Source: Microbotryum violaceum
Taxonomy: Eukaryota
Direction of reading: 5' to 3'
Assembly: GCA_001244265.2 (NCBI GenBank)
Contig: CDLV01000015.1
Coordinates: forward strand, 682,001 to 746,000
DNA: 64,000 nucleotides
Each line of letters opens with the position of its first letter. Position 1 is the first letter of the stretch. The position numbers were made by a program, and so were the translations under genes. Positions 1 through 64,000 of this stretch are shown in pieces. The notes under the pieces were generated by a model, which saw only the letters and a program-made list of their open reading frames with translations, was not told the origin of the DNA and did not search any database.

Positions 1-1243
1 ATGTCCCAAAGCCGCGCCCGGAAACAGAGGTAGCACGTACGAACTCAACCTCATCAAGTGCCTCCGCCAACTCCCGCTCGATTCCCTGATGCGCTCGACC
101 ATCGGTCTGCAGCGGTATCAATTCCCTTGGTACCCTGTGGTGGAGAGCAATTCTAAAGACGCTTGGTTGACACGGAAACCGAGTGAGATGATGGCGAGCG
201 TGAGGTCGAGGCGCGTACCGTTCATTACGGGGACGGTCTTAGACGAGGGGACCAAGTGAGTCGCGGATATGGTTTCCCCCCCGGCTGTACAAGGCGTTAG
301 TTGACGTTGCGAGAGGATATTAGGTTCACGGACGCTGGCATGGAGTCGGAAGCGAGCATCGAGAATGCGCTGCGCAGTAAGTGATCAGGCCGATCGGGCA
401 GGTCAATGGTACCCACGTGCTCACCTTGTGATTGCAACGAACTAGGGTCTTTTGCTTGGGTGTTCGACAACGTGCAAGACGGCCTCCTCTCCCGACTGTG
501 GGAGCTATACCCCGACGTGCTGCGCCATGGTTCACCCTACAACACCGATCGTGAAACGTTCGGCCTCGCACCCGCGTACAAACGTGCAGCATCCATTTTA
601 GGCGACCTCTTCTTCCGAGCCCCAAAGCTGTTCTTTCTCAATGAGATGAGAGACGTCGCGTCGACTGTTACCGCGAGCGGCAAGCAGTCGATGTGGAATT
701 ACCTCTATTCGTATCAGTCGCCCATTAAATTTGACCCCAAGGCCGGCAGTGAGTGAACGTCAGGTGGCATATTCGTGTCCGAAGCTCACCGCGCTGAGCT
801 GTCGAGGCACCATCGTGCAGTCTCCCATGGTGCCGATCTCGCGGACTGGTTCGGCAAGCCGAGACCCAAGGATCCCAATGCGGATCAGATCGCAAGGATC
901 ATGTCAGCCTATCTCATGTGAGTTCGTCCCGATCTTTCCGTCGACTGAGCGTCACACCCTGAGCACTGATTTCCAACTCTATTCCCGCAGTAATTTCGTC
1001 GCCAATCTCGACCCAAATGGCGTGGATCGTAAGCTCGCACACTCGAACGCAGTAAATTGTGCTTCGCCCCCATCTGACCGGTATTCTTCTTCTACCCCTA
1101 CAGTCCCCCCCTGGCCTCGGTTCAGCAAAAAAGGCGAAACGCTCCACTTCACCAAAGCCGGTCGAGCAATCGTCGGCCGCGACATCGAGCGCCAACCCGC
1201 GATCGACTTCCTCAATGAGAACAATGACTTTTTCGCACGATAA
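1..1243 (+). CDS. Type-B carboxylesterase/lipase, 3' part of a multi-exon gene that starts before the window
   Basis: Spliced exons give VPFITGTVLDEGT, LGDLFFRAP, WNYLYSY, SHGADLADWFG (catalytic His region), NFVANLDPNG and WPRF. GT-AG introns; stop TAA at 1241-1243. Confidence 0.8.
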
Positions 1244-1583
1244 GCTTGCTTGCGTGACGATGTCAAAAGAGAGAGTAGGCCCCTCTTTACTTTTTTCACG
1301 CCAAATCCCCGACGATGTTATGGATTTGGACGTAGTATGGCGTTGCTCTTGAAGACTATGAAGTCCAGAGTGGTTGTAGCGAAAAATGAGTATGTTGTAC
1401 AATTCCAAAGAAGCTGGGGTACGAACAAACTTGGGAGCGAGTAAGCGACAGGACGAAGATGAGGAAAGTAAATATATTTGAACCCGACGGTATCGCGAAC
1501 ATGTACAATGCTACAGCCTGATGACAGCGGCGGACAGCGAATACAAGCCGACTAACAAAAATAGATACAAGCTGTTCCGTCGC

Positions 1584-3092
1584 TCAGGCCAACTCGAGCT
1601 CAGGGAAGCGTTGCGGCAATGAATCGAGCATGCTCGGATGGAAGCCAGCTTCGAACGTGCCAAAGAAGGTGCGTTGGGTACCGGGGAACTTGCGCGCGCG
1701 ATCATTCCCATCGAGGATCGTCAGGCCATCAGGAGCAGCCATCATATGCACCACGACCGCGAAACTTGACGAGCCAATCAACAAGAGGTCGTTATCGGCC
1801 AAGGCGTGCAGATCAGCCATGACGTCGCCCGAGTCGATGAGCGTGTAATCGAACTCGAAGCCCGAGAGGACGTGGTCGTTGTGGGATTCCATCGCGATGC
1901 GGATGTCGAGGCGCTTAAAGCGTTTCTGCGCTTCGTGGATGATCTCGTTGACCGAGGCCGTGGGCATCGAACCTCGGAACTCGGTCGCGTTGTCACTACG
2001 TGCCGTGTCGCCCCATCGGACGTGGATACCGACCGTCAAGGCGCCAGCGTCGCCGGATCCGTCTGGTCGGGTGTTGCGTCGATCGTCGATGCCGCCGAGG
2101 CGTTCGCGCAAGACGTCGGTGTAGCACAGGCTGAGATCGTTGTAGAAGTCGCGACCCACGTCGTCGATGATGATGGAGCAGTTGCGCTTGGCGAGCGAGT
2201 ACCCGACGCGCTGCATCGGACGTCGGTCGTTTTGATCGCCCAAGCACCAACCGCGGATGACCTCCTGTCGCTTCTCGTAGGGAAGGTGATCCGATAATGC
2301 GCACGTTTGCCCCAAAGGGACATAGACGGGTGGTCGTGCCGTGACGGGGTCCCTGAAAATGGGTCCGTTGATCATGTCTGAGGTTGAGTAGTGGTGATGA
2401 CTGTACGAGTCGCCAAGGACAAAGGTGGCCTCGAGCGCTTTTGCGAGAATCCTGCACACATGAGAAAACCGCGAGGAATGAGATGGAAATGTTAGTACCG
2501 AGTACCATTCCGTCACGAAAAGTCTATCGCCGACGAGGATGGCGACGTACATGGATCCTTTGATGTGGTTCAACTGGGAGCCCAAGCCTTCGCGATCGGT
2601 CTTGTCTCTTATGAGGATCCTCTGGGCGACGCGTTGGTTGCCCAAGAAGATCTCTTGGACGCCCTGCACATCCTTGCCTGGTGCAGGACCCCATTGTGCG
2701 ATTCGATTCAAGCCTGATGACGATGTCTTGGAATGGAAGGACCAAGCCGGCTGCTTGGTGTATTGGAACAAGACCGCGAGGCCGGCAATGAGTCCAAAGA
2801 AGAAGATGAACACGCGTAGACCGGTTCCTGTCGAGCTCGAGCTGCTCAATAAGCCGCCACGAGAACGACGTGATAACGAAAGACCAGAAGAGGCGCCACA
2901 CGAGCAGCAGCTCATCGTTCCACGGGTCGAGGACGAGATCGGATCGTCCGCGCCGTCATCGTTGGTGTGCATCGGCAGGGCGTGGTGGTACCCGTCTTCG
3001 CCATCGTCCTCGCCGTGCGATAGCATGGGCGAGTTGTCGTTCATCAACCCATGCAGCTCGCTCGAGCTAGCCTTTTCACGCATGAAGGGCAT
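1584..3092 (-). CDS. Type II membrane glycosyltransferase, fucosyltransferase-like (GT11/GT23-like GT-B fold)
   Basis: Single TM segment VFIFFFGLIAGLAVLFQY, followed by EGLGSQL (GLGNQ-like), VGIHVRWGD (HVRxGD-like donor-binding motif) and GSSSFA. One probable in-frame intron at ~2455-2550. Confidence 0.6.
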   Translation of the reverse strand: MPFMREKASSSELHGLMNDNSPMLSHGEDDGEDGYHHALPMHTNDDGADDPISSSTRGTMSCCSCGASSGLSLSRRSRGGLLSSSSSTGTGLRVFIFFFGLIAGLAVLFQYTKQPAWSFHSKTSSSGLNRIAQWGPAPGKDVQGVQEIFLGNQRVAQRILIRDKTDREGLGSQLNHIKGSMYVAILVGDRLFVTEWYSVLTFPSHSSRFSHVCRILAKALEATFVLGDSYSHHHYSTSDMINGPIFRDPVTARPPVYVPLGQTCALSDHLPYEKRQEVIRGWCLGDQNDRRPMQRVGYSLAKRNCSIIIDDVGRDFYNDLSLCYTDVLRERLGGIDDRRNTRPDGSGDAGALTVGIHVRWGDTARSDNATEFRGSMPTASVNEIIHEAQKRFKRLDIRIAMESHNDHVLSGFEFDYTLIDSGDVMADLHALADNDLLLIGSSSFAVVVHMMAAPDGLTILDGNDRARKFPGTQRTFFGTFEAGFHPSMLDSLPQRFPELELA

Positions 3093-3650
3093 GCTGGTGC
3101 GGGTATTTGTGCTGGGGTGCGTCGTACAGGAGAGAGAGCGAAGTGGCAATGATTGACAGGGGAAGGCGCCTCAACGCCCAGGTTCGGCCCAGCCCAAACC
3201 TTTGTCGTGCACGCGCCTCGACGCGCCCGAAGCTCCCGGCGCAGGCGCGTCCAACCGCGCCATCACCTGTCTCTCAGGCCTGTCAGGTCTCAGATCCTCG
3301 ACGCCGAGCCACATAGTAGGCCCGACAAAGACCGAACTCCACAAGTCGGGCACTTCCGGTCTGAGGACGACATCATGTCACAGCTTTGTTAAGACCTTCA
3401 CTATCTAGTAGTATCTACCCTTGGATTCGCCCTGCTGTGAACATCCAGCCTCAACTTCAGGCTCTCTCCCATCCATCTTTTTCGCAATTTCATCCTTAAT
3501 TGCAGAACCCTCTTAAATCTGAAACTAGCCAATTCGAAACGGTTCAAACCCCCGAGACTTGGAACTCCGGAAAACCGCCAGGCACGAGAAAGGGTAGCTC
3601 CTGTATCGACAGGCCCGGGCGTACGCCCCTTTGTGCGCTGCTACGCCGGC

Positions 3651-6600
3651 TCAGGAACGCGCATTGAGTAGGCCCAAGAGCTGGCCTGAATGTGCGGTAG
3701 TCTTCAAACCTGTCGGAGGAGTAGAGCTTTCATACATCCCAAAAGGGGGAGGGACCATGCTTTGCGACGAAGGGGCAGGAGCCGCGAAGGAAGTGCTCGC
3801 GACGCCGCTTGCTTGAGGGTTTCCTATCGGATGCTGAGGGTACTGGTACCCACCGTTGGGAGGCTGTTGCAAATGCATGCTTTGCGGAGATCGATTCGAA
3901 TAACCCTGGTGTTGTACGTAAGGTGGGTGTTGTTGCAGGGTGATAAACGAACCAGGTGCCGTAGGGTAGGGGTTCTGATAGTTAGGGACGGAGGGCGCTT
4001 GAGGTGTGAAGTAATATCCACCGGGAACGAAGTGGGAGTGGGAGGCTTGGGGAGATGGTTGTGGTGGGTGTTGCATGTGGGGTGAGACGACGTAGCCAGG
4101 CTGCGCGTAGTATCCTCCCGGAACAGGGGGCAAAGAGGGTTGGGAGGGGATCTGGTTCGCGAGCGCTCCGCCTCCGAACGGCGGTGTCGCGTTCGGTCGT
4201 GTAAGGTCCGGCAAATGTATCTGCTGCATTAGAGCTGTCGGAGGTTGAGAGACGGGAGCTGTTTGGTACGCTTGAGATGCGGGAGGCAAGACTTGAGTCA
4301 TTGCCTCCACGTGTTGATAGGCCTGCGGTGTCGCGGACGAGAGCGAAGCGGTGGGAGTCGGAGCCTTGCCGTTCAGGATCGAGAGGAGATTGACGCCCTT
4401 CGAAGCTGAGATAGCAGTGTGCAGTGTGCTTACAGCGCGCCGACTTCCATCACTCGAACCGGAATGGTGGGAGAGCCTAGACTCGAGCGGCAAAGGCAAG
4501 CTTGCCGAATGATGCTCTATCGACGGCATCGATTCATGCAGAACCGCGTGCTGCTTTGACCACGGGGAATGCACACCTCCCACTGGGCGGCCTTGTTCGA
4601 TCCAGTCATCGCGGGCGGCGTCAAGTTCATCGAACGCCTGCTTCGTGTTTCGTGCTTGGCTTCCCGCCGACGAGGACCAGCGCTCTTCGCCCGATTCTTC
4701 GGGTTCGAGAGGCATCAAAGTGCCTTGGCGACCTAACCCTATTCGAGCCGCCGTCAACTGCTTCTCAGTCGCCGTGATAGGCCATCCACGCTGATCGAGA
4801 TCGTCGTCCTGGAGCGAGAGGTTTGCAAGCGAGGACGATACCACCGGAGGCGTGACTCCAGTGCTTCGCCGACTGGGACTTGCAGAATTGAAGAGCGCGC
4901 GAACGCCTGTTGACGATGGGGTTGTGGGCGGGTGATGACCAACAGGTGCGGATGCCACACTCGACAATGCCCTCAGCAGCGCGTTCCTCTTCTCCTGGCG
5001 TTCGGCCTGCCCCCGTTCAGCATGGGTGGCCACGTGCTCAACACCAAAGCCCTTGGCCTCGGGAGGCGGCTGTGAGTTGTCGAACAGCATCGACGGTGAT
5101 GCATTCGTTCGTAGCGGCGACGACGCATCGGGCAAAAGATTCGGACTCGGCTTCGGTGACGACACGCTGCGTGACTGGCCTTGACCCCGAAGGATGCCGA
5201 GCAGATTCATCTTGTTGTTCGGCAGAGACAGAGGCGGCTTGGCAGGTGGAGGCGGAGGCGGGGACGTCTGACTCGCCAGCAAGGCGAGCAACTTGTCGGT
5301 CTGGTGGATCGAGGTTTGCGGTTTAGGTTGGACAAAGGACGACTGCCGTTCGTACGCGACGTGGGGAAGAGTCGTGCCCGCACTTGAAAACCTTTCTCTT
5401 GTGCTGAGACCAGGCGAGTCTTCTCGCACTTCGGCAGATTGCGCGTTGGATTGGAACGGAGGGAATGCCGATGGTAGCGGGAGAGGTGGTTGGTGCTGAA
5501 CAGCCGATTCCTTCGGCGGCGAGCCACCGAAAAAGAACGCATTCAACGCATCTGTCGCCTCCTGGGTCGATTCGAACTCTTTCGCTGCGAGTGGGGCGCT
5601 GGCGGAGTACACCTCTACGTCGGTCAGATAATCGTCCTCTGTTGTCGAGCCGAACCCAGATGGCGATGTAGACAGCTCGGGCTCGGGCTCAGAGTCGATG
5701 GCCGCCCTAGATGTGGGTGCTGGGGCGATGGGGATTGCAGACACGGGCGCTCGTTTGCGCACGTTCTTTGGCTTGTTGCGCTCGATCCATAGCTTGAGGT
5801 GTCTGGTGAAGAGGAAGGACAGTTGAGTAACCATACATCCAAAGACCGGTGAGGGAAGGAGGACGCACGACATGAATGGGGTAACCATGTAGAACTTAGC
5901 CTGCTTGCCCTCGATCTGGCTCGCATTCTTCTTGCCCTTCTTGTCCTTTTGCCATGTCGGCAAATCGCTCAGCTTGAACCAGTCAATTTTCTGTTAATAT
6001 AAATGTACGACTAGGGTCAATTATGCACGTAATTCGCTGGAAAGAATTATCGTTACTCACCGAAATCTCTTTTCGAGTTCTCGTTTCAAAGTAGGTGTCT
6101 TCGTGTATCCCAGGAATAAGATAAAGCCGGATCTTCTGCTCCTTGATGACGAGTTCGACGTAGTAGGGTACTCTTTCGGCAGGTTCTTGCTCGACGTAGT
6201 TGGTTTGAAGCTGCTCGGGTGGGAACGCCGAAGAAAGGTCGTAGCCTGTCTCTTCCAAGACCTATCGATTTGGGGAGTCAGCGCCGCTTTTCGCACCGGC
6301 GACATTGGTTCAGATCCGTCTTGATGTGCATGGACTCACCTCTCGTACGGCACACATCCCTTCTGGCTCGCCCTTGTTGATTTTGCCTCTTGGGAACGAC
6401 CACGAAGCACCTTTGTTCCACCCTTTGACGAGCAAAACCTTGGGTGGAGGCAAGCGGAGAGTTAGGTCAATCCACGCACGGGAGGTTTGAAACAACAGTT
6501 CGTCAATTACCTTGTCCCAATATTGCGAGATGAGAATGGCGCCGCAGACGGGCACCCGTTCTTTGTAGGCCATGAAGCTGGTCCAAATCTGTTGATGGCT

Positions 6601-7309
6601 CGGGATCAACTGTGGACCGTCGGGAAAGGAGGTGGGCGTTAGGAACGGCCGTTCGTTGATAGAAGGTAGAGCTAATCGACTTGCATCATGTAGGAGTGCA
6701 CACGATCTGAACATGAGCAGAGAGAAGGCCTTGAGGCCGTATGAGGGCAGCGGGTTGAGTGCCGATGGCCGCACAAAGTCCTCGTAGTACCAATGCCTGT
6801 GGAGATTATTGTTCAGATGAGTTGACGTGTCCTGTAGCATCTTTGAGGTGCTTGCGCAGTGGGTCGGTTGAAGAGTACCGTGCAGCGTGCCCTTGTACGA
6901 TGTAGCACGACGTAGCACGGCCTCGGACACGACGTCCTCTGCCCGCTCATGCCATGCCCAGCATCAACCCGCGTTCATCCGATCGTGTTCTTCGTTGATG
7001 ACGCTGTTTCTCTTCGCCATGGTCTGTGGCCAGTCTCCAATGACGCCGCAGGCGCCAGGCCGCCGTCCAGACGATGGTTCCCCACCCTGGATCCCCAGCG
7101 ATGGAACCAGCAACTCACGCCTGCTCAATCTGGAAGCATATCCGATCCATGCTGACGAGTTCCTCCGTCGGCAAGTTGACGATGAACCTCGCGCATAGGT
7201 CCTCGAGCGTATGATCCAACGTCAACGAGGCAAAGTAGGAGGAGGAGGACGGCGACGATGACGAGGCGGCTATCGTGGAGGCTAAGGTGGGGCCATCATG
7301 GTACGACAT
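3651..7309 (-). CDS. DCP2: mRNA decapping enzyme catalytic subunit Dcp2 (multi-exon)
   Basis: Box A: LEDLCARFIVNLP...RICFQIEQAHWYYEDF. Also YKERVPVCGAIL, the Nudix box WSFPRGKINKGEPEGMCAVREV/EETG, FETRTRKEIS, and a long disordered C-terminus. Confidence 0.95.
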
Positions 7310-8206
7310 GTCGGACAGGCGCGGTGGGTGACTCGATCGTAGCCTCGAGTCTTTGATGAGCAACTTGGTAGGTGGTGGTGGTGGTGGTGGTGCGTAGGCA
7401 GAGAGAGAGAGGAAGGAATCGGCCAGCGCGCTTTGTTCGACTGGTCCGCTCAGAAAGGGGGTGTGGTTTCTGGTGGTTCCTGGGATCGATCCTGGGGGTT
7501 CCCCACCCAGCAGTCCGGCCAGTGTCAGCCATCACCTGTGGTTTCGATGCGATCCCATTCTTGCTACAATCAAAACAAATCAAAACAGGCTCACTCACGC
7601 TCTGCAGGTGAGTGACCAACGATAATTCGCAGATTTCCGAAGCCACTGCATCTGTGTACATGTGAGTCGCTCCCGACTCGAAGCTCGGAGTCCGCTGTCT
7701 TCATCCTCCTGTCAGCCCCTGTCAAGCAGCGAGCCAGCGGAGAGATACAGCAAAGTGTTAGGCGTACTTGCGCAAGAACCCCAGCCTATACCCTGCTTGG
7801 ACCCGGGCAGGGCGTTACCTGCAACTTGCCGGCATCCCATTGGCAACTCGCCTCCGAGCCCAAATCCGACACGTCGAGTCGGATCTCATGATTGTCAACG
7901 TCATTTTGCAATCTTAGGTCGAGCCAGGAGTGGTCCTCGCGACCAATTGAATTATAAGAAATTTCTGCGATATTGCTCTGGGTTGCAAGCGCTGTCTCAC
8001 TGTGTCACGTAGATAAGTTGAAATCGGGCGGCTGTGCAGTGGCGTGCGGCGTGTGGCGGCGCGTAATAGCGGCTTCGATCCGAAGATAGTCCGTGTCACG
8101 GGGATCGATAAGGACCCGGCTCTTGCTCGTCCGACCATTCAAAGCCACGAGTGGGCCCCCCACCTCGGTCTCGCTTAGACCACAGGTGCTCTCCGGTCAT
8201 TGGACG

Positions 8207-11200
8207 ATGGCTCAGAAGCGGATGGAGGCCGCGCTAGGCTCCATCTTTTTACCTCGTGACTCGGTGTACGCGCACCTCGATGACGATCTCGACGAGGAGG
8301 ACGGCGTCGGTGCACCCTTCTCACCGAGTCAGCAGCATCAGCTGCATCACCACCCCCTATCGCCGCCAGTCCACGCACCCATACACGACCAGGTGGAAGC
8401 CAACCCATCACTCGAAACGGATGATCCGTTTGCTTCACCGTCTCAGCTCCACCAGCCTCTCCAGCACGATAGCAGCACCAGCAGCAACAGCGTTCGGCCG
8501 TTCGATCGTTCACCGCGCCGAGCCGCCGACGCGCCGACCGCCGCCATGGTCGCTGATCCGACTCTGGGACCGACCACGACCACCACGTCGGCCCTGATGG
8601 AATCGAGAACATCCCCATTCTTATCGGATCAGATCCCCTCCCCGACTGAAGCTCTTTCATCACCACAGCAGCCGCAGTCTTCCGCCCCGCCCAGCTTGGA
8701 GCCACCCCCACTTACTTCTCCTACCGCCACGCCGAGTCGGTCCAGTCATGCGACGACCAGTGCCAGATCGCACGAGAGAACGCTTTCGGGTCACCACCTA
8801 TCTGGATCCATGTCGACTCACAACTCGCCCAGCCTAATGCACCTCTTGTCGGGCCAACGGATCCCCGAAGCCTCACCTCGTCATCTCAGCTCGCCAGGCT
8901 CGACACAGCGGCCACAGCATCGCTACGGGACGGAGCACAGTCGGGACTTGCGGGAAACCATCGCAAATGGGGATGTATTGTCGCTGTGAGTTGGTGAATG
9001 CGCACCGGAGTCCACTGATAGCAGGACCCGGCAAGCTCACTCGGGCTCCCCACCAATCAGGAGCGAATCGAGAGCACTGGCCGCGTCATTGCCACCACCA
9101 CCTTCAGCGCTTTCACCACCTTCGTCTCACATGTCCGATCAAGACGACATCGAAGATGAAGACGAAGATGACGACGAGGCCCCACCGGATTTCACCACCC
9201 GAGTGCCCCTCATGTCGTCGCAAAAGAAGCGAATCTCGTCTTCGGCAAAGTCAACGGCTTCGTCCTGGGTCCCAAGTCATGACGTACGACTCGGTGGTCG
9301 TCGGTCGGGACCTAGAAGAGGTATATTGGGCACTGCGTCGACGGCTTCCGCTGCATCCGAGGGAGGTTCGTCCCGGAGAGGAGGAGGCAGGCGGATGGCG
9401 GCGAAAGAACGGGCGTTGTGGAGGTGGATCAACGTCGAGGACCTAGATGGGTTTCTGCAGCAGGTTTACATCTACTACGTTGGCAAAGGCATCGTTGCGA
9501 TTGGTCTGAGTCGGTTGTTGAACTTGCTGTGAGTGGGTGCGCGAGTGGAGTGATTCCCCGCGGCAAGTCTGCGGGCTGACAGGAAAGGTTCTTCGGTGGG
9601 GCAGGACGGTCGGATGGGTCATCGCCTTCTCGACGTTCCTCATGGGGTGCATCGACTATTCTATACTGTGGAACTCGCATCATCTCTCGGAGGTGGTTGT
9701 GTCAAAGTGTATCTCGAGGTAAGAGCGTCTCACATGATCCTCCTCACGGTTTTCTCGCAGGCTGACGGGGAAATCACTTGCCGTAGATTCTCTGGTCTTA
9801 CATTCCTCATCGCCGTCTCCTTCACTGCATTTTATTGTTGGCGCATCGTGCGATTCGGGATGGGTGTAGGCAAGTTGTGGGAGATGCATGAATTCTTCAC
9901 GGAACTGCTCGAAATACCCGAGGTCAGCACAACGGTCTAGACATCCGCAGCTCGGGGAAGTGTTGCTCACACGACCGAAACTCATGTTTTTGGGGCAGAA
10001 TGATATCCAAGCGATCCCCTGGCACGCCATTGTTACCCGCTTGTCGGCGCTTCGGGCGACTCATCCCGCTGCTCTCTCATCTCGGTCTAATTCGGCCACT
10101 GAAAGTCAGGGCGGCGCGCCGTCCCGGCTCGATGCTCACGACGTCGCGAACCGCATAATGCGAGAGGAGAACTACCTCATCGCATTGTTCAACAAGGGTG
10201 TGCTCGACCTCTCTATCCCTCTGCCTTCTCTTCTCGATCGACTTTTGGCGGGTCGGTCTCCAAAATGGGGGGCATCGATGCTGACGCAGACGCTAGAATG
10301 GAACCTTAGCTTTTGCCTCGTCGGCTTCTTATTTGGGAGGGATGGACAAGTCAGGAGGGCGTTCTTGATGGAAAAGAATAAGAAGGAGCTGGTGGAGGCG
10401 CTGCGGAGACGTTTTATCCTCATGGGGTTGATCAATGCCGTCTTTGCGCCGTTCATTGTGATCTACTTGCTCATGTATTCGTTCTTCCGGTACTTTGAGG
10501 TGGGTCGGTGCTCTTAATGCTTTGCACACGATTCGTTGCTTACATCGACGATTCTCACTTGCGTAGGAGTACCACAAGAATCCGTCTTCGATTGGTTCTC
10601 GACAGTTTACTCCACTAGCGCGGTGGAAGTTCCGCGAGTTCAACGAGCTACCTCACCTCTTCAGCCAACGCCTCGCCCAAGCCCACCCTCTCGCCGATTC
10701 TTACATCAATCAATACCCTAAAGCGCGTACGGCATTGATCTCACGCTTTGTCGCCTTCCTCGCCGGTTCCTTTGCGGCCGTCTTGATCCTCTTTTCCTTA
10801 ATCGACCCCGACGCGTTCCTCCATTTCGAGATCACGCCCGGACGGACGGTTTTATTCTACATCGGTGTCTTTGGAACGATCCTCGCCGTCGCTCGAGGAA
10901 TGGTGCCGGACGATCACAAGATCGTCGACCCCGCCGAAACGATGCGTGAACTGGTCCAACACACGCATTACCTCCCCAACGAATGGAAGGACAACCTCCA
11001 TTCTTCCGGCGTTCACGCCGAATTCGGCAGCTTGTTCCAGATGAAGATCGTCTTATTCGTCAAGGAGATCCTCTCGGTCATTGTCACACCCTTTGTGCTG
11101 TGGTATACCCTTCCTCGATGTGCGGGACCGATTGTGGATTTCTTCAGGGAGTTTACGATTCATGTCGATGGGTTGGGATATGTGTGCTCATTCGCGGTGT

Positions 11201-12116
11201 TTGACTTCAAGAGGCATGGCGATACAAAGGTGAGAGTGAAACGGTATTAGAGTGTGAGAGCGACAGGGACTCGAGAGAGCTGAACTCGGTCCATCTTGTT
11301 TTTCAGTTCGGCGCGCCCGTTCAAGTCCGTGACGAACGGTTCCAATCGACCGAAGGCAAGATGGAGAAATCGCTGCTCACTTTTGCGGCGCATAACCCAG
11401 CCTGGGTACCTAGGGATCAAACGCAGTCGCTTTTCCTCAGTCGAATGATCGACGTTACTAGTCCTACTCATCGGCCTGGATCACCTTCCTTCGGTGCGAG
11501 CGGTGGTGGTGCAGGGGGTGGAATGCATCTCGGTGTTAGTACGAGTCATCTCTTGGGACAAGCGCAAGCGCATCATCGGTTCATGGGATCAAGTCTTCTC
11601 TCACCACCTCTACATCATCGCACCACTTCGAATCGGACGGCGCCGGGTGCAGGGCCGGGAGTGGTGGGAGCAGGAGCGGGCAATCGCTCATTCGAGGATT
11701 TGGTTGAGGAAGGGGCGTCGACGACATTAGAATCAAGGGCAAATATGTCATCCAGCCTCGGCGGCTCTAAAATCTTTACCAACCAACCCATATCGACCGG
11801 TCCCGCTAGAAGAGGCGGTTACCTGCACGTCGGCGAGCCAAGTCGAAATCGACCTACGGCTTTGAACACCCCGCGCGTCGGAGCTCGGATGGCTCAAGCG
11901 ATCGATAAAGACTTGGAGGAGAACAAATCACCTATTTTGGAAGAATCGAGATTGGATGGGGAGGCGTTCGTGGCTCGGTTCGATGGGTCTTCTTCGGCGC
12001 ACGAGGAAGGGGTCGGAGAGGGTTCACGAGCTGGGGACGATCTCGAGGGTGGGGGTAGGGACGGGGTCAAGGGCATGTTGGGGGAGTTGTATAATCTACA
12101 GGGGAAGAAGTGGTGA
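8207..12116 (+). CDS. ATG9: Autophagy-related protein 9 (lipid scramblase), multi-exon
   Basis: ERALWRWINVEDLDGFLQQVYIYYVGKG, RLDAHDVANRIMREENYLIALFNK, LEWNLSFC, FREFNELPHLF, IVDFFREFTIHVDGLGYVCSFAVFDF, GKMEKSLL. The start codon is the best guess. Confidence 0.95.
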
Positions 12117-12267
12117 GGCTGGTGTCTCTTTGAAGAAGGATTTCGCGGAGTCTTCCTTTCTCGTTGTGGTAGGCATCTCGAGGAGTCTTGTTGTGAGATA
12201 CATTCTCTAGATATACACTTCCATTGCACACACTTTGTTTGATCGCGATACTGAAACACGCCCCATT

Positions 12268-13790
12268 TCATTTCGGCCAATGGGACACCAGAACAATCGA
12301 ACCCGTCAAAGCACTCGAGATCAGATTGACCTGATTGTTCGAGAGGATCGCGAAGCCTGATCCGGAGACTCGGATGATCTCTTCTTGTGGGTCTTTAGGG
12401 TTCGTAGGGGAATGGACGATCTTTTTCCGCGTGAGGGAGTAGTAGGAGGGTTGGAGGGTTGCGCCAAGAAGGGAGTCGATCTGGGGAGCGTATAAGTTGG
12501 TCAGCAAGGTAGTGTTCCTCGGGTCGGTCAAGAGGTGTCGTTTGAGTAGGGAAAGAACTCACCAAACTCCCCACTAGCCCACCCCAAGCTCCCAACCCTA
12601 CGATCCATCCCCACCATGGCAAACTCAACACCACCTTCCCACCCCCCAATACAATTCTCGTCACTTTAAGCCCCGAACATTCCGGGTTCTCCCAAGCCAA
12701 TGATATAGCCGCAGCAAAGCCGATGAGGATTCCACCAAGGAGGGAAACGAATAGGCCCCAGAGGGATATGGCACCGTTTGTGCCCCGGGGTACGGAACGG
12801 AGGGAGGTGATGAGGCGCGGCGGGGTGGAGGAGAGGATGCCGAGCTTTGCAAGAGGTATGAAAGACGATACAATAGAACGTTAGCGTATTGCTCGAAATC
12901 GTGGATTAGGCGTAGTGTTCGAGTCTTACCTCGCTTGCTAGCTGTGAAATAGAGGGGATCCGAGCCAACGATGTGGGGGGGATCAAAAGCTTCAGCACTC
13001 TACCGACAGAAATGCGGGAGAGAGAAGACAATTGACTGACTGTATCACCGGCACAACAGGCCCAAAAAGCAATAGCGGCCAACACCAAAGCCCTACTCGA
13101 AGGAACCCTCTCATCGACCACACACCACCTCTCGCCGACCTTGGCGGCATTCCAAGTCGCTCGACGATCCTGACTGAACTCGAGCACTTCGCCGCCGTAG
13201 AGGATGCGCCAGGTGATGGCGCACAGGGCACCAAAGAGGGCATTACAGGCGACTTGGAAGGCGTCGCGGTTGCCTCCGGCTTTGAAAAGGCGCTTCGGGG
13301 TGGAGGCCGAGGCGGTGGGTTCCGGCGTATGGCGATCTTCTAGGGAGAGCTTGTGCAACGCCTTGACCTGCAGACACATGAAGCGGCGAGGAATTAATAC
13401 AAGGTCAACTGAATCTGACATTCACAACCTTGACTGACCTTGGTCGCGCGGGATCCAGCAAAGTAGAAGACGAGCAAAGCGACCCCAAACAGCTTGAGAG
13501 GGTTTGCGAGGGTGATGTAGCCAAGGATACACGCCGCCGTAGCACCCGAGCGGTTCAACGACGCACTTCTGTAGCCATGAAAGCCTTGTGAACGATCCAA
13601 AGGATCCAGCGTGGGTTAGCGATCAACGACACATTGCGGAATGGCATCACTCGCGGGTGGGGGACAGTATTCGCACATGCTCACCGAGCAAGACGGCGAA
13701 TGCGAGCGTGAGAGGGTAGGGGACAATCGCAGGTTGATACAGGAACTGATCCAGCTTTGTTGCCGCAGCTCCTGTTGATGAGGCCGCCAT
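12268..13790 (-). CDS. DUF92/TMEM19 family integral membrane protein (multi-exon)
   Basis: SLNRSGATAACILGY, FYFAGSRATK, GGNRDAFQVACN, ACCAGDT.ASELG, PPGTNGAIS, IDSLLGATLQ, LSNNQVNLISS. Confidence 0.85.
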
Positions 13791-14700
13791 GTCTGCACTG
13801 CGATGGGACCGTTAGCGCAAGAGGAAGAACCCGAGACTCGGATTGAGCGCGTTGTCGATTTCAGCCTGATCGATCGAAGCTTGCAAGTGGGGGTTCCGAT
13901 TCCCTCGGGTTTAGAGGCCGGGTGCGCCGGCGATGTACGCTGCATGTGAGCAATGAGAGGCCGCAATGTAACCAGTATCGAGATCCCAGAGAACCGCCCG
14001 AGGTGAATTCTTACCTCGCATAGGCTCATCGGCTCCTTGGAGGATAACAGAGCCCAGGAATCAGATCGAGTCGGATCGGACCTAATTAAGTGGCGATGGA
14101 AAACTTGCTGATGGTACGCCGCGTGCGATGACTGCCAATCAATCGTGTTTATCGCCTGAAAAATGTCTTCAAGTTCTTATCGAACGTTATATTATTGTGG
14201 TGTCCTGAATGTCTTCAAGCGCTTATCGAACGTTTTTGTGATGTCCCGACTGTTGAGGATGTTCACTCGATCGGGGTGGAGCCGTCAATCAGCGGAAGTG
14301 CCATGCCCGAGTCACAAGTGGGGGAGAAAAGGCTCCTCTCCAGACCGGCTCCATTTCGGCATTTTTTTGGTGGGAACGACGCCGCTGTCTTGGTCTAACC
14401 TCAAACCAGCTCGATTACTAGCGACAGCTCCAGTCTTTGACTTTTCCTCTTCCTTTTGTTCCGACCCTCACCAGACTCGTGTCACTTCTTTTCCTGAGCT
14501 GGGATCCCTCGTCGGTGGAACCGCGCAAGCCAGCGCCGAGCTGAAGCGCTTCCCACAGTCTTCATACGAACTGAGCCCAGAAAGGCACACTCTGGTCCGC
14601 TTCCCCCACCTGCCTCAAACCCCTGCTCCTCAGCTTCAGGCCGGTCGTCGCATCCAATCCCAGGCTCTTTCGGCTCAGGGCCAGCTTGTAGGGAAGCTCG

Positions 14701-16871
14701 ATGGCCACAAATGATGAGGAGCGTACACGGAGTGCAGTGACCCAATCCGGTACTGCTGAATCGAACGGTGCCGCACCCTCAAGCCTCTCCACGTCACCGA
14801 CACAGACCCCGATCGCGCCAGCCTTGTGCTCTTCCTCAGCAGACAGCTCGATTCCACGTCCCCAGCTCGACTTGCACCCCGTGTTCCACCCACCCTTGTG
14901 GCTCGCGAGAAGGACAGCATGCATCAGGGCCCTCAAGAGGGAAGGTGTTCGTTCCGTGAGTCATCCTCCTGCCTTCTCTTCTGCACACGAGCTCGTACAG
15001 CGCCCGCGAAATAGAGCACAAACGGTGGTCACGAGGCGCGCGCCTCGGCCAATTTTGACTTCAAACACCGTGCCTGTACCACCCCGCATTCTCTTTTTCC
15101 TCTTCGCTTGCATATTTATCCTGCAGCTTTCATTATGCGTTTTCACCCCACCTCACCCCACCCCATCTTCTCACCCCATCCCCATCCCTCTAATCCATCA
15201 CTCTTCCTCGCTGACTTCAACAACAAAGACCACGGCTGGGGAAGCATACCATGTAATCGACACTGACATGACAAATCTCGATCTTGTTTCCACCGCCAGG
15301 TCGTCGACATCGGTTGCGGCGAGGGAGCCGTCCTGCAGATGCTCATCTCCCCGGCCTACCACCTCGATTCGTTTCCCGATCTCTACGCTCCCGATCCCGT
15401 TTCGCATTCGTTGTCATCCGAGTCCCGTTTCTCAAGTTCCCGCGAGGCTAAGCTCGAACAGTTACGCAGGGTACCCCGCTTGAACCCAGAGGAAGAGGAA
15501 CTGCACTTGCGTCGGGTCATCGGCGTCGATATTCTCAGGTCGAGTTTGCAGCAGGCTGCTCGCGTCACCGATCCGGAGGCTGGGGGCGCCTCGCCCCATG
15601 CTTCGAGGTGGGAGGAGTGTAGGGTCGAACTTTACGAAGGTGGTCTCGAATCATACAACCAAGTCTTCGAAGGTGTAGAGGCTATGATAGCGACCGAGGT
15701 CCGTGCATATGCGCGATGTCAAATGGAGCAAGGAGTTCAACGCTGACCCTTCTTATTGATCGTCATCAAGGTCATCGAGCATTTACCACCGCACCTGTTT
15801 GACAAGTTTGCCAAGACAATCTTGGGAATGTATCAACCCCGACTAGTCGTCGTGACCACCCCGAATCATGAGTTCAACCCCTACTTCATTGCGACCAGCA
15901 AATCCGACGAGGACTCAAACCGCTTTCCCGACCCGACGGGCCGTACGAACCGAGTCTTTCGCGATGACGATCACCAGTTGGAATTTACGATCGACGAGTT
16001 CCAATCCTGGGCCAAAAAATTTGCTGCCGAGAACGACTACCGAGTCACCTTCACTGGTGTGGGCTCGTTGTCGCATTACTACGGCAGTCACGCACCGCCG
16101 TACACTGGTATCCCTTTCCCTCCTCCTTCGCTTGACGCTCATCCAGCTTGTCGCAAATTTGCCTCTTCAAAATCTCTTCCTTCGGACCCTTCGACATTCT
16201 TTGCGACTCAAATTGCCATCTTCACTCGCATCTTTCCCAACGAGGTCGAACGTTCGCCGCGATCCCACAAGCCGCAGCCATTGCCCTTCTTCTCCCCGAC
16301 GACCGAGTCGATCGTCGAAATGGCACCGGTGGCTGCGATTGTACCCTCTGGTGTAGCATTATCTTCATCAAGCACGACCCGTCCAGGTCTCACTGCCCGT
16401 CGACCAACCTTGACCACGCCTCACATACACGTCCAAACGCACACCCACCGACCCCACCCCAGCGCTTCTGAACCTCTTGGTTCCGAGAAGCTCATCAAAT
16501 CCCTCAAAAAACGCTTCGACGAACGCCAATCGTCCCGCCTGAGCTTGGCGCAAATCTGGTCTAACGACGAGATGAGGATCGATTGCGGTGGGATCGTGGG
16601 GAGCTTGATTGATGCGCTTTTGGAGAAGGATGAGGAGGGGGAATGGGAATTAGAAGCTTTGGTGGAGGAGGAAGGGGTGAGGGGTATGGAGGCGCTGATG
16701 GTTGAGTGGAAGGGGTTTGTAGAGAGGAAAGAAGAGGGGGAATCGGTGTGGGATCGCGCGTATATTGAGGAGATGGAGGTCGAAGATGGGCATGAGCAAG
16801 GGTTCGACGAGGATGATGGTTTGGAGGATAGTAGTGATGAGGAGGGACCTGACCTTGAGTGGGAGCAGTGA
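14701..16871 (+). CDS. HEN1: Small RNA 3'-terminal 2'-O-methyltransferase HEN1
   Basis: FHPPLWLARR (FxPP motif), VVDIGCGEG (SAM-binding motif I, after intron ~14956-15299), EVIEHL, TTPNHEFNPYF, FRDDDHQLEFTIDEFQSWA, QIAIF, and an acidic C-terminal tail. Confidence 0.92.
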
Positions 16872-17291
16872 GAGTGGGGGCCAGGGGAGGAAGAAGAGAT
16901 CCCAAGAGGAGCAAGGGCCAACCAAAAAAAAGGAGGACTGCATTTTCATCGGCAGCCCAGAATACCTTTGCTTCAATCGCATGGACAGTTGATTCACAAT
17001 TCCAGCTTTTCAGCAGTAACGAGTTCCAAGACAGAAACCAAAAATGAAATCAATGCAACCTACCGCGACTCGTTCAGCTCTTGTACTTTCTTCGTCTTTG
17101 GGAGCATTGGCGCGTGGAACACCGAAATGGGTTCACATTGACACTGGTACAGAAGTGACGGAGCTACTTGTACAGAGAGAGAGAGCAAGCGAATCGAAGA
17201 CGAAGTCACAATCTTCAAACCAAGATTTCTCTCACAAAACTTTTCTCAAAATACCGCATATCGCGACTTCTGCGACGCGCCAAATTCAAGA

Positions 17292-20200
17292 TCAGTAGAA
17301 ACCACCGTCGTCGCCACCACCACCATATTTGCCCGGTTTGGTTATGATCGCTTGACGACGATATGCCTCAGCGATCTGATCCGAGTCCGTTGCCTGTTCA
17401 GGACCCTTATCGTCTCGAACGCGTTGGAAGCGAGGGAAACGTAGAGAGATCCCACGCGAGTCGCACTTGCCCACTGCGGCGGGGTATACGGGGCTGAGAC
17501 TGAGATCGGCAGCGACTACTTCGATGACGATGGATTTTGAGGGGGCGAAATAGACATCTAGTTGTATGTGGAAAAGTGACAAAGAGAGTCAGACCATGTG
17601 AGAGTAATTGAGTCCTGACGTCCAACGACTGACCTGGCAAATTCTTGGGCACGACCCTCCCAAAGTCGACATCATGCGGCCTCGACGATAATTCCCCCTC
17701 CCCTTCATTCCCCTCATCCCCATGCTCCGTCTTCCTCGTCAACCTCGCATGAAGACTAACGAGATCCTTCTCTTCGAACCCAGTTCCCGTCTTACAGATC
17801 GCTTGGAATGTTTGCGTCTCGTCGTCGAAACAGGCGAGATGCAAGGCTCCGTAAACTCCGGTACGTTTGCCGGAGCCGAAATCGGCTCCGACGACGACGA
17901 GATCGAAGCTGTCACCGTGGCCGTCGAGGTAGTCCTTTTTGAGCTGTGGGAAAGTAAGTAACATGCCAGTGAGTCTCTGACATTACCCTGTACCTAGGAT
18001 CTCCTGTGATCGAGACACACCTTCAACCAATTAATGGAACGACGACTCGGCTCATACGTCGCGCCTTCACCTTCGAGCATCTTGACCATCAGGCCCTCGC
18101 AACCTCCCTTGATACTCAGGTCGAGGAACTCTTGAATCTGTTCCACGGTCGTCGCATCCTTGGAGGCGGCGAAATCGAATTGCTCCGGGACCGGCGAGAG
18201 GTGCGCGCGTAGCAGTCGACGACGGTCAATCAGGTTTTCGCCCAAGAGGGCCTGCGGGCGCAACAGGCAAACGGATTAGTCTCACACCTTCAACGGGGGG
18301 ACGCTCCAAAGTATCGGTTCGCACTTACCTTGCCATTCAGATACAAAAAATCGAAAGCAAACAGATGAACTTTCACCGTGATCTCCTCCGCTTTGACATC
18401 CTTGCGTCGACGACGACTCAACTCCTGGAAAGGCAGTAACTTCTTCTCGTCCGGATCCCAAGCGACGGCCTCGCAGTCGATGACGAACGAAGTCGTCCCC
18501 GCCTCTCTATTGATGCAAGCCGGCAATTGCTCGATAATGTCGGGATACTTTTGCGACATGTCTTCCGAGTTGCGACTGAAGATCTTGATCGAGCCGTCCT
18601 CGAGGTAGTGCACCTGGGCGCGCTCGCCATCGTATTTGTACTCGCAGGTGAAGAGCTTGTCTTCAAAACGATCGAGCACCTCGGAGATGGCTTTCGTCGG
18701 TTTCGCCAACATGGGCTTGAGAGGGACACCTATTGGATGGACCATGGTGTGAATGAGCTGAAAGATCGAGGGGATACACAAGCAGCGACCAGGTCGTACC
18801 CGGGGTGAGGTGGCAATTCGCCCTGAGGTTGCTGATCCCGTGTTCGACCAGCGCTGGGATGACGAGATCATAGGAAGGAAGTTGCGAAAAGACATCCTTC
18901 AAAATGGAGGTACCTTCTTCGAGTCGCTGGGCCATCTTTTCGGGCGAGAGCTTGCGCCCTTCCTTCCTCGCTTCGGCGGTGACGACGGCTTGTGCCAACG
19001 AAGTGATGATCTGCGAGCATTACCGCTACGATGAGATGTCGCGCAGGGCAATATGTTGAGGCGGAAGGTCACTCACGGTCCTCTCGGCCAAGCCGATTCG
19101 AAGCTTGCCTTCCAAACTTCGGATGACGTACTTTGTTTCGTTTCCTTCGCACCCCAAGAGCAGTTTTTGGATGAAACCGAGCTTGCGAGATTGAGACTGG
19201 AGCAACGAGCTCGGTGCAGAGTCAGCGATGGCAGGCACCGAAGAAGCAATTGGCGACTCACATCCTTGCCCGAAGCAGTGGCCACGTTTTTGAGCAGGTC
19301 AAATACTTTGTTGATCGTCAGCGGTGGAGGCTTATGCAGCATCAATTGCTTGGCTCGAGAAGTCATGGCAACGAGTCCAAGGTCGCCCTGGGTCTTCAAT
19401 TCGGATTTGATCTGGTCCATCTTGCGACCGGTGCTCTGGCAGATCGCTTTCAAGAGCAGCGACTCTCCAATGCCGAGTTCGATCGATTCATAGTCCGGAG
19501 CCAGCTGTGAAGGGGTCACGTGATCAGTCATCGAGTGTGCGAAGTCAATCATATAGGTGGTAGACATACCCTATTAATGCATAGGTACACGGTCCTGAGC
19601 AGATTGGAAGGGGTCTTTTCGATGACGTTGATCAAGAATTTGGTGAGCATGGCCGTGATTTCGAGGCGTTTGGTCGTTCCCGCGATAAGCTCGAACGTCT
19701 CGACCAGAGCCGAGTACGGAACACTAGGTGGAAACCAGTATCAGCTGCGATGTACGTTCGACCTTGTTTAGGGCTACCGCACTCACTCCTTGCCTGTCTC
19801 CCAGCCCTTTTTGGTCGAAGCGACGTCGTCGTTGCGGGTGAAGATTTCGGCGCTGTTCATGGAAGCACCACAGTCAATTCCGACGTTATACAGCGATAGA
19901 TGACGACCACAACTCACAACTTGACAGCCGCCTCAGTGTCCTCTTCGCTCTCGTCGTCTTCATCGTCATCGTCAGCGTCGTTATGCTCGGCATCAACCTT
20001 CGGCGGTGCCGACGATGCGGGTTCTTCTTCAGACTCGACTTTCTTCTGTCTCGTACATGCGACTGGCGCTGCTTTGGGCGGCGCTGGTTTACGAGGCGCA
20101 AAAAAGGAAGAAACGGGAGGCTTGGTGTCTGCGGTTTTGGTCGCAGGCTTGGCCGCCTTGGATGAGATTCTCGAAGTCGAAGCCGAAGCCGCCGGGGCGG

Positions 20201-20810
20201 GCCCGGAGCTCGATGCAGCACTCGCAGATTTAGAGGTCGACGCTGGGTCTGAAAGGCAAGTGGCAAACAAAGGATTAGAACATAAAACCGAACGGAGTTG
20301 AATGTACCGTCATTCTGACTTTGATCCGAGGACTGACTGGGCTCAATCTTAATCTTCTTCGGGCTCGACTCCTTGATGCTCGGCGACTTGTCGCCCTTTT
20401 GCTCCTTTCCGACGACTTTTGATTCTTCCGCGTCTTTTTCAACATCAGATGAGTCCGCTATTACGGCTCGGCGCTTCTGGGCGGGCCCTGTCAAGGTAAT
20501 GGACGTGATGTCAATCCTGGGCCACCGACTTCAGCATGACAAGATGGACCGCACCTTTCACGACCGCGTCCTCCTCTTCATCAACCTGCATCTTGACATC
20601 CTCATCTTCCTTCGATGCACCCTGAGATGTCACCAGACCAGCTTCCTCGCTCATAGCGTTAGAGGTCGACATCGCGGTAAGAGCGGACGAGCCGAAGCTC
20701 AGTCTCTGCTGTCGAGCCGGCGCTGAGATGCCTAGAAACTTCTCGAGACCCTTTTGGTTCGGTGCGGGTTCTTTGTACGTCGGTTTGGCGGGTGGCTTGC
20801 TCTTTGACAT
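17292..20810 (-). CDS. LIG1: ATP-dependent DNA ligase I (Cdc9/Cdc17), multi-exon
   Basis: N-terminal PIP-like [41 protein letters not shown], motif [33 protein letters not shown]. Confidence 0.95.
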
Positions 20811-23800
20811 GCACAGCGCGGTGGTGGATCGTGCGAGTTGAACGGGAGCCAACTCGAGAGATGGCGCGGGTGCACGCGTCGCGTCGCGCCGGCGAATCCG
20901 AGCACGAGCTGCCGCTTGGACCTCTTCATTCGGACTCGGCGGCGGGCCCAGACGCTTGTTCACTGCACGTTGAGGTTTTGCGGTTCCAAGAGCAAATTCA
21001 GGCGCACCGTGCTAAGTTCTATTGAGATTAAATCGAAAGATCCCGCTTACGTCTCCATCAGGTACTCGCCTTTACTGAGCGGAATACGGCAGTCAAGAAG
21101 TTTCAACGTCCGGCTAGGAATGCTTTTGGCGGGTCGGGAGATACCTTCTACCTTGATAAATAGTGAAGTGAAGCCACTTGGCCACTTGCTCACAATAAGA
21201 AGTTCAATAGAAGTGCTCACGGTTTCTTTGGGGCGGTGATAGACTCACAAATTAAAGCCTACAGATCGACTGGTGGATCGGGACTCGGAGGGCTTGGTCA
21301 TCGGCGAAGAATCTTCCGGGCCGGCCAAACTGAACCGGCTCAGCGGCGGCCGGAACGCCAAGAGTGTGAGCAGCTCCTACCAATGGCCCTGAAAATCAGC
21401 CTCGGTCACTAATCATGGTTTGCAACATCGTTATAGAACCGCAAAAAACAGGTTCAAAAGGGGCCTAAAAGCAAAATCAGAGTTTAACTCCGGACTCTGG
21501 ATCGCTTGCCCTTCAACATCGCGTGGTTGCCTGTAAATCCTGTACTAGAGGGCGAGAGATTGACTCTACGACAAAACCGCCACCACGCGGTGCGCCACGC
21601 GCGTGTCTCCTGGCTTCCGAGTCTAGTGCCGAGACTAGTCTGCCGAGTCCCGACCTTCCCCCTGGGATGCCCCAAGGTCCAGGGGCACCTCACACCCTCT
21701 CACCTGCTTTCAATCGCACTTTGGCGCCGCCGTCCCGTCCCATGCGCGTCGTAGGTAGACGCGTAGACGCTGCGTGCGCCTGGGTTTAAATGTCGGCGCC
21801 GCTGCACCGCCAGTTGACGCTCCGAGCCCCGAAAACTCACCTTCCCGCTACCGAAGTCGCTTTGAGTGGCTACTAGGGACACCATAAACTACAAAAAACC
21901 TCCACCAAATACGCATCTCAGCTGCGATCAAGCGCCGATCCTTCTTCGCCCCCGCAGTTCGGGAGTTGCGGGCCGAGCTCGAGCTCGCAACGACCTTGAA
22001 TCTCGCATGGATTGTGTGCGCATAGCGCCCCCGACGCCTAATAAGTAATGCTCACGAACGAAAAGAGCGTCTTGGCAGAATTGACTTGCCGCGAGCGTTA
22101 GGTTTAGAATTAGTTTGCCTCTCGGAAAGCGAAGAGGCTCCTGCAGAGACACGGTCCTGGTTTAGGTGAGACGGGTCACAGCGGTCAAGGTGGTCAGTCA
22201 TTACCCAGCTAACGGGTTCCGGGCTCCGCCCGAGAAAGATGCTAGGAAAGCTGCCAAGCGGCTGCGGCCAGCTCGACGTCGACGGCGCCCCACCTCCTTC
22301 AAGCAAACTCGGCTGCTATGTCGTGCTCTTCGGCATGTCATGTGAGGGCGCAAAAAGAAACTGTTGCCTAACCAGAAGGTCGACCTCACTTGCGTGTTTA
22401 CAGGTGTCGCATTAGCTACTGAAACTGCGCGACAAACTTTAATGAGTTTACTTGCAAAAATCAGCATCTGCGTTTCGAAAACCGCTCAACTTTGTTATTC
22501 GATTTTGCTGAAAAGAGCTCTGATGAATGCAGACGAGAACCCCGCCCTTCCAGCTGCAGCTCAGGGGAAGAGTCTTATGAACTGTTTTTTGGCAGACAGT
22601 TTACAGGGGGAGTTGCGTCGGGAGTCGGGAAGTGTAATCGCCGATGCTGAAAATGGACACGATCCCAATTCTGGTATCGGTCGCGGTCAGACGGATCGAG
22701 ATTTTCAGATCGTCGATCTTGCCAGCTGACAAGTAGGAAACGAATCCCATTCGCATCCTTTACGCGGTGCATCCGTTCGGCGGCTACAAGCCCCCTCGAC
22801 GTCTTTGAGGCTCCCACGCTGGTGAAGACAGCATCCAGTAAAGTGTTGGGATTGCGGTGCTCTTACAAGGGGCAATTGTTCGAACGGAGGCGTCGGCGAT
22901 TCGATCTCTCGAGCGCGCTGATTACTGCGCACGAAAAGCTAGAGCCCCTGCGCAGACCCGTCCCTTGTGTACATGGGCCTCTGGTGCCACACCAGGGACC
23001 TCTCGACTGTTTGTGTACGCTGAAAATGTGTTGATGAAACTTTTCACAAACACCTGAAATACCCAGGGCTACAAGAGAAGCTCCACAAATTACTCGGACC
23101 TCAAAGTCAGGTTCATCGGTGTTTATTGCCGGCTTTATCAAAGGAGGCTCCGATTTTCGGATCCTTTCTGCCAGGCCTTGCAATAGTAAACTGCCGTTCT
23201 CGTCATCCACCTAGGTACCCTTTTGATATATTAGAGGTTAACACATCACCTGAACGCCATGTATGCACCGATCTACAGGCCAATCCTGGCTGCGATGACA
23301 TGGGCTTTTCCCTAGCTCAGTAATGCACTACTGCAGGAGGTGTACTGCCCGAGGCCCGCCGAGCGCAGATCAGTGGTTCGCACGACCGCCCATAACCCGA
23401 GCCTGATGCAGTGCGGGGGTTCGGGGAATCAGCTTCGGATCTAGATTGGACCTGTCCTTTGAATTTGGCCTAGTTTCGTTAGCGGTGAGTTGTGATCCCT
23501 GCCTCGCCGACCGGCGTGCGTGTGCGATCGAGCGCACTAGCGTCGAATTCGTGCATTACGGAGTCTCAACTCGACGCCCAAGGCCAAACCTTGAAGCCCC
23601 TCCCCCCGGGCCTCCCGGAGTCCCGGGCCCCGTGGCCTTTGCAAGATCCAGGCTAGCGTCTGCGAAAGTTGACGTGGTCAGCACTGAGCTGCGGCTGCCT
23701 CTAGTCTAGTGGATTGCATCACAAAGCCCAATGTTCTGCTGAAACCCTTGGGTGCCGCTTAGCCTCCTCTCCAGCTTCCCTTTCACTCGCATCCCCTGGC

Positions 23801-24508
23801 CACTCAACGTTCTGGTGGCTGCTGCAGGGGCAAGATTCTACCGTGTCGTTGAGCTCTACGCCCACCGTCCAAGGCCAGAACCGTCTCAAGTTCCTCCGCC
23901 GCTTGTTTCCGGTTTAATTGGCTGTTCTTAGCGCGCCTCGACGCTCGAGCCTGAATCGCGCGGCATCGCACTCCAGCACGTTGAGCTCGTGCTCCCGAAC
24001 TCTAGCAGCTACTTCGACAACGTTCACTCCTACCGTCTCCGAACTAGCTGGATCCTCCCCGACTTGGTATTGCATCTCTCTGGAGTCTCCGTCGACGTTG
24101 ACGGCAGCCTTGCGTATTACGACAGTCGTCGTCATTAACGTTGCTCGGGATCCGCCGCGAACGCCTTGGCCCGCTGCCCGCGCGCGAGCGTCGTTTCCGA
24201 ATCAATTCGTTCAACTCGCGACTCAAAACCTCATTTCGCCAGTGCGATTCGGTGCTTCACAACTCCGTCGCGATCGTTGAGCCATCGCATTCACTTGAAA
24301 TCGTGTCCGCCGAATTGATCGTTATCAACCATATCGACGGCACCACGTCCAATTTGCTCTTCATCACCCCCCGGACGCCAAAGTGACCGCCAACGTCATA
24401 GCTCGCCTCGGAGGCGCGTCAATTGGACTCGAACCCCTGGCGCTACGCCGTCGCCGCATTCGATCGCGCTCTCGCCGATCGGCAACGGCGTAAGCGAGGC
24501 AAGTCAGC

Positions 24509-27159
24509 ATGGTCGCCATCACCCTGACGCCACACAGAGGAAACAGCGCTCGCTTCTACCCTCACTCCGGGTACCTTGGTCTCGCTCCGGTCGTCCTCGA
24601 AGGCACCGTCAAAACCTTGATCGAGGAAGATCGCAAACCGATCAAAGCCTCGAGCATCGTTGTCCGCATAAGATGCTACGAGACTGAACACTCCTCAACG
24701 CGAAGAAAGGGCATCAAGAAGACGCATGTCTTGTACGAGAAGGAGTGCGAGGTGTGGACCGCCGCCGCTTCACGAGCGCCGAGTTCGAGCTCGGACCAAG
24801 TTGGCGCCTGGGCCCCACTCGGCGACTTCTCCAGCCCCTTCAGACTCGTCATCCCCTCTGAAAACTCGGGCGTCTCGACATGTACCTTCAAGAGCTATCG
24901 TGTCTGGTGGCAGATTGAAGGAGGTGAGCCCAATCCGGTGTGGCTACCTATTAGACCGTATGTTTTCGCGGCTGACTCTTTGGTTGTCGCTGCTTGCGCT
25001 GCAGTCATCAACCACAAGCCCATGGCCATGCTTGGGGATTCACGCATCATATCTCACCAAATTCCTCTAGTGCGCTACCCTTCGCCCATGTCGTCACCTT
25101 TGCCTCCCGTTACGTGGGATTCGACGACAACGCTCGGAGCGCCCGCCGGTCTCGAATTCACGATTCGATCTCCGACCGCCTCGGTACTGCAGTCCGACCA
25201 GATCGCGTTCTCCCTGTTCTTTCACACTAACGACACAAGACATCAAGTCAAAAAGGTCCAATTCTTCCTCGATCGACACATGACGGTCGACTGCACGATG
25301 CGTTCCTCCACAGGTTCAGACAGCGATGAGATGCAACCTCCCCCCGACGCCTCGGACGCCGCTCTCGCCGATGAGCCCAGCCGCCAGCCTCTGCGAGGTA
25401 TCTCGTCGGTATTTCGACGTGGCAGCTCTCAAGGTCGCCGCTCCAGCGCGGTTAGCATCTCACCTTTGCCTTCGCCCGTTTACTCGACCCAATCGATGGA
25501 CGCTTCGTCATACGTTGCCATCGCCTCGGTCGCGGACACAGTCACGCCGATGTTGAGTCCGCCTCCCAAGGGAAAGAACAGTGTCTTGACGAACCTGATT
25601 GCGATCGACGTTGACAACCCTTCGTTCGACGAAGAGCACCAAGTAGTGGCGCAAACCCCTGGTTCGGCTTCCTTGTATCGGTACTCTGTCGGCGAAACGA
25701 TGCGCACCAACATTGCTCAGATTGCGTTCACCATCTCTGCCAAGGTCAGTTTAGACGCAATGCCTCGCCGTGCACTTCTTCGCGTCTGGCTCCTCAACCA
25801 TTTTGCTTTGCGTAGATCTTCTTACGCGGTCGCACTGGTGCGATTGAAGTAATCGAGCTCGCGCCTAGAGTGGTTCGCTTCGCAGGCTGCTCGGCTTCGG
25901 CACTTGACCAAGCCCTTCAGCACATCACCGATAGCAGCATTCAGCACGCGAAGATGCCCAGTCGACCGGCGAAGGCGTCGTTCAACGCACAGCAACTTGC
26001 GACGCCGCCTCTCGAAAGCTCTGCGACACTTGGTGCCCGCCGATCGCAAAACTTCCACCTCATCGTCGATACAACCCGCCCCACTAGCACTGACAAGACT
26101 TCGAGTCGATCCAACGACGGCGATCAAATCGCCGCTCGCCAGCGATCTGGCCAATCCGAGATGCTCAACCGAGGCCCGATCAAGTCGGCTAAGGCGAACT
26201 TTTTCGGGCCGCCGACCCCCGACAGCCCCTTCTTCGAGGCCCTCTCAACCCCTACGCCCGCAAAAAAGACCCCGTTCATGGCCTCTGTGGCATCTCGTCC
26301 GCAGCCCCGTCTGCAACAATCGCCCTTGTCTAACCCTCTCGGCCAACCGCGCCACGGCCTCTTCCCCCTCGCGACGCGCCCCGCCCATATGGCATCGCTC
26401 GACCCCATTACCACGAGCACTCCGACGGCCTCGATTGTATGCCCTACCTGTCCCGCCAACCGCCACCAGTCGCGGAGATCAGCTCGCTCCCCTGCACCGT
26501 ACTCGGCCACGAACCGACCCCGATCAGCCGGCCAGCTCTCTTCGCGTTCGACGACCACGAGTCTGTCGAGTGCTTCAAGCTCACGCCTGTCTCGCGAGCA
26601 GTCAGCGCCACCCCTCGCGACGTCGAGCTGTCAGCTTCTCTCCCCCGACGCGCTTCCGTCTCTATCCCTCTACCCTCGTCAAGGTTCTCCTGATCTCCTG
26701 CGTGACGAATGGATGGACCAAGACATCTTCAGTGACGAACTTCGCGCGCCGTCCTTGTCGAGGTCGAGTTCGACGATGAGCGACATCGAGGACAAGAGGG
26801 CCGCGCCTGCTTCAATGGTCGATTTCAACTCCTTCTCTCTCATCCCGACTCAAGTGAATCATTTACATGCGTACACTCTCGACAAGGAGACGCGCAAGGT
26901 CATTGCACCCTGGACGACGGACGTCTCTCCCCTCGAGAAGCGAGCCATAGTGACCCCACCGCAGCAGCAGCCGCAGTCGGGGATGACTCGCTCCTCCTCG
27001 AACTTGGGTCGAACGACGGGCCCCGCCATCGTCGCCGGCGATCATGGCCGTCGCAAGAGCAGTTCCGGTTTTGGCATTTTCGGTCGTACGAGCGAGGATG
27101 GCGACGACAAGGAATCGAGTGGTCGTTGGGGTTTCTTGCGACGAAGCTCCAAGGTCTAA
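24509..27159 (+). CDS. Arrestin-fold-like protein with a long Ser/Pro-rich disordered C-terminus
   Basis: Beta-sandwich-like N-terminus (YLGLAPVVLEGTV, IVVRIRCYE, SPFRLVIP, YRVWWQIE). Introns at ~24923-25003 and ~25745-25814 join ORFs 24509 and 25870. Confidence 0.55.
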
Positions 27160-27853
27160 TCGGTGATCGACCCATGTTTCAGACGACGTTCGCGAATAAC
27201 GACAATCACTTTTTGTTCCCGTCACCATTATTATTGTTGATTCAGTATTTAATTTGTGTCGTCGGCCAGTTGTCAATACTTTGTATAGTCTGTGTCGGTT
27301 TTGGTCCGATTGGCCCGTGCTTAAGTTTGATTTTTGGATACGGGCAATTCTTTTTATTGATGTTTTGGAACGATGAATCTGTAGCCAAACGATCTCTCTC
27401 TCTGCGATTTATTGAGCGACTGGAGGGCGCGACCCAGGCATGCAAGCCTATGAGCTATGAGGGCAGCTTTAAGGTGATTCAGGGGTCGGTCTCGCTGCGC
27501 GCCGGCTGCTGTCGTGAGTCACTATCTCGAATTAATTGCTGCGGATAAATCTGGGTTGTCATTTTGTCACTCTCTGTATTTGTCTGATATTATCGAATTT
27601 GCTTATAATGGCGCGGTGCTAAGGTGCTGTGCATTAGCTGATACAAGCCGCGTCCGAAGGGCAATTCGATCACCACTCGGCCACCCCGCCGCGACACGGT
27701 GCCTGGCCGTGCCGGCTTGTTCACCTTCTTGCGGCGCTGCTCAGTCTGAGAGCACCTCATCTTGTCGATCACGTACACGACCCAGGTGACAAAGCACATA
27801 TATCGAAACTCAAGTCTACTCCCAACTCTACGCACCAATAGCGAGCGAGGAGG

Positions 27854-30800
27854 ATGCAGAACCACTTTGTGCCGTTCACTCAACACGCGGCAGGCGCGGC
27901 GCGACTGCAGACGCCAGCAGCACTCGATGCAGCACCGCGATCCCCGTTCGTACCGGTCAAGAAGCATCGATCCATCACACCACCTGCGACACCGTCGTCG
28001 TACCATCGTCCGTCCAAGTCGATGACGATGGGCCTAGGTAGTTCGACCACGGGCACCAGTGCGGGCATGCACTCACCCCTATCCCCGAGCTCGCAAATCA
28101 ATGCCGTGCCTTCGTTTGTCGTACAAGCCTCTTCACCGACCACAATGGCCTCTCCACCTCGCAAAGTCCTGACCCATCAACGGTCCATGTCGGCACTCGC
28201 GTCTTCCGCTCTGGTGTCGAGCGCAGCTCACCACCATTCGGCCGTCGCGAGTGGTTCGTCGTCCTCACATCCCCAATTCGCGAATCGAGCTCCAAGCCCC
28301 GAACCGATGCGTGTCCGAGCTCGAGTCACCGCCGCAGCGACGCCGAGACGCAAAGCCGTCCTTCCCGGGACAGAACACGTTGAAGCCCCGACACCTCGAG
28401 CTCCAACAAGTCACGGCTTCAACCGAGCCATGACCACGCCTTTGGCTCCGACGCCCGTCTCCCCCAATCCTTCCGTGTATGCGACTCCTCGGCCTTTGAC
28501 CGCTCGAACACTGATGAAGGACTCGGATTGGATCGGGAGGAATCATGTCGTCGCTGCTCCTATCGAGGATGTCAGTCGAGGCATGTCGGGCATGGGTTTG
28601 GGATCGGCAAGAACGGAGCCTTTGCCGAGGGAAAGGTTGTCCAAGATCCAGGACAGTGTGCTCGTCTGTGTTAGGTAAGTGAGAAAGCTCAGCGCACGAC
28701 TGTTGGGAGAATTCAATATAGATAATTGTTAATAATTGTACAATTTGTTCTTCTCGACTACAGGGTCCGACCCCCTGCAGCCAAACTCGCGCTTTCATCC
28801 GAAGTCATGGACGAGAAAGCGTGGAACGTCGATGAAGCGAGGGCGCAACTGTCGCTTAAAACCGGTGGTCCGGAATACAATTTTGACTCGATCGTCACGG
28901 GGTCGGAGAACGAAGGCGTCTATGCCGAAGCAGGCAAAGACCTCGTACTGTTAGTCATCAGTCTCTTCGTACAGAGTCCTCTCGAGGTCATTCCGGAGGA
29001 GCTGACGAGTTCGTAATGTGTCGACAGAGCCGCGATGGAAGGCTTTGACGCCGTCATCTTTGCGTACGGCCAAACAGCATCGGGGAAGACGTTCACTCTG
29101 TCGGGTAATGCCGCCAACCCGGGTATCATCCCGCAGGCCGTTTCGGAGATCTTTGCCTACATCCGTGATGTGAGTGGGTCGATCGAATCATAGCCTTCGA
29201 CGTCGAGTCTAACATGCTGGCTTTTGGATGAACCTATCACCAGCACCCCGATCAAGAGTTCTTGCTGCGCGTGTCGTACCTCGAGATTTACAACGAGACC
29301 CTCAAAGACTTGCTCGCACCCGAGACGGGGCCACTTAAAGTGCGACAGGACGAGAAGGTATGGGCTCGTACACTTTGTCCTTACATCGGCGCAGTGATGC
29401 TGATTGTGAATCGAATCCACAGAAACGGTTCTTCGTCCATCCACTGCGTGAAGAGGTCGTGACGGGTGAAGCTCAGGTCGCTGCTTTGCTACGGAGGGGA
29501 GAAAAGAATCGCCATACTGGTCAGACGGATTTCAACGAACGGTCGTCGCGGTCCCACAGCGTGTTCCAGATGGTGAGCCGGACGGGCTCAGCGCATCCAT
29601 CACGAGCCCTCATGACTGAAACGCTACATTGTCGTTCTTCCAGACAATTGAATCGCGTGACCAAGACCCCTACGCCCCCTCGGCCTCCCCCCTCCGCTCC
29701 AAAACCCCCAACGGTCCTCGCCTAGCCCCCGGCTCGAACGGCTGCGTCCGCATGAGTCGACTCAGTTTGATTGATCTGGCAGGTAGTGAACAAGCGACGA
29801 GTCAACTGGAACGCCGGAATGAGGGTGCATTCATCAATAAGAGTCTGCTGACGTTGGAGAAGGTAATTGCGTCGTTGACGGATGGATCGAAGATCAAGTA
29901 TGTCTCGTCAGGACGTGGGGTTATCCCGGGGCTTACGAAGTGCTGATGTATTCAACTTTGTTCCTTGCTACGCAGGCCACACGTTCCTTATCGGTACGTG
30001 ATCAGCCCCATCGTTTCCGTTCAGCGCAGACTGCTGACTCAATTCTCATTGCATGCCCGCAGAGACTCAAAGTTGACTCAAATCCTACAACCGTCGTTGT
30101 CGGGTGACGCCCGCGTCGCCGTGATTGCGACCATGAACCCTTCCCCCATGGCTATCGAGGAATCCAAATCGACACTTCGGGTAGGTTCTACATGCTGAGG
30201 GTAGCATTGTTCGTCCTACGGTTGCTAAGTGCTGATCAGCTCGTGGTGCTTCTGTGCAGTTTGCCCAACGAGTCAAGAAAGTGACGCTCAAGGCTGTCGT
30301 CAACGAGGTTATGGATGATAAAGCGCTTATTCACAAGTACCGCTCTCATGTAGGTCTCTGATGTACGATCCACCAACAAAAGAATCTCGTCGTACTCACA
30401 AACCCCGTTGTTCACTTCACCCAGATCGCCCACCTCGAAGCCCAACTCCAAGCCGCCATGTCCCAACCTTCGGTCCCCAGTACTCCTTCGCACGACAATG
30501 CTTCTCATTCAGAGGAAGAAGGTGGAGGTAGAAAAGTGGGTCTGGTGGTGTGGTCTTTGAGGCGCAATCGTTACTGATGTGATCCTCCCATCTGACCACA
30601 GTATCACAAGTCTTCGGCACGCGTCAAGGGTCTCGAGGTGCAGATTGAGGAATTGCGTTCGCTGTTCGTGAACAGCGGCAATGTCGAGGAACGGAGACGA
30701 AGTGTGAGTCGATTTCAACTTTTCTCGTTGCAAGATACAGTCAGAGACTGAGGATCGCGTCGGAAACCGACCCCCTCACCCAGCTTCTTCCACCTCGGCC

Positions 30801-31542
30801 GGTGTCACCTATGAAAGTCCATCATTCAATCGACGGTGGTGAGTCCTCCGATTCGGAAGAGTTATGCCTCGGTGAACGACTCCTCGAAGCCCAAGACGAA
30901 ATAGCCTCCTTGAAAGACCTCAACTCGTCCCTCAAGGCTCGTATTTCCGAACTCGAACAAACCCATTTGGACCACGTACGAACGACAGCTAACGATTCAG
31001 CGAAAGATGCACGGATCGCCGAGTTGGTGAAGGAGAACCAAGAGTTGTTGGTGGTAGTTAAGAATGGGGATGATGGGGAGGGGGATTTGAAGAGGTTGGA
31101 ATGGAAGATGAAGAGGGAGATGGACAAGAGGGCGACGTACGCCAAGGCTCTGGAGGAGGCGTTGAAGAAGGAACAGAAAGTGAGTTGAGGCGGGGAGCAG
31201 CAACACACCCTCGGAGGTTTACGCTTTGACTGATGGTCTTGAATGCGCTCCACCTGTTTCTGCAACGTCTCATCACAGAGAGTCAACCAATTCGAGCGCT
31301 TCATCCTCCAACACCTAGCAACACAAGCCGACGTCATTTCTGGCCGTCGGCGCTCCTCAATCGGCCTCGTCAACCACGCCGCCGGACGTCCGTCCGTGGC
31401 GGGTATGTTGCCCATCATGAACGAGTCGAGTCCACTGGTCGTCGCTCCGCAAGAGTTCCTTGATTTGGACGAGCTGGAGTTCTCCGAAGAGGGGAGGGAA
31501 CAGATCAAGAACAGCGTGTCGATGCTGTTCGTGCAGTCGTGA
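27854..31542 (+). CDS. Kinesin-7 family motor (Kip2/Tea2/KipA-like), multi-exon
   Basis: VLVCVRVRP, P-loop [22 protein letters not shown], switch I NERSSRSH, switch [20 protein letters not shown] (HVPYR lies on an 18-nt micro-exon at 29976-29993). Ser/Pro-rich N-terminal extension and C-terminal coiled coil. Confidence 0.88.
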
Positions 31543-31882
31543 TTGGATCTCAGTGGCCTGCTCCCTTCCGTATCTGGATATTGTGAAAAGAGGGTGCTTT
31601 TGGATTATGCTTTCCTTTCTTTAGCACTCATATATATATATTGGCTTCTTTATTCTATGTTTTGTGTAAATTTCTTTTGTGTAAACATTCTTTGCATCTT
31701 TGCGCAAGTCTCATCCATCAAATCTTCGGAGTGGCCACCGAGTCGATCGGTTGAAGTCGGCGATCGCAGCCGGTGCGCGAGGCAGCGAGTGTACGATGAC
31801 GAAACGCCGCTCGCGACTCTGCTTCTCCCACCTCTTCCAACCCACCTCCGCATCTCTGTCTCCACCCAGCCCTTTCTACACC

Positions 31883-32708
31883 ATGTCCCTCCTCCGTCCC
31901 TCCCTGCTCCGTCTCGCGGCCTCCGTCTCGAAAGCGCCTCTGAGCTCGCTCCCTACAACAGACCTGCTCGACAGCGCGGCCGAACAACTTCTTCCCCCTC
32001 TGCCACTCTATCGAAGGTTATTGAGGGTCCATCGAAAAGTGTTACCGTTCGAGTTGAAGGTGATGGGGGATGAATATGTGAAGGTAGGCTCGGACGATGT
32101 TTGGATGCAGGTTTGGGGAAGTACCAACACCACGATCCTTCGTTCGTCTCCCCGCTTCCCAGGCCGAATTTCGTCGAACCCGTACCACGGACAATCCCTT
32201 GCACATCGTCGGCTTCTTGAGCGAATGGAAAAAATACCTCGATCATCATGAGCAGATGTTGCAGCAAGGGGCAGGAGCGCAATCAGAAGGGAAAGGTGTG
32301 AACAAGTGGGGTAAGAAGTTGGATGCCGAGTTGTTTGAGAGGGTACGTTCTCTGAGCATTTCATGTTTGGGTTTCTTCTTTTTTTGGGCCGAGTTGAGAG
32401 CTGAGATATCTTGAATCAACACCCTTCCTTCCCGTGCCGATTCTCGTATACGCTCTCTCTTCACTCATCATTCGGCAACTTGGGCTTGGAAATTTGTTTC
32501 GTTCCACTTCCCCCCACGCCCCTTGCCACCTCACCAGCTCTCAGCGGACCAACTAGGCCAACTGTACGAACTGATGCAAGCGACCAAGGAGGTGTACATG
32601 ACCCCGGAGGAGATCGCCGCCGCCCAAGATCGATCGTCTTCGGCGTCTTCGCAAACGGAGCAAGGAATTCCGAGTGGGGAGGTCGTACCTGATGTGGGGA
32701 AGAAATGA
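31883..32708 (+). CDS. SDH7: Succinate dehydrogenase assembly factor 3 (Sdh7/Acn9, LYR protein)
   Basis: Mitochondrial presequence-like start, LLPPLPLYRRLLRVHR, MGDEYVKAEFRR, HIVGFLSEWKKY, LSADQLGQLYELM. Confidence 0.9.
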
Positions 32709-32977
32709 ACGGGGAGACAAGAGGGACTTGTTGGATGGAGGAAAGTAGATTGGAGAAGCAAACTGCAACTTGTTGTATACCAGGCTTGGATGTGACTCTC
32801 GAGTCGTTCAAAGCAAATTATCGAGACGCAGGAAGAGGTTTCTCCCCGCGTCTTGAGAACTTGGGTCAAGTGCAGACTCTCGGATCAGCACACCAAAAGA
32901 ATAGTATTATTACAACAACAAATGTCCACCTCTCTTCGACTTGAATGCGCTCTAATCTCCCCTTCCAAACCATTAGC

Positions 32978-33711
32978 TCAAACGACCGCGATCCCCAACT
33001 CCCTCTTTGCGCTCTCAACCATCTCATCCAATTCCCTGACCGTGGCTTCCCTCGCCAAAGCAGGCGTACAAGTATCGGCGAACAAATGCAGCAGCTTCAA
33101 CGTATGTGATAGGGATAAGAGGGATTGCGCGGAACGGATCTGTGTGGGACAAAGGGGCGTTAGGGAGAAGATCGGGCGGAATAGTAGAGGTGGGTGGTTG
33201 TGTGCACGGGAGCGTACCATTGCTTCTGTGCGGACCTTTGAGGCGAATGCTTCTTGGGACACGCGAAAGTGGTCTTTGTCTTTGATCTGTGTGGAAGGGG
33301 AAGTGGGTCAGCGGAGGAGAATTGGGACAAGACGCGAAGCACGAGGGTGGTCCGAGTCCCCCCCACACGACCGACGCCATTGTGGTCGCAGCTCACAGCT
33401 CCTCCTGCACCCGCGCGTTGAACAGCACCTAATAAACGACGTAAGCCACCGCAGACTTACGACCGCAGACTTACGACCGCACACCTAACCAATTCGACCA
33501 TCCCCTCCGCCAACACCTCCACCTCCGTATCGACCGTCTTGTTCAATTCGGCCTCCATGTTGTCCAAGCTCGCTTGCGAGTCGAGGTCATTCAACAGCGC
33601 CGAGGAGAGGGGGAGATGGGTCGTGGTGCTGGTTTGGGTCTGTTGCAGCGTTTGGGGTTGGGTCGTGCGACGACGGACGTCTGTTGAGCGCGGGTGGTGG
33701 GGGATGGACAT
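32978..33711 (-). CDS. MED22: Mediator complex subunit Med22 (Srb6/Surf5-like)
   Basis: Three exons giving ...VEVLAEGMVELVRCAV / IKDKDHFRVSQEAFASKVRTEAM / IRSAQSLLSLSHTLKLLHLFAD, which matches the Med22 'vRaAesLl.L...LK...l' pattern. Confidence 0.75.
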
Positions 33712-33829
33712 GGTGGAGAATGGGCACGGTGGAGAGAGGGTGGAGGGGGAAAGAAAGAGAAGGGTGAACCTTGTAAAAAGCCTGCAACACCTTTGACTCG
33801 TCGATCGTCAAATGTCCCGGCGTCCTGGT

Positions 33830-34030
33830 CAGAGAGAGAGAGAGTTGTGTAGAGAGTAGCGAGAGCGAGAGAAGAGAGAGAGTGGTGTGAAGTGAAGAGA
33901 GAGGGTTGGGAGGAGAGAGAGAGGGAGAGAGAGAGAGAGTAAGAGAGGAGAGAGAGAGCGAATCCATCTCGGCGCACCCGACGCCTCGACACCTCGGGAC
34001 CTCAGAGGTTTGAGAGAGAGAGTTTGGGAG
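33830..34030. repeat. Imperfect (GA)n/(TC)n microsatellite tract upstream of MED22
   Basis: Long runs of gagagaga are directly visible; the tract is pyrimidine-rich on the MED22 sense strand. Confidence 0.85.
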
Positions 34031-34037
34031 AGTACAA

Positions 34038-34636
34038 CATGTGTCCGTCTTTCCTTTTCCCCTTCCCCTTTCCATTGTTTCCCGTTCCTTTCCTTCCTTT
34101 CCTTTTTTATCTCCTTTCCAAACCCCCTTAATTTCATTTTTCCTCTCTTTTTCCGCTGTGCCAGCTGCTCCCCGAGACATGGGTGGTGGCGGGCCTCAAT
34201 GGGGTTAGGGTTGGGGTTTGCTGCCCTCGAGCCAAGAAACAAACCTCTCCACAAGGGGGCGGCCTTCACACCCTTGCCGCGTCGGCCGGCGCGCCTCGCG
34301 GCTGCGCGCGGTACTGCCCGCCTGTTTGTCAAGCTTAGAGTTAGTAGTAGAGAGTGGCACTGGTGTAGGTGTACTACTGGCACCACAGAAAACCCACATC
34401 GATTTGCAAGGGTTACAATAAGAGCCTACTATGACCATGTACATCATGTTTCCGTCTGTCCTTTCCCCTTCTCTCCTTTCCTTGCCTTTTTTTTGTTTTC
34501 CCCCTCGCTTCGCCTGCAACTACTCCCTGAACATGTGGCGGCCCTCAGTTGGGGTTAGGTCGCGGGTTAGCTACCCCGAGCCAAGAAACAAACCCCTCCG
34601 CAAGGGGGCGGCCTTCCCCCCCTTTGCGCGTCGGCC
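34038..34636. repeat. Two diverged direct copies of a ~200-250 bp non-coding unit
   Basis: Exact shared blocks cgagccaagaaacaaacc (34228-34245 / 34577-34594) and caagggggcggccttc (34252 / 34601). Both copies are preceded by catgt.tccgtct plus a pyrimidine tract and ggggttagg, and both end in gcgtcggcc. Confidence 0.85.
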
Positions 34637-34987
34637 ATGTCGTCCGTGCCCCGGCCCACGGCCTCCGTCTCCCGATCGTCTCGTTAATAACGGGTTCGAC
34701 CGCTCGAGGCTCGACTGCTTTCTCCTTGCAACCCTCTTTCGTGACCCCACTTGTTTGTTCCGTGCTCCGTATGTTTTAACCCTTTCCCCATCCACGCTTT
34801 CGATTATGTACACCGTTTGCCTTTTCACCAGCTCGCTGGCGGCGCCCACGCTTGTCGACTCGGACCGGGTGGCATCTCCCCCGCATGGTCACGTGACCCT
34901 GCCCGCTGCAGCGTAATCATTTCTCACCAGGTTGCATGGGTCATTACAAAGGTTACACATCACCCCCTAAAACTTCTTCAACACGCT

Positions 34988-37851
34988 TCAACCCCTCTCG
35001 ACCCCTAAAACACTCCTCACCTCGTCCCTCCCCATCCTGAACAAAGCCCTCACAGTCCCCTCCTCGTACCCATTCCTCTGCGCATCCCTCACCACCTCAT
35101 CCAAAACGAGTTCGTAAGCCCCACTAATCCTCTCTAGAGCCGAACGATGAATGCTCGCTGCGATTCGAGGGGGGAGGAGCGAGAGACGGGGGGAGGAGAG
35201 GGTATCGGTTGTGGAGAGGAAGTGGGAGAAGGATTGCAGGCAGGCTTGGAGATGGGTCGGAGAGGCGAAGGGGAGGGAAGAGAGGGGTACGGAGGGGTCT
35301 TTGGTGCGGATCGTGGTGAGGAGATTTTCGAGGCCGCTGTCTTTGAGGAGAGAGGTGAACTGTGGTATCAAAGTATAATGGGGGCGGGGGCTTGGAATCA
35401 GCCTTCGCCGCGCTTCCCAAAGTCCCTCATCAGGCAAGAAACTTACATGTTCCCCCGTTAAACTCTCGACGTGGTCCCCCTCCTCCTCCTTCAACTGTCT
35501 CGTCCGATCCGCAGTGAACGCAAAACCGTCCAACGCACTCAAAACGGTCTCGATACAATTGATGGCAAAGATCGATCGATCCCACGCCAACGGTCTCGAT
35601 TGCACCATCTTTTCGCACATCTCCAAAGCAGGGTCCAAGGCTTGGTCCAGAACGGGGGAAAAGTCGTTGGCTTTGATCATGGATGTTGGTGGGGTTGTTG
35701 GTGTTGTTGTAGAGTCTTCTGCCTCATTCGGTTTAGGTGCATCGGTTTTCGATGACGCGTTGGGCGCATCCTCGAGGTAAGATGAGGAGAAGATGGCCAT
35801 GAGTTCTCGAAGGGTCGTCAAAGCGTCTCGGAGCTGGGGAGGGGCATTCAGTCCCGCCGAAGGAGGTTGGATGAAGCGCAAAAGTGATCGACCATGGTTG
35901 CGTAACGTGTCGAAGAAGGCCTCGTAGGCACTTTCGGTGATCCTGTCCGGAGCGAATCGAAAGCGGATGAGCTTTTCGTGCGGCAATCAATCAAGCGCGA
36001 GGGTTCGAACTCACTCGGCCAATACTTTGCACATATGCGCGTCCTTGCCAATCGTCTGCTCCATCGTGACTTTATAAAATTCAATCAACGTCGCGATCCT
36101 ATACGCCATAATAGCACCTTCTTGACTCTTGATCGTTTGCTGCACGCGCATCTGCGAAGGATCGAATACTGCGCTCAGACTCGAAGTCGCGCGTAAGCGT
36201 GAAAGAGTACGGCAAGTCAAACCCCCTCACCTTCAAAGGTCTCGCACACCCTTCCATATCCCGATCCAACAACTTTCTCAAGCGCATCTCATCGTCCTCT
36301 TCATCCAGAACCGTCTTGACACTCCCCTCCGCCTCCGAACCCGCCCCTCCCTCCGCTTTCCTCCCCCTCTTCCCTTTCTGCGCCCTCACACTGCCGACCC
36401 ATCTCCCATCCTCCGCGATACCGAACAGGCTCTCCAAAAACTCTCGCTCCCCAGCCGTGGATTGATGGATCCAAGCCAGCATATCTCCGACGTAACGAAT
36501 CGGATCGTGGGCGTGCAATTCGATGGGTCGTGGAAGGCCAGAAGGCCCTCCTCTTGTTAGGGCGTCGAGGAATAGGTTCATTATGGCAGTTGAGCGGGTT
36601 GCACCTAGAAGGTCGAGGACTTCACTGTGGAGTTGGAGAGCGGGATTGAGAGTGAAATTAGATTTTGCGCTCCCGAACGGGGAAGACTGAGATCTGCATC
36701 AAAGGACGAACGACAACAATTCCGGCCTAGACCTAAGCCTCTCGATCGCGGAGCGCATCGTTGACGAAACTTCCAACACGTCTTTTCCGAACCCACGCGC
36801 TTCAAAGGTGCACCATTTGTAAATTTTAGAATAGGCTGCTTCGAGATGCTGGGACGTGTATTCCATGATGTCGAGACTGTGGTGGGGTGGGGTCGAAGGG
36901 AGGTTAGCTTGAGAGTGAGTGCTTCTTGACGCCTGTTTAAAAAAGCAACTCACCCCGCCTGCGTCCCCTGCCCTGCCTCGCCGCTCAACAAGGCCCTGCA
37001 ATCACTTCGTATCCTCTCGGTCTTGTTCATCGCGGCGAATAGGTCCGGTCCGACGGGGATCTCGCGAGAGGTGAGGATGCGCAACTCATCGTCGGTGAGG
37101 GAGAAGCGCGTGAGAAATAAGTGTACGAGCGATTGTTGGACTGTTGTTGCGGCTCTATGGTATTCATAGGGTCAAATAAGGATGGTTTCAGTCATCGTGT
37201 TTTGTTGCGGGTGTGCTGAGAATACTCTTGGAGGGAGACTTGTGGGACACTGACCTCTGCTGGCGCAAGCCTTCGACATGTTCGAGCAAATACCGCGTCC
37301 CCGAGTTTGTAGAGGCGAGCTGCTGTTCGACCTGATCGCAGCATGTGTGCATCGCGTCGAGGTGGGATTGCAGCAGACCGAGTTTCTGAGGGAGGCGATG
37401 AGAGGTGGGAGGTGAGGTGAGGTAACGTGGAGGTGCGAGGGTTCGACAGAGATAGGCTTACGGCATCCACGTCGGAAAAGGCTTGTAGGAATTCTGTCGA
37501 GGCTTGAGCCATCTGAGTTTCGACCTGTGTCCTCAACGCGCCTCGTTTGATCATAGGTGCCCCTGCAGCAGTAGTTGTTGCGGCTGTCGTTCTGCCATTG
37601 AGGCCCCCATTCGTCGTCGTCGGTGGTTCTTGACTCGCACGTGAGCTCGACCCAACTTGAGTCTGCTGTTCCAGCTCCAACTCGCCCAACGTATCCAAAG
37701 CAGCTCGAGTGCCCGCATCTTCCAGGTTGGCGGAGAGGAGTCGATTCACTTTGAGGTGAAGAGGGTTCCGACTTGACGAGGCTGAGGAGGGGGAGGCACT
37801 GAGGCCTGGGGAGGCGTGCGAGGAGGGCGAGGGACGGGATATGGTTTGCAT
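34988..37851 (-). CDS. COG6: Conserved oligomeric Golgi complex subunit 6, multi-exon
   Basis: [64 protein letters not shown]. Confidence 0.93.
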
Positions 37852-38313
37852 GATGGTAGGTGGATGGGGTGGGATGGGATGGGCGGACAGACCCCGTGTG
37901 AGGGTCGGTGTGGAGGACAGGGGAAGGAGAGAGCAGCAACACCCAAGCCAGCGCGACTCGCTTGGCGCGCCTCGGCGTGTCACGAGGTCCGAGCTCAAAT
38001 CGGGCTGCGAGCTGCTGCGCACCAACTCGGTCGCACACGGCCGTGCTTTCGATCGGGTCAAGTTCAACCTCCTGACTATCCCGAGTTGCGCTCCCCCACC
38101 CCACAACACGTCATCGGGTTCCAGGCACTTTTGACTTGAAGTGGTCGAATTGCTTTATTACTAGTCCACCCGACCCCCTTCCTTGCGACTAGCTTGTCTA
38201 GAATCGCGCAATTGGTCGCAAGTTCGTCCTTCGCAGCAAGGCGCGCTCCCTCCTCAGCTCCTCAGCTCGATCGATCGGACCACCACCAGCCCCACCGATC
38301 CTCAGCCTCAGCC

Positions 38314-41300
38314 ATGTCGGGCGCCAACGCCACAGGCCGTCGCAAGCCATTGGACACCCGCATCCCCATCCTCATCGCAAAGTGAGCGTCCGCACCCCAC
38401 GCTCCAAACTTGCCCTTCTGATCCTGACTGACCCGCTCCCTTCCATCCCCAAAGCTCACTTCAAACCTCGCACCGCTCCTTCTTCCTCTTGCTCGGTGAT
38501 CGCGCAAAGGCCCATGCCCAGATCGTGAACTTGCACTTTCTGCTCGGCCAATCCATCGCCGGACTGGCCAACCCTACCGATGGTCAGTCATCCCAGCTCT
38601 CATCCCGTTCAGAGAAGAGAACATCCTGACTTCCGCCCACCTCGGACGTCCCCCACAGCCCAAAAAAAGAATCCTCGTCCGAACGTGTTATGGTGCTACA
38701 AGAAGGAACTTGGTTTCACCTCGAACCGTAAGAAGCGCGAAGGCAAGATCAAGCGCGACATCAAGCGCAACCAACGCGACGTCGGCGAGATGGACCCCTT
38801 TGAACTCTTTGTCAGCGTTACCGACGTGCGCTACACCTACTACAAGGACACCCACAAGATCCTTGGTCAGACCTTCTCGATGTTGATCTTGCAGGATTTC
38901 GAAGCGATTACCCCGAATTTGCTGGCGAGGACGATCGAGACCGTGCAGGGGGGAGGGATCGTCGTTTGTCTTTTGCAAGGCATGAAGAGTCTCAGGGGCT
39001 TGTACAGCATGACCATGGTCAGTCCAACTACACCAAGCACAGAATTCGAATTTGCTGTTTACGAACCACGTTCCCTTCCTGCAGGACGTGCACTCTCGCT
39101 ATCGATCATCGACCTCGACCGCAGCACCCGTTGCTCGCTTCAACGAACGTTTCCTACTCTCGCTCGGCGCCAACCCGGCCTGCCTGGTCGTCGACGACGA
39201 ACTCAACGTTCTGCCCATCTCCGCGGGTAAGGATATTGTCGCGATCGACCCCGACTTCGGCGTCGGAGTTGGTCGCTCGGCCGGCAAGGGAAAACGAAAG
39301 GAAGCCCCAGGCGAAGCGGAATTGCAAGCACTAAAGGAAGGACTGAGCGATACCAAGGGCATCGGGGAGATCATTGCCCAAGCTCGTACCCTCGACCAGG
39401 CCAAGGCCATCTTGACCTTCACCGATGCCATCACCTCCAAGACCTTGTCCCAGACCGTTTCCTTGACCGCTGCCCGTGGTCGAGGTAAATCCGCCGCTTT
39501 GGGTTTGTCGATCTCGCTCGCCATCTTGCATGGATACTCGAACGTCTTTGTCACCTCGCCCAGTCCCGAGAACTTGAAAACCTTGTTTGAATTCATCTTC
39601 AAGGGCTTTGATCAGCTTGGGTGGGAGGAGCACCTCGACTATGACATCGTCCAGAGCACGAACCCGGAATGGAAGGGCGCCGTCGTCCGGGTCAACATTT
39701 TCCGACAGCACCGTCAAACGATTCAGTACATCCAGCCGCAAGACTTCCACGTCCTTGGCCAAGCTGAACTCGTCGTCATTGATGAGGCCGCGGCCATCCC
39801 TTTGCCCTTGGTGCGATCCCTCTTGGGGCCATACCTCGTGTTCATGGCTTCGACCATCAACGGTTACGAAGGCACAGGCCGATCGCTCTCTCTCAAGTTG
39901 TTGCAACAGTTGCGTGAAATGTCGCGACCGTCATCGGCGATGTCCGCACCCAGCTCAACCAACGGAGGCAACACCGACGACAAGGCGAGCGGATCGACCC
40001 CTCTCGCGACCGTTCGAACGTTGAAGGAGATCAAGCTCGAGACGCCGATTCGGTACGGCCCCGACGACTCTATCGAGAAATGGCTCAACGGTCTCTTGTG
40101 CCTCGACGCGACGATCTCGACCAGTCTCAAAAAGACGCTGCAAGGATGCCCCCATCCTTCGACATGCGAGTTGTTCTACGTCAACCGCGACACCTTGTTC
40201 TCGTTCCACCCTGCTTCCGAACTCTTTTTACAGAGGATGATGTCACTCTACGTCGCATCGCATTACAAGAACTCGCCCAACGACTTGCAACTCATGTCCG
40301 ATGCACCGGGCCATCACCTCTTTGTGCTGTTGCCGCCTCTGAAAGAAGGGGACAACACGCTCCCCGACCCGTTGGTGGTGATGCAAGTCGCGTTGGAAGG
40401 TAACATCTCCAAGCAGAGCGTGTTGGATAACCTCAGTCGAGGCAAGATGGCCGGAGGGGATTTGATCCCTTGGACCATCTCGCAGCAATACCAAGACGAT
40501 GACTTCGCTTCCATGTCCGGAGCGAGGATCGTGCGCGTTGCTGTCCATCCTGATTATGCCAAGATGGGGTACGGGTCAAGGGCACTGCAGGCGTTGAATT
40601 CGTTTTATAGTGGCGAGTTGCTCAATTTGGATGAAGTCGTCAAGGAGATGGATTTAGAGACGTTCGAGGACGTGGCCAAGGTTGACGAGGTGAGCTGGTC
40701 AGGCGGGATACAGACTCTCCGGCACCGGCTGATGAACTGATCTGTTGCCATGGCTCCACCTCACAGGACGCGACTCTTCAAACGGACCAAATCGCCATCC
40801 GTGACGCGAGCAAGATGCCACCCCTCTTACAACGCCTCTCGGAGCGTCAACCCGAGAACCTCGACTACCTTGGCGTATCGTACGGTCTCACCCCCCTTCT
40901 GTTCAAGTTCTGGAAACGCGCCGGTTTCTCCCCCTTGTACATCCGGCAAACGCAAAACGACTTGACGGGCGAACATTCTTGCGTCATGTTGCGTGGGTTG
41001 AACAAGAATCGTCAAGAAGTTGGGAGGTGGTTGGGTGCGTTCTCGTTGGATTTCAGGAAGAGGTTCATCGCGCTCCTGTCGTACAAGTTTAGGGAGTTCT
41101 CGACCGTTAGCGCTTTGAGTGTACTCGAAGCGGCGAACCAGGGCATTTACACCTCGACGACAGAAGAAGATGAAGAAAGACGTGTCGGCGGAGACGTTCT
41201 CGTCGGTTCGGAAGTCAAGTCCTTCTTCTCGCCCTTCGATCTGAAACGCTTGGATTCGTACGCTCAAAACATGCTCGACTACCACGTCATACTCGACCTA

Positions 41301-42012
41301 CTACCCACCTTGGCCGGATTGTACTTCTCCAAACGGTTCCCCGAAGACGTTCAACTCTCAGGCCTACAAGCTTCGATCCTGCTCGCTTTGGGTCTTCAAC
41401 GCAAGTCCGTCGAAGACGTCGAAAAGGAAACCGAGCACCAAGTCGCCGTTGCGCAATGCCTTGCCCTATTCTCCAAAACGATCCGCAAGTTGACCAAATC
41501 GCTACAAACTCTACAAAAGGAGGACGTTGCAAAACTCGTTCCGGACGCTTCCTTGGGGATGGATAAAAAGACCCAGGCGTTCGTGAACCAAGCCTCGGGT
41601 GCGTCGACGGCGGTCGTTAAGGGTGGCGTGCAGGGTTTGGAGGAGGAGTTGGATCAGGAGGGAAGGGAGGTGTTGAAGGCTTTGAAGGAGAGTCAGAGGG
41701 AGGTGATTGATTCGTTGGATTTGAAGCAGTGAGTCAGTCTTTCGTCCTCGTTGCGCGATGGGCATGCCGAAGGGGAACGCCCCGTAGCTGACAATCATGT
41801 CTTTCAGGTACTCGATCGCCGGGACCGAAGACGAATGGGCGCAAGCGCAGGCTCAACTCGCCAAAGGAAGTGGGGTCATCAGTATCAAAAACCCAGAATC
41901 GACCAAAGGGTTGAAGAGGAAATTGGGAGGGGAGGAGTCGAAGAAGGAGGAAGGGGGGAAGAAGCACAAGAAGGATAAGAAACATAAAGAAGGGAAGAAG
42001 GGGAAGAAATGA
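38314..42012 (+). CDS. KRE33: RNA cytidine acetyltransferase Kre33/NAT10 (18S rRNA and tRNA ac4C)
   Basis: RPNVLWCYKKELGF, ILQDFEAITPNLLARTIETVQGGG, TAARGRGKSAALG, LVVIDEAAAIP, STINGYEGTGR, HYKNSPNDLQ, ARIVRVAVHPDYAKMGYGSRAL, and a Lys-rich C-terminus. Confidence 0.97.
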
Positions 42013-42419
42013 AGGGATATGTGTGGGGTTGAGTTATTGTTTGGATTGATTCTCAATTATACATGCTCGTCATCGCTCGCATCAATCAGGGGCATGGGAG
42101 GTTGCATTGTGTCTACCAGGACTCTGGTTGGCACGTGGTGAACATTGGTGGTTAGGGATCGGCAAATTTCTTGCGCCCACATGAGCTGACTTCAGGGATG
42201 CAATCTCTGAAGAGCACTACAACATTACGACACGCGACACAGCCAAACAAAACAGGGTAGGCGATACGGATCGTCTGATCACCGTTTACCGAGCCCCGCC
42301 TTTGGGCGTGTCCGAGGCTTATCCGTGGCCCTATTGATAAGATAAGATGAGTACCGTCATACCGTAATCATGGTCAGCTACAAGCTTGTTCGGGATAATG
42401 CGAACGATCCAAGAGCTTC

Positions 42420-44108
42420 TTACATTTTCTCAACCATTTTTGACCGAACACCGGCAAAGATGGTGTCCAAGCTGCTGGGCGCACCGGACTTGTTCTTTGC
42501 GTTGTCAAAAGCGCTCGCAGACCCACCGGATTTGCGTCGCTTGACAACAGGGCCGTCGTCAAAGGACGAGTCCGAAATCGAGCCGTCGAGGTCCTCGTCG
42601 AGAGTGTGTTTTGATGGTCGTAGCAAGGTCACCACATCGTCCTCCAGCTCGGAAGTTTCCGCCTGCCCCGAGCGAGCTTTGGCTTTGGGTGCAGTATGTC
42701 TAGTAAAAAGTCAATCGATATTTCGTCAGTACCCTGTCGAGGAAGGATTCGTGATTAGGACTTACTTTCGGTCATTTGGCTTTTTCTTGACGGGCTGCTT
42801 CTCAGTCCGGACATTTTCGGCGTTCTGATCGTCGTGATCGGGAGACTCTTTCCTCTGCTGTCGGACCGCCACCGCCTTGGATCCCCTGGCTGACTTCGTC
42901 CTGGTAGCAGCTCGTTTGCTTGGGGCTTTGATGGTCGCGCGAGAGGTCGACGCGAGCGGCAGCATGGGCTCGTTGATTTCTTCGAGGTCAAGCTTTTCTG
43001 ACGCGGGAGGTGGCGGCGGCGACGATGAAATGCTCTGCGTAGCCGCAGGAGGTACCCTGCATATTTGAGTATATGCATCAGCGAGGTGACTGTAGGTGTC
43101 TCACTATTGAGAACTCAACTCACTTCTTCGCCAGCGCTTTAGGCTTGATGCGTCGCTCCACGACCTTGATCTCGGAATCGTCAGAATTAGCTTCGGGTTC
43201 GGGTTCGACCGCGGGTTTTCTTCGACGTATCGCCACGGCGCGGGATACCTTGACCGGCGCTACTTTCTTGGCTGGGACTCGCTTTGGCGGTGCTTTGGTC
43301 TTGCCTTTGGAAGTCGAAGCAATCAGAGGCGGGTCGGGCGGTGGGGGTGCTTCAACTTGAACAGGTTCGTCGACTTGTTCTACCTCACGGTCGGCTTCAG
43401 TTTCAGCGTTCGAGCGATGGCTCCCAAGAGGGGATGACGGCAGCGCGTTCCTCTTTCCGTTCCTCCTCTGATTTGATTTGGGGCCCGCGGACGCAGCTAC
43501 AGCAGCCTTGGTCTTGAGCGCGGCGGTGGTTGCCGTTGCCGCCGCGGAGCGCGTCGCGGAACGCGGAGTGGGTTGAAGGACCCGGGTCTTTGCGGCGACG
43601 GAGCTCTTTCTCGCGCTCTTCTTGGTCGACTCGGCTTTCGAGGGCGTCTTGGGCGTCTTCTTGGGCGTCTTTGGAGCCTTGGGGTTCTTGGGTCCCCCTG
43701 GTGTGGCATTCTTGGGGCGCCCGGCTCGACTATTGGCGCCGGGGACCGCGCTGAAGGACGGTAGCTTCGTCGGTCCACGCGTCAAGAGCGTGTTGAGATT
43801 ATTCCAAGTCTGCCTGTTCGGTCCGGCCAAAAGTTTGGGTAAAAGTCAGTTCGATACTCTCGGGGGGTCTCGCTGCTTTGTCGCATGCTAATCCAGGGTG
43901 ATGGCTCTCACCCAGCCGGTCCTCGCAGACGTGCTTGCCGTGCCTCGTCACGTGTTTGGGCTCCATCGAGATCGTCGGTCGTCGGGGTCTTGAGCCTCTT
44001 GATCGGCGAGTTGAACGTCGGTATACGGATCGAGGGGGCCTGGAAGGTGAAGATGGACGTGTTGACATTCTTGGCCGGGGTGCGACGGCGCGGAGTAGGC
44101 GGCGGCAT
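42420..44108 (-). CDS. Hypothetical Lys/Arg/Pro-rich low-complexity protein (probably nuclear), divergent from RCM1
   Basis: Consecutive minus-strand ORFs (43908-44108, 43120-43830, 42762-43050, 42420-42700) are separated by GT-AG introns. No family recognised. Confidence 0.55.
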
Positions 44109-44353
44109 TTGCTGTTCCGAGGATGACGAAAGCTGAGCCGGCTTAAGTAAAAGCGGGGAGGAGGCGGCCGCGGCGATCGGCTTGCCACTGCAGAGCTTGG
44201 CTTGCCTCGCACGGACCGCCCAGGCTCCCTTCTGGGACACCGGCGCGCGCTTCGCAGGCAACTTCGCAGCTAGTCGCAGGAGCTCGGCTGTCCGTCACCC
44301 CACCAGGAGTCGGACCACGTTCCCACTCCCGCACACCTACTCTCATCGGCAAC

Positions 44354-46975
44354 ATGGAGTTTTACAAGCGGTAAGCAGTCCCAACACTCCTTCAGCGAAT
44401 CTTCCTGCGATTCATCGCTCTACAGGATGCAGCATCCTTCGATTCGGCTCGACCCTCCGCTGCCGCTTTTCGGGCCAGACTAACGAACCCTCTCCGCACC
44501 CTCCCCGCGTAACTGTAACTTTCCTTCCATACAGAGCTGCGTTGATCCTCGATGCGCTGGATGAGAAGAAAGGTTCGGTCAAGGGTTTGTGCATGGCCGA
44601 GGCCAAGCGTTCGCGCGAAGGTCGACCGGGCGAAGCGGCTCGATTCCTCAAAGTCACCGTCGAGGTGCTCAAATGTCGGTCCTCCATACTCGGCTATTCG
44701 CCAGGCAGGTTTAGAAATTTGCGCTGATCGACTGGCGGATGCTCATCCTTCACAGACCGACCTCATTTGAAACATCTGCTAGATCACTCGGCGATCCTGA
44801 CCAAAGAACCGGTGCTCTTCGTCGCCCCCGTCACGACGACAGCGCCTACAAAAGGTATCCTTGAAGTCAAGTCCGCTGCGGCGGCGTCCAAGATGCTCAA
44901 GAAGCAAGAGGAGTATCAGAACAAGCGACGCGGGAAACAACAACGACCGCCACCGACGCCGGCCTCATTGGCGATGGTCATGATTCACGATATGCTCTTC
45001 GCCAAACGGGGCATCACCTTGCCCAAGGAGCACAAGGTCAGGAAACAGGTAGAGAGGTACAAGGTCTCGTGAGTCCCATCGCCTTCTTCGGACTGGTGGT
45101 GAGCTCGATGACTGAATCTGACCCATCTTGCTCGCGCTCCAACCCAGGATGGAGAAGGAGACTGAAAAGGAGAGAAAGCGCAAGCGTTGCTCGTCGAACG
45201 AAGGACTTCAAATCGCCTTGCCCGAGAACGTCGCGGCTTCGATCGAAGGGATAGGCAAAGGCAAGAAGCGTGCCAAGGATGCCGAGACGGGTGAGGATGC
45301 CGGCGCACTGGGATCGGTTCGATGGTTGAGGGTCAACACGCTCAAATGGACCGTCGAAGAGGCGGTCGAATGGTTCGATGATCAGAGGTGGGAGATGGTC
45401 AACGATGTGGAGACGATGATTGAGACGGCGTGAGTTTCGTCGTCGCTTTCTTCAACATTCAGGGTGCGAGAACTAATACCGATTGTTACTTGGTCGCATT
45501 CGAACCCCAGTCAAACAAAGTCCAAGGTCTTTGCTCTGGATGCTCATATTGAGCCTTTGCTTGCACTTCCTGCGTCGCTCTCCTTGCCTTCACTCGAACC
45601 CTTCAAGGACGGACGTCTGATCGCACAGGATAAAGCGTCGTGCATGCCCGCCTGGGTCCTTCTGTCTCATTTGCTTGCCGAAGAGGATCTCGAGCGAGAG
45701 CAGGAAGAGCAAGCCCAACTCGATGGAACGGCTCCCACGGACTCGTTGACCTTTGAAGAGCGCGGCGATCTCGAGCTACAAAAGAAGAAGAAGAGAGGCG
45801 TGAGGGTACTGGATGCGACGGCGGCACCGGGGAACAAGACGACGATGGCTGCTGCGATGGCGGGTGAGTTTGGCAAGGTCGTCGCCGTCGAGAGGGATCA
45901 GGGGAGGTTCAAGGTGCTCAAGGATATGTGCAAGAAGGCAGGCGCCAGCAGTGAGTTGTGCCTCTCACTGCAAACATCCATGCTAAAAATCGAGTTACTG
46001 AAGATACCACTGTCTTTCCTGCAGACGTCACACCGATGAACATCGATTTCTTGTCGATCGATCCCGCCGATATCAAGTTCAAGAACATCACTCACTTCCT
46101 CGTCGACCCGTCATGCTGTAAGCCATATTTCTACGTCTTTCGAGCTCATACGCTGACAGGGCTGTCTGGTTCCTTGTTCAGCCGGCTCTGGTATCCCGTC
46201 TCGGCTCGATCATCTGCTGCCCACCGAGCCTGAAGCCGAACAGGCGACCCGAATTCGAGCCTTGTCCAATTTCCAACTCACGATCCTATCCCACGCCATG
46301 CGATTCTCTGGTGCTCGTCGAGTCGTCTATTCGACGTGCTCGGTCTGGGCTCAGGAAGACGAGGGTGTCGTGATGCGTTTGTTGGCCAAGAAGGAGTTCC
46401 AGGACAAGGGGTGGCGATTGGCGACGAGGGACGAAGTGATCCCTACGTGGGAAAGGCGAGGGAGGGTTGAAGAATGCGGAGGGGATCAAAGTCAGTCCTG
46501 AGATCTAGTCTCAAGGTGTAGTGCTATCATTTGCGTGCTCACGAATATTTCTTTATCCGTTTCAGACATCGCCGACTCTGTAATTCGCTGCCTCCCCGAA
46601 GATCAATCCAACGGTTTTTTTGTCGCTTGCTTCATCCGAGATGAGGACGCTGCAATCGCTGGGGATCAATCGATGGATGGCGCGAACGTACTACCGAACG
46701 AAGCCAATGTTGAAGGCGAATCAACCGAATTGACCCACGCGCAACGACAAGAGTTGTTCAAGGCCAAGGCGCGCGCCAAGGGCGGTAAAGGTGGACCGAG
46801 GGGTGGAGGACAAGCTGTGACTTCGTCAACGTCTCCGACGAAATCGGCTCCCAAGAAGGTCGAAGCTGTGGTGGAGAAGAAGAAGTCAGGCAAGAAGGCG
46901 GCTTATCTTGCGGAGAAGAAGAGAAGGCAAGAGGAAGGGTCCGAAACGGCGGGCAAGAAGAATCGAGTAGACTGA
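44354..46975 (+). CDS. RCM1: 25S rRNA cytosine-C5 methyltransferase Rcm1/NSUN5, multi-exon
   Basis: MEFYK, RWLRVNTLK, LIAQDKASCMPA, VLDATAAPGNKTT, LVDPSCSGSG, VVYSTCSV.AQEDEGVV, NGFFVACF. Confidence 0.93.
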
Positions 46976-48276
46976 TCAGGTCTTTCGGGAGCCCTTACAG
47001 CAGCGGTACCAGGTCTTCCATTGTAATTATAGCCCGATCGAGTACTTTCCTGGAACTTTTTCAATGCTGTGAGGCTAAGCCTGAGGCTGAGGAGCGAGCT
47101 GCGCGGCTGCGGCCGCTCGACGGCAAAGTCGCGCTAGCACTGCGCAAAACCAATGAGAGGCGTCGGGCGAGGCGAATGGTAACCTAGCGCGTCTGGTCAG
47201 CCTCGTGGAAGCACAAAGAAAACTTCGAATACGTTCAAAAAAAGGTGAGTCGAAGTTGCAAATGGTTTAGCAGCCCAAAAGCGCAGGCTACCAACGTGGT
47301 CAGACTCCAGTGAACATGAACGAACTCGGAGAAAAGATCACTAGCTGCAAATGGGGCGAGAGGCAGCCCAAGACTGAGTTTCAGGCACAGTCAGACAAAG
47401 AAGAAAGTAGGCAAATGTCCGCTTTGTCACCGGTATCATCAGCATCGGACAATCCTGTGCGTCATCTCGTACAAGGCACGCGCGCCAGGGAGTCGCGACG
47501 ATGATGCGCACATGAACCAGTTGGCGCGACCAGCTTGGTCGGTGGCGAGATCACCGGGGGTCACCTACATTGTCTCGTACTTGATGACGCCTTCGTGGTG
47601 CTTTTTGAGGTGCTTTATGCCTTGAATGGCACCCGCAATGCCAAGTCCGATCGCCGCGCCGGCGGGACCACCGACGGCAGTGCCGGCAATGATGCCTGCG
47701 CCACTGCTTCTTGCCTTCTGCAGCGGGCAAGATTGTCAAAATGGGACTCGACAGCGGCAAGTATGAGAGTCGTCCTAGTCATGGATCAGGCCGTAAAAAG
47801 TACGTCAGAACCCAGGCCCAGCGTTGGGTCAGATTGCTTGTTCGGTCGTTCAGCGAATTGGTTATTGGACACAGGAACGCAAAGCAAAATAGGGACGAAG
47901 AGTGGGAATCGCACGGGGTGGAAGATCGCAATGTTGCGGTATGCTCAAACTTACCGGGTTCGCTCTTATGGTTCACGGAGGAGTCTACGGGTTTACTGAC
48001 CTATCTTGGGAACCCATCACACCCGCAGGCTGTTGTTCTCACCTGTGGGTTCTCGCCGAGTCAGCTCGTGCTCAGCGAAGCTTTTGTCAACTTTTGGGCC
48101 AGGCATGAAGCGAAGAACATGAAGCCCGACACGCCTCAACTTTCAGCCTTGAGCGATCATGCCGCACAAATGTTTGGTGAGTCAATTTTCTGGCTTTACC
48201 TCTGGCATGTTCAACGCCCCGCCGCTGACTGGTCGATAAACTACCGCTTGCGCGCCACTCCCAGGCCTGTTCTTTT

Positions 48277-48342
48277 TGTTGCAACAAGGACTAAGAGGTA
48301 CTCCACGACTCAGCTCCGAGATACACGAGTGAGATGATGAGA
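48277..48342 (-). repeat. Truncated 3' LTR of the copia element (terminal 66 bp only)
   Basis: Exact match to 52800-52865, fused directly to RNase H coding sequence; no PPT or U3. Confidence 0.93.
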
Positions 48343-52795
<4,453 letters not shown>

Positions 52796-52799
52796 AACC

Positions 52800-52989
52800 T
52801 GTTGCAACAAGGACTAAGAGGTACTCCACGACTCAGCTCCGAGATACACGAGTGAGATGATGAGAATAGCGTGGAGAAGGAACCCAGAAGGAAAAAAAGA
52901 CGCAAAGACAAAGATAGGCGCGCGCGCAGAATAAAGTATTAACCAAGACTAATAGCAATGAGTTAGGCTCTCAGACCCCACTTCTAACA
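52800..52989 (-). repeat. 5' LTR of the copia element (190 bp)
   Basis: Minus strand reads TGTTAG...GCAACA. Positions 52800-52865 are identical to 48277-48342. Confidence 0.93.
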
Positions 52990-53503
52990 CTTTTCATGGC
53001 AGCATCTTTGGGGCGGCACCTTGATACATTCCGAGGCCGGAACCAAGCATGATCAACAAGACACCGCCGCGAGCGCTCACGCCACGTCAAAATTGATGTG
53101 ATCTAAGACCACAGTCGACGAAGAGACGAGCAAGCTCGTCCGCACTTGTGCTTATCTCCGAGATGGTGGATCGACGGCCAATCTGGAGCAGTTCGAGGCC
53201 GGACTTGACTTGGAAAACATCGTCCCGAGCTTGATCGTAAGCCCTGCCTATTACAATTACTTTGGTGAAAGCCCTGCATCTCTATCCGGAGAGTACTAAC
53301 TCTGGTTTCTTTCCTTCCTGTACCTCGTTCGTGCAGGCCGCGAAGGACCTCTGCGGGCGGTCAAGGCAGTCCTGGAAGAGATGGGCTACAATGACGACAC
53401 CAAGTCGATCTGGAATAAGACGGCGTCTTTCTTCGCCTTCAAGCTCGCTCGTTATGCGACTCCAAACGAGGACGCCTCGCCCGAGGAAGAATCGGTACGC
53501 TTG

Positions 53504-53840
53504 CATCAGCAAAATGGCCAAACGCGCGTAAGCGCGCGAAACCTCGTAAAGCAGTCGTTAAGCGGCCTAAAGCTGCTCTTAAGCGCCCTTAACCACTCGT
53601 TAAGCCGCGCGCGCGTTAAGTGTACCCTAGATAAGGGACACTTACGGCGCACTTACGGCGCGCTTGCGGCGCGCTTAAGACTCCTCGCGCGCTTTGTTTG
53701 CATACGCAAAGCGGTCCGTAAGCGCTCTTATGCGCGTATGCGTCCTTATGCGCATCTTATGCACCGTTAAGCGCTGTTAAGCGCGCGTAATCTCGGGCGA
53801 ATCCTTAAGCGGGTTCGCGCGCGTGGCCATTTTGCTCCTG
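53504..53840. mobile_element. MITE-like non-autonomous TIR element (337 bp)
   Basis: Perfect 13-bp TIR agcaaaatggcca (53508-53520) / tggccattttgct (53824-53836), extendable to 17 bp with 2 mismatches. The interior is packed with TAAGCG/CGCTTA/CTTAYG motifs. Candidate 2-bp TSD TG. Confidence 0.8.
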
Positions 53841-54623
53841 TGAGCGAGTGGGGTTTGCTGCGCGACTTCTTGCACGAGAACGCCGCTCGCTTTAATTACC
53901 GCCCTCGCCCTTGATCATGAGCTCGCACCCGCTCTGGATGTAGCGTTCAGCGTGACTTGCTTTTGTTTATTTGCCATCTTTTTGAGTTATGCAAGGCGGA
54001 GATGAAATCGCATCTGTTTGTGTCTTGAGCGTTTAGTCCTTTTTTTCGATGTCTCAGCAAACACTTGAGTAGTGCAACCCTTCTTGAGCTGCATCCAATA
54101 CAAGAGTTCCCTCATAGCAAGCGAAACCCCACAACCACTTTCTGACCTCTGGAAAAAGTATTCGTGAAAGTGTGAGCTCGATCGCCCACTCGAGCTCGCG
54201 CGATCGCGATCAGAGATCAGCGGCTCAGCCGGCGCTTCTTCCGATCGCCGCCTGCGCGCTCGTTGCTTCGTCGCCGATCTCGGAGCACCACGAGGCTCCG
54301 AGTCCTCAGCTCGCTCTTCTTGCTTCTGACCACTTGACAGCACCTCTGTATATCGCGCCATCATTTTCCGTCCCTTGCTAAACCGCTCTTTACTCAAGAG
54401 ATCAGCTCCTCCGCTGGGCTCCCTCAGGCATTGCAACGTCGCCAGCACGAGTCGTCGCAGCCTCGATCCCAGCTGCCGCACCGTCAAAGTGACGTCGTCG
54501 TCATCGTCCTCGCCGCGCGTCGTCCCAGCCTCGCGTCGCACCGACTTGCTCTCCTTCTTCGAGATGCGACCTGTACCACCATCAACACTGCCCACATCTC
54601 ACTCGACAACTATTCCCACCAAC

Positions 54624-56954
54624 ATGGTCGTTGCTAAACGATCGGCCTCGACCAAGTCCGCTCCTCGCAAGAAGGCCAAGCAGGAGCCTGACTCTGAATC
54701 CGACGTCGCGAGCTCGAGTGGAAGCGAGCAACCATCCGAAGCCGAAGCCGATGACACCAAGCCCAAGAAGAACAACAGCATGAAGTCCGAGGCTAAAGAT
54801 GGGGCCATTCCGACGGATCTGCCCGAGGGGATGAGCGCGACTCCGCTGGCCAAGCTCTACAATGCCATGGACGATCTCGCAAAAACCAAAAAAGCGCCGA
54901 GCTCGGGCAAGGATCAGGTTGTGGTCTACTGGATGAGGTCAGTCCGCTTGAGCTGCTTTGGTCCGGCAGGAATAAATCTAATATCATCCATCACGCGTCC
55001 ACTCACAGAAACAAGGACCTACGACTGGATGATAACCGAGCTCTGGCCCATGCCTGTGCTGTCGCAGGAGAAAAGTCGTTGCCTCTCCTCGTCTTGCATA
55101 TCTTCTCGCCCTCGGACTATGAGGCCCACGACCGATCACCACGTCGCATCGACTTCATGCTTCGTCAATTGGCGTACCTGCAGGAAGAGCTGGCCAAGAA
55201 GGATGTCCCCCTCTTGACCGTGACCTGGGATGATCGCACCGAGATCGTCGACAAGCTGCTCAAGTGCCTCAAAGACGATTGGAAAGCTGCAGCGCTCTAC
55301 GGCAACATCGAGTACGAAGTTGACGAGCTGAGGCGAGACGAACGGATCTTGCGTAAGGTGATCGACTCGAGGAGCAGCGGTAAGGGCTGGGCTGGGGAGG
55401 TCGCTTTCCTGAAAGATTTTGTCATTGTACCCCCGGGTGAAATCGTGACCAAGGTTAGTCCATCCTGTGCTATCGTAGCGATCACAACACTCACGAGACC
55501 AAAAATTGATACCTTCAGCAAGGGAAACCGTACTCGGTGTTCAGCCCGTGGTTCAGAAACTGGGCCAACATCGTTGCCAGCGACATGCTCTCTTACGTCG
55601 GCGATGCGGGAGGACTCGAGGCAAACCCCAAGTCAGCACGGCAACATGCTGTCCTAAAGCCGTTTTTCTCGCACAAGTTGCCGAAATCAATTCAAGGTTT
55701 CACTCTGTCCGAAGCCGACGCCAAGCAGATGCAAAAGACGTGGCCCGTCGGCGAGAAGACGACGCGCGACGTCATGCACCGCTTCCTCAAGACCAAGATT
55801 CGCAAACAAAAGTTCTTCGAGCCCCCACTTGCTGATGGAGCCGAGGAGGTCGACGATCCGCTGAAGAAGTCCAAGATTGGGGAATACGCCACGGGCCGTA
55901 ATCGCGTCGATCTCGACGGCACTTCCCACATCTCGCCTTACCTCGCTGCTGGATTGATCTCGCCTCGAGAGACGCTGAGGATGACGATGAAGTTGACCAA
56001 GAACCAACTGTACACGGGTCGCGATCAGGGAGGAGTTGGTGTTTGGGTTAGCGAGGTTGCATGGAGGGACTTTTACCAACACGTATTGGCGGCCTGGCCG
56101 AGGATTTGCATGAACCGAGCTTTCAACCCCAAGTTCGAGAACGTCGTCTGGGAGCACAGCGAGGAGAACCTTCAGGCGTGGAAGGACGGCAAGACCGGCT
56201 ACCCCATAGTGGACGCGGCCATGCGATCTCTCAATGCGCAGGGTTATATGCATGTAAGTCCCATCGTGGGGATGTCGTAATACGGAGCTCGCGCTGATGT
56301 GTCTCTGTAACGCAGAACCGATGCCGAATGATCGTGGCCATGTTCCTGACGAAGGATCTGCTCCTCGACTGGCGTCTTGGCGAAAAGTATTTCATGCAGC
56401 AACTCATCGATGGCGACTTGGGATCCAACAATGGAGGATGGCAATGGAGTGTGAGTATTCCCGCTACCTCCACCATGTTTGTTCAGAACTCATTTATTGC
56501 GCTCCCTCGGATATCTTGAAACAGTCATCTACTGGAACGGACCCCCAGCCCTACTTCCGTAAGCTTGAAACTCTTTGGCCGCGACCGAGAAGAGCTAGAC
56601 TTCTTTGAAGTGAGCTGACCTCTTCTTCATCGTTCAGGTGTCTTCAACCCTACGGCGCAGTCGGAGAAGGCGGATCCCGAGGGCGACTACATCCGTCACT
56701 GGGTACCCGAGTTGAGCAAGATTAGGGGCAAAGGTACTTCCAGACCTGCGTCCAAGTTCACTCCACCTAGTCTCGTACTGACATAACCTTCCTTGGATCC
56801 GATGCATCTTCTAGCCATCCACGAACCGTCCGCGACGATGAGTAAGAAGGAGATTGAAAAGATGGGGTACGTGATGCCGATCGTCGACCACGCCAAAGCG
56901 AGGAAACGCGCGATCGCTCGCTTCAAGAACCCTGGTATGAGTGATGACGAGTGA
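54624..56954 (+). CDS. PHR1: Class I CPD photolyase (deoxyribodipyrimidine photo-lyase), multi-exon
   Basis: [130 protein letters not shown]. An in-frame upstream ATG exists at 54564. Confidence 0.96.
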
Positions 56955-57360
56955 AAGAAGTTATACAGCTTGTGTTAGAGCCTTGAATGAAACCGATGAA
57001 CTGTATGTAACGTTTTTACGACAAAATGTGGCTCGTTTCTAGCCCCACGGCAAAGCCGAGCGTCGAGATTCGTCGGACGGGAAGAACTGAAAGTTTCCGA
57101 AACGGTGCGGCCGCAAGTGCCTTCCTCGGCGATTGATGAGCGTGATCCGTCATCTCAAAAGGTTGCCGTATGCGGTCCTGGTCATATACCTGGGGTTATT
57201 AGGTCCATAGGGTCGGCCGGTTTGTGGTGACCCTAGGCGTTCCCTACAGCTTCCGTGAAAGTAGCCGTCCCGGCCGCGGTAAGGCGGAGTTCAGGCCTAC
57301 GGTGGCCGTCGTTGAATCTTACGTGAGCCCTAAGATTCACAAGATATGAAATCGGTAATG

Positions 57361-58047
57361 TGTCACGTTCACGGAGCCTGGATATATGCCGTAAGGGAGT
57401 ATTGCACTCGGTTTATGGTAGCATTGATTTGGACTCGTCGAGCAACGAGCACGTCAGACCACTAGCGCCCACAAGACCGGACAATACCAAGAAGAACGGG
57501 ACTGGTCAGATGCTGACGAAGGCCAAGAAGGATCGGGCAGCGTCTGACGTCTGACTCGAGATAACCTCGAGTCGAGTCCGGCCCGCCGATCGAGTCCAAG
57601 TCGAGGAGTCGGACTGGTCGGAGGTGGAAGACTGCTACTATCACAATTAACGCACCGCAAGGCGGCGACGAGTCCCTGAACCTCCAGTGCCCTCTACAAA
57701 GTCACACTCACAACTATGGCCCGAAGATAGGCACTACCACCCACATTTCATTCGATTTCGACTGCATTTCATTTCATTTTCTTCTCTGTCTATCCTTATT
57801 CAGATATTTCTGTTTTCGTTACCGTTGTCTAAACAAAGTCCAGGAACTCTTTCTTTCCTCACCATTCGCTCGAGACCAATCAAGCATGAGCCTTCCCGGT
57901 CCTGCGGTAGGAGCCAGCCGCGCGTTCCGAAGAGACTTCATTCATGATCCTTGTCGGCGGCCTCTTTCGCCTGCGCGTGGACCGGATTCTTGTTGTTGTC
58001 AGTGACTGTTGAACTCCAAATAACCAAAGCCGTCAGCCGGTATAACA
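57361..58047 (+). mobile_element. Possible degenerate solo LTR
   Basis: Starts TGTCACG (same first 7 nt as the 50276 solo LTR) and ends TATAACA; non-coding, with a pyrimidine-rich 3' half. No TSD found. Confidence 0.25.
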
Positions 58048-58050
58048 GGT

Positions 58051-58750
58051 TTAGTGGGGAATTGCAGGCTTGAACTCATCCTCGTGACCATCGGTGCTCC
58101 ACAAGTCAATATTCAGCTTGGCGTCCATTGCCGAACGCTTGAAAGGGAAGGCGATGACTCGCCTAGGACTGCGGACTGTCGGCGGGGGCGTGGTCTGGCG
58201 TGTCATCTGCCGCACATCAGACAGGGAAACTACACCAGGCCCATGCAATATGCACAAAGAGTTTGCCGGAGGACCGGTCCCCCCAAGCGCGACCCTCGAC
58301 GGTGCAGACAACCGCACATAGATCACCTTTACCCAGGGTGCCCACTCCCCAGCGTGGGATATCCATCCTTGTTTATGTCGCCCAGGGTGCTCATCGACAG
58401 TCACGTGGAGTTGCGTGGGAGATCCTTTGGCGTACTTGCGAACGGTTAAAAGCCCCTCCCGGACCTCCGCATAAAATCGACTGTAATCGGGCAGGGTGAG
58501 AATGTTCTCCGGGTCCAAATGGGAACAGGCGGAAACACGCCGGCCTCCAGCACCCCCTGTGACTCCATCTTCCTAATGACTGCACACACCCGTGTCAGCC
58601 CAATCATCAGAGTCTGAGCACACAAAGGCAAACATATACATTACCACTCACATCCTGGGTGTGACCAACTGGTGTTGGATGGAGACCACCTGCGGCTTCG
58701 CCGTTAGTAGGTTGGGCGTGTTGAATGCGATCGCTGGGGCAGGTCTCTGT
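58051..58750 (-). pseudogene. Gene fragment of unknown family
   Basis: 155-aa ORF plus an upstream GT-AG intron (~58581-58650); no recognisable domain or start. Confidence 0.3.
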
Positions 58751-58966
58751 CTTTCTTTGCAACGGATTCAACTTTCAATAACTGTTTCCCAAATTCCATG
58801 CCGTTGCCCCATGTTCAGAAAAAACAGGATCGCAACTTGGACATGCCCTGAGTCGCAACTTTGCCTCGGACTCGGACGTCACGCGTCACGAGCAAGTGCT
58901 CCGACCGCTGCTTTTCCGGAGGCAAGCTTGTGCTCGAGACTGAACACACAAAGCGGGTTGCAACCC

Positions 58967-60172
58967 GGGGATCTTCCTCAGGAGCCAAGGGAGAAGAAGA
59001 AAAACCTAAAGCGCAGAATAATCCGAGGGCATACATCACTATTTAGGGAGCAGAACAAAGGACCCAGACAAAAGATCAACGCCACGAGCCCCACCGCCTT
59101 AACACTCCAACCCTCACCGACCAACCGTATCCTCTTATCGTCGCAAGGGACTGTCCCAATCCGAGCATGCAATACCTCGCAAAGGCTCGTTACAACATGC
59201 GTCTGCGCACACAGTCGTGCGTGCGTTGCTCGCGTCCTCCACTCGATTGTGGCTCCTCGTTGGGCGGTCAACTAATCTGCTTTGGGTGTTTGGCAGCTAT
59301 GGCCTCTGCGACGAGCGACCAAACTGCGACAGATCTGTCGGCCGGCTCAAAGGACGGCCCCCAGGATCAAACCCCAAGCCGCATTTTACGTTCAACTTGA
59401 AGGCCCCTGGCACGCTTAGACAGGTGGAGAATGGCCCGCGACGACTCTTTAGTTGATGTTCTTCAATCGTCTCGCAGTCATCTGGATGATTTGTATTATC
59501 ATAATCACTGCATTTGGAGGCTCCTTATACCTTTACCTTTACCGTGACCTCTACGATTGACCCGGCCCGGAGGCACTCGCGGGGTCGATCGTACAGGTGA
59601 AAGTAAAGGTATGTGGACCCTCCAAATGCAATGATCATGATAATACAAATCATCCAGATGACTGCGAGACGATTGAAGAACATCAACTAAAGAGTCGTCG
59701 CGGGCCATTCTCCACCTGTCTAAGCGTGCCAGGGGCCTTCAAGTTGAACGTAAAATGCGGCTTGGGGTTTGATCCTGGGGGCCGTCCTTTGAGCCGGCCG
59801 ACAGATCTGTCGCAGTTTGGTCGCTCGTCGCAGAGGCCATAGCTGCCAAACACCCAAAGCAGATTAGTTGACCGCCCAACGAGGAGCCACAATCGAGTGG
59901 AGGACGCGAGCAACGCACGCACGACTGTGTGCGCAGACGCATGTTGTAACGAGCCTTTGCGAGGTATTGCATGCTCGGATTGGGACAGTCCCTTGCGACG
60001 ATAAGAGGATACGGTTGGTCGGTGAGGGTTGGAGTGTTAAGGCGGTGGGGCTCGTGGCGTTGATCTTTTGTCTGGGTCCTTTGTTCTGCTCCCTAAATAG
60101 TGATGTATGCCCTCGGCTTATTCTGCGCTTTAGGTTTTTCTTCTTCTCCCTTGGCTCCTGAGGAAGATCCCC
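58967..60172. repeat. Long inverted repeat (hairpin 1): ~600-bp arms and a ~18-nt loop
   Basis: Mirror ORFs 58978-59271(-)/59868-60161(+) and 59167-59400(+)/59739-59972(-). The outer ~535 bp are reverse-complement identical apart from one mismatch seen at 59021/60118; the inner ~60 bp pair imperfectly. Confidence 0.97.
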
Positions 60173-61157
60173 TCAAAAGCCGTGGCTAGGAGGTGAGCTC
60201 GGCTTATTCGGAGCTCTCGCGGGTCCTTTGTTCTGCTCCCTGAATAGTGATGTCTGCCCTCGGCTTATTCTGCCTCGAGTCAATCTGGACAGTGGATTCG
60301 ACCGAGGCGCTCGTCCGATCGGTGCTTGGAGTGGTCAGAGGTCTGTTACGATCTCGCTCTCATCAGTCTCAGCTGATCTCAATCAGGGTGGAGCGATATC
60401 TGATGCCGGATTGGTCTCCTTCCAGGTCTGCGTAGTCTATACCGAATGCGGATCCTACACTGTGATGTCTCACCCGGCAATATTATGATCGGACCCGGTG
60501 GTGAGGGTGTACTGACCGATAATGACGTCGCCGTATTCATGGACGGCCCTTCTGGTGAAGCTGCACGCCTGAAACGACGTGTGAGGTCTCTTTCTGCTTG
60601 CGCGGCGCTTCAGTGCTGCTTCACCGACCAGAGCCTCGTTCAATCACTCCCCACAGGGCACGTTCGCCTTCCGACCCCGGCATCTCATCCAATATGCCGG
60701 CGAAATCTTGCACCAACCTTGGCACGACATTGAGCAGCTTGTCTACACCCTCTTCTGTGTTGTTCTCGCTCGACCCAAAGGGCCAGGTGATTCGACCGGA
60801 ATGTCGGACAAAGCCGCTTCGGTTTGGGAGGAGTGGACAACGGAAGCTAAGGCCCGTCGGGCACACCTTTCGAAAGAAACGCTTGTTCAAGTGGAATCGA
60901 ATCGGAATAAGTTGTTGGACTCAAGTTTGGATTTCTGGGAAGGCATTCCTGATCTCATCGCCACGGTGGCGAAGTACTGCGGACTAGGCTTGTCGGTCTG
61001 CATTTACACCGAGGTCGCAGAAGAAGAATGCCTCGAGAACGGATGGGCTTCAGGTGAACTCTCGCACGACCACCTTATTGCGGACCTGGAGGAGTTATTG
61101 GAGAAGATCGCGCAGAAGAAACAGGAATGGGTTCCGGGTTCGCCTGACATTATGTAG
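59582..61157 (+). pseudogene. Fungal-type protein kinase (FunK1/Pkinase_fungal-like), middle and C-terminal part, degenerate
   Basis: LGFDP and RGATIEW lie in the hairpin arm. These are followed by spliced STEALVRSVLGVVR/GLRSLYRMRILHCDVSPGNIMI..GVLTDND../GTFAF..HQPWHDIEQLVYTL (introns ~60341-60425 and 60581-60656). The 5' part has stops and frameshifts. Confidence 0.8.
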
Positions 61158-61842
61158 ATACTTTGAATCTGTGTGCCGTTCATTTGACCAGTTGTAAACT
61201 TTTTCATCTCGTTCCGACCGTAAATATTACGAAAGTAAGGCCGAGATGGAAATGGATAAAATCCGATGTTAGATTCGACTGATCCTGGAGATTTGATTTT
61301 GTGTGATATGGTCCCATGTTACGACTCTGTGCGATCCTTGTTCTGAGATTGGTCGGCGCGTGTGTGGGTGCGTTGTCATATCTGGGCCGAGATGGACCCT
61401 AATCGCAACCCAGCCTGTGTAGGAGATACAAGCGTTTTATGCTCCTGAGCTTTGATTCAAATTAGAATTGTGCCGCACATATGGCATAATGTTATATTTT
61501 GGACTTACCACATCTTCTCAACCTTGAAAAATCGCCCTTTTGTTTTGGAGCGCGAGATCTCGTCACGTCCAAATCAATGTGCGCAGTCGTTCCAGGATCT
61601 CTTCATTGACCAGCTCGGAACGTATTCCCGTCAGGTTTTCAAGAGCTTCTGATCATTCTCATTCAAAGCAAGCTGGAAAAAGGTTAGCTCTGGAGTTTCT
61701 CAGAGATCTTTGATACGAAGCGGAACCCCTCGGCTAGCGGAGACTTGAAGTCGAAACACAGGGACAAGGCGATATATCACCTGTTCATTTTATCACAGTT
61801 ATTTCGACAGGCGAGATCGGAATGTAATATTTAAGCCTTGCC

Positions 61843-62460
61843 TCACCTGTTGCGCACATCACCTTGAGCCCGGTCGATGCGTCGGGTCGAGCCGAGCCGA
61901 GCCGAGGGAAGGCCAAAACTGTGCACCCGGAGCCTGCGGCCGAGTGACCCTACCCGCTCCCCTTGACTTGGGACGGGCCCCTCCATTTCGCCCTCTGCTG
62001 TTGTTCTCCTTCGGATTTGGCGTTCTGGTGAAGCGAACTCGCTTGTTGTGAGCTTTGAAGCCGGGTTGGCCTCGAGGAAGGCAGCCAGCTCCTTGCGATA
62101 CTGCGCGCGCAGATTCTCGAAGTTGTTACCCACTCGGAGCCAGCCGAGCGCCTTGTACGACCCTGAGCAGAGACGAGGTAGCGGACCGACCGTTTCGAGT
62201 TCCTCGAGACTCTTGAAAGCAGGCGTATACAGCGAGTTGTGATGCTTCTTCTTCACTTTGTCGAGCAGCAACTTTCGACAGTCGACGGAGTCGTGGGACC
62301 AAGACGATCGGATGAGACGCCGAGCCACGAGCTTTTTCCCTTCGTCGACGTCGCGAACGTACGAGAGCCTATCGTTGAACTCGGGATTTTGGGTCGGAGG
62401 ACGAAAGCGTGACGGGGCTTGGGGGTGTGGGCTTTTCGCGATTTTGGCCCATCTGAAGCC
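61843..62460 (-). other. Open frame of ~200 codons, unknown product (possible gene fragment)
   Basis: Protein-like open frame extending upstream of the listed 161-aa ORF; no motif recognised. Confidence 0.3.
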
Positions 62461-62861
62461 TAAATTTGTCCAGTCGGGCGCTACGCGCGTCAGGCTGGGC
62501 TTTCGGGGGTCCTCGGCCGACTCGACCGACAGTTGTGTCGCACGACTACCTCGACTCGCGCCCGACTAACCGTTCGTGAGCGGTTGATGGTAGCTCATCT
62601 TTCACGCCCTTGCCGCCAACTACACGTCTCGGTGAACCACGTACACCCTGTCATTCGTGAATTTCTACGGTACACTTGCCAGTACATTCTGTGCTCCAGT
62701 CTGCGCTGCCGCCTTTTTGTCCTCATTGCCCACACACGTCATATCCCACGCCCGGACTCGGAGGCATCTCGCAGCTGTTTTCCCTCCTCGCTGTCCGCTA
62801 CAAGCGCAATCTGTCGCGGTCTGGTCTTTCACGCAGGCACCAGAGCTATCAGTGAGTGTGA

Positions 62862-63570
62862 ATGAGACATTCCTTTTATTCGAAACCCGCTACACCATTA
62901 AGGACTCTGACGGAGCTTTTGAGAGTAGTGAAGCCCAACGATGCTCCTGTCAAGTACTCAAGGAGCATTGCTCCTGTCAAGTACTCAAGGAGCATTGTTC
63001 CCGGCCACGACACCAACCGCAAGAAATCATCCACGACAGACTTAGGTAGGAGCTGGGCGTTCGTATTGAGTTCTCTCGAAATCTACACACGTTTTGTGGC
63101 AACTCCAAATCCCGACTTAGACAACCTGGCCGAGCATGTCACCTTTTCGGGTACTTGGGGGGAGGAAGAGCCGATGAAAGACCTCTTTGCCCAAATCAAT
63201 GCGGTTGTGAGTCTGCTATGTCGTTGCCCAATACAAGTTACCCAATATATTAATTACAAAAGGGATCTTCTTCTTGCGCACCAGGGTCCGGCTATACGCC
63301 ATATCGTCGCAAGTGGGTTTCTCAACATCGTCGTTCCGACCTCGGCCGGCCAGCAACCTCACGAGGACCACGCACCGGACGCCGTCGTTCTCTTCTCTTC
63401 GCGTCGACCGAGCCAATCGAGAGGATCTGGGCTATGTCAGACGACGAATGGAGGAGGGGGGGGGGGGGGGGTACGGTTAGGCAAACATCCAGAGGATCTC
63501 CGCAGAGTGAACCAGGTTCTCGCTCCTAATCAAGAAGGAAAACAAAGGAGGCTCTGCCGCTTGGCAGAGC
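62862..63570 (+). pseudogene. N-terminal PD-(D/E)xK-like region of a FunK1-type gene, degenerate (left arm of hairpin 2)
   Basis: HAPDAVVLF is present in both arms. The mirror arm reads VNQVFVPGELKKGNKGGSAAWQ (63526-63750, minus), resembling the 'PD...vpGElK...a..Q' pattern found upstream of FunK1 kinase domains. Confidence 0.55.
62942..62997 (+). repeat. 27-bp tandem duplication (x2), in frame (APVKYSRSI x2)
   Basis: tgctcctgtcaagtactcaaggagcat occurs at 62942-62968 and 62969-62995. Confidence 0.95.
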
Positions 63571-64000
63571 AATTGTCGATTTCAGTCGATAAAACCTCCG
63601 CACACTCTGCCAAGCGGCAGAGCCTCCTTTATTTCCCTTCTTGAGTTCTCCAGGGACGAAGACTTGGTTCACCTCGCGGAGATCCTCTGGATGTTTGCCT
63701 AACCGTACCCCCCCCCCCCCCCCCCCCCTCCTCCATTCGTCGTCTGACATAGCCCAGATCCTCTCGATTGGCTCGGTCGACGCGAAGAGAAGAGAACGAC
63801 GGCGTCCGGTGCGTGGTCCTCGTGAGGTTGCTGGCCGGCCGAGGTCGGAACGACGATGTTGAGAAACCCACTTGCGACGATATGGCGTATAGCCGGACCC
63901 TGGTGCGCAAGAAGAAGATCCCTTTTGTAATTAATATATTGGGTAACTTGTATTGGGCAACGACATAGCAGACTCACAACCGCATTGATTTGGGCAAAGA
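63184..64000. repeat. Long inverted repeat (hairpin 2): arms of at least 390 bp and a 35-nt loop; runs off the window end
   Basis: Mirror ORFs 63216-63416(-)/63768-63968(+); base 64000 still pairs with 63184. G16 (63456-63471) faces C21 (63708-63728). A diverged zone is followed by a perfect 26-bp inner stem 63544-63569/63605-63630. Confidence 0.97.

Follow-up and report, generated by a model that had tools for sequence, protein, structure and literature searches.

The Mu killer (Muk) locus of maize is a partial inverted duplication of a gene's front, and its hairpin RNA has been proposed to come from transcription running through the duplication (PMC3440606). In the rust fungus Puccinia striiformis, tail-to-tail gene pairs (pst-sir-9 and pst-sir-110) give rise to ~21-nt RNAs, 14/33 gene-associated small RNA loci are long inverted repeats (modal small RNA length 21 nt), and predicted small RNA targets include FunK1 kinases (PMC4578785). 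The Drosophila hairpin RNAs (hpRNAs) Nmy, Tmy, and hp-tHMG are defined by Dcr-2-dependent siRNAs and by derepressed targets to which siRNAs are fully complementary (PMC10317233). On the protein side, Podospora Spok proteins carry a C-x3-C-x13-C-x5-H-x7-H cluster before the kinase (PMC6660238), and CR-type REase and kinase proteins unite nuclease and kinase (review PMC5289972).

Here, we describe two fold-backs, HP1 and HP2, at the end of a 64,000-nt stretch of Microbotryum violaceum DNA (contig CDLV01000015.1, positions 682,001 to 746,000; hereafter the window). HP2 resembles Muk as a partial inverted duplication of a gene front, but it stems from a nuclease-kinase gene and uses its own 5′ region; moreover, Muk has a near-identical active transposon, MuDR, as its target, with silencing shown, whereas no close target of HP2 was found in its genome. 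With pst-sir-9 and pst-sir-110 it shares the subphylum and the tail-to-tail arrangement of related copies, although those loci are whole gene pairs with measured small RNAs, whereas the HP2 pair is truncated, has a loop of 35 nt, and is known from DNA and contigs. The likeness to Drosophila hpRNAs lies in spliced transcripts with a potential for long duplexes, a fast-evolving and possibly selfish gene family, and frequent admixture of transposon pieces, but no fully complementary target of HP2 was found in its genome. The family's source gene places a PD-(D/E)xK-type nuclease fold ahead of a kinase as in Spok proteins, and joins the two as in CR-type proteins. Its kinase is PF17667-like, the Spok cysteine cluster was not seen by eye in P0001 (an orthologue described below), and killing is putative here.

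Two independent fold-backs

Both loci are long inverted repeats capable of duplex formation, as in hpRNA and Muk-type loci (Table 1). The HP1 arms (577 nt each) are 99% complementary, with a perfect stretch of 480 nt (59023-59502) and mismatches restricted to 59022/60117 and the inner zone. HP2 extends beyond the window end, from 62898 to the equivalent of 64254 (C13:744898-746254), and has a perfect stretch of 341 nt (63131-63471); its predicted fold is stable (-1279 kcal/mol over 1371 nt). After shuffling of 58901-64000 (n = 30), the longest inverted exact match was 11-16 nt.

That both fold-backs are genuine, as the initial annotation assumed, is borne out by short reads. A single contig of run X2 represents the HP1 arm, at depth 414 compared with ~205-250 in the flanks, and other X2 contigs cross both loops (HP1, 59500-59666; HP2, 63474-63700); run X1, from a separate study, has one contig that switches strand at the loop of HP1. 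Long reads are known to create perfect palindromic arms as an artefact, but given these doubled depths and crossed loops, the support for HP1 from two studies, the natural-looking substitutions and indels between arms, and the arm-specific alleles present in reads, the chance that fold-back long reads produced either structure is practically nil, assuming that X1 and X2 are not assembly-derived.

The two do not share one design, as had been proposed. In the HP2 outer zone (62898-63130) the arms are 80-96% alike, with indels, and only the middle is perfect, a divergence previously missed because the window stops inside the right arm. Nor do they represent the halves of a single FunK1 gene: no kinase locus among 18 loci compared by tblastx matched HP1, its supposed kinase-proximal motifs LGFDP (59762) and RGATIEW (59880) occupy different frames, and the kinase C-lobe beside it belongs to a different subfamily from HP2. 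HP1 and HP2 are independent fold-backs within a patch of mobile-element debris. The dispersed repeat upstream of HP1 has three full copies with common ends, and no terminal repeats were seen; the CACTA-like remnant is transcribed and spliced on the - strand toward the kinase piece (CT..AC joints), and one of its C1/C2 copies adjoins a Transposase_21-like ORF (E 5.5e-4, under cut-off).

Table 1. Features in and around the two fold-backs (window coordinates)
Feature	Position	Strand	Remarks
HEN1-like methyltransferase gene	15267-16868	+	TIGR04074 E 9.1e-17 and 3.4e-5, below cut-off; 42 kb distant, context only
Unclassified dispersed repeat, 5′ part of ~2.1 kb	57645-58953	+	Ends 13 nt before HP1; matched dozens of times across many contigs, best copies 87-92% alike
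HP1 left arm	58967-59543	-	Inverted copy of 5′ region of lineage-specific "family X" gene; antisense on +; aligned with C14 and C6 copies
HP1 center	59544-59595		Diverged inner zone and loop; folding adds further pairing with bulges; spanned by X2 contig and X1 strand-changing contig
HP1 right arm	59596-60172	+	Degenerate family X 5′ part, sense on +; 78% nt over 213 nt to C14:77837-78048
Direct copy of 60074-60126	60221-60273	+	53 nt, 96% alike, at junction with kinase piece
FunK1-like kinase C-lobe, subfamily A	60270-61157	+	3′ part; nuclease domain and N-lobe absent; 70-71% nt to C13 paralogues
CACTA-like element, accessory-gene remnant and subterminal repeat	61290-62515	-	76-78% nt to C1/C2 copies
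HP2 gene native 5′ region, first exon, start of first intron	62584-62897	+	Matches upstream part of M. saponariae P0002, P0005
HP2 left arm	62898-63569	+	Sense copy of nuclease part (P0001 residues ~13-205); frameshifted
HP2 loop	63570-63604		35 nt; crossed by X2 contig
HP2 right arm	63605-64000	-	Inverted copy, 254 nt more past window; carries PD...GELKK; frameshifted; no promoter-side copy

Source genes of HP1 and HP2

A Pfam search with the window's own pieces gave no hits (0/5), and family assignment was therefore made by homology. Intact orthologues of the HP2 gene are present in Microbotryum saponariae (P0001/P0003, 655/659 aa), alongside other close gene models (P0002, P0005, and P0006). 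The HP2 right arm, in which the previously noted PD...GELKK motif was confirmed, matches P0001 residues 13-209 in four pieces at 82-94% aa, and 172/196 aligned residues are identical to the intact orthologue. On this homology, HP2 is assigned to the front third of a gene for a FunK1 kinase with a predicted restriction-endonuclease fold (subfamily B2).

The nuclease-kinase nature of the source family, suggested earlier, holds for its paralogues, which combine the restriction-endonuclease fold with PF17667 (27.2, 25.7, 41.8, 39.8, and 62.6 bits in paralogue ORFs, cut-off 24.1 bits); P0001 also carries PF17667. The N-terminal domain was modeled from paralogue L037:3511-4230 (pLDDT 78.7). Its structural matches reach middling Z scores (BpuSI 8.3, with rmsd 3.7 over 140 residues; DrdV 7.7; TT1808 7.6), with restriction-type nucleases or nuclease-fold proteins in 13/15 top rows, and Foldseek returned no match with E under 0.001 for this model. 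PD...GE-x-K is visible in the family alignment, and D...E-x-K is kept in subfamilies B, C, and D. By modeled fold and motif, the domain is a predicted nuclease of the PD-(D/E)xK restriction-endonuclease superfamily. A full-length P0001 model, which had a pLDDT of 40.5 and no Foldseek match below E 0.001, was set aside; no PDB sequence match was found, and L031 gave no Rfam match.

HP1 has a different origin. Comparison by tblastx with 18 fetched loci gave no kinase-locus match and a single match overall, to another hairpin on C14, and tblastx, tblastn, and blastn against kinase loci found no homology to members of the FunK1/PF17667 family. The relatives found are other hairpins or fragments only, with 0 perfect 21-mers to a target gene. 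Searches for a source protein gave 0 hits among 158 candidates, 0 hits for the C14 copy against 1.84 billion protein representatives, no usable Atlas hit, and no Pfam hit. Together these comparisons indicate that HP1 derives from an unrelated lineage-specific gene rather than a kinase. The right arm includes a hydrophobic stretch near 60040-60110; a conserved GTGAG was considered as a splice donor and rejected because the spliced contig reads straight through it.

The right arm does continue into a kinase C-lobe, as the initial annotation proposed. One 1190-nt contig joins the two by splicing (GT..AG joints); it covers the arm from 59840 onward, carries the left-arm letter at 60117, and holds 244 open codons across the splices, with the first Met at 60446. 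The C-lobe is only 31-38% identical in amino acids to P0001, the orthologue of the HP2 gene. HP1, which is head-to-head, would be a duplication of another gene's front end whose RNA most likely begins in or near the right arm and then splices into a stranded kinase C-lobe; a hairpin RNA would form only when upstream transcription reads in.

Transcription, RNAi genes, and targets

Transcription, from which the initial annotation expected long dsRNA, is supported for HP2 from its native 5′ region. In run X6, a spliced + strand contig (62605-63160; first intron 62852-62928, GT..AG joint 62851/62929) enters the left arm from the native 5′ region. Right-arm letters (62926 and 63130) also occur in contigs of this run, at depths of 5.5 and 4.1, the left-arm contig having 5.7; such contigs give no strand for unspliced right-arm pieces, no transcript start, and no level. 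Among the four runs examined splicing is seen in X6 alone, where the right-arm pieces could be carried-along DNA; no GT..AG joint was seen in X1, and X8 yielded nothing. No X6 contig runs from the left arm across the loop into the right arm. Coverage is missing at 59500-59781 and 63166-63700 in X6 and at 63025-63700 in X1, and drops near the HP2 loop in X2 as well; the X6 and X1 gaps were given no evidential weight.

The genome encodes two Argonaute-like (Piwi) loci, a Dicer-like ORF of 1388 codons with two RNase III domains, and the HEN1-like gene already noted in the window (TIGR04074, below the family cut-off). Expression of RNAi genes has been reported for a Microbotryum species (PMC4469406). 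The HP2 fold-back could make silencing RNA.

A target is harder to find. The best other match to HP2 in the genome is 64% identical in nucleotides, with 0 perfect 21-mers and a longest run of 10 nt; a single near-perfect 21-nt window links it to the best paralogues, and the best other protein matches reach 42-43% aa (10 matches; 14/14 candidates scored). Intact paralogues highly identical to the arms, whose lack the initial annotation had declared beforehand to count against its proposal, were not found in this genome. Among the best candidates scored in this one assembly, there appears to be no intact B2 gene left.

Proposed history and alternative readings

We tentatively favor the reading that HP2 is a Mu-killer-like hairpin allele of the B2 nuclease-kinase gene that has lost its target, an orphaned silencer whose siRNA step we infer. 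A B2 gene would have duplicated tail-to-tail and lost its middle and both 3′ ends, leaving two copies of the nuclease part flanking the 35-nt loop; later conversion between the arms would account for the identity of the central 341 nt. Spliced sense RNA still runs from the native 5′ region into the left arm, and the X6 contigs carrying letters of the right arm suggest that RNA may come from that arm too, in which case a ~650 bp duplex can form. Dicer would cut this duplex into siRNAs on Argonaute, and since no intact B2 gene seems to remain, their action would be limited to the locus itself and to any B2 gene arriving by mating or introgression.

Sister fold-backs are consistent with this route. 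The family holds seven short-loop fold-backs (HP2 and six more) and three whole-gene inverted pairs, and all 10/10 are tail-to-tail (P about 0.001, assuming independence). By their appearance, the whole-gene pairs could be precursors of the short-loop fold-backs, and one has homogenized arms like those of HP2 (1581 nt perfect). By analogy, HP2 itself may have arisen from such a pair.

It is somewhat unlikely that the fold-backs are instead inert scars, left in repeat-rich DNA by old errors of repair or replication and yielding residual promoter RNA with no effective duplex or siRNAs. Fold-backs also occur elsewhere, once in the eight 10-kb stretches (1 in 80 kb) that formed the control together with window positions 1-57000, and several stem from transposon genes, including copia and CACTA fragments; family enrichment is weak (rough P of 0.05 with five hairpins, 0.012 with seven). 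The arms are frameshifted and diverged, no target was found in this genome, and DNA-level conversion alone predicts homogenized arms. G-U bias was considered as a mark of selection on RNA structure and set aside: HP2 mismatches show no strand-specific bias (11 versus 16), as scars would predict, and HP1 sites are too few. Yet a DNA fold-back should ignore gene direction, whereas 14/16 classified fold-backs are tail-to-tail (P = 0.002; cases not all independent), the exceptions being HP1 and one C14 hairpin, both head-to-head. HP2 also retains and uses its native promoter side and first intron, both its arms are represented in the spliced run, and comparable loci in a rust fungus yield small RNAs.

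A stronger form nested within the orphaned-silencer reading holds that nuclease-kinases are selfish elements of the Spok or CR kind, that silencing hairpin alleles were favored, and that HP2 outlasted a purged B2; we consider it distinctly improbable. It is consistent with the fold joined to a kinase, the D...E-x-K retained in subfamilies B, C, and D, and the ~58 family match clusters, 34/55 of which are no more than 100 kb from the end of a contig (the clusters are not independent of one another). Several subfamilies have hairpins, and those at C13:853 kb (30-36 perfect 21-mers to other copies) and C6:2046 kb (5 perfect 21-mers, 85-87% identity) still match other copies; the silencing idea suits such family hairpins better than this locus. 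But killing or drive is putative for every member, P0001 has no visible Spok cluster, and the C7:371 kb and C17:484 kb hairpins, like HP2, have no close target. Furthermore, subfamily A has a whole-gene palindrome, yet contigs of its paralogues abound in X6, with the proviso that contig depth cannot rank genes. It is equally doubtful that Microbotryum restrains selfish nuclease-kinases by self-derived hairpin alleles, about one set per subfamily, with tail-to-tail pairs collapsing into promoter-driven hairpins and HP2 outliving a target that persists in M. saponariae.

We give very little credence to the original model, in which the locus now silences intact paralogues in trans. RNAi genes are encoded and the locus is transcribed, and the C-lobe has 39-49 21-nt windows with ≤2 mismatches to subfamily-A genes, which could count if RdRP spread silencing from HP1. 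But the C-lobe lies outside both duplexes, with 0 perfect 21-mers to its 71% paralogues, HP1 matches no kinase, and the closest other copies found for HP2, at 64% identity, share no 21-mer with it, so that by sequence such silencing is unlikely.

FunK1-type kinases are still largely without an assigned function, and fungi have so far offered few examples of endogenous suppressors that act through hairpin RNA. With a defined hairpin that is transcribed, an orthologue still intact in a related species, and sister hairpins closely matching other copies, both siRNA production from such fold-backs and RNAi control of the family, as expected of a selfish one, become testable. If there are no siRNAs or RNAi control, the locus is ordinary palindromic debris. 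If the restraint reading is true, it would be a fungal counterpart of the arms race between hpRNAs and drivers in Drosophila and might contribute to hybrid incompatibility between smut species.

Structure and source of the two fold-backs

The window corresponds to C13:682001-746000 in a fungal assembly of 33 Mb and 20 contigs. HP1 and HP2 (hairpins 1 and 2) are surrounded and separated by a CACTA-like remnant and a truncated dispersed repeat (table). HP2 arms match perfectly for 341 nt mid-arm and at 80–96% with indels outward, diverging again beside a 35-nt loop; inverted matches in 30 shuffles were at most 11–16 nt. Contigs of four public sequencing runs were aligned on 59500-63700. In run X2 a single contig represents the HP1 arm at ~2x flanking depth and both loops are spanned by contigs, while in run X1, from a separate study with different SNPs, a contig switches strand at the HP1 loop. 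Long-read artefacts thus do not explain the fold-backs, and we give virtually no credence to an assembly error.

By homology, HP2 is the first third of a nuclease-kinase gene of subfamily B2. The HP2 right arm aligns in four pieces, at 82–94%, with residues 13-209 of P0001, the intact 655-aa M. saponariae orthologue bearing PF17667 (172/196 residues identical). A near-identical P0003 comes from a second assembly, three more gene models are close, and DNA upstream of the left arm resembles the upstream part of these gene models; no homologous sequence was found beyond the right arm. A predicted nuclease-domain model of the paralogue at C13:940 kb (pLDDT 78.7) matched BpuSI (Z 8.3, rmsd 3.7, 140 residues), and 13 of the top 15 rows were restriction-type nucleases or proteins of nuclease fold, a mitoribosomal protein filling the remaining two; Z values were middling, and Foldseek with the same model gave nothing under E 0.001. 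The PD...E-x-K motif agrees with this fold, which the predicted N-terminal domain of the family matches. Subfamily A has GG-x-K in place of the E-x-K of B, C and D, which probably leaves its nuclease domain inactive. PIF1-like helicase pieces adjoin family members in this genome and sit within another close M. saponariae model, P0002; there is a hint that Helitrons may move family members.

The initial annotation had taken the hairpins for two halves of one FunK1 gene. However, HP1 matched no kinase locus among 18 retrieved stretches, and the kinase C-lobe (70–71% nucleotide identity to C13 copies, 31–38% amino acid identity to P0001) belongs to a different subfamily from HP2. LGFDP and RGATIEW, read there as kinase-proximal motifs of HP1, lie in different reading frames. 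Judged by sequence, HP1 is not kinase-derived; three genome searches with it returned itself and a C14 hairpin, nothing else. Alignment of C14, C6 and C3 copies suggests that it stems from family X, a lineage-specific gene encoding a hydrophobic stretch, whose 5′ part it carries in degenerate form. No database homologue of the source protein was found, and the copies located in the genome, mostly within fold-backs or alternating arrays, are all fragments, with no intact gene among them. Conserved frames place family-X sense on the + strand in the right arm, so HP1 would be head-to-head.

Features of the locus and related sequences (unprefixed, window positions; C, contigs; L, local coordinates of retrieved stretches)
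Feature	Position	Description
Copia-type retrotransposon, - strand	48182-52865	gag, integrase-adjacent, RVT_2 domains; 66-nt direct repeats at 48277 and 52800
Dispersed repeat, unclassified, non-coding, ~2.1 kb	57645-58953 (truncated)	many genome-wide copies; 5′ end constant, without terminal repeats
HP1 arms	58967-59543, 59596-60172	577 nt each, 99% alike, 480 nt perfect
Kinase C-lobe	60270-61157	subfamily A
HP2	62898 to 254 nt past window end	subfamily B2
Poly-G/poly-C tract, both HP2 arms	63456-63471, 63708-63727	16 and 21 nt
Sister hairpin	C13:853.0-855.1 kb	
Sister hairpin	C13:909.8-910.9 kb	
Sister hairpin	C13:928.2-929.6 kb	
Sister hairpin	C6:2046.7-2047.3 kb	
Sister hairpin	C7:371.2-372.5 kb	
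Sister hairpin	C17:484.1-484.9 kb	
Whole-gene inverted pair, tail-to-tail	L041:4718-9980 (C13:1018.7-1024.0 kb)	1581 nt perfect arms, inner zone 71–86%
Whole-gene inverted pair, tail-to-tail	L039:6184-8129	mixed, partly broken
Whole-gene inverted pair, tail-to-tail	L161:4630-9677 (C18:409.6-414.7 kb)	
Non-family fold-backs	L044:4913-5571, 8400-8909 (C17)	
Non-family fold-back	L043:7350-7787 (C14)	
Non-family fold-back	L169:8023-8413 (C9)	
Family X copy	L043:5100-6450 (C14:77.1-78.4 kb)	
Family X copy	L145:2823-3558 (C6)	
Family X copy	L146:4945-5315 (C3)	
Family X copy	L147:4287-4347 (C6)	
Subfamily A members	L005:503-1618, L042:2301-4109	GG-x-K
PIF1-like helicase piece	L038:1443-2057	

Sister fold-backs and their orientation

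Family matches formed about 58 clusters of protein-search matches, 40 of which were retrieved. Self-comparison of these loci revealed seven short-loop family fold-backs including HP2 (five at protein-search clusters, two in adjoining DNA), plus three larger inverted pairs. All ten are tail-to-tail, six hairpins being oriented by protein match and one by DNA. In all six sister hairpins the sense arm leads. Protein matches show this for five of them, and for C13:853 kb it follows from DNA similarity to sequence lying 5′ of subfamily-C ORFs. Non-family fold-backs comprise a CACTA-like accessory gene, two gag-like genes and one unclassified piece, and the three orientable ones are also sense arm first. 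When family X and these three hairpins of transposon genes are counted as well, 14/16 are tail-to-tail (p 0.002), a count of not fully independent cases in which family-X orientation is inferred and unorientable hairpins (C9, C3, small C17) are omitted. The C13:853 kb hairpin shares 30–36 perfect 21-mers with C5 and C4 copies, and that at C6:2046 kb is 85–87% identical to genes at C13:940/970 kb with perfect 21-mers kept; on sequence grounds these two are better silencer candidates than HP2.

Transcription of the locus

Contigs of run X6 carry GT..AG and CT..AC joints, so X6 is RNA, at least in part. One 1190-nt contig covers the HP1 right arm from 59840 onward and is spliced across three introns to the C-lobe. 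Its frame of 244 open codons (first Met 60446) would encode no more than a kinase C-lobe lacking the N-lobe. This contig has the left-arm letter at 60117 (paired with 59022), the sole difference between HP1 outer arms; either the left arm is also transcribed or the right arm was converted in that strain. Another contig (62605-63160) lacks the native intron 62852-62928 and enters the HP2 left arm in sense. Right-arm letters at 62926 and 63130 occur in unspliced, strandless contigs of low depth (4–5, near left-arm contig depth), which fit read-through but could be DNA, in one run of one study. At 61290 a + strand spliced contig of the kinase piece meets a - strand spliced contig of the CACTA-like gene, and their transcripts' 3′ ends may overlap nearby.

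Possible roles of HP2

HP2 may be an orphaned hairpin resembling Mu killer (Muk) of maize, a reading we hold tentatively, at somewhat short of an even chance. The gene has an intact orthologue in M. saponariae and none was found in this genome. Tail-to-tail gene duplication followed by loss of the middle would have created it, a route the whole-gene pairs suggest, and arm-to-arm conversion would have homogenised the arms; the poly-G tract, present in both arms but lacking in the M. saponariae orthologue, points to a single origin and copying between arms. Sense RNA enters HP2 from the native 5′ region; read-through and then dicing would follow. The genome encodes two Piwi loci, a tandem RNase III ORF and, as initially annotated, a HEN1-like gene, and M. 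lychnidis-dioicae is described as expressing RNAi genes (PMC4469406).

Mu killer, as described in PMC3440606, is the architectural match. Puccinia striiformis is reported to yield ~21-nt RNAs from tail-to-tail gene pairs (PMC4578785), and Drosophila hpRNAs are described as derived from their own targets and defined by Dcr-2-dependent siRNAs (PMC10317233). HP2 resembles Muk and hpRNA loci in build and is a candidate member of their kind, but these searches found no close target for it in this genome. No such loci were described in titles and abstract openings of papers, largely outside subscription journals, on Microbotryum small RNA, palindromes or inverted-repeat siRNA, on fungal hairpin RNA from inverted duplication, or on FunK1 with nuclease.

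That the palindromes are inert scars with no silencing effect seems rather unlikely. Two observations argue against a special role: 1/8 control stretches of 10 kb held a fold-back, and enrichment in the family is weak (rough p 0.05 to 0.012). Nested within the orphaned-hairpin reading, and improbable, is the idea that selection favoured HP2 as a suppressor of selfish genes of this family. Spok proteins are described as killing via a PD-(D/E)XK nuclease and conferring resistance via a kinase (PMC6660238); nuclease plus kinase is also a common CR architecture according to a review (PMC5289972).

Silencing of paralogues now present, as initially proposed, is very unlikely. Intact paralogues highly identical to the arms did not emerge from these searches, an outcome that the initial annotation itself had named as refuting its proposal. 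The closest protein match outside the hairpin (14/14 candidates scored) reaches 42–43% over the left arm. The best other DNA match is 64% identical, shares no perfect 21-mer and at most 10 nt in a row, and has a single 21-nt window with <=2 mismatches. The C-lobe, with 0 perfect 21-mers and 39–49 near-perfect windows to paralogues, lies outside both duplexes.

The locus is real and transcribed, and the split-gene reading is wrong. Two things give it value and justify a small-RNA test: a related species retains the orthologue intact, and fold-backs across the family are biased towards tail-to-tail orientation.
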